A stretch of DNA of 64,000 bases from assembly GCA_977016875.1 (NCBI GenBank), contig CDRNST010000148.1, forward strand, positions 3,844,001 through 3,908,000, read 5' to 3'. Below, piece after piece: positions 1 to 64,000 of this stretch; the stretch's first letter is position 1; the number at the start of each line of letters is the position of its first letter. Position numbers and translations under genes: made by a program. The notes beneath the pieces were generated by a model. It was not told where the DNA came from. It saw only the letters and a list, made by a program, of their open reading frames with translations, and did no database searches. The DNA comes from Pavona decussata. Lineage: Eukaryota.

Positions 1-24491: not shown

Positions 24492-27154
24492 GCTGCTAGC
24501 CACGTTCAAGAAAAATAAAGAAGAATATATCATCACTCATTAACTTTATTAGTGCTTGATGAATGACCAGGAATATACCGTTGAAAAGCTGTTACAAGAC
24601 ATAAGTGAGAGACTAAGATGTACAACTTCCTTGTTTGAGGTGAATTTAGATGCCCTCTCCACTGGTTTCCAATCATCCAGTGAAAATATGGAAAGCAAGC
24701 TGACTGTCTTTTACTTCAGGTGCAAGATCTCCGAAGAGAAAAACAATAATTATTGACAAGCCTTACATGACAAGGAACCTGAAATAGCAACTTAATTTCT
24801 TGACACCATGAAGAAGACTTTATTCTGATTTTGAGTACACTTTTCACGCCATTTGTTGGTGTGAGCTTGTTAAAAAGTTTCAATTGTTGTGTTATTCTTA
24901 ATTTATCTGTAATGAATTATTATTAGTTATATTTGTTAACACAATAGGGTTGTTTTTGTCAACATCTGAGTAAGGGAAACAAGTTTTGAAAGAAACTTCC
25001 ATCATCATGTTTTAAAATATTAAAGCGTGTGTTGTTAGCTCAGTTTTACGTATGCCCATATGTATTTCAGTATCTTGCGTAGAAAGGCCAAAAAACTGTA
25101 AGCCAAGTACTAAAAAGGACTTTTTTTCTTTCAGTTTTATTGGTCAATTAATTAATTAACAACAAACTATAAATATGAAAGAAAGAAATGTGGAACGAAA
25201 GACCAAAAGGGTTAGCGCGAACGGGATATGATACCCATGCGAGGCGCAACCCCAACCTAAAAAAAAATCAAGTAAAAATTACAATTGAGAACACTAATAA
25301 AAAACACGAAGATTACGAACGGTGGCACGGGCAGTCACGGGAGAGGAACAAGGTGAAAGGCATGTCTATGTCAAAGGTGATATCTAATAATTGTGGTATC
25401 TACTTCCTTGAAACCACGTTTTACAGGCATGCGAAATCGAGGAAAGGGTACTCTTTGAACATTGGTTAAGCACCGAAAGGCGTGAACAGAATTGAAATGG
25501 AGGAACAAGCTGGGAATCGTACGATTTCATGTTTTCTGCCTGAACCCCTGCAAGAACTTGCTGTTACCACTGTGATTGTTTTTTGGTTCAGTGTATGCAG
25601 ATACAACATCAGGAAATAAAGCACTTCCTTGTTTCCTTATTCAGAATTTTTTAAGGAACATTTGCGGCCTTCTGCGAGAAGTCACTTAAGATTAAACCCA
25701 AGTAACACCCACCCCCCACCCCCAGAGAGTTTGGGGATTTACGTAAGGGTGTCTGATAATGGATTGGTGTCCATACGTTTTTTCCATACTTCTCATTGGT
25801 TACGCCTATTTCTACCGAGTATGCAAAAGGATTCGCGTTTAGAGTGCTGCGACGGTCTGTGATCCAAGATATGGATTCACGCGGGAAGTTAAGAGCGTGT
25901 GAGTGAAGCGTGTAAGAGATACCAGAAGCTACGCCGGATCAATGGATTTCGACAAGAGCCATAATCATGGCTCCTGATTTCGACAAAGGTATCTGGATCG
26001 AGAAACAGCTGCTTGTGACAGTAGTCAGAACAAAGTATAGAGGCTTTCCTTTTTTTCTTTTTCTCAGAGAAAAATGTCGTCTTTATCGGAAGAGCAGTAA
26101 AAGTTTGCATAATCGATCGGTTGATTCGGGAAATGGTTAGAGCTTGGCGGCAATACATTAGAAATGATGAGGCGATTTGTCTGCATCAAGGCCGTTAACT
26201 GTACTTAACCTAAGAGCGAGCCACCGTTAAACGCCTAATTCTGTGTCTTTTGTGGAGAGGGATATCATTAGGCTTCGCTTAACAGCTCCAGTAATTTATT
26301 CGGCTCTTATTAACTGACTAAGGTTTTACAATTTGTACCTTTATTTAACCGATGACAGCGAGAGCGGTCTAGCGTGGCCAACGCGGAGTGCGCGAGCAAT
26401 GGCACAACAGACATGAACTCGTGGATGCAAGGAGAGGGCTTAAAAGAACGTTTATTACAGTGAAACCCTTAGCTTATTATAACAAAATGAAAAGAAACGA
26501 AACGAACTAATACTAAAACAAACGGAATGTTATAAAAACACGTGAACATATAAAAACGGACTATTACAAAAACGGAGTTATAAAAAGCAGGAATGAGTTA
26601 TGTACATGCTTTACAACGGCACAAACTCCACTAACCAGAGCATAACTACCACTGGGGAGCGAGCTACCACAGGTTACTCGAACAACACTCTGCTCCACTC
26701 AAATAAACTGAGCTAAACAACTTGTATTTATACCGGAGTAAGGGGCTATTAACATGATTCCGGAATGAGTTTCATTCCGGAATGAGTTCATTCCATCTCC
26801 ATATATTTCTCTGCATCTGCCCCCCCCCCCCCCCCCCCCACTGAAGCCCTAAATGTAGGCTTGATGACACGGTTCTGCTGGGACCGCGGAACAAATAGAA
26901 TAGATTTCTAGATGTCTCCAGATTTTTGTACTCCGGGGGTTGACAGGTATGAAATTGTGCCCTCGCACAAGTCATTCTGGAATGAGTTAATTCCGGTTTT
27001 CAATCCGAATGAATTTTTCGTTCTGGTATGACATTTCATTCTGGTATCATGTAAAGTGAGAACGAACTTCGTTCCGAGATGAAAAATCGCCTGCGGCGAG
27101 TAGCGCATGCGTATCTTTTTCAAGATGGCGGATATGAAAGTGAAGAAAGATTCG

Positions 27155-28601
27155 TAGTCTGAAATGTCAGCCGTCTCCTCTCCCTAACCCACAGGGGGCG
27201 CGGGAGAGAGAGACGTCTGAATTCCGAGCGTTATAATGTCGTCCGTTGACGTCACGTACTTTTGCGAATATGGTAGGTAGTTTTTGATTGGTTCTTCCCT
27301 AATTGAAATAGATAACCATTTCTTACTGGTCAAACTTGCGAAAACAGATATTTTATTTCGGCGGCGAATATAAAGTGTTGACAGGCCAGACACAACTCGT
27401 AAGTTCCTGGTGAGAAAAGTGACTTCTCGTTTAACGTGGTTTTGCTCTCGCGAGTATATCTCTTAAAAATTTTCCTTTTTGGTATGAGATAAGTGGGAAG
27501 CTCTTTCAATATTTCTCGAGCCGGGTGGTAAGTTGTGAAGATGGGAAGAATTTTATTTCGCACTTTCTCGTTTTGTTGCAAAGCCGACTTCCGTTCAGTG
27601 AATTTAATCTCAGAGGTTATTTTTTTCAATGAGATTGTGTTGATAGCCTCTTGCCTGAAGGCGCGTTTTGAAGTTGGTGGTATTGCAATAGAATAATTTC
27701 ACTGAGTAGTTGGTTCTCAGAAGTCTCAGCGATTCTATAATCATGCGGGAATCTTTGACATTCGCACGCACTTTAAACCTACAGAGACCTTCCAGTACAC
27801 ATTTTTTTTCCTGCCACCCACCGGGGTCAGAAAAGGACTAATAAAAAATAAAGCCCTGAGACTTCTTCGAAACACCTCCTCTGCAAAATCATTCTATTAC
27901 AACATCATCCACTTCAAAACGCACTTTTGGGCTAGAGGCTACCCTCACAATCTCATTGAAAAAATAACCTCCGATTTTCGCTGAACGGAAGTCGGCTTTA
28001 CAACAAAAAGATAAAGTGCGAAACAAAATTCTTTCTTTTGTCATAACTTACCACCCGGCGTTGCCTAACCTCAAAAACATCTTGAGGAGCAAATGACTTT
28101 AAATTCAAAACCAACCATTGCTTCGAGAAATATTCTGGAGGACCTACTCTTATTTCATATATACAAAAAAAAAAAAAAAAACCAGTCAAAAACAGCAAAA
28201 CCATAACGAGAAGTTACATTTCATACCACCATACCACGTTAATATGAGTCGTGTCTGGCCTGTCAACACTTTATTTACTAATAACATTTATCGGAATATT
28301 TTTCAATTCATCTTCGGTGGAAAATGAAGTGCGATCCCGTGCATACTTTCTTAACGCTTTGTCTTCAAATTTTACGGCTCACAAAACGCACACAACCTCC
28401 TACATTATGCATGCTGCAATGCTTCCATGCGCTTCCAGGACTAGTGGCCGCCATTTGGTTTCAATGGTTTTTATTTATGCAAATTTGCATAAATTACTGT
28501 GTGACGTCAACGGACGACATTATAACGCTCGGAATTCAGACGTCTCTCTCTCCCGCGCCCCCTGTGGGTTAGGGAGAGGAGACGGCTGACATTTCAGACT
28601 A
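27155..28601. mobile_element. Non-autonomous TIR element (TAG..CTA ends, 9-bp target duplication; Academ/AcademH-like)
   Basis: ~100-bp perfect TIRs TAGTCTGAAATGTCAGCC...GTTGACGTCAC; target duplication AAAGATTCG at 27146-27154 and 28602-28610. Confidence 0.9.
27770..28150 (+). pseudogene. Penelope-like element RT C-terminal/linker remnant (frameshifted); an inverted partial copy lies at ~27440-27720 (-)
   Basis: Translates as KPTETFQYT..CHPPGVRKGLIKNKALRLLRN..ARGYPHNLIEKI..ERKSALQQK..TYHPALPNLKNIL..IQNQPLLREIF. The minus-strand ORF 27330-27629 contains EIKFTERKSALQQ..LPIFTTYHP. Confidence 0.75.
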
Positions 28602-29638
28602 AAAGATTCGGTTTGTAGATGGAAATGGGACGCAACGAAAACAGAAAATTGCTGGACGTTTTCATTAGCTATAAGAGGCAAAAGTTGGGAGAAGAAGTGG
28701 AATGGGACTCGGATAAAGTAGTGCTGGTCTAGCACGTTCGAAGTGCTTTAGCTGGACAGTGGCCTGGCTGAAGACTTTGGCAAAAGCCATTCCATTAATA
28801 TGCACAACAATGTTTCGTGCAGACTCGCGCCATCTTTGTTTACTGATGCGCGGGAACTTAAACCACGTGAGCCAGAGTCGGTCGATTTGCACATGTGAAT
28901 GCGGCACGAACTTCATTCTGGAACGAAACTCGTTCCGGAATGAGTTTCATTCCGGAATCATGTGAATAGCCCCTAAACACCTACTGCTTATGTGACAGGA
29001 AAAGGATTGTCACAAAACAAACAGAAAGATTACGGCGGCACATACCTGGGACATACCTATATAGCACGTATATGGGTGTACCCTCCCCCCCCCCCCGGGA
29101 TTACATAATAGCTAGCTACGTAAATTTTCATCACACACTACTTGATAATTATAAGATTAAAATAACTGAACGCCCTAATGACCTACTGATGATATCATGC
29201 AATGTTGCTACAAGAAACAGAAAACTGTCTTCTAATCCCATATACAAGGAAACCAAGGCTAGGAAATAGTGAACCTCACCCAAATGTAACACTTCAGCAC
29301 GTGATAAACTAAACCAAACTCACGTCTGCAATAGGTCAATGATAAAAATAAACACTTTAGACTACTAAACGTGAGACGAAAATATTCTACAACGATCTTA
29401 GAAATAATTCAGAAATTGCCTTTGGGAACTGCAAAGTGACTCGGTCACATTTAAAAGTTTTACCGTACACTTACATAGTTCAGAGAAAAATAAGAAATAA
29501 ACAGTATTTTAAGTAGGTGTAGACCAGTCGCGCGCGCTACTCGCGGCTTGCGCTTTGAATATCTTGCGTTCTTCTCCTCGGGTTCTCGAGCAGTCGAAAC
29601 AGTACTCAGCCAGCAGTGCTTTTATGCCCAGCCGAACT

Positions 29639-30208
29639 TTAAGCCACATGCAAATTTTCCATTGGTCTGATCAGGAGTATATCGTCAAAGTCGACGCCTG
29701 GGTTCTGTACCGGGAAATAAGTAAAACGTTGGCATGTGAGGGTGGCGTTTACAGTGTACCGGTCTGCGCCATCTCTAACAGTAGTGCTGCTAAATTGAAC
29801 ATGAGCCACGTACTTTTGCTTGTGATTGAAGATCAACATCTTCAGGAACTCGGGCTTTTGTTGTCCTACTCTTTTTACGTAGTTCTTGTATGTTTCATAT
29901 TCAAAGAGGCAGGCAAAAGCCTCGCGGATCTTTTGAATTTGACGGTCTCGTTGCTGTAGTCCTGGCGGCAGCATATAACAAAGGTGAGTGATCATATTCT
30001 CCCTCACATCAGCTTTGGCCGAGCGGGTAAAGTCGCAAATGCGGTTTTTTTCTCGGTAGTCAAAGGTTCTTTCATGGCATTTGACATAATCTTGGAAATC
30101 AATTTTCCCCCTTTTTAACCCTTTCTTTAAAAAAGCCAGGTTGTCGGAATAGTCAGAAGTCGATTGCGAGTCCTGCCTTGAGCTTACGATTTTTATCATT
30201 CTTCCCAT
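29639..30208 (-). CDS. Uncharacterised 189-aa protein (single coding exon; probable non-coding exon at ~31010-30835)
   Basis: Uninterrupted 570-nt ATG-TAA ORF. Acceptor CCTCTGCAG (exon starts at 30225) lies just upstream of the ATG, and a donor AG|GTGAGA lies at 30835/30834. No family recognised. Confidence 0.6.
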   Translation of the reverse strand: MGRMIKIVSSRQDSQSTSDYSDNLAFLKKGLKRGKIDFQDYVKCHERTFDYREKNRICDFTRSAKADVRENMITHLCYMLPPGLQQRDRQIQKIREAFACLFEYETYKNYVKRVGQQKPEFLKMLIFNHKQKYVAHVQFSSTTVRDGADRYTVNATLTCQRFTYFPVQNPGVDFDDILLIRPMENLHVA

Positions 30209-30261
30209 TCTTCTAAGTACTTGTACTGCAGAGGCCGTGCAGAGGTAGCCCAAGCTCTACG

Positions 30262-30672
30262 TAGACTGCAAGCAATCCCTTTCAGTCGAGATGGTATGCT
30301 TATAGCGCAGAGAGGAGAAATAAACGAGAAGAGACTGAGGGAGAGAAGGAAAAGAAAGGAGTGGAGAATGTTATCTATTAGCTGTCATTTTTAATTGGAT
30401 TTTAATGGGTAATTGTGGGCGGAGTTACTCTGAACGCGTCTGTTACAGCTAAGAGCGCAGTCCCTTTCTTTTCCTTTCCCCTTTTTTCCGCCTCTCCCCA
30501 AGCCCCCTTCCGCTCGTTCGCTCTAGTTATTTTTTTCGCGCTCGGCTATTTCGCGCGACCTCTCGACTAGCCTACGTGTAGCCGTACCCACCCCCCGAAG
30601 AAAAACGGGGGGTGGGTACGGCTACACGTAGGCTACCTCTCGACTATCCAGAAAGGGACTGCTTGCAGTCCA
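30262..30672. mobile_element. TAG..CTA-type MITE with a 9-bp target duplication
   Basis: AGCTCTACG|TAGACTGCAAGCAATCCCTTTC ... GAAAGGGACTGCTTGCAGTCCA|AGCTCTACG. Confidence 0.85.
30568..30635. mobile_element. 68-bp palindromic mini-MITE nested in the previous element
   Basis: CCTCTCGAC|TAGCCTACGTGTAGCCGTACCCACCCCCCG..CGGGGGGTGGGTACGGCTACACGTAGGCTA|CCTCTCGAC. Confidence 0.9.
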
Positions 30673-31214
30673 AGCTCTACGATTTGTGTTGAACTTTGTA
30701 ACGCAAACATAAGCGTCACGTAATTTGAGCATCAAGATGACCGTTGTGTAACAGCGAATTATAAGGGAGAAGAATTATTGTATTTGAAGGCACAATAATA
30801 TAATAGAAGCGATTTTTCATTTAAAATTTCTCACCTTTTGTGTCCTGTGTGGATTTTGGGTCGATTTGAGGCGATTTCAAGGGTTTTCAGTTCCAACAGT
30901 TGGGCGACTTGTGCTGTACCAGGAGCCATAATTCTAGCTGTACTACATGGCACAACAGGACAGTCCAGGAGCCAAGAGAACGAGATTGTAACAAACGAGG
31001 GAGACGGGGACTCGAGATAGTTTTCCAGGGTTTTGAGTTCACAGTGTATGGAATCAATGAGGAATTAAAATATTAACATGCTCTGGAGTAACTCTTTAGG
31101 CAAGCTACAAGTCTGTTAAAACTATCGTTATTTTGTCAGTCTCCACCGAGGACCTGGGTGGGGCAGGGGGGGGGGTATTTCTGGAATTCGTCCCGTCATA
31201 AAAATGGAATTCTC

Positions 31215-31785
31215 GTCAACGGCGAAGACGTTTTCCCTCTATATACTTTAGAAGCGCAAAATTTCGCAGATATCAAAATGTCATTAATTGACAGGGGAAG
31301 TTTCCATCTTTATATCTATTGGAAACGCAAATTTCGCAGCTGCTATTAAAAAAGATTAACGTCAAGATTTTACTTCCGCATATCAGTATACATGAAAGGC
31401 AAATTTTGCAGGAGATCAACGGCGACGTTTTCCTTCTGTCAGTATATATTAGAAGTGCAGATTTTGTAGTTTTGAACTATCAATAACGGCAAAGTTTTCG
31501 TACATATGGAGACAACATAAATTTTGTAGTTATCGAAAAACAATAAAAAAACATTTACGGCAAAATTTGTTTACTTCTGTACATATTTTGGAAACGCAAA
31601 ATTAAACAGCAAAGTTTTCCCTCCATATATGCTAGAGATGCACATTTTGCATTTATAAATTTTATTGGAAAAACGCTAACGGCAAAGTTTTTCCTTCGTA
31701 TATTTTCGAAACGCAAACTGATTTCGCAGTACAATGTTATTGAAATATTAAAATATGATTCCAACGCAGTTTTCCCTTTGTATCG
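31215..31785. repeat. Degenerate tandem array, about 9 units of ~55-80 bp
   Basis: Recurring AACGGCAAAGTTTTCC..TATAT..GAAACGCAAATTT(T/C)GCAG. Confidence 0.7.
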
Positions 31786-33354
31786 GTGAGTATAAAAAAG
31801 AGGAGATTAAACAGTTAAGTTGTACAATTCGAGTAGTTCTTATCGCCAAAATGCAATGGTGCCAGTGAATCATGCAAGACGGCCGGGTAAAGGTCAACCT
31901 CGTTAGGAAATTTAAAAACAGGCCGTACTGTTATACATGTAACATATGCATCCCACGGAAAGTAAGACGGAACTCTGCTTGCAAGCATAAAACGTTTAAC
32001 TTTTATTGACATTTTTTAGAACCTATGGTGGTAATTTGAAAAATCTCTGATTTTTTTGCAAGCTGACTGAACGAAAATTTTCTGAAGCTAGGTAGGATAA
32101 TGTCCAGACGATGAACATTTTGAACTGCAACAAAAATATTATCATAGTACGTCTGTCTGAAGGCTTCATAGGAAAAAAAAAAAAATTAAACCAGTTATTG
32201 ACCTTTGTCCTGGGCAAGCAAATCGCCTCCTCTGAACTGAGCAAATGCGCACGCGACGGAATTAAGTTCTCAAATCATTAATAATTCATAAGAAAAAATG
32301 GAAATCACTAATTATCTTTAACTATGTTAAACGTTTGCTTTGATTTTCTCCAATAATTATGGATGGCTTGAGAAGCTAGTCAACTACTCGAAAGAGTGTT
32401 TCATTCGATTTCCAAACACCTTGAGGCTCGTATGTTTCTCCGGCTTCTCGGTGTTTGGAAATAGGATGGAGCACTCGTACTGCTTTTTATATATTACTTG
32501 AAGGTCAGCATTTGAAATATGGCTGTTTAGTTCTTGCTGTTTGCTGGAGTTTAAAAGCAACTGTCTAAGTCTAAGGACTGAATTTTTTAAAGATACTTAT
32601 ATAATTTCCTTTGCAATTAATAATGAGAAAAAAATTCCAACTTTCAATAACATCTCAAGCCAGAGTATTTTTTTCTGTCAAAAGACAGGAACTGAATACG
32701 TTTTGGCCTGTTTGACGGAGAGGCGATCCTGTGGACAAAATTTTGTTATTTTTCCTCTCAGAAAACAAAAACACACCGTGTATGAGTTTTTAACCCAGGA
32801 AGAGGTTTTCCGTAGTGGCTGCAGCTTAATTTTCGTTAAAATTATAAAATTTTAGTGTCCAGCTTTCAAATCAGTATAATTATTTGTTGACAAGAACATT
32901 ATATTCTGCCGACAGTTTTTTGCGGAAATTTGTATTTTTTTTTGTCATATGATTTAAGCTGATAAAATATCACGTGACAAAACGTCTCGAATGTGTCGTT
33001 CAAAACAAAAACGTCCAACACCACTTGACAAAGATTCCGTGAGGGAATCGAAAGCTCGTGCTTGAACATAAATTTTCGATCCTGAAAAAGAAACCTTTTT
33101 GTTGACATGATATGATAAGATCAAGAAACATTTTTTCTCTCTAACATATGCATATTAATTGTAAATTCAGCGAATTGCTATTGTTTAACCCAGTTTTGAG
33201 GTTAGACAGGTCATTGATGCGCGCGAAATTTCCATTGATAACTGAAACAAAAAGCGCGCGAAAATGAAACGAAGTTAATTGACACCTTTTTAACGCTGTC
33301 AAACGTGCAACCAATCAGCATTCAGATAAACATTTAAACAACCAATAACAATCG

Positions 33355-33374
33355 GGGCATGCTTGGACAAGTTC
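33355..33374. promoter_or_regulatory. Perfect p53-family response element in the putative MDM promoter
   Basis: GGGCATGCTT GGACAAGTTC equals RRRCWWGYYY twice with no spacer. CCAAT boxes (~33311, ~33342) and an ETS-like TTCCGG (~33398) flank it, and a probable 5'UTR exon lies at 33643-33700 (TAG|...|GTGAGT). Confidence 0.75.
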
Positions 33375-35207
33375 ATGTACTCTGTTAAGCCTGTCATTTC
33401 CGGTTTGATCCACATAGCTTCCGTTGCGAGGAAGAAAATTGAGGTTTATACCTAAGCGTGTACTGGTTTTAAAACAAAAATTGGAAAGCACTGACATTTA
33501 GGACGCAAAACATTTGTTGAACTCTTCTATGTGAACTTAGTTTAGCGATCTGTTATGGTTTTGTTTAGTCTACGTCAGATTTTTGCCAAGAAATCCGTCG
33601 AATAAAAAACGGAGATTAAGATAATACGTAGATTCTCCTTAGGTCTTTCTCAGGATCACAGCTTCGGGAACAAGTTTGTGCTGAAAGCAAGAAAATCCAT
33701 GTGAGTTGTGCGGACCGGGTGAAGGACAGGAGAAGTGAGGGTTATGGACGGTGGATTGGTGGAGAAGAAGGCTTGGTAGGCGACTAAACTTATAACTACT
33801 TTGTATTGCTGTTAATTTTTCGTCGGGTTAAAAAATGTTGTTTCATCAAGGGTTCCTGAGTGAGCGAGCTTTCAAATTTCTCTTGAATGGCCGAAGTGTG
33901 TTTATGGAAGCTTAATTGGAGCAAAATTACTATAACTCTCCTGTATATGTAACTTTTCCTTTTCCATCCCAACCTGTTTTGCTCGGGCAAATTTTTTATG
34001 TTCGTTGAATCTTTGAGTACGAAAAATGTGTTGGTTTAACGAACAAGGGTATTTTGTTTTTCAATTTTATCGCACAGTTAACTAATCTCGTTCTTGCTGC
34101 AAACTTCTTTCCGAAATTGCACATTAGAAAGCCATATTGCCATCAAATTTGCTGTAGGATTGACTAATCCCATTCCCAACGCTTCATATCGGCAAGACTT
34201 TTAATTCACGTATTTTACGAGTGCTAAGATTTACAACGATCAAACTAGTTTTGACGTTGAGTATTTTTTCGAACACGAATGGACACATCAATGCAAACAC
34301 GCACGTAGATTAGCTTTGCCTCTGAAAATGTTGGGAAAACTACATGAGCTAGAGAAAAAGTTTTCTATCCTGAAAATTACTCTCAAAAAATTCACGGGTC
34401 AGAGAATATGACCACGTTGAATTCAATTTTTTCCCCATTCAAACCACACAGCGAGTAATATGACGTTATGAAGAAATATGTTTTCTTGTTGGTGGAGTTT
34501 CATTTTCGTTATGATTTTGACAACCTTGTTGGATTTTTGTGACATTGTAGAGCTTGTTAAATGAGACTGTATTTTACTCATCGCGCCACGCGCTTGAAAT
34601 AAATCCCAGACATTATAGCTGAAGCTGTCGATTTGGCCGCCATTAGCTGAAGTGTTAAAGGTCGCTTTCCCACGCTAGACTATAACCCCTATCTAATTTC
34701 GGCGCATTCTTGATTCCTCTTCCTTCTCAGTTACATCAGATTACAAAGCATTTTGTTTACAATTTTTAAAAGGGCTGAACTTCGACAAGGTTAAGCTCTT
34801 TTCTTTTCGATTTTCGTGAAGTGGCTGCAATCCTTCAAATGGATCTTCGCTAATGTTATTGGAAGACAATCTTGGTGACAGTCTCTCTTATTCTCTGTTT
34901 TTACTTTGTTACTTGTCGATCTTGGTGTTCTTGGCAATGAAACACAGAAAAATTCAGTATATTGAGTTCCAAAGTTGTAGTATTCATTTTTTGCTGAAAA
35001 TGAACGCTTTGTAACAATACCCCAGGCCTCGTGTTATTAGCATTTTGCAAATACTCTTGTTTACCATGTCGACCTCAGTGAAAACCCGATGCGTTCGATT
35101 TTCTGCAAAAAGAAAAGCGCCAAGTTGGATTTGGAAGTGAAATACAAGAAAGAAATGACGATCGGGCATTGCATTCTTCCGAGATTACTGCGAAGTATTG
35201 ATATTTG

Positions 35208-35240
35208 TAGCAAGTCGAGGCCTGTCTTATAAACATGTCT
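35208..35240. promoter_or_regulatory. Second p53 half-site cluster upstream of the MDM coding exons
   Basis: TAGCAAGTCG (8/10), AGGCCTGTCT (9/10), 3-nt spacer, AAACATGTCT (10/10). Confidence 0.5.
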
Positions 35241-38200
35241 AAACAAAGAGCTTGCAGCCCTGCAGATATTTCGCTGTTTAGAAAAAACAGTCATTAGTGC
35301 CTGGTCTGGTTCGTTGCCCGCGAGTGATCAAAGGTGCTGGCAAAAGATTGCTTCTGAGGGATGTCAGTGTAAGCTTAAATGTATAAGTTAAACCTACAAA
35401 TTTTGTTAACCAACTAACATATAATGCTTATAGCCACTTTTACATTGTGGGCTCTCTTCAAGGTTTTTCCCTTGTGTTCAAAAATTTTTGGACCCATTCA
35501 TTTGCATAATATATTGATCAACAAAAATGAGAAAAGTGGCCAAATCTTTTGAATAACTGTACGAATGTTGACTGTGCTCTCCCTAATTTTCGTCATAGCT
35601 GAAATGCCCACAAGATTATCTTTACAAACATGTTTCCTTGGCTTTTTCTACCACAGAACTTTAATCAATATAGCCCTATCAACAAACACATTTTTGTGTT
35701 CCCTTAAGACGGATGTTTTTTGAACTTGAATGGGCTTGCAAACCCCTGTGGGTTCACTAGGGTGGAGCAGAATTCAACAATCCTATGTCATTCTTTCAAC
35801 AATACTAGCTTAACTGTGATACTTCATGTGAGGCATAACTGGAATTACACTGAAATTAATTAGATGGCTGATCTGTTGTAATCTCAGTTGGACTTCATAA
35901 AATGTTCTCTTTAAATACCCGCCTCACACACCTATATTATTTTTATGTGGTTTTCTTCCAAGATCCAACAATATTTTTTTGAGAAAAAGGCCATGAAGTT
36001 TAATGCCCTTCAATGGCAAAGTGTTGCTGCTGCTGTTAGCTTTCATTTTTAAATAGTTACCCTTCTGCCATGCATCCAAAAACTTTGTGCTGAAGGTGGT
36101 TTGGATTTTAGCCAAAGAGGCAAACCTTGTACGACCTTGTATAGCTCAATAATGAAAAGAAATATTAACAGGATGTATTTAAAGGCGGGTATTTACTGCA
36201 TGGCCAAGAAGCTTTGGTTAATTTCTTGAGGATTGCCACACTTAAGGATTTTACCAATCCACAGACTTATAATTAATGTTAAAACCACTTTTTAAGCTTA
36301 ATTACAGGGTTTTAATGATCAGATCAGAAGACTGAAAAAAAATCATTTCAAGGAAACAAAATCTTGAGAGAGGGATTCAGGCATGATTGCAGATGACATC
36401 AAATGTAGTAAGATCAATAAGTGACTTTTACATCTTCCATGATCCATAAGTAAACAGACCCTGAGAAAAACAGATTGTATTTTTGTTTTCTACAACAACT
36501 GAAACATCAATTTGATATCACAGCATTACAAAAAAAATTAAGATAAATTGGAGTAGTATTGTAATCTCAAAGGAACATTGTTACTTGAACTTTGCTTTGT
36601 TGTAGTCAAAATTAAATAAATTTTTGATAAGATGCCTTTGTTCAAATATAAAATTTCTCTTAGAGCATCAAGAAGAAAATTAATTTAAAGTGATTTCTCT
36701 GGGGAAGAAGAAACCTAATCAGATTTTAGCATATTTTTTTGGTACAAATCTTGAAAAGTTGAAAACATTGGCCCATGTTTTAAAGTTGCAGTCCATTTTT
36801 CACTCTGGTTATCTTCAGCCAAGGATATTTACTTTGAGTTTCTGTTCACTAGTAGAGTACATGTAATTATAATTAATTGTTGAAATAAAACTGGATCATT
36901 ATTTGAACTCTTCCCTTGATACAAATTTGTTCTATGGTTGTTCAAAGTGGTGCAAAAGTTATGTGACATTTTACACCCTTTGATATTAGTCCAATATCTT
37001 TAAGAGGTTTAGAATCTAACCTGGAATCCATTTGGAAAGCTGTCTGGAGCAAAGATCACTGCATCTGATCATCAGCTTTCATAGATTTTTCCTGTGTAAA
37101 CTGTCACCTCAAGTGTGTCATTTGGGATGATTTTTTAGCTAAGTTCTTGTTGAAGTTTTCTAATTAATCTGTAAAGTAGCTCATAAAGTTCTGATGCACT
37201 TTGCCATTCAGACAGTGAACTCTGTACCCAGTTTTTGCCATCTTTGTCCTTGCATATGACTGTGTCATAGAACACCATTCGACAACAACCAATCAAAACA
37301 AATAATTTAACATAGTTATTAATAACGTAAGGCAAACTCCAATGTCCATAGAACACTTTTTCATGTGATGTTACCTCTTGAATGCTTAAGATGTCTATAG
37401 CCAAAGTTTAGTCTTCACTATAATGAGTAGATTAGGTCTGCAGCAAAGAAATTTCTTCTACTTAATCTAACAGAAACAAACCACTGTGGCTGGCTATCAC
37501 CATAATAATTATTATTTCTTTACATATTCTAAGCGTGTTTTCCATTGAAAGGCCTTGGCATTCATTTCGCTAAGTTCGCAATGCTTTGAGTATCTTGAAC
37601 ATGGTAATGTTTTCCAGGGTAGCTGCCTCCATTTTTTCTTTACTAGCTTTGGGCCTGGTTTAAATAGTTCATCGATATCATGATCATTCTATTCATGCCT
37701 AACTAGCACAAAGGGTAATTTTTATCGCTGAGTGCTTTCCGCTCCTCTCTGTAGGCCACCATGCCACTTACAGGTTACCTCCCAACTCTTCCAGGATAAA
37801 TCTTACCTCTCTCCTTCTCAACAATTCTACCCCAAGTTAAAGTAGCAACCTGGAAAATTCTCTTTCTGGGTGAAAGCAAAAATTAAACAGAAAAATCAAA
37901 ATGTAATTTTACTTTTCTTATTACAGTGAAGTACTGATAGCTCCACAGTGTGACAGTTCCGACAATGAGCAAGGTATGTACAAAACAAAATAAAGTAGGT
38001 GCTCTCTAAAGTGTATGCCCTCATGACCAAGAAATACAAAGTATTGGCACAGCGCGAGAAACAAATCCACAGCTCCTTTTTATTTTCCACCTACTCCAAA
38101 AGTTAGTGACAATCCTGCAGTTTCTAACCTGCAGTTCAGGTTTATCATTTTTTATGCTTTTTTTGGACGAAAGCCAAGCATAAGCAGAAGGGGAAAATAA

Positions 38201-39232
38201 TGCCTGTATGCACATCATTGTTTTAGTCTTTCTGCTCCCAGACATACCTTGAAATAAAACACCAGTCAGTGGTTGACAAAGGTAGCACAAAACCTGTTTA
38301 GCAGACCCCATATAATTTTGACATTATACAGGATTGTAAATATCTGGATATGATTTTTTGTAACTTAACTTTTTAGAAAATGTAAAGCACTGAGGGACTT
38401 GGTGATAAGCACTACACAGTGTATAAGCTTTGTTTATTGTTAGTATTTTATTATGTTGCAAAAGTCCACTTGGTATGTAGACTGCAAGACGTTATTGTTT
38501 TATGTATTTCTGAGTGAAAACGATGTCTATCTGTAAACAAAAGCATAGAAGAAGCTTTTAAAAGTGGAAAATACATTGTAACTGCAGTTTCTGTTCTGTA
38601 CTGCTTATGTCCCAAACTGTTTTCAGACTGCAATAGCAAGAGTGGGAGTTAACTCAATATCAATGAAAGGATTAATGTGACCAAAACACAAATATTCCTG
38701 ACAAGAAACATACCATCCTGCAACAATAACAAATGGCTGGGTCGAGCATAGCAAATTTTGCAAGATCATGACAGGGTGTAAAACTATTGGGTGCTTAAAG
38801 TAAACAGAGCCACACAAAAATGTATCTTTACTACACCTTTCAATAACATCCGGACTCTGAAGTTCAAGATTCAACCAACCAATACACTTTTCACTGCTGT
38901 CAATCACTGCAGTGGACCTCTAAGAAAACAAAAACATTTGGCTCACCAGATCAAAAGGTCATGTTAGTGTGCTGTGGTTGGCAAATTTCGAACCACTTCC
39001 TCGACTTCTGTACATTGTATTTCTTGCAGTCAGGTGGTTGTCGCCATAATTAAGATTGACAGCAGTAAAACACGCAAATCGTTAGTTGGGTTTACTTTGA
39101 CCTTGAGAGTCTATTTGTTATTGAAAGGCATAGGAATGCTGCAAATGAGATAAACAGGGAAGTTGAAAAAACAAAAGGTCAAGTTCAAAATTCCCTGACA
39201 AAAGGTTTTTGTTATCCTTCAATTTTTTTCAG

Positions 39233-39327
39233 GAAGTTTTTGTAACACACCTAAAAAGCCATTGAGGAAACGGAAAAGAGAATCTTTGACAGGTATGTTT
39301 TGGCAACATTTATTTATGTATTTTCAG

Positions 39328-39383
<56 letters not shown>

Positions 39384-42300
39384 GAAAAAAAGCTACAGTA
39401 TATGGACAATTTGTAAAACAGTTGAAGATGCCATCTTAAATAAATCACCCTTAAATCACCCTTAAATAACGTTTTTATTCGATACAGCTTCCTCTCCCCA
39501 GCTCAGATGCCTCTACCATAACTGTATTGTTGTATTGTGCTCTTGGGCAGGATTACAACTTTGGGAATATCATAGTTTGCTTGATTTGGGTGTGTGACCT
39601 TTCCACGTTAAACTGTTTTAAGTGACGTTCCCTTGGTCATTTGATCAGCAAACGTTTTTGGTTTCTTTTATTAAAGATATATATCCTATTTGTTTATAGA
39701 AGTAATTTAAGTGTGAACATAAAAAGTAAGTGGCATTTTTTTATCTAGATGCTGCAAAAGGAAGCTACACTCCCCCTCGACAAATTGGTTGGGGTATGGG
39801 GTTCTCTTCAGTCATATCAGAAAGTGAGAGTGAAAACTCTGAACCTTACAGTGCAGTGTATTTGGTCAAAGGGTACGAATCAGCCGTGACAGCCATCATA
39901 ACAGACTCTGAAGATGACCTGTTTTTTCTCAATGGTGAGTTTGCCAGTATAGTTAATTATTTGGTGCATGTTTTACTGGAATCCCTCCCCACCCCCCTCT
40001 CGTTTCTCTCCCTTTAGCAGACAGGGGAACTTTACCCTCAATACTCACAAATCCTGTTTTGCTGCCTGCATGGACTACTGGAAAGCATTTCAAGAGGATC
40101 TCCATAAGATACGCCAAGTTGTACATCATGCAAACTATTTTAGCGGAAAAGAATGAGTCATTTTAATTTTCCTAAACCTTGTTCATGTGCTTGACTGGCT
40201 GGTTAGTTTTCTCATCCAGTTTATCATCAACTGGTTGGTTGGCTAATTGATTGTTTGTTTGAGTTCTTACTGACTGGTTAAGGGTAACTGACTGGCTGAC
40301 CGACCAACTGACTCACTGACTCACTGACTGACCAACCATCTGACTGACTGACTTACTGATTGACCGACTGACTGACTGATCAGTTCACTATTTTGATTGG
40401 AAAAAATAGTTGGTTACAAGTCTTTCTGTCCATTGATTATTTGGTTAAATGTTTAGTTGATTGTTGGTTTGACTGTCTAATCAAATGACTTAAATTACAC
40501 ACAGAAACTGTGGAATTTGAGCCACCTGGTTCTGATAGTGAAGAAGAGGAGGACCAGAATGAAGAAGAATCAGAAGATGAAGGTATGGGGCTGAAGATTG
40601 GCAAGGATTCCCCACAACAATTTGAAGACATGAGAAATTTTGTACTACAAATGAGTGAATGTACCTTTAATTAAGTATCAAGCTGAAAGACTAGTTACTG
40701 CAGAAGAGCACTAAATGGGGGAAACTATTTAAAACAAAATGGCAAGATAAAAAGGTTGCATGTTGTACAGTGTATGCTCCGTGATTGCCTTGCTTGAGTT
40801 ATCATGACATTTTGTCTTTCCTTAGTTCCAAAGATAGATAGATGAGATAGAAAGTTAAATGTTTAGCTTCTTTGAAGGTAGAAGTGTCACCAAGTTGAGC
40901 TATACTCAGGGTAATAACGAGCATCCTGCGGCTGTAATTTCTTTTAAGTTTTTATTCTTTTTGTGTTTTGGTCTTGCATGTGGCATGTATGTATGTAATT
41001 ATGACAACAAATTTTATGGGTATAAATAAAAGAAAAGAAACTTTGCCAATTAAAAAAGTGGGCCCAAACTGACCGGAGGCAGACACGTTGATATTGATGC
41101 GATGATGTACAGTGAAGGTGTCCCCATGTTTGACTTCAGTGATAAGTATTTTTGCTCAGTGTGAGAAATCTTCAAGATAAATATTCAGTATAATGTATTG
41201 ATTGCTTTGATGTCATTTTTCTGTCTTGTTTTAGTTGTTGTAAGCAGCTCAGAAGATGAGGATCCCGGCGCAGAGGGTGGAGATGAATATGAAGAAGACC
41301 AGGAGTCTGATTCAGATATTGACGAAGAGGATCTGTGGTCCTGCCCACAATGTAACCTCAAAAACCACCCAATGTCACGGCAGTGTGCTCGTTGCTGGGT
41401 TGAAAGACATGAGTGGCTTCCTCACTTGAAAAGGTGCGTATATATTGTTTAATTTTTATATGAAACCTTGAGTCATTGAAAAGTTTCAAGGCTGTTGCCT
41501 ATCAGGAGCCCAGTAGTCTGGGGCACCTAAGACATTTCTCTGGGCACCTAAATTGTTTTGCAGTAGCGTCTAGCATTTCATAGGCTGGGCTCAGCCTTTG
41601 GGTTTCTGGGCTCCTTGAAGTTTTACTTATTTTGGCAACAGCCCTGGTTCTTCTAACCTTGGAATCGGGCTATGAGATCCTAAATTACAAATTTTAAAAT
41701 CAAAATGTAAGCTATATTAAGCATTGCTTTGTTGCTCTCTTGTTTATTATCAGGGGCACCCAACAGATCGTTTAGGTAAATTATCTGTTCGTAAGGCCCT
41801 TAATCCCCTACAACTTTCTAAAGGGAATTTTCACCTCGAACTTTCTTAAAAGGGGAATTTTAAGGCCTAGTGTTTTTGGATTGATAAAAATGTCGTTTCG
41901 GGTGCCGAAAAAAGGTCAGCTAAGATTTTCGGAAGGGAAATAAGACCTAAGGTTTTCGGGAAATGGACAAAGATGCCCTAGTAATTTCGAAAAGACTCAA
42001 GCTCCCCTAGAACTACCGAACAGATAAAAATATTTTAGCGCGGCCTGAAATGAACCTACAGAGCTTTAAAGGCACTCCAGATAGACTAAAACTGCGTTTT
42101 AAAGGATTTGAGAGAAAAGTTTCGTTAGGTGCCCCTGTATTATGCCACCATACAAGGTGGTTTTAACTTTGGAGATGTGGATCAAGTCCTAAATTGTGTT
42201 CATGTGATAGAAAGCTGTTAAGCATTACTTTTCTGTGGTGCTGTTTCTTTATGCTTTACAAGGTGGTTCTAACTGTTGAGACGTGAGACCATTTAAATAA

Positions 42301-42910
42301 AAGTGTCACCCATTATGCTGTGCACCCTGATTCTAAGAAGCTTTGTAGCATTTGCACAATCATTTTTCCTGAGAAAATGAGGCCACCCTGTAGGCGTCCT
42401 GTCCATTACCACAAACATTTTTTTTTTCGCAGATTGTCTTCAGAACCAACTGTTGATCTGTCCAGAGTAACAGGAAATTCATCTGTTTTGCCATCACTTC
42501 AAAAATGTCCCTCACTTGCTGTAGCACCAACTATTGAAAATCCTTCATCATCGACATCATCATCACAATCAGTAACTCTTACTTCACAAGCTGCTTCAAA
42601 TATTATGATTGCTCCTGCATCAGCTGAAAGAGATCATCAAGAACATTTGCATCGTTCAGGACATGCATCAAGTCTGAATAACACTGTACAGAGTGTAACT
42701 ATAAGCTCTGAAAAGAAAGATCCTGAGCCTGCCTTTTCTCCAGACTTGTGTGTCATTTGCTTGACGCAACCTCGAAATGCTAGTTTGGTACATGGAAGAA
42801 CTGGCCATCAGGTTTGTTGCATTGGATGTGCAGAAAAACTGAAGGAAAACAAAAAGAAATGTCCAGTATGCCGTAAGAAAATTAAGCTCATTGTCAAAAA
42901 TTTCTTCTAA
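39233..42910 (+). CDS. MDM2: MDM2/MDM4-family RING E3 ligase (start codon not firmly located)
   Basis: Exons 39233-39292, 39749-39934, 40505-40582, 41235-41433, 42433-42910. It has a basic NLS-like KKPLRKRKR, an acidic domain, a RanBP2-type zinc finger DLWSCPQCNLKNHPMSRQCARCWVERHEWLP, and the C2H2C4 MDM RING CVICLTQPRNASLVHGRTGHQVCCIGCAEKLKENKKKCPVCRKKIKLIVKNFF*. Confidence 0.92.
39329..39383. repeat. (GAT)n microsatellite in an MDM intron
   Basis: About 17 perfect GAT units, downstream of the donor at 39293. Confidence 0.95.
41751..42137. mobile_element. hAT-like MITE
   Basis: TATTAT|CAGGGGCACCCAAC ... GTTAGGTGCCCCTG|TATTAT, apparent 6-bp target duplication. Confidence 0.7.
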
Positions 42911-45900
42911 TTCATGTCCCTGTGCCCTCTCCAGTAGAATTTTTATAACTTTTAAAAGTTCTGTGAGGGCTTTGACCATTTTCATTCTGACAAAATCTGA
43001 CTGATGTTACAAGGGAATTAGTTTGTGGTAATCCCGTTAAGATGTAATTTGAATGTCATTTTTCCCATCCTTCCATATTCGAAGATCTCCATGCAGTAGC
43101 TGTTTTCTCTTCATGCCTCACTTCAGATGCCTCCTCTCCTTTTCTTTGTTGGCCAAGCATAAGTTTGCATGGCTTCTTCAGGCAACTTCTTCAAAGTGTT
43201 GTTTTCTACTACTTTTTTGCCAGGCTGGTGCTTGGTTGTAAACATCAGCTTGGCAGAAGGTTCATGGTTTGATGGCTGTTGAAAGTGATTTGAGCTCTAC
43301 AGGTTAAGAGCTTGAATCAGTGTGCCAACACACCTTCATCACAATTCATACATGTAACATCCACTCAGTTACATAAATGGTAGCAGCTCGTCCCAGTGCT
43401 AGAGGGTAACTTGCGGTGTAGCAACTTGAATCCCATTCAGGGAAGGTTACACCTCAAACACTGGCCAAGCACTTGTGTGGTGTGTAAGACTCTTATCCTT
43501 TTAACTTAACCTTTAAGCCATATTTTCTGAAAGTGTCTGTTTACTACAGCTATTACTTTTAAATGTTAACCCATAATTGTTGTAACTATTCTTGGTTGAA
43601 AAATTGTAACAAAAACACGACAGTGAAATCTGGGAACATCTCTTTCACGCCAGTTTTCAGCTCACTTTCATTCAGCCATCCAAGTCACTGGTGTGGATGT
43701 TAACTTTGAATTCCTTTATGTGCTGTAATATATCAAACACAGGGTGGTAGGTTTGCCTAGTTTTTTTAACCAACTTTGAGATGCTCAGAAATCGGATGAA
43801 ACATTCCTTCAAGTGTGTGATATACCGGTAGCTTCTCAAGCCATTAACAATTCTTGGAGAAATTCAAAGCAAACGTTCACCAGAGTGATTCACTGTAGTG
43901 AATGCCTTTGTTTTCTCTCATTAATTATTAATGAGCTCAAGAAGGAATTTTCAAAAATGATGTGAATCAGCAAGACAGGTCAGTCATGAATCTTATGTAA
44001 TAATGTCGTATTACATACTGTGTATAATTATGTTTTTAACATTGATGTAGTTTCCGTTTGGGAACACATTATGTAATGTTTTGTTTGTTTTCAGGGTTGT
44101 TTGTTTGAAATGAATAATTGGCTTAAATTAAGCAACAATTCATGAACTTACCTTGAAAATCTTTAACTGGTAGATGTCATGTAGTTGCATAATAGTAATG
44201 ATTATTTTTGACTTAGTTCAATGCATTAGTGTAGCTTAGTTATTATGTTAGAATTATAACTGAAAATAGGAGACAGTTGCTTTTATTTGCAAGTTATTTT
44301 AGCTTAAGGTGTTAAGTACATTAGCAAAAAAAATAGGCCACTTTTACATAGTCATTGATGTGAACATCACAGTAGTATAGATGATTTCCATTGCTGCCAT
44401 GTTGGTGGACAAAACAAAAGAAAATGGCAGTGATCTCCCAGAGGAGAAAAAACTTGTTGTTCCTGTCCACCAACATGGCCGCCATGACGTCACATGCAAA
44501 CCATTAATAATTGACAAAAACTGGAGCTTTTAGTGCATGGAAACAGGAAATTAAGAAAACGTTAACTTTTATAGCAGATGTTACAATAGCATGTGTCCCA
44601 GTCAAAAAACTAATATAAATATTTTCCTAAAAAGATTAAATTTTTGAAAGTTATTTTAGGAATTTACTTACTTTTTTTTTTTGGTTACTCATCTTAACTG
44701 AAAATCCACAAAGATTCAAAATGTATTGATGCTTCTTTGAGCAAAGAGCGACATAGACAATGGTTTGAAGATTGAGGCTGAATACAGTGACACCATGCCG
44801 CTGAGATGCTAACCATTTTTTTTTTTTTTTAAACTCATTTGAAGTAAATGTGTAATAACTGCAATTATTTTATCAATATCAGGTTATTGCATTCATAAAA
44901 AGCATTCAAATTAACAATTATTGTCCCAGGCCTTGGTGCCATATAGCTGATAATTATTGCATAGCCTGCATGGTAGTCTCGATAAAGGTTTTATATCCCT
45001 TCATATTACTCATAAATATGCCTTTGTAAGGTTATTGTGTACACCACATTGTGACAAAAATAATCTGGGTGGTTTTAATCATCTTTTTGGTAGTTGATAA
45101 TGATAACATTGTGGGAAGCAGGTATTCATTTATTACGTGTTTAGTAGTGTTCTCTACTGAAGCAGTGTTGATTATGAAATCTGTTTAAAAGAGAAAGACA
45201 GGTTTTTTCATTTATTAGCTGAGCAGAAAGTTGTATCACAAATACTAAAGGACGAGCGTTAACCATCCAATATATAGTTTATATTTTTTTATTGGAAGTC
45301 TTAAAACTGTCAACAACAGTTGTTTGTTGTTGTTGAGCAACGATTTTGACATGTTTGTTTTTTTTCCTGTGCCTCTTTTTTGCACAAGCTCTTTTGGGGG
45401 TCACAAAGCAGTTTTCCAGAGCCAGGAATAATTAGCAGGACATTCGTGTCCTTACACATTTGGACAGACATCACCTTTCGTGATGTTATTTTACCTGAGA
45501 CGCTTCCATCAGTATCAATGGAGAACCAAAGGATTAGCAGGGCATACGACATGTACAGACAATACATCGCACAGCTAAATTTACCTCAAATCAAAAGAGC
45601 CTCACTTACAAATAAAACCGGGGATTTATACCGCTTTTGATATAAGTTTTTTCAAGAAGCAAATGGGAGTGGTTAACAATTTAGATCCTTCAGACAAAAT
45701 CGGAATCAGTAAGAGCACCGACATAAAGCCCAAGCGAATTAAGTGTCCACCGACCAAAGCTTTTTAAAGTTTTGCTTTCCACACGTTCTGGCTCTTTGTG
45801 ATAACCAATTGAGTGTGACCATCGGAAAGGATGACACGACAAGAGGCTTGGAAAACAACTAAAAAGATGTCAAAACGTTGCAATACAGTATATACCAAAA

Positions 45901-47410
45901 CAAAAATAGCGAGAAGAAAATAATTTACTGGAGTGTAGCTTTCGTAGCTTGTAGTTGAAGAAATGAAACGTAGAGATAGGTATTTTTAGTGACTGCAAAA
46001 TGAAAAGTATATTTTTGTTTTTTATTGGGTTTTTAAGGTTGTGTATTGTGACAGTTGAGTCACCTTGACAACAAAAGAACGAGGTGTTCATCAAACTGTC
46101 AGTTTTTACGTGGCTGGCCTGTCTTGCTGATCATAGACAAATTTGTTATGTTAGTACTGTTTTGCGTTTTAAGAGTGCATTACAACTAACATTTTCCATA
46201 CTTTGTGTTTTAAAAATCATTGCGAAATGACTCTTTTCCCTTTTAAGCCTGAGATGGCGTGATGTGACGTCACAGCATTGCCAAAGATGGCGTTATGTAG
46301 CGTGACGAAAATGGAATCTGACAATGTCTCAGAGGCACCTTGACACGGTACGCTAGAATGGGCAAACTTGTGTTGCCATGCTCCAAAAACTTTGCAACCA
46401 ATGCTCTCACACGGCAATCCAAAAAAGTCCAGTTATTGCTTACCTGTAATTCTATCAACCTTTCTTCATCCCGCCTCTGATTAAAACACATGTTAAACAA
46501 ACGTTCACACTTCAAATGAAGATTTGCTGAAGTTGAAAAAGGTGGTGAGATTAGAAACTAAAACTGTTGTCCCTTTTGTTGACAACGGTTAGATAAACTG
46601 TAGTTTGTTGTGTGATTTGGCATGACAGTTTTTACGGTGATTTCCCCGCGCTGTTTCTGAATTCTTAACACTTCTGCACTTTTCTGTGAGAGAAAGTAGC
46701 TTACTAAGTTTGTACTTTTGTTGTACAGTTATGATTGCTTGCAGTCGATATCGTCGTCTGTTGTCAAAAGCATGAAACGTGTTATGGTTTCTGTGTTGGA
46801 AATATCATTCAATAAAATGCATGAATAATACTTGTTTGTGATATTTGATTTTATCAGATACTGGACTACGGTCGTCGGACTTCCTGGATTGGCTAAACGC
46901 ATTCGGGCTTTAAGCTCCTCGTTTTTTGTCCCCCTTTTCTCGCCTTTTCTCTCCTTATCGCCTGCTTACATATTCTGTCTGGAGATGGTTTAAATTCCCA
47001 TCCCACCTAGGTAAAGTTCAAATCCGTCACCATCTGGAAGGACTTTCGCGTCAAATGTCCTTCTTCCCGGATACGCAAAATGGTCAAATAATGTTAAAGG
47101 TTCGAATTCACCGACCCATTAATTCAATTCGAAATCGAGACGAACTCAAAACCAGTACCTTTCTTGTCCGGCGGCACACACATGGTGCCGGACCCCATTA
47201 ACGAGTTCAAGAGGGAAAATGTCGCTCGCTTTTATGAGCGATTGGCTCACCAAAAAGGGTCTCCACAAACTTTGCAATGTTTGCGAAGAAAATTTACTAC
47301 AATGTAAATGAACCAGTTTCGAACAATCCAAACAGTGTATCAGAATCGCGCTGAGGGGGGGGGGGGAGGGGGCTGAAGTTTCGAATTGATCGGCGCATAA
47401 GCTTTATTAA

Positions 47411-47785
47411 GGACAGTGCTTAATTTGGATATGTTCTGCGCACCTCGCAACGATCCGAGAAACCCCGATTTCTTTAGGAAGGCGCCTACCAATTAAAATA
47501 TATTTTTGCGCGGTTTATAGCTATGCGGGAAAATAAGATCTAAGCAAGGGTTATTAAAATAAAAAGTTGGGGGCATTTGTCAGAGATAATTAAGCTTCAA
47601 TTTGAAAAAAAAAAAGGTCATACGTTGTTATATGTTTTAATAGAATTATTGTTGCTTAATTACCTCTGCAAAATGCATGGTTACCCCAATATTCTTTTTG
47701 GATTTCAAAATCTCTTGCTTAGATCTGCTTTTTCCGCATAGTTATAAACTGTGCAAAAGTACTTCGGTATTAATAGGCACCTTCC
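47411..47785. mobile_element. Kolobok-like MITE, copy 3 (diverged)
   Basis: TTAA|GGACAGTGCT ... AGGCACCTTCC|TTAA, with an internal sequence similar to copies 1 and 2. Confidence 0.75.
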
Positions 47786-50424
47786 TTAAGTGCATCTCTT
47801 AGAGTAACTTCGAGAAAAGATCTTCGAAAACAAATTGCACCCTTAACTATCTTTTGCTGTCCACTAATACCAGACCGCGCGCAGAAAACAAAGCGTATGA
47901 ATTTCATTTTATTCCACTTGCACAAAGTGATAAAATCTTGAAAGAGGTGAAAATTGCCTGCAAAGTAACTGGCGCCTTATCGGTGAGTCACTGACAATCA
48001 CTTTTGTTTGAAAACGATAGCAATAACAAAACGCCGGAAGAAAAATGGAACAAAGGACTCGACTTGAATAAAGTGCAATGTTCCATTAGGAAGAAAAACT
48101 AGCTATAAAATTATTGCTCCCCTGAAAGCTTTTTTCGTCGCTGTATATTTTCTGAATATTTTCAATTCACTGGCAATTGAGTTCTTTTTCGCTGACTATT
48201 GATAATAAGGTGAGTGTTGTGACAATACAGCGTGTTTACCTTTACCACAGAAAAAAATCTCGCACAAGTTTTATATTAACGATTTTTGGAAGGGTCGCGA
48301 AATTTCGGGACGCTGAATGTTCCCCAGTTTGGAGAAATTGTATAAAAGCGCCTTGCCTTTTTCGAAACCACTTTTCGTGATCTCAACTTAAACAAATGCG
48401 AATGGTTTTGTTGAGACATTTTTCTGTATTAGGAGGTCGTTTGTCTCTGGGCACCGCTATTATTTTTATTTTGTAAAATATATTATAAATCTGCGAGCAA
48501 TCTGCTACTAACTGGTAGAACATGTACGTCTCTAAGGACCGAAAAATTACTAGCTTAAAGATTGTACTTTTTACACCTTTTTTTCCCCAATAATCTGCAA
48601 GTCGATTTACACTAACTGAATTCACGCGCGAGGAAACTGTCGGTAAATTCCCTGTCGATTCGTGTTGATTATATCATAGTAACCTTTGATGTTCTACCGA
48701 AACGTGATTCGCAAATCTCTTTCCGTATACCGAGTATTTTTAGTAAATATCAAGCCCATTTGTGTTTAATATGGATCGCTGGCGAAATCCGAAATTCAGC
48801 ATAGCGCGGAAAACTTTTTATTCGCAGCACGTTGCAAACAACAGCTCACTAACCAAAACCCCGCTTAAAGACCCTTTCCTAAAACTTTCGGTTTCAAACA
48901 AATTAAAAGTCACGGGAAAATCTCGGCGACGCCAACACCGGAAAGAGCTCCAGTTTTTTTGTAATCTTACATAGTTTTTTGTACAAGTCCTTAAGCCCTT
49001 TCAATCGGAAAAAAACGTTAATTAAAAATTTAATAAGAAAAAGTGTGACTCGGAAAGAAGCTGTTCCCATTCCCAGGTCATACAATCATTATTATAAATA
49101 TGGAACAATTTGGATCAAGGTCTTTAGTTTTAAGCCATGTTAATGGGTTTTACTTATGTCACCTACATGATTATTTTAAATTTAGCTCGCCATTTTGGAA
49201 CCCATGGGACTTTGAAAAACACCTGCAGTTTCAAAGACTAAACTTCAAGGTAATTTGCCACCGCGGATTTTACAATGAACCACTGTGTAAATTTTCCTAT
49301 CTGGCCGTCAAATTAATAGTGCTCGACCGAGCACTGACTAAGACATTTTCTGTGTACATGCAATTAGCCTACCCGTTTCTCAACTTCTCTCGATTTTCAA
49401 AGTATTAGTAAAAGTGTTCACTTTTTCAGATTTGCGCTGAAAAATCAATCGAAAAATCATCTGGGAATTTGTTCTGAATAAATCTTCTTGCGTTTAACCC
49501 TACCTTAATAATTCATACGGCAGGTAGGTTGTTTGTTATTATTTAATAATTGAAAGAAAGAAGTTTCTTGGAATACGAATATAACGATCGGGAGCAATCT
49601 TAAAACAAGCGTTCTTTCAATTATATGTGGAAAAAAAAAAACATTATTTCCTACATTTCGCCAGAGTTTTTTTTTTTTTTTTTTTTTGCTTAATTTTAGC
49701 ACATACATCTAAAAGATTTTCTTTTCCACTGAGGGTGTTCACCTTTTTAGTAGTTACCCCAACAAGATTTGTTTGTGAAATCGCTAAATTATGTAGGTTA
49801 TAAATCGATTTCTTGCATTAGTTATGTTAGCCAACTAGGACCAAAAGCGATTCTTTACTTTTCTGGATTATGAATGCAGAATTAAGAAAAGTGAACTGAA
49901 CGTTCGAGGAAATTTAAATAAGTTCTTGACGTATAACCACGAATGACAAGGCTCAACAGAGTTATTTTTTACCCATAAATAACTCATTTACTAAGTATAG
50001 CAACGGAGCTTCAACATGTAAACATTGTTAATTTTTCAAAGCCAACTACTGAAGGTGTTAAGCAGAATTTGAGTCGGTTTAGATCGCAAACATCTGTAAT
50101 CAAATAATACTGCTCGGGCTGCTATTCAGAAGACATCTCCTCAAAGTAGGATACTCAACTAAGTATCCGTCTAACTTCAATTCTATCTTGTTTTTATCAC
50201 GATCCATTATTTCTTTCGATCTGCACTCTTGTGTCAGTTTTAGAGACTGAACTGTCTGAACTGAACTAAATGTTGTCAATTCTGTCTGCAGAGACCAGCA
50301 CCAGTCGATGTCTTACTGAGCCAGATAACCGTGGATAATTCAAGCTTCAGTTCATGTTCACCGAGTCCTGATATAAGACTAGACAAAAGGTGCCTGGTTA
50401 AAGATATTTGGAAGGCGAATCAGT

Positions 50425-52738
50425 ATGGATACATCAAAGTCGCCAAACATGGCAAGTCTCTTGACCGCAAGAAGAATGGCCAAACGAAAATTACAGCGAA
50501 GTGCGAGAAAGAAGCGAGAAATAGAAGAACAACGAAAGAAGGTAAACTGGTCTTATGCATAAAATATAATGGCTCTGAATTTCTTTTATTTGGTCCAAGG
50601 TAAGCAAAACAGCTTTCAGGGAGTAATGCCGGGGGTCCTTTGCAGCTAACTGAACGGTCATATGGTACAAAATCCACTATGTTGAAGAGCAAGCTACGCA
50701 CTGGGACATCCAAAGTTTGACTGGTTGAAGTTGGTTTGTTTTGGATGTCCCACGGAGTAGCTTGCTCTCCAGCATAGTGGATGTTGTACCATATGACCGT
50801 TAGCTACAAAGGGCTAAGGAGGGAACCGAAGTCCAGACTTATTCCCGAAGCTTTCCGAAGTAGAGATGTATCCCAAGCCGGTATGGTTTTTTGACAAAAC
50901 TCTGTTGTTCGAATAACAATATCCTATTATTAAGAAACAATACTAAAGATGTATCCTATTTTAGGAGGGATTCGTGATTCTAGCCTCGGGTTTGCATGCA
51001 ATTGCAGTGGTAGTTAGTTTATTTGTATTGAGCAAACAATTACAAAATAACGGTAACATATTCTTAAAGTAATCGTCGAAAGTGTTTGGTCTGTCATGTG
51101 TCATTAGTGATTACCGACTGCTCAACTCTTGTGTAACGTGCTTTATGAACCAATCAGAGTTAAGATATTGATTAATTTTCAACCAATCAGAGGCTGTGAA
51201 GCCAAACCCAAGCGCTTACTTTCGTTCGCTTTTCCCGGGTCTGATAACAGGTTCTGATTGGCTCATTGCATCATGCAGTTGTAAAGTGTACACTAACGGA
51301 TAACCTCGTAAAGACTGCATGTATTAATTTGAAGAATTACTTGGGTGGCTTATATACAACGGTTTCCAAGCACTTCCCTTCAGTTACAAATCGATCATTA
51401 CTATCACTCTTTATTCAACAGTAGTAAGGATATAAGAAAATTCTAAGTGGTAAACAAATTAAGTTCATGTGAAAGATATGTGATGTTATGTTTTAAGCCT
51501 GGCCCCGTAGTTCAAAGAGCGGATAACCTTATCATGATCCAGAGGATAAGTCGGTGACAAGAGGATAAAATGTACCCCAACTAATACAATTTCTTCCATG
51601 GATAGCGACTTCAGCGTGATAAAACGCAACTTTTTGTAGGAAAGGATTCAGTGCCACCTAAAATTTTAGCAAATTTAAAAAAAATTGTAAGACAACTATG
51701 AATTGTTTACCAATAACTAGGCATTTGTTTAATAAGTAAACGTTATCATGTGCTTGTATCAACTGATAAAGTAGTATTGGAAAGTGTTGGAAACCGGTCG
51801 ATCATCGGTAAATTTTCTCCTTGATAATCGGTGCGTTCGGTTCAGGTTGTCGAATGCGTAGCCTCCCACGCAGTCGTTTTTAGGGGTCTCGTATTATCTC
51901 CTCTCCACAAACGAGTCCCCTGAAAACGACTGCGTGGGAGGCTATCGTACGCGTGACTGAATTTCTCAAAAATCACGCGAGGCGTTCGGATATTCAGTAT
52001 TTCACATTTACATGGTTTTACCTTGTCGTGAGAATAAATTTAGTCAAATCCGAGGCAGGATACGGCCTGGGTGCTTTCGGTATCGCCTAGTCTGCGTATT
52101 AAGCGTTTCCAGCGGGCGCGAGCGAAAGCTATTTTTCGGTTTCTGGCCGCGCGAGAAACCCCAAAAAAATTGGCGCTCGCCCTATTTCTCGCGCGGCCAG
52201 ACACCGAAAAATGGCTTTTCGCTCGCGCCCGCTGGAAACGCTTGCTACGTTGGCTTTTTCGTCATACTGTGTAACCAGTTGTAACTATACAATGCTGTTG
52301 CAGCAACTAAATTTCTTAGCATGAGTGAACTTTACTGAAAAAGTTAAGATCAGGAATGAGAAATAATTCGAAATATTTGGATGAATGAAATCATCATGGC
52401 ATATGAATATAGAGATGTTTGCACAAACTTGAAAATTTGTCAACTAAACTCTTATTAAAACCATTCAAATTACAGAAAAGTTTGTTTAGGATACAATGCA
52501 GTGCTTACGCAGTGTAATCTGCATCTGAAAGCTAGCGGTATTTCATTTGTCTTCTTTAATGGGGGGTTAATGAAAATTGAAAACTACAACTGCATTCATC
52601 TCATTATGCATTGTACCAACACTGCTGCAGCCGTTTAACATGGAGCGTCACAGAAGCACAAAGAAGTTGAGAAAACCTCCGACTGGGATTCTTAAGAAGC
52701 ACGTGTCTGCGCCAGTCGCCGTTGTGTTAATTAAGAAA
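50425..52738 (+). CDS. Possible small, highly basic spliced ORF (3' end unresolved; could be a decayed gene)
   Basis: 50425-50541 (MDTSKSPNMASLLTARRMAKRKLQRSARKKREIEEQRKK|GT) joins in phase 0 to 52631-52738 (CAG|PFNMERHRSTKKLRKPPTGILKKHVSAPVAVVLIKK|GTGAGT). Confidence 0.3.
50633..50815. mobile_element. Palindromic MITE
   Basis: CCTTTGCAGCTAAC..GGTCATATGGTACAA..CCACTATG pairs with CATAGTGG..TTGTACCATATGACC..GTTAGCTACAAAGG. Confidence 0.75.
51859..51944. mobile_element. TAG..CTA mini-MITE
   Basis: TAGCCTCCCACGCAGTCGTTTT / AAAACGACTGCGTGGGAGGCTA; flanks TCGAATGCG / TCGTACGCG (7/9 match). Confidence 0.8.
52088..52256. mobile_element. TAG..CTA-type palindromic MITE
   Basis: AAGCGTTTCCAGCGGGCGCGAGCGAAA / TTTCGCTCGCGCCCGCTGGAAACGCTT. 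Confidence 0.7.
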
Positions 52739-54649
52739 GTGAGTCTGGCGGGGGGATTTGTTTCGTTCTTCTTATTATTGAATCAAAATATCTTTTGATA
52801 ATTTATTTGTCGAGATTTGTGTGATGGACATTCAATGATCAATCGATTAATTGCGAAATATTCTTGCAGTAACGGTTATTTCATGAAGAACTCCTACTGT
52901 ACAAAGAATATTAATAGCATAAATATAGCATCTGGCTGTAAGGGAAAACTTATTTCAGAATCCAATATATATAGTTTGAAAGACCCCGTCTTTCTTCTTC
53001 AGGGCATCGACCTTTCTTTTTTATCATATTTTTCGTGTACCTGTATTTGTTCATCACTTTATTGTTGATTATATCCTTAACGACAGGATCCGATGCTTTT
53101 ATTTTCAAGTTTTTTCGGTGCTCCTTACAAACACAGTTATACGAAAAGTTAACCTTTACTAGCAGGGCCGGTTTTTCTTCAAGATCGGGTCCATTCTCGA
53201 CTCCAGATTTCTTCTCTGCGCATGACCAAAGGACAGAGCCTTCAAGTCTTGCGCACTTCGCGGCACTCCGCAAACCGGAACATTCTGGAGTCGAGAAGTG
53301 AAGATCGTAAGATGCGCTCGCGCAGAAATTGCGACAGTTGGAAAACTGAGGTACCCTTGGAGGCGTAAAGTGTCGGTGTTGCCTCTTACATAAGGCCTTT
53401 CGCATTTGAAGAAGTCTGGTTCAAAGTACGGCTTACGCTAATGCGTCCACGCAGCATCCAAGAGAATATGATGTGACAGAGCAAAGCCCCATAATTATAA
53501 ATTGGCCTCTCGTCATAATTTGGTTTAAATGATTAGTCTAATTTTAGCCCGGCATGTTAAAACTGAGCTGACTGGTAAATTGAAATCAATCCTCAGGAGG
53601 AACTGGGATTCGTTTTCATACATTATGTTCTCTTGGTGCAAAATATTCCCAGGAAAAGAATGACGAACGTTAACCAGTTTTCCGTAGCATGATGGGATAT
53701 GTAAGACTCAGTACACACTCTCCAATACTGCCGTTTTCATGAAAAATTTCAACATCATTCCGCGCAATGTTGCAAACCTCTTTTTCGTTTCATTGTGTGT
53801 AGTGTTGCAGTTAACAGACCAAAACACGTTGTCATTCCTCGAGGTTTCAAAACTGACCAATTGCAATCATTGTCAGGTGCCCACGTCAATCAGTATGCAT
53901 GCTTTTAAATTCTTGAACGTTATATACGTATAATTCATGCAAGCTCACAATTTCTGATTGTTAGTCGACAATGGGGCAAATTTGCTGATTCCCAATGGTT
54001 TTTAAAATAAACAAAGCGTCGGCGTTTCAACTTTCACATTTCCGTCTAAAACAATAATTAATGGCTCTCTTTGGGAAGCAGATACTTAATTTAGCGCCAA
54101 CAAGCCTGGATGATCCTGTTACGCGGCAAACTGATGTGCAACATTGTTCAGCTAGTGTTGTTTTGTTTTTTCTAGTCGATGGTAAAAGCTTACTCACTAG
54201 ATAAACAAATTGCAAGCTTTATGGAGATTTTAGAGGTTCCAAATCGTTCTAAACGCGGTAAAAATACGCGGCAGGGAAAGAAAAGTGAAACATGGCGACA
54301 GGTTGGTCATTCAGTATTTGTCTTCAGTACGTGGTTAAGCTCGTAGTAACCGACTGAACGAAATGATGTTTCCTTTGCGACAAGCTTGTATATGATCACG
54401 AGTTTGATATGTTCTGTAACCGGGATTCAGCCTGCCTGTAATTTTGTGTTGGAACGGGTATTCAGAGAGGTCAAAGGTGTGACCATAGCAAGATATTACA
54501 ATCAGCAAAATAGTTTGAGTTATATTATTTTAACTGTAAAACGTAATGGCTGCAAAAGAATTGTTTTGCGTTTTGGAGGTTCACTCAAAACGTACCAAGT
54601 ATTCGTACCCACCCCTCCCTAAGCCTCAGAAAATTTGTTGACAAGTATC

Positions 54650-54662
54650 GTTGCATAGCAAC
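54650..54662. promoter_or_regulatory. RFX X-box-like site
   Basis: GTTGCATAGCAAC, 28 bp upstream of the ATG of a ciliary gene. Confidence 0.6.
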
Positions 54663-54690
54663 AAGTGGCCCCGTGTTCGCAGCATTCAAA

Positions 54691-57600
54691 ATGGCGGACA
54701 CGAAGAAGTCTCGATCGGCCATTCGAATCAAATCTTCGGAAAGAGAAAGGAAAAAATCTGCCAGTAAAAGAGATTCGGCGACAACGAGAAACAAAAACCA
54801 GTCGGTTAGCATCCTTGTGTCTTTCGCTTCGAGATTTGCTTTGTTGTTTTTGTGTTGTTTGTCACAGATATTTCAGTTTGTGCCTACTTCATTTGTTTTG
54901 TTTTAACTAATGTACGTACATTTTGAGAGGTGGAAAGCCCCTTAAACTAATTAAAGTGACTAGTTTAAACTAAATTTAAACTATGATTTAGAAATTTAAC
55001 GAGTAAAATGCGTGATCAAGTGGTTAGATGTGAAAATTTGTTAATTTACAATGTTGTTCTTAAACGTATTATTATCTGCAGCTGAAAGGTTAGCTAGCTA
55101 TTGTAAACATGCTAAGCCTTCATCGTTTCTGATCATATTTACTCCTTACCTTCATTATAAACTGTGATAACATTATTGTCAAACATATTGGTATCCAAAT
55201 TAAAAAGGATTCATGAATCATGATCAGTCAACCAGTAATGTTCATCTTCTGCGATATGATGTAAATCTCCAACCATTATTGCTGATTGTAACTCACAGGA
55301 AGAAGAGGAGAAGGAATCCTTAGCATGGAAAGTTTTGTCAGAAGAACAAACTCAGTCACTGAAGGAACTTACAGTCCATGAGCTAGAAGTGTGAGTTTGT
55401 ACAAACACTATTTATAGTGTTGTGGTGGTAATTGGTAAATTTGAGACTTTGCAAGACTGTAATGAGACTTAAAGCATTCTTATATTCTGTGAGCCTGAGG
55501 CTTTCCTAGCCTCGCAGCAACAAAAAAATAAAAACCAACAAAAAGAAAATAAAGTCAAGACCCTGAGATGGCTTTGTGTAAAAATAGACTGTGACCTGTA
55601 GAGGGCTCAAAATTTGACTGAAATTTTGTGAGATGCTATTGAAATGTATAAATTTCTTATTTTTCCAAATTGATTTTAATTTATGAAATATATCTGAGAC
55701 CATTTACAAACTAAAAGACCTTTTCACGTGGAGACAAGGCATTCTTATATCTAGGTTAGCTGGAGGTGGTGGTAATTATATCAGAAGACAATTTTTTTTT
55801 ATTTTGCCACCACTTTGAAGACTCTCCAGGATGAAACCTTCATTGGTAACCTGGCCTGCCAACCTTAATTCAGCATGTTGAAAACTGAATGCATAAATTT
55901 ATTTAATTTATTTGTTTAAATTAATAATGTTGTCTTGACAACAGAAAACTGGCTGAAGTACTCCTGATTGAAAATTATCACATCTCTCTTCCTGACGCCT
56001 GTGTACTGGACTATTATGTTGCAGGATTTTGGTATCCTTTTCAATTTTTATCGTTAATGAATAATGAAATCAACATTTAAAATTTTTTTCTTGGTGATTT
56101 TATGCTTCACCTGGTGTCATAAGTTGTGTAATTTATTTGCTTTATAAAAATTTTTGCATTACCATGACTTTTACATACATGTATCCTTGACAAAGATCCT
56201 TCTATCAAGGTTTGCCAAAGAACAAAATTTTACACTTCAGCAGATTTCTGCATTCTTCACTCTTCTCAAAGTGATGCTAGATAACATAAAAGGTAAGCAA
56301 TATTTTGTAAATACATAATCAAAAACCTTATAAATGTTCTCCTTATGCAAATTATATGAGAATGAGAGGACAAGATCTTCAAGTTAGGGATATTGCTTGA
56401 AAAATATACAAATAATAATTTACATGTATTAAGCTAGTGTGAAGCAGGGGTGATACTCAGGATTAAAAGTGGTGTAAAGGAGCAAGGGATTTTACCACCA
56501 CATGCATTTTGCCATAATTGCACAGTACTAGTATTTATAAAATTAAGCTATTAAAATAATATTAATAGTATATACTGATGACCAGTGAACTTTTATTATT
56601 ACTTTTTTCAGAAAAACAGTTCTCATTGGTTGAGAGCATTCAAAAGTTCAAGTCACTTCTGGCAGGAATTGGAGTGGAGAACTGTTCTCAGAATGGAGGC
56701 CTTGAATGTTTTGATGTGACTCAAGCTAAACTCATTACTGACTACTTTACTGACAGGTAAAAGCTTTGTATCCCCAGCAGTAATTAATCTATCTACAAAC
56801 TTGGACAAAATTGTTAAGAAACTTTTTGTTGATCTACAAATTCCACTGCTACAGTGATACATCAACAACTCAGCCCCCTCCCCCCTCCCCCTCACCAATG
56901 TTGGTCTGCCATTGTAAAAAAGGCTGGGACATTGTCCGGCCTTCAAAGCAACATTGAGTGAGGGGAGGGGGGAGTTGAGGTTTGCTACTCTCCAGGCGGT
57001 GTTTTTGTCCATGATTAAAGCTTAGTTCTCATTACTCTCTTTAATGTTGTGGGGGAGGGGGGGGGGGGGGGGGGTCAGGGGGATGGGTGATGGGAGCCCA
57101 GGAGATAAAGGGGTGGTGAGTCTACAAATTGTCACTCGCATCCTTTTTCTAGTGAGCCCTTCAAATGCGATAATTGTCAGGTAACCAGACTGGTCAGAAT
57201 AATCAGGAGCTCTAACTTTTATTTTGAATTGTTTTAAATTCATACCCCCTATGTTTCCCACCCAAGGTTTTTTTGTTGAAAACTGATCACAAGATTGGTT
57301 GGAACATAGAAAAATACCAGTGCATGTACAGTGTATATTCTGTAAAGTGATGACTTAATTTCTTCTTTTTGCAGCTTATTTCAGCATTACAAACTGTACC
57401 AGTTTCTCTTCACCCAGGATCCACAAGAGGAAGTTGTTGTATCTGAGGTGCGTCGTCTTCAGTGCTGATCAGTGTTAAGTCCAGAACTTCACATAAGGGG
57501 GGGGGGGGGGGGGGAGGGGGTCGTCTGAGTAAACAGAAAACAAGTGGGATAGAATGGAACATCTAGGTATTGAACAATTTTCAAAGAAGGATGATAAATT

Positions 57601-59763
57601 TGAAGTTTTGTCGTCAAATAAGGAAGGTGTATTGAACAATTGTCATAAGCGAGGGATATTGAAAAATGTTGAGTCTCAGATGGGATTTAAACCCATGACC
57701 TTCCACAAGCCATTGAGATGATGCAGTGATGAACTAACCATTGGATTACAAGGAGACTTGTGGCAATTAAGGTCATTTCATGTAACACACCTCCTGCATA
57801 TACTACTAAGATGAGCAGTTGTGTTGAACGTGTCTTGTGTAGTGATAAGGCTTCAGGTCAACACCCAGTGAGCATGGACTAAATTAAAAATCTGACTCCC
57901 TTAAATGGGAATTGAATCCTTTTTTTGTTTCAATAAAAAAGGGTGTGATGCTCCCTGCTCCTCCACTCACTCTAACCACTGCTCATCACCACTCCGTCAA
58001 ATTGTATATTTAGCATAATTTATGTTGATTTTTTTTCTTTTTAACCTCTTCTTTCTGTAGCTGGCTGTTGAAATTCCACCTCTGGCCGACGTCCCATTTC
58101 CACCTCCACTAGATGAAGGAATGACAGAGGAGGTGTGGAGGGAACATGTGATGACACCACCTCAGTCACCTCAACTAGAAGAAAAGAAAGAAGTAAGAAT
58201 TACAGCCTGATTTAAAGCTTTTTTTCTGGAAGGTGTACTACTAAGGCCAAGATTGATGCAGAGTTTGTGAACTTTGGGAAGTTTATTCCTACAAATACAC
58301 TGAAAGGACTAAGAGAAATGGACTGCACAAAAACTAAATGCACTGGAGAAAACTTTGGAGATTGTTTGCTCTGCTCAGACTGGAGAGGATTACACTAGAC
58401 TATACTTTAAAGGGAAGCTGGTGTTTTACCCCCCGAGATGTAAGCTATACATTTTGTGCCACACCCTTCCCCAGTGGATAATATGGGTTGTTTAACCCTC
58501 TTGCACACTGCACACAGGTTAAGGTCTGATGCCATTTTCTTTTTTCTTTTTTTTTTTTTGGCCAACTTGGTTGAAATAGGAGACAGTCTGTCTCATTGTC
58601 CTGAACAGAGGAAATAGTGTAAGGCTTAGATCCAGGATGTAACAGGTTACAGTCTTCCTGGTGAACATCTGTCTTAATGTTTCAATCTTTGTTTTGTAGA
58701 GAGAAATGGACTCAAAAGGGGAGGAAGGTATGTAAGGTTTTAAATGTTGAAAGTACGTCTGTAATACTGCTACTCACTTTCAAAAGCATTGTGGACCATG
58801 TCTAATTTAAATTATGAATATTTCTCCCTGGAAGTCCAGCATTTTATTTTATAATTTTATTTTTAAACAACTACATTGCATGTTAACATCAAAGTTGACA
58901 ATGATTTTAGGAGGTATGTTGCTTTATGAGATAAGAAACAGTGTTCCATGTTGTCTTTCTATCAATGGGTGCTGGTGAAGGCTAACCCTGCGATGGCCTT
59001 GCGTCTCATCAAGGGGGGGGGGGGGAGGGGAGTGAGTAGTTTATACTCCTAGTTTGCTACATGCTACAGGAACTTGGTAAAGCACTCATTGTATGGGCCA
59101 CCTAGTCCTTTGGGTGCTACTTGACCAATTTGACTAGGAACATAGAGTTTCTTTTCATTGCATTTCTTGTTTTTTTAGCCCAGTCAGCTGCTGTATCCCA
59201 GCCTGAGAATCAAACTGCAGAAGATATTTTAGCATCTGTTAAACCCGAGGATGTCAAAAATATTGTGAACAAAGTAGCAGATGAGGTGTTAGGAAATTTT
59301 AAGGTAGACTGTTTCTTGTACTGTATTTGAATGATTACTGATAATGATATTAATTTTGTCTTTTTGTTTGAAACAGGTAGGGAGTTGCAGGATGGGCAAC
59401 ATAAATTGTTGGATGATAGTTTAATTACAGCATGACATGCTAGTGGATTTTCACAAAATTCTTTTTTTTTTTTACACATTAATTTGCAAACTTTCTTGGA
59501 GTTTCCAAGCAGAATTTGAGGATAGTTTTTATGAAGCCAATACAAGACCACAAGCAATCTTGTGTTAGTTCCCTGGAAACTTTGCACTGTTAAAAGTTTG
59601 AAGATTGCCAGGATAGCAGAATTGTTACTGTACATCTTGGATCAGACGCAATGATTCTTTAACCATTTTTTATGTTTTTGTTATTTAGGCTGAAGTTGAA
59701 GCAAAACTCAAGGAAAGAGAAACGTTGTTAGCGGGAAAAATTGGAAAACTTCAGACAAGATAG
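54691..59763 (+). CDS. CABCOCO1: Ciliary-associated calcium-binding coiled-coil protein 1 (C10orf107; CLAMP family), 10 exons
   Basis: Exons 54691-54804, 55299-55390, 55945-56031, 56210-56292, 56612-56756, 57375-57447, 58061-58192, 58700-58727, 59179-59303, 59689-59763 (TAG), all phase-consistent. Motifs LDYYVAGFWFAKE..F, SLVESI, FDVTQAKLITDYF.DSLFQHYKLYQFLF and PFPPPLDEG. Confidence 0.85.
56032..56209 (+). other. U12-type GT-AG intron in CABCOCO1
   Basis: 5' splice site GTATCCTTT; branch point TCCTTGAC at 56184-56191; the splice rebuilds the Trp codon TG|G. Confidence 0.9.
57660..57835 (-). mobile_element. Degenerate tRNA-derived SINE; other SINE fragments at ~2085-2180, 7737-7815 and 58965-59110
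   Basis: Minus-strand B-box-like GGGTTTAAATCCCATCTGAGACTC and A-box-like TCCAATGGTTAG. Confidence 0.45.
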
Positions 59764-61585
59764 CAGTACATTACTACTTTTTCTGTAAATACATGTAGAC
59801 TGAGAAATGAGAACTGTAAATATTGTAAACTCAATCGGGTAGCATAACTTTTCTCGAAATTTTTATGGTGATTGCAATTAAACGTTTATAGCAAAGCCTC
59901 AATAAGTATTGCAGTATTGGTCACATTCCGTACATTTGACTGAAAATTGTTTTGGTTTAAAAGTTTTCAAGCCAGTTTGAGTTTTATTTTACTGCCTTCC
60001 GGATTACATCAGTGAATCTGAGACAAGAAAATAAAATGAAACTGATTTGAAAAAATTCGAACCAAAAACGAATTTAATTTGCAACATGTACACAAAGAAA
60101 TCAAAACAAAGAGAGTACTTTAGAGTGTAGGATAGTTTAATTAATGTGTGAAGTTGAAGTCAGTTGTGTGCATCTAAGATGTCTCTGTTGTAAATAATAA
60201 TCCAAGAATCTGTAGTATTTATGTCTGGTTTAAAATAAACCTATGACTTACTGAATCGTTTTGGTTTTGGTATTTTTCGTCCAACTCTGTTCCTGTGGTC
60301 GCGAGAAGTTGTGGTTCATTGAGCTGAATATCTGAAGTTAGTCTGTGAAACCCTCAGCTTTCCCGTACGTATGACTGTGCGTTTAGATTTTGCTCGCACG
60401 ACATTGACACACTCTTCAGTTCCAACATCAGACCGAATCCCTCTACACGTGAAACGGTTAGTCTCACATCACAAGTAGCACCGTAATGCATCAGTCAATT
60501 CCAGCTGCGCCCACCCCCCATTCCCCCGGGGCATTTTTTCCTCATTGTCTGTCGGCTTGGGTGCTGGGGTGCTGGGTATTCCCCCTGGGGCTTTATATAG
60601 CCGCGTGATTTTCACTTTACGGTACAGTCACTTCTTGATTGCAACAAAAAAAATTGTGATTAACTTTGTGTAAGGGGGATAAAATGAAATGACAGATAAT
60701 AAAAATAACTTTATTCAAGTGTTGATATCAATAGCAGTTGCCTCGTTTCACCCGGCTATTGCGCATACGTTCTGTGTATCTTCGAGAAAGCCGAATTTCT
60801 GAACGGCGGTTCCTGCTAAAATAGAGATATTTTTGACTTCGCGGGAAAACAAAGGTTGAAAACAGAAAAAACAAAATGTTATTTCGGGAAAACAGAACTT
60901 GGCACTGATTCCTAAAAAAACATTAGGTGTACATTTTTTTTTTTTTTTTTTTGCGGAACACTGCTGGAAATGACATTTCCCGGAGTCTTTCCGTTTGCAT
61001 AATCCGTTAAGAAGAATAATTCAGTTCTATTCCCCTGGGCAATTGCGTAAAAACACTCACACCAAGTAGTTAGCGAGTTTTTTAAAAATTTTTGTCCATG
61101 TACACGATCAGAGTTCACGCTCCAAGGGACTGGGTTTGAGGTATATTATTACAAATCACGAGTTTGGGCGGTCATGGCGGATTTTTTTTTGGCTTTCTCG
61201 GAAACATTTTCCTCCGGTTTTGTGGCTTCTGAAAGGAAGTAAAATAAACATTGATTTGTAGGAACATACACGGACAGAAGTCATGTGGTAAACATTTGGT
61301 TCTGCCGCGAGCTATGTCGAACGCTTCTATAAATTGGACTTGGAAAACTCGAGGAATTGAAACAACCAGCTGACAACGACGTTTCTTCGCCGATGGATTT
61401 GAAGTTAGAAGACTACAACGAACGATAGATGCCGAGAGTTGGCTTTGTTTTCGTAAAGAAGCTCGAATTATTGTTGTATAATTCAGATAATTGTATCACT
61501 TCATCGTCGAAGTAATAATTTTTTCTAGCTGTACGGTCTTGTTGTTATTGTACGCTGTCGTCGTCTAAAGATTAAGCGCTCAATA

Positions 61586-63933
61586 ATGGAATTGTTGGAG
61601 GTCAACAGCGCCTGTTTTTCACGGTGGGTACAGGTTTCTTCCGAAAGAAAACTCTACAGAGAAGATTCTAGAACTTCAAAGAAGTCCAGGAAAACCTCAA
61701 GGCAAAGTTCTAGATCTTCAACCAGTAGTGTTTACTACACGTATCATAAAGCAAAATATTCAGAAGAGGAATTTAAGGAGATTTTGCAGAGGTGGATAGA
61801 GTATCCTGAACATGAGGAAACAATGAAGCTAAAGAAGCTAGTTAGACAAGGAGTCTTGCCGCAGTTCAGATCGCAGCTGTGGAAAGATGCAAGTGGTGGA
61901 GCAGATATCATTCTGAATTCCCCTCATTACTATGAAGAAATGATTGATGACATGGGTAAGCGAGTAATCTAAAGTATAACAGGAATCTAACCTAGGCGAT
62001 TAGAAAAAAAAAAATGAAATAAAAAATAAAATTAGTTGATTAAAATTATTGTACATACACTTACTTGGCTTATTTAATTAGTGTACTACCCCCATTGTGG
62101 TAAGAAAAATCTAGACACAGGGGATTTAGTCTATGTTACTTGTCCCACAAATTTAATCTGTTTTTGGGACAAGTCCCTAACTGTCATGTGAACGTCACAA
62201 GGAAGTTGTCACGTGTCCTAGGGACTAAGTGCAAGGGACTTTTCCCACAGAGGGCCTCTTCATATGCAGAGCCCGGTCGACCGGGCTGGCTCGAATTCTG
62301 AGATCTCGCCTTGCCACTCTTTTCTTTACAAAAATTTTGATGTGTTCATATGAGAAGGCGGGCTGGCCCAGTTACCGAGATCTTGGTAACCGAGTTGGAA
62401 ATTTTTTTCCATATGAACACTCCAGCGCGGATACTGTGCTACTCCTTGAAGTCCTTGAAAAGCTCTGGAATTTAATTTTATATTTGAAGGGCGCTTGAAA
62501 AGCCCTTGAAAAGAAGAATTTTTGCTAAAAGTGCTTGAAAATAATGAAAACTCTTTGAATTTTTGTTCAGATGGGAAATAATGTGTGATTGTATCAAAGT
62601 AATTCAGGGATTGAGCGTAGATTTCAAAATCGGGGACAGATTATATCCGGGGAAGCTTTTTTAAAGTTGACATTCATGACCAATGGAAACATTTTGAAAC
62701 AGTGAAAGACAAAGTAGCCTTGCTTTGAGTACTCCTTGAAAACTCAGTTTTTAGTGCTTGAACACTCCTTGAATTTTATGTCCAAAAGCCAGCACGGACT
62801 ATGATACTGGGACTGTCGATGACGAAACATTTTCAACTGGAATGCGGTTCCATGGGTATTTTGGGGGCCTTTTGGACATTTTTCATCTCGGTACATCTAC
62901 ATCTACATTTATCCATGGCAGAGGTTGCCTTTCGCACCACGGAAACTGGGATTTAATTTCCCATATGAACAAAAGACAAAATTCATCCCGCCTACTGGGC
63001 CAGCCCAGTTACCAGGCTCATATGAAGAGGCCCTTAGTGTGCCAACCTTTTTATGTCATTGTACAGTATGTTTTCAACATTGTCTAATTTTCTCCTGTCA
63101 AGCTCTCACAATAAATTTATTGGTGTTTTCTCGTGGTCCTCGGTCCTTTATTTCCAATTTTCATAATCTGTATCCCATCCACCTACCCCCATTTACCATT
63201 GTTTGATTTCTTCTGAAAATGTAGTTATGTTTGGTAATCATAGCTTGTTATTTCTCTGCAGGTATCCAAGTTCCTTCCAGTATACCTTCAACTGTTTTCA
63301 GTGGTACCAGAGATGTCCCAGCATACCTTTTATCACCAGATGGAGAGAAGACCTGTCTAAAAATCCTGTACATTCTGTCCCACATGCATCCTGATATCCA
63401 GTTTGCTCCTTTAATACCTCCTTTGGCTTCTTTATTCCTTCATTTCATGGAGGAAGATCTTTGCTATGCTTGCTTGTCTGCTGTGGTAAATTCCAGGAGA
63501 TCTATGTTGGATCAGAGCTGGAGGGCAACTGTTGTGATGGCAAAAACGTTTCAAGATTCCTTCAAGTCTTATTTTGTAAGTTCCATTTTTAGACTCTGTT
63601 ACTTAATAATTGAACTACATATAGTTGGGCAGATTCACTCAGTTTTCAAATTTTAAACATGGTTAGAGTTTCCGACATTTTGCAGTTTCCAAATATATAA
63701 TTTGTGGGCAATGTCTTGGTTTCAATGATTTGATAACTTTAGTTATGGGATTGCGACGAGAACTGCATGTAAATGGTCACTTAAACCTCTTATATTTTCA
63801 ATTACAGATGCCGTCTTATAAACTGATCAAGGAGTTTATTCAGACAACTAAAGGAGAGCAGTTACGAAAAAATACTATTCTTATTCATGATTGGCTTACT
63901 TGGATGTTCCATTACATTGATTTTTGGACTTTG
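61586..63933 (+). CDS. TBC1D24: TBC1 domain family member 24 / Skywalker-like Rab-GAP, 5' part (continues beyond the window)
   Basis: Exons 61586-61955, 63262-63575, 63808-63933. LKKLVRQG..FRSQLW and VPAYLLSPDGEKTCLKILYILSHMHPDIQFAPLIPPLASLFLHFM match the atypical TBC domain of TBC1D24. Confidence 0.8.
62252..63033. mobile_element. Harbinger-like MITE with a nested CTTGAA-repeat element (~62422-62803)
   Basis: GGGCCTCTTCATATG ... CATATGAAGAGGCCC|TTA. Confidence 0.7.
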
Positions 63934-64000
63934 GTAAGTAGAAATGTTATTGTTTTCTTCAATTTATCTAATATTATATTGATCTTACAGGGTTGTTACT

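Follow-up and report, generated by a model that had tools for sequence, protein, structure and literature searches.

A conserved candidate p53-family response element in the MDM promoter of a reef-building coral

Analysis of a 64,000-nt stretch of the Pavona decussata genome (hereafter the window) indicated that a 20-mer at positions 33355-33374, in the proximal promoter of the single MDM2/MDM4-like gene of this coral, probably works as a response element of the p53/p63 type. A matching site occupies the same place in other corals and in two sea anemones, so the p53 family probably already controlled MDM transcription before corals and anemones diverged. We envisage that a tetramer of a coral p53-family protein would bind the two abutting decamers of the element and that, once bound, it would raise MDM transcription, the trigger being p53-family activation, for example by DNA damage. 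Any action of MDM back on p53 would have to work without the N-terminal SWIB pocket. A preliminary description of this DNA had proposed a p53-to-MDM feedback loop. The transcriptional arm of that proposal is supported by the candidate site, its link to MDM and its conservation, whereas the loop in its classical form may not close, as the coral MDM has no SWIB domain.

The element reads GGGCATGCTTGGACAAGTTC on the forward strand and matches the consensus RRRCWWGYYYRRRCWWGYYY at 20 of 20 positions with a spacer of 0 nt. Its two decamers are GGGCATGCTT, which has a CATG core, and GGACAAGTTC, which has a CAAG core, and the site conforms to the El-Deiry consensus of two RRRCWWGYYY decamers 0-13 bp apart. 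A search of both strands found no other spacerless RRRCWWGYYY pair at 20/20 in the 64-kb window, and dinucleotide-preserving shuffles of the window did not yield any 20/20 match (0 of 100). The perfect, spacerless match reported in the preliminary description was thereby confirmed.

To relate the element to a transcript, contigs from four public RNA runs of the coral were aligned to positions 33300-39299. A 1470-nt contig (run X11, record 9) covered 33445-33774, 37926-37971 and 39231-39292 and continued with letters matching 39749 onward; it thus joins the exon beside the element to MDM exons 2 and 3 and runs into exon 4, so that the link from this promoter to MDM, previously a supposition, is now supported by RNA. 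The GT..AG joint between exons 1 and 2 (33774/5 to 37926/7) was present in runs X1 and X11, and the GT..AG joint between exons 2 and 3 in runs X1, X5 and X11. The X11 contig and the window disagree at 9 of 330 bases. As to whether MDM transcripts begin elsewhere, the RNA contig places the MDM 5' exon at 33445-33775. The start codon is at 33744, 370 nt 3' of the end of the element, so that the first coding exon is not about 5.9 kb away, as had been thought. Likewise, the exons proposed at about 33420 and at 33643-33700 proved to be a single exon of at least 33445-33775, with its donor at 33776 and not at 33701.

The element therefore lies upstream of a spliced MDM RNA contig, with 71 nt from its 3' end to the 5' end of the contig. 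The latter is the terminus of one assembled contig from one run and, as contig ends do not define a true start, exon 1 may begin slightly more upstream than 33445. Positions 33300-33444 were covered by no contig of the four RNA runs. Based on the proximal CCAAT box at 33342 and the ETS-like motifs at 33398-33434, the natural reading is that transcription starts somewhere in 33400-33445, and the element would then lie at roughly -40 to -90. The ETS-like cluster sits between the response element and the 5' end of the MDM contig and is likely the transcription-start zone of MDM.

The layout of the MDM gene was obtained by tblastn with a Montipora Mdm2-like protein (P0003, 359 aa, named E3 ubiquitin-protein ligase by NCBI), the closest full-length relative found for the RING exon. 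This gave seven exons, whose splice sites were read directly (Table 1). The coding lengths, with the frame checked exon by exon, total 1080 bases, equal to 359 aa and a stop, and the N-terminus of the product, MDGGLVEKKA, matches that of P0003. The KKPLRKRKRE stretch of exon 3 is likely a nuclear localisation signal. The zinc finger of exon 6 scored below the PF00641 cut-off (21.7 bits against 27); its CxxC...CxxC pattern is shared with named MDM proteins.

Table 1. Features of the MDM locus and its promoter (positions in the window).
Feature	Position	Strand	Basis
E2F-like site 1, GCGCGAAA (TTTCGCGC on the opposite strand)	33221-33228	+	Direct reading; kept in corals
Conserved CCATTGA motif	33232-33238	+	Invariant in 5/5 species of the promoter alignment
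E2F-like site 2, GCGCGAAA (GCGGGAAA in both anemones)	33256-33263	+	Coral-anemone block ranked second
Distal CCAAT box	33311-33315	+	Direct reading; kept in corals
Proximal CCAAT box, 9 nt 5' of the response element	33342-33346	+	Direct reading
Candidate p53-family response element, two abutting decamers	33355-33374	+	20/20; sole window match; single copy; position conserved
Three ETS-like motifs, TTCCGG (33398-33403), CTTCCG (33418-33423) and AGGAAG (33429-33434)	33398-33434	+	Direct reading; first two kept among corals
MDM exon 1, 5' UTR and first 32 coding bases, ATG at 33744	33445-33775	+	RNA contig, joints
Imperfect p53-type half-site cluster, MDM intron 1, +1.46 to +1.5 kb from ATG	35208-35250	+	
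MDM exon 2	37927-37973	+	Joints in X1, X5 and X11; tblastn; splice sites
MDM exon 3, basic KKPLRKRKRE stretch	39233-39292	+	RNA contig, tblastn, splice sites
MDM exon 4	39749-39934	+	Loose end of RNA contigs past 39292 matches 39749 onward; homology
MDM exon 5, acidic	40505-40582	+	Homology, AG/GT boundaries
MDM exon 6, acidic stretch and RanBP2-type zinc finger	41235-41433	+	tblastn, splice sites; PF00641, 21.7 bits
MDM exon 7, C-terminal RING, stop at 42908-42910	42433-42910	+	tblastn, splice sites; PF13920, 47.3 bits

A run of GAT codons at 39331-39384, which would encode poly-Asp in the frame of exon 3, is intronic and does not belong to the MDM acidic domain, because the RNA contigs exit exon 3 at 39292 and resume at 39749. 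A separate segment of intron 2, at 38830-39093, had a summed contig depth of up to about 550 with many loose ends in all the RNA runs, and looks like an expressed repeat or a fragment of a mobile element.

The CCAAT and ETS-like neighbours previously described for the element are indeed present, as two CCAAT boxes and three ETS-like motifs (Table 1), and in Nematostella and Actinia a CCAAT box likewise lies 5' of the p53-type element. Based on the two E2F-consensus sites, the second of which is conserved in all five species compared, MDM may be cell-cycle regulated in anthozoans. No divergent gene sharing the promoter was found upstream of MDM, a 204-aa ORF at 29639-30253 had no Pfam match, and no Rfam RNA family was matched in 30000-44000.

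The N-terminus of an Acropora muricata Mdm4-like isoform X1 (P0168; …RSLMRAKFPLI…) corresponds to the translated E2F-like promoter block (33145-33264 of the window), so at least one Acropora gene model begins upstream of the response element. If that start is real, the element would be intronic for this isoform, an arrangement nearer to the vertebrate P1/P2 layout.

The coral locus resembles that of vertebrate MDM2 in having a p53-type decamer pair beside the MDM transcript start with ETS-like motifs nearby, and in the target itself, an MDM protein with an acidic region, a RanBP2-type zinc finger and a C-terminal RING. However, the vertebrate MDM2 elements are in intron 1, before the inducible internal P2 promoter, whereas the perfect coral element is in the promoter of the ATG-bearing first exon. 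The coral arrangement is thus not of the P2 type, in which elements in intron 1 precede an alternative first exon. Coral intron 1 holds only a weaker, conserved cluster of half-sites, of which the sole perfect one is AAACATGTCT at 35231-35240, and clusters of this kind were also found at +1.2 to +1.55 kb in Orbicella, Oculina, Actinia and Nematostella. An alternative first exon spliced from 35208-35250 to exon 2 was not seen in the four RNA runs, whose contigs cannot prove absence. The coral protein also differs from vertebrate MDM2 in having no SWIB domain.

Conservation of the element was assessed at the orthologous MDM loci of Orbicella, Oculina, Nematostella and Actinia, with distances measured from the MDM ATG. 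The site is at -389 in this coral (GGGCATGCTTGGACAAGTTC, 20/20), at -377 in Orbicella faveolata (L009; GGACATGCTCGGGCAAGTTC, 20/20), at -407 in Oculina patagonica (L007; GGACATGCTTGGGCAAGTTG, 19/20), at -353 in Nematostella vectensis (L005; GAACATGCACAGACAAGTCT, 19/20) and at -368 in Actinia tenebrosa (L008; GAACGTGTACGGACAAGTCT, 18/20), where the copy carries a CGTG core. When the five promoters were aligned with MAFFT, the element was the top-conserved 20-column block between corals and anemones. Ranked below it were the E2F-like site (GCGCGAAA or GCGGGAAA), GATTCTCC in the 5' UTR, CCATTGA and the CCAAT box. We regard this coral-to-anemone comparison as the strongest single argument that the element is conserved.

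Further coral sequences came from metagenome contigs, which were retrieved via the flanking E2F-like motif and not via the element itself, to avoid bias. Eight contigs were found, seven of which extended far enough to be informative; the element was 20/20 in six of these and 19/20 in the other, and in each it lay 93-94 nt downstream of the E2F-like anchor. Together, the metagenome and the named species provided eight distinct coral sequences with the element. Conservation of the 20-mer upstream of MDM, which the preliminary description had left to be checked, was thus seen at the same distance from the ATG in two other named corals, seven metagenome contigs and two anemones.

A search for octocoral or medusozoan MDM with the N-terminus of Actinia MDM matched only Actinia's own isoform. 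A search with P0158 led to P0196 and to locus L021 (9940-11236, GCA_949826985.1), where an intronless copy of a SWIB-bearing MDM is 65% identical to P0158. This locus was rejected for promoter comparison, being intronless, carrying an in-frame stop and looking like a processed retrocopy; no p53-type site with two or fewer mismatches was found in its vicinity.

The p53 DNA-binding domain (PF00870) matched four loci in the coral genome. One p53-family exon translates to a stretch with FMCFSSCASGPSRRP and RVCACPGRDRK, and its comparison with the human p63 DNA-binding domain, for which there are solved structures, was gapless at SSC..NRRP and R.CACPGRDRK, with RVCACPGRDRK being identical. The genome thus encodes a p53-family factor with intact DNA-contact residues. 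In the work of Pankow and Bamberger (2007), nvp63 from Nematostella was found to bind the canonical vertebrate p53 site and to drive a reporter, and it was responsive to UV (PMC1964547); a cnidarian p53-family protein thus recognises the vertebrate consensus that the coral 20-mer matches. Their reporter, unlike the site studied here, carried an artificial consensus and was assayed in human cells; the paper identifies no native cnidarian target site and makes no mention of Mdm2 (PMC1964547). In addition, Mdm2 and GADD45 rise together under heat in aposymbiotic Aiptasia (bioRxiv 10.64898/2026.05.19.726363), an observation that fits the idea of p53 acting on MDM and is circumstantial, proving nothing.

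A unique perfect site, GGGCAAGTTTGGGCATGCTT, was also observed on the minus strand of contig C7 (L020 3545-3564; G000:C7:3061544-3061563), where the exon of a p53-like gene lies about 3.35 kb downstream. Within 3 nt after the site comes a textbook E2F site, TTTCCCGCCAAA, with TTTCCGG further along, and the arrangement may represent autoregulation of a p53-family gene via the same promoter grammar. An open frame upstream in this C7 gene (L019, G000:C7:3058054-3058191, minus strand) reads ...EPMLSQETLNAVFEDLL..., which we take to resemble the SQ-containing TAD1 region of vertebrate p53, with its hydrophobic i, i+4, i+7 pattern. Such a TAD1-like frame would sit uneasily with the published absence of a TAD in cnidarian p53.

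The return arm of the loop was considered from the protein side. A profile search for SWIB (PF02201) gave no match in the window and only an unrelated locus on another contig, and tblastn with the SWIB-bearing Actinia MDM and with P0158 identified no N-terminal or SWIB-like exon in the window. The MDM RNA contig passes directly from exon 1 to exon 2, with no SWIB exon between them. The coral MDM of 359 aa therefore lacks SWIB, as does the MDM of Nematostella, which makes the protein arm of the feedback loop doubtful. In agreement with this, Åberg et al. (2017) reported that cnidarian MDM is without a p53-binding domain and cnidarian p53 without a TAD (PMC5543598). With cnidarian p53 reported to be without the MDM2-binding TAD (PMC5543598, PMC10303687), the classical loop may not close. 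That a p53-MDM feedback loop closes in the coral, without the N-terminal SWIB pocket, is possible and somewhat doubtful.

A p53-family protein may bind the element with no negative feedback resulting, the SWIB-less MDM not acting on p53 and serving some other purpose, for example the ubiquitination of other substrates or germline/developmental p63-like programmes. We consider this rather unlikely. It fits the lack of SWIB in coral and Nematostella MDM, and it agrees with surveys that report no p53/MDM interaction domains in cnidarians and hold that MDM probably does not regulate p53 there (PMC5543598, PMC10303687), as well as with the role of nvp63 in germ-cell death (PMC1964547). However, the coral MDM retains its acidic region, RanBP2-type zinc finger and C-terminal RING. 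In mammals, the acidic region of MDM2 makes a further contact with the p53 core domain, and ubiquitination requires it. Moreover, Actinia tenebrosa retains a true SWIB in the same gene, behind a matching element: its isoform X1 (P0166) scored 39.3 bits with PF02201 against a cut-off of 25, and the SWIB exons are at L008 10420-10497 and 13208-13363 (gene 10001-14776, GCA_009602425.1).

With its SWIB, Actinia runs counter to the claim that cnidarian MDM is generally without the p53-binding domain. As Actinia keeps SWIB behind a matching element, the simplest and most likely reading is that both the element and SWIB were present in the anthozoan ancestor, with the SWIB exons being lost later in stony corals and in Nematostella. 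If this is true, the state of cnidarian MDM without a p53-binding domain would be a lineage loss and not the ancestral state.

We tentatively suggest, as a reading with nearly as much for it as against it, that p53-to-MDM wiring has been fixed about 350-400 nt upstream of the ATG since before the coral-anemone split, outliving the loss of SWIB. Based on the Trichoplax adhaerens sites at -320 to -540, it possibly dates from before the placozoan/cnidarian/bilaterian split. If the wiring did outlive SWIB, either MDM would restrain the p53 family via its acidic and RING parts, or p53-induced MDM would have had an older job than the control of p53. A conserved MDM-promoter element argues that the p53-family and MDM genes stay coupled transcriptionally, in contrast to what the surveys suggest (PMC5543598, PMC10303687). 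This coupling is testable, as Nematostella transgenics and knock-outs exist and the 20-mer can be mutated. For a reef-building coral, the element is also a candidate for a native target of the p53 family, and would offer a read-out of DNA damage or heat stress if induction were confirmed.

A literature search found no paper describing a p53-type site at a cnidarian MDM gene. The closest earlier case is the placozoan Trichoplax, for which Siau et al. (2016) described putative p53 elements TXRe320, TXRe350 and TXRe540, 320-540 bp upstream of Mdm2; Tap53 binds these TaMdm2 upstream sites in vitro, and they were discussed as evidence for an ancient loop (PMC5039725). Upstream sites of Trichoplax Mdm2 being already published, the anthozoan site is a further case of a known kind of element. 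The two cases, compared by description only, are alike in that both are non-bilaterian and in their spacing, the sites being 320-540 bp upstream of MDM in Trichoplax and 353-407 bp from the ATG in anthozoans. They differ in that the Trichoplax sites merely resemble the consensus, with no between-species conservation shown, whereas the cnidarian element is perfect or near perfect across two orders. Conversely, the Trichoplax sites were bound in vitro, whereas the cnidarian element is a candidate site. In addition, TaMdm2 has a SWIB domain and the coral MDM does not.

With respect to the identity of the factor that reads the element, the block might be a conserved promoter element read by a non-p53 factor, or part of a larger NF-Y/ETS module, with the match to the p53 consensus being incidental. 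Among robust corals, the entire promoter block of about 200 nt is conserved and the element no more so than its flanks (between this coral and the robust corals, only 33208-33400 aligned out of the 7.4 kb at 26000-33400), and in every species compared a CCAAT box adjoins the element, both of which are as such a module would predict. However, the conservation between corals and anemones is specific to the two decamers and their 10-nt register. Positions 4 and 7 are C and G, respectively, in both decamers of all five species, and the substitutions elsewhere are mostly purine for purine or pyrimidine for pyrimidine, within the R and Y classes of the consensus. To our knowledge, no other factor family has this dimer-of-dimers motif. 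As the genome also encodes p53-family proteins with intact DNA contacts, we consider a non-p53 reader improbable and favour a p53-family protein as the factor that would recognise the site.

The genome-wide frequency of perfect sites bears on the value of the match itself. Base composition gave a chance rate of about 0.003 perfect sites per 64 kb, which agrees with the figure in the preliminary description and with the 0.0045 per 64 kb obtained from a reversed-pattern control (42 sites in 602 Mb). The whole 602-Mb genome contained 225 perfect sites, against the 42 of the control. Among the matches listed (50 of 225), about four-fifths were from one repeat family (AGACATGCCCAGGCTTGCCC and close variants), from which it follows that unique perfect sites occur at about chance frequency, approximately 40 per genome or 0.004 per 64 kb. 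A perfect match alone is generally no sign of function here, as non-repeat sites are at about the control frequency genome-wide, judged from the 50 of 225 matches listed. With regard to the concern that the site might lie in a repeat, positions 33150-33750 were single copy in the genome, which places the element outside this p53-site repeat family. That the match is a chance occurrence without function could appeal to the roughly 40 perfect sites expected in 602 Mb and the similar number of non-repeat sites, but we consider it extremely improbable and close to refuted by conservation, because with about 42 chance sites expected over the whole genome the odds of one of some 40 random sites falling within 500 nt upstream of MDM exon 1 are about 3 in 100,000, and because four other anthozoan genomes, two of them from anemones with barely alignable flanks, carry the element at -353 to -407.

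One copy of the AGACATGCCCAGGCTTGCCC repeat family was examined at L018 (G000:C5:346600-352700), where perfect p53-type sites are present at 1067-1086 and 4971-4990. Inverted terminal repeats, each about 700 nt long (at roughly 929-1642 and 4454-5128), were present in this copy; each contains one of the perfect sites, and an ORF between them has a C2H2 finger and weak similarity to packaging ATPases of the A32/IVa2 type. It is possible that the family is a mobile element and disperses p53-type sites.

Follow-up and report, generated by a model that had tools for sequence, protein, structure and literature searches.

The window analysed here, a stretch of 64 kb from the coral Pavona decussata, carries on its forward strand the coral's single full MDM orthologue. 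The gene is real and expressed; its seven coding exons sum to 1077 bases, or 359 codons, and are joined by canonical GT-AG sites throughout. N runs occur in the window just at 9764-10008, 16417-16930 and 17649-17805, with none inside 33420-42910, a stretch that the first-pass annotation had rightly described as gap-free. The features of the locus are listed below, the RNA evidence coming from assembled contigs of runs X1 and X2 (study P1) and X5 (study P2).

33355-33374, no strand assigned: p53-type response element, two RRRCWWGYYY decamers with no spacer, perfect, read from the sequence
33379-33775, + strand: exon 1, with an X2 contig at 33379-33774 and the joint 33775>37927 (GT..AG) in X1 and X2
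33776-37926, + strand: intron 1 (4151 bases), between exons 1 and 2
37927-37973, + strand: exon 2 (47 bases; ..EVLIAPQCDSSDNEQ..), with a splice joint at either end in X1, X2 and X5
38828-39093, no strand assigned: MITE-like dispersed repeat, about 265 bases long and with inverted ends, in intron 2 and absent from the gene product
39233-39292, + strand: exon 3 (60 bases), joined to exon 2 at 37973>39233 and with a loose contig end at 39292 that runs on into the first letters of exon 4
39331-39385, no strand assigned: (GAT)n microsatellite that reads as poly-Asp in the frame of exon 3 but lies in intron 3 and is spliced out
39749-39934, + strand: exon 4, conserved block ..VKGYESAVTAIITDSEDDLFFLN and start of the acidic region, placed by the RNA loose-end letters, tblastn of orthologues and invariant columns in orthologue alignment A2
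40505-40582, + strand: exon 5, ETVEFEPPGSDSEEEE.., acidic, placed by orthologue alignment and splice sites, aligning with the SVEFEVES segment of fish MDM2
41235-41433, + strand: exon 6, acidic DEDPGAEGGDEY block and RanBP2-type C4 zinc finger, placed by PF00641, orthologue alignment and a splice site
42433-42910, + strand: exon 7, Ser/Thr-rich linker, MDM-type RING, aromatic C-terminal tail (..IVKNFF) and stop, placed by PF13920, the PDB MDM2 RING and a splice site

The comparison with RNA contigs covers 33301-39300 in four runs, and contig assembly drops rare isoforms. The splices 33775>37927 and 37973>39233 (GT..AG) are seen in contigs from two studies, and the contigs run on past 39292 into letters matching 39749 onward. 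They reach the start of exon 4, and exons 4-7 are based on orthologue alignment together with splice sites. Exon 1 consists of a 365-base 5'UTR with three upstream ATGs, followed by the start ATG at 33744, from which the exon encodes 10 2/3 codons (MDGGLVEKKA..); an in-frame stop at 33720-33722 lies upstream of this ATG. The peptide of exon 2 agrees with the N-termini of the orthologues and is not part of a SWIB domain, the p53-binding domain of MDM proteins, while exon 3 encodes a basic, nuclear-localisation-like stretch, KKPLRKRKRE. No further exon is present in the spliced contigs between exon 1, 37927-37973 and 39233-39292. Intron 1 has no SWIB-like open frame and carries just low-depth unspliced contigs; frames picked out in it by eye, such as 36169-36273 and 35282-35383, are without profile support. 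Since the acidic and zinc-finger exons are found at one locus only, a retrocopy is not the source of the spliced contigs.

Two repeats lie within the introns. The poly-Asp open frame after 39292, earlier taken as part of the acidic domain, turns out to be the intronic (GAT)n repeat. The repeat at 38828-39093 has 672 first-look candidates in the genome, 40 of which were scored and show 79-84% identity, with inverted matches of its bases 9-48 alongside. Short high-depth RNA contigs with loose ends sit on it.

The acidic, zinc-finger and RING modules and the aromatic tail are intact, as the first-pass annotation had read them, and this is borne out by Pfam, PDB and BLASTP. The RING matches PF13920 (E 1.6e-12, ORF 42320-42910), and among solved structures its exon finds MDM2 best (E 4.5e-18), MDM4 next and no other families, with the alignment to PDB MDM2 reaching the final residues (..KNFF vs ..LTYF). 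The zinc finger, which follows the acidic domain, precedes the RING and aligns with the finger of MDM2, matches PF00641 (E 9.6e-5, ORF 41198-41452) at 22 bits, below the 27-bit Pfam cut-off. Full-length orthologues (P0052 and others) were used in place of the spliced product, and the exons were searched singly. In BLASTP, P0052 aligns with salmonid MDM2 over the acidic region, zinc finger and RING as one piece (E 3e-25), starting at ..DSEDDLFF..VEFE.., and the same blocks are present in exons 4-6 of the window. The acidic block, which aligns with the central acidic domain of vertebrate MDM2, is the most conserved part outside the RING among orthologues. The non-cnidarian matches are MDM2/MDM4 of echinoderms, hemichordates, brachiopods, molluscs, amphioxus and fish. 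An MDM profile search finds acidic, zinc-finger and RING exons together at this sole locus of the genome, which has other MDM-type RING genes at C126, C45 and C5.

The SWIB domain was searched for with a local profile of 53 MDM-type SWIB domains, run on the six-frame translation of the window. It gives zero matches between 33.4 and 39.2 kb and none in the gene region; its top score over both strands of the whole window, 11.8 bits (E 0.035), falls outside the gene at 13996-14109 (+), in other sequence 20 kb upstream, and is taken as chance. In a leave-one-out control, pieces of 30-40 aa from true SWIBs are mostly recovered at E<0.01. The SWIB core exon of the MDM locus of the octocoral Xenia reaches 62.3 bits with the same profile, and a 26-aa Xenia SWIB exon by itself 6.9 bits. 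The earlier claim that no SWIB-like exon lies between the promoter and 39233 holds in both the RNA splices and the profile, and the spliced RNA contigs of 33301-39300 contain no SWIB-encoding exon. The by-eye exon reading of the first-pass annotation thus stands as to the absence of SWIB, but probably overlooked the coding exon at 37927-37973. The domain is missing from the gene itself, and is not removed by splicing.

The search extends to the 602 Mb genome in six frames, where the SWIBs of Mytilus and Xenia and an MDM-SWIB alignment of 46 sequences give nothing significant; these whole-genome searches scored candidates from a loose first look, with no positive-control genome. A match of the MDM-SWIB alignment at C56 (E 2.3) is read as chance. 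The Pfam SWIB model finds SMARCD-like and UAF30-like genes only in the whole genome and none of MDM type: the match at C84 is SMARCD/BAF60-like, that at C148:2.396 Mb is UAF30-like, and those at C175 and C273 are weak. A word-index search with the Mytilus SWIB matched Mytilus proteins only. The hexacoral orthologues, including that of Nematostella, show no SWIB match even at E<=10, and the same test is positive on the MDMs of Mytilus, Lingula and Asterias.

The short N-terminus of the 359-codon product is probably disordered. An AlphaFold2 model of the orthologue P0052 has no confident N-terminal fold, and is a poor model (mean pLDDT 40.9, from a 9-sequence alignment). The proposal that the coral N-terminus is a leftover of the last SWIB helix is supported neither by the SWIB profile nor by a coral N-terminus profile compared with post-SWIB regions; the basic stretch alone aligns with the post-SWIB regions of bilaterian MDMs.

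Stony-coral orthologues (359-368 aa) and the longer Nematostella protein (484 aa) have the same short N-terminus as the window gene, and it is shared by all the hexacoral full-length proteins, many of which derive from transcript assemblies. Like the RefSeq 'Mdm2-like' proteins of Montipora capricornis and Oculina patagonica and the 'Mdm4' of Nematostella, the Pavona protein has the acidic region, zinc finger and RING and no p53-binding domain. The N-terminus common to these cnidarian MDMs reads MDGALVE.KAC.., ..CDSSDNEQG and ..RKRKRE, and last-exon identity to them is 58-92%.

The closest relative outside the hexacorals is the E3 ubiquitin-protein ligase Mdm2-like of the octocoral Xenia sp. 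(XP_046851656.1; P0248, locus L036). Contrary to the window gene, it has a clear MDM-type SWIB in exons 2-4 (90.6 bits), whose Atlas model has a TM of 0.81 to chordate Mdm2. The blocks ..SDDLFFL.., ..EYEP.. and ..GGDE.. are present in both genes, along with the zinc finger and the tailed RING, and the last three introns fall at the same positions, so that the Xenia exon ends ..DDLFFLY| and ..LER| correspond to ..DDLFFLN| and ..LKR| in the window. The shared block is preceded by about 205 residues in Xenia and by 46 in the window gene. Because Xenia keeps the SWIB and the intron positions are shared, the loss looks hexacoral-specific rather than pan-cnidarian. From these sequences, in which one species stands for the octocoral side, it most likely happened in the hexacoral stem lineage.

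A seven-exon, 359-residue MDM without SWIB, the domain having been lost in evolution, is very probably the correct description of this gene. It is highly improbable that a divergent SWIB exon was overlooked or that another promoter yields a rare isoform that escaped notice: even though other animals have the domain split over short exons, the Xenia exon of 26 aa scores so low alone and RNA contigs lose rare variants, the Xenia core exon stands at 62 bits against 11.8 for the best score in the 64 kb window on both strands, the four runs hold no joint from intron 1 into exon 2, and every hexacoral full-length protein opens with the same short N-terminus. Still harder to credit is a shift of the p53-binding role to a separate, stand-alone MDM-type SWIB gene partnering the ligase. 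The diversification of the MDM-type RING family (C126, C45, C5) would suit it, yet genome-wide searches return only SMARCD/UAF30-type or chance-level matches (best E 2.3), and the 10 kb around the C126 paralogue are without SWIB signal. The least credible account is that the gene is no MDM orthologue at all and represents either some unrelated RING-type ligase or a pseudogene undergoing decay, as the zinc finger under the Pfam cut-off (22 vs 27 bits) and the absence of one defining MDM domain might suggest. The salmonid MDM2 alignment (E 3e-25), PDB matches solely to MDM2/MDM4 and introns shared with the four-domain MDM of Xenia speak against an unrelated ligase, and a pseudogene is contradicted by the open frame, the canonical splice sites, transcription and splicing, and strong conservation among corals.

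The lack of SWIB in cnidarian MDMs has already been published: the proteins of Nematostella vectensis and Hydra vulgaris, as well as of Acropora digitifera, are without a p53-binding domain, and cnidarian p53-family proteins without a transactivation domain (TAD) (Aberg et al. 2017, PMC5543598). The absence from MDM is also stated by Mihalic et al. 2023 (PMC10303687). The Pavona gene fits the 2017 description, with the same architecture and the species alone differing. What is added here is the transcript-level exon structure, the genome-wide SWIB negative and the contrast between octocoral and hexacorals. In the literature searched, no functional data were found for any cnidarian MDM.

With no MDM-type SWIB in mRNA, locus, genome or hexacoral orthologues, helix binding in a SWIB pocket is impossible for this protein, and the earlier claim that it cannot bind a transactivation domain in the classical way is upheld. 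How it acts instead is far less certain than its architecture. Coral MDM would be a RING E3 ligase of the nucleus, dimerising by way of its RING and tail, and would be unable to clamp a transactivation-domain helix. Action via the acidic domain or on other substrates is compatible with the sequence. The protein may still restrain p53-family proteins, a prospect somewhat short of even; restraint would then pass through acidic-domain or zinc-finger contacts like the second p53 site of vertebrate MDM2, and otherwise the ligase would have substrates of another kind, for example ribosomal-protein or chromatin partners. The putative p53-type site at 33355-33374 lies 5 bases ahead of the point where the RNA contig begins (33379), and is compatible with induction of the gene by p53-family proteins.

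On the side of the possible partners, matches of the Pfam P53_TAD model in the genome are chance-level only and far from its p53-like genes. A search for FxxxWxxL-type motifs upstream of these genes gave FLETWPAVV as the sole recurrent candidate, upstream of the copies at C7 and C129; with no splice sites and a proline after the Trp, it is rejected as a TAD exon. The motif lies within a stretch of 31 bases that recurs without change at four paralogous loci and has no Rfam match.

With the architecture unchanged, the p53-family link may have gone altogether, leaving the promoter site incidental or the target of another factor and the ligase with other substrates only. This account is possible, if doubtful. 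Both interaction modules have been reported missing in cnidarians (PMC5543598; for the vertebrate TAD motif in nvp63, Pankow and Bamberger 2007, PMC1964547), the P53_TAD model has no match close to the p53-like genes, and no measurable TAD/SWIB affinity was found even in some animals in which both have been retained (Mihalic 2023, PMC10303687). A perfect 20-base consensus 5 bases ahead of the RNA contig start sits poorly with such an account, as does the conservation of the acidic block, the p53 core contact in vertebrates, above any other non-RING part. The fuller proposal, that hexacorals lost the SWIB after the octocoral split and kept a p53-driven MDM loop via acidic or zinc-finger contact with the core domain of p53-family proteins, is tentative and rather unlikely as a whole. 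If it were true, coral MDM would be a natural separation-of-function form, and the second MDM-p53 contact would be old and strong enough alone.

The p53-MDM2 clamp is among the best-studied interactions in cancer biology and a drug target. A coral MDM with an intact ligase end and no p53 pocket provides transcript and genome confirmation of a claim made in 2017 from protein models, and nutlin-type reasoning is not transferable to corals and anemones. The SWIB kept in the octocoral and absent in hexacorals dates the loss. This anthozoan contrast offers a paired system for the role of MDM without SWIB, and for asking whether the N-terminus of the p53 family changed in step.

With vertebrate MDM2 and MDM4 the coral protein has in common the central acidic segment (..SVEFEVES.. 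in fish MDM2), the RanBP2-type zinc finger and a RING of C2H2C4 type, ending in the aromatic tail that serves RING dimer activity. Unlike them, it lacks the SWIB, hence any nutlin-type pocket, and is far shorter (359 aa). The acidic domain of vertebrate MDM2 contacts the p53 core as a second p53 site. In mammalian MDM2 a p53 site drives the P2 promoter; in vertebrates this site is at an internal promoter, whereas the coral p53-type site stands at the only promoter seen. N-terminally truncated forms of mammalian MDM2, such as p76MDM2, keep the acidic region, zinc finger and RING and do not bind the p53 TAD, and they are minor isoforms beside the full-length protein. In the coral, by comparison, the truncated form is the only product that the gene can make.

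The MDM gene of the window (contig C148, positions 3844001-3908000, of the 602 Mb Pavona decussata genome; all close protein relatives support a stony-coral placement) encodes an orthologue without SWIB, the N-terminal p53-binding domain of MDM2. The gene is spliced, open in frame and conserved, its acidic, zinc-finger and RING parts are intact, and 33420-42910 holds no assembly gaps. RNA contigs from four runs were aligned over 33301-39300, where a 1799-base contig of run X2 covers the segments 33379-33774, 37926-37973 and 39234-39292. Both joints were found again in X1, of the same study, and the second joint in X5, of a separate study, all with GT..AG borders. In these three runs the contigs run on past 39292 with a loose end that reads as the window does from 39749 on. 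Exons 4-7 were set by orthologue alignment and splice sites, not by aligned reads. An in-frame stop precedes the start codon (33744) by 24 bases, and the coding lengths total 1077 bases (359 codons), with all junctions canonical.

Coding exons of the MDM gene and a repeat in intron 3
33744-33775, + strand: coding exon 1 (RNA contigs)
37927-37973, + strand: coding exon 2 (RNA contigs)
39233-39292, + strand: coding exon 3 (RNA contigs)
39749-39934, + strand: coding exon 4 (orthologue alignment and splice sites; loose-end letters of RNA contigs match from 39749 onward)
40505-40582, + strand: coding exon 5 (orthologue alignment and splice sites)
41235-41433, + strand: coding exon 6 (orthologue alignment and splice sites)
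42433-42910, + strand: coding exon 7, stop included (orthologue alignment and splice sites)
39331-39385: (GAT)n microsatellite, whose poly-Asp reading in the frame of exon 3 mimics an acidic domain

The poly-Asp frame after 39292 was rejected as the acidic domain, being an intronic repeat that is spliced out. The 365-base 5'UTR (33379-33743) carries three upstream ATGs, two of them in ATG-stop pairs and the third opening a 16-codon uORF, a likeness to mammalian MDM2 transcripts, which have uORF-bearing leaders. A MITE-like repeat in intron 2 (38828-39093), about 265 bases long and with inverted ends of about 40 bases, explains the very deep short RNA contigs in this intron; the genome holds hundreds of copies of it (672 candidates at first look).

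The downstream modules are present as the first-pass annotation described them. The RING lies in the ORF 42320-42910 (PF13920, E 1.6e-12) and a RanBP2-type zinc finger in the ORF 41198-41452 (PF00641, E 9.6e-5, under the curated cut-off). Among solved structures, MDM2 RINGs (best E 4.5e-18) and then MDM4 RINGs are the only matches to the last exon, the alignment reaching the final residues (..IVKNFF in the coral vs ..IVLTYF). P0052, a full-length coral orthologue standing in for the spliced product, aligns to salmonid MDM2 in a single alignment that starts in the acidic ..DSEDDLFF..VEFE.. block and takes in zinc finger and RING (E 3e-25).

The reported lack of a SWIB exon upstream of 39233 holds in RNA joints, window and genome. 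Intron 1 shows low-depth, unspliced contigs only, on both strands; no spliced contig in the four runs joins 35200-35400 to exon 2, although contigs may miss a rare isoform. With the Pfam SWIB model, the six-frame genome gave one SMARCD-like and one UAF30-like gene, no match in the window and nothing MDM-like. A large representative search with a coral orthologue as query retrieved MDMs from many phyla, of which 53 MDM-type SWIB domains were built into a profile. On the six-frame window its best match (11.8 bits, E 0.035) lies at 13996-14109, 20 kb upstream, with none in 33.4-39.2 kb. In leave-one-out controls over an equal search space, the profile recovered most 30-40 aa fragments at E<0.01, even those taken from the most divergent SWIBs, and the core SWIB exon of the octocoral Xenia sp., outside the training set, scored 62.3 bits. 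Genome-wide, a 46-sequence SWIB alignment reached E 2.3 at best, and the Mytilus and Xenia domains had no matches. An MDM profile placed acidic and zinc-finger exons at this locus only, so there is neither a second full MDM gene nor a retrocopy behind the spliced contigs.

Full-length MDMs of other stony corals (RefSeq Mdm2-like proteins of Montipora capricornis and Oculina patagonica, plus several transcript-assembly clusters) measure 359-368 aa and share the short N-terminus, as does the 484-aa Nematostella 'Mdm4'. None of these gave a SWIB signal even at E<=10; the same search found SWIB in Mytilus, Lingula and Asterias MDMs. Except for a basic RKRKR stretch, nothing in the coral N-terminus detectably resembles SWIB or post-SWIB linkers, and residues 1-133 lack a confident fold in the AlphaFold2 model of P0052, which is poor overall. 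A SWIB-less coral MDM is confirmed, and the phenomenon is already known: Aberg et al. (PMC5543598) described the p53-binding domain as missing from cnidarian MDM, and Mihalic et al. 2023 (PMC10303687) repeated this, so the finding is already published.

Contig C126 carries another MDM-type RING on its minus strand (2982265-2982759; L033:4266-4760), sharing the tail (..KIKLVVKNFL). The stretch before this RING is very acidic and rich in Trp and Phe, and neither a zinc finger nor SWIB lies close by. Its protein may pair with the window's MDM through the RING. C45 and C5 bear weaker matches of the MDM RING type.

The genome carries several p53-like DNA-binding-domain loci, at least four, and further partial copies on C150 and C265.

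p53-family DNA-binding-domain (DBD) loci and a shared 31-base stretch
C78:218780-220106: DBD locus
C7:3052131-3054669: DBD locus
C31:676539-677934: DBD locus
C129:44769-47012: DBD locus, in-frame stops
C7:3059998-3060028; C129:52544-52574; C150:969969-969999; C265:12452-12482: 31-base stretch

The Pfam transactivation-domain (TAD) model gave chance-level matches only, away from these loci. A recurrent TAD-motif candidate upstream of the DBD exons (FLETWPAVV) was rejected for want of splice sites. The 31-base stretch, which reads FLETWPAVV in one frame, is identical in four paralogous p53-like loci whose flanks are just 80-89% alike, and has no Rfam match. For the N-termini of the family the reading leans on the literature: Pankow and Bamberger 2007 (PMC1964547) note that the TAD motif of vertebrates is missing from nvp63.

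The window's MDM would act as a nuclear RING E3, dimerising through its RING and tail, and would be unable to bind a TAD helix. A perfect p53-type consensus site lies at 33355-33374, 5 bases 5' of the RNA contig's first base. Vertebrate MDM2 makes a second p53 contact in its acidic region and, by analogy, a SWIB-independent link to p53-family proteins might tentatively be kept through the acidic region, which is intact here. That the protein's function no longer involves p53 appears only slightly less likely than such a link. The earlier interpretation, of an MDM induced by p53-family proteins and unable to bind a TAD classically, is partly supported: the observed absence of SWIB stands, and the functional side is compatible with the sequence.

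The cluster of the best non-hexacoral match includes P0248 (XP_046851656.1), a 501-aa Mdm2-like protein of Xenia sp. with a strong MDM-type SWIB (90.6 bits with the MDM-SWIB profile; Pfam SWIB on record), whose Atlas model has a TM of 0.81 to chordate Mdm2. At least one cnidarian therefore retains a four-domain MDM, in conflict with the published statement on cnidarian MDM. A literature search for an octocoral SWIB-bearing MDM found no paper mentioning SWIB retention, which makes a modest new point, resting on one octocoral. With one octocoral sampled, the simplest reading of the sequences would place the loss on the hexacoral stem, with a separate loss in the Hydra lineage if the published Hydra result holds.

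L036:10001-14695 (GCA_021976095.1, 9.6 Mb scaffold): Xenia sp. MDM2-like gene, SWIB in exons 2-4

Exons of this gene end at ..DDLFFLY and ..LER, precisely the positions at which exons 4 and 6 of the window's gene end. SWIB is kept in the Xenia protein and absent from the coral MDM; the downstream intron positions are common to both.
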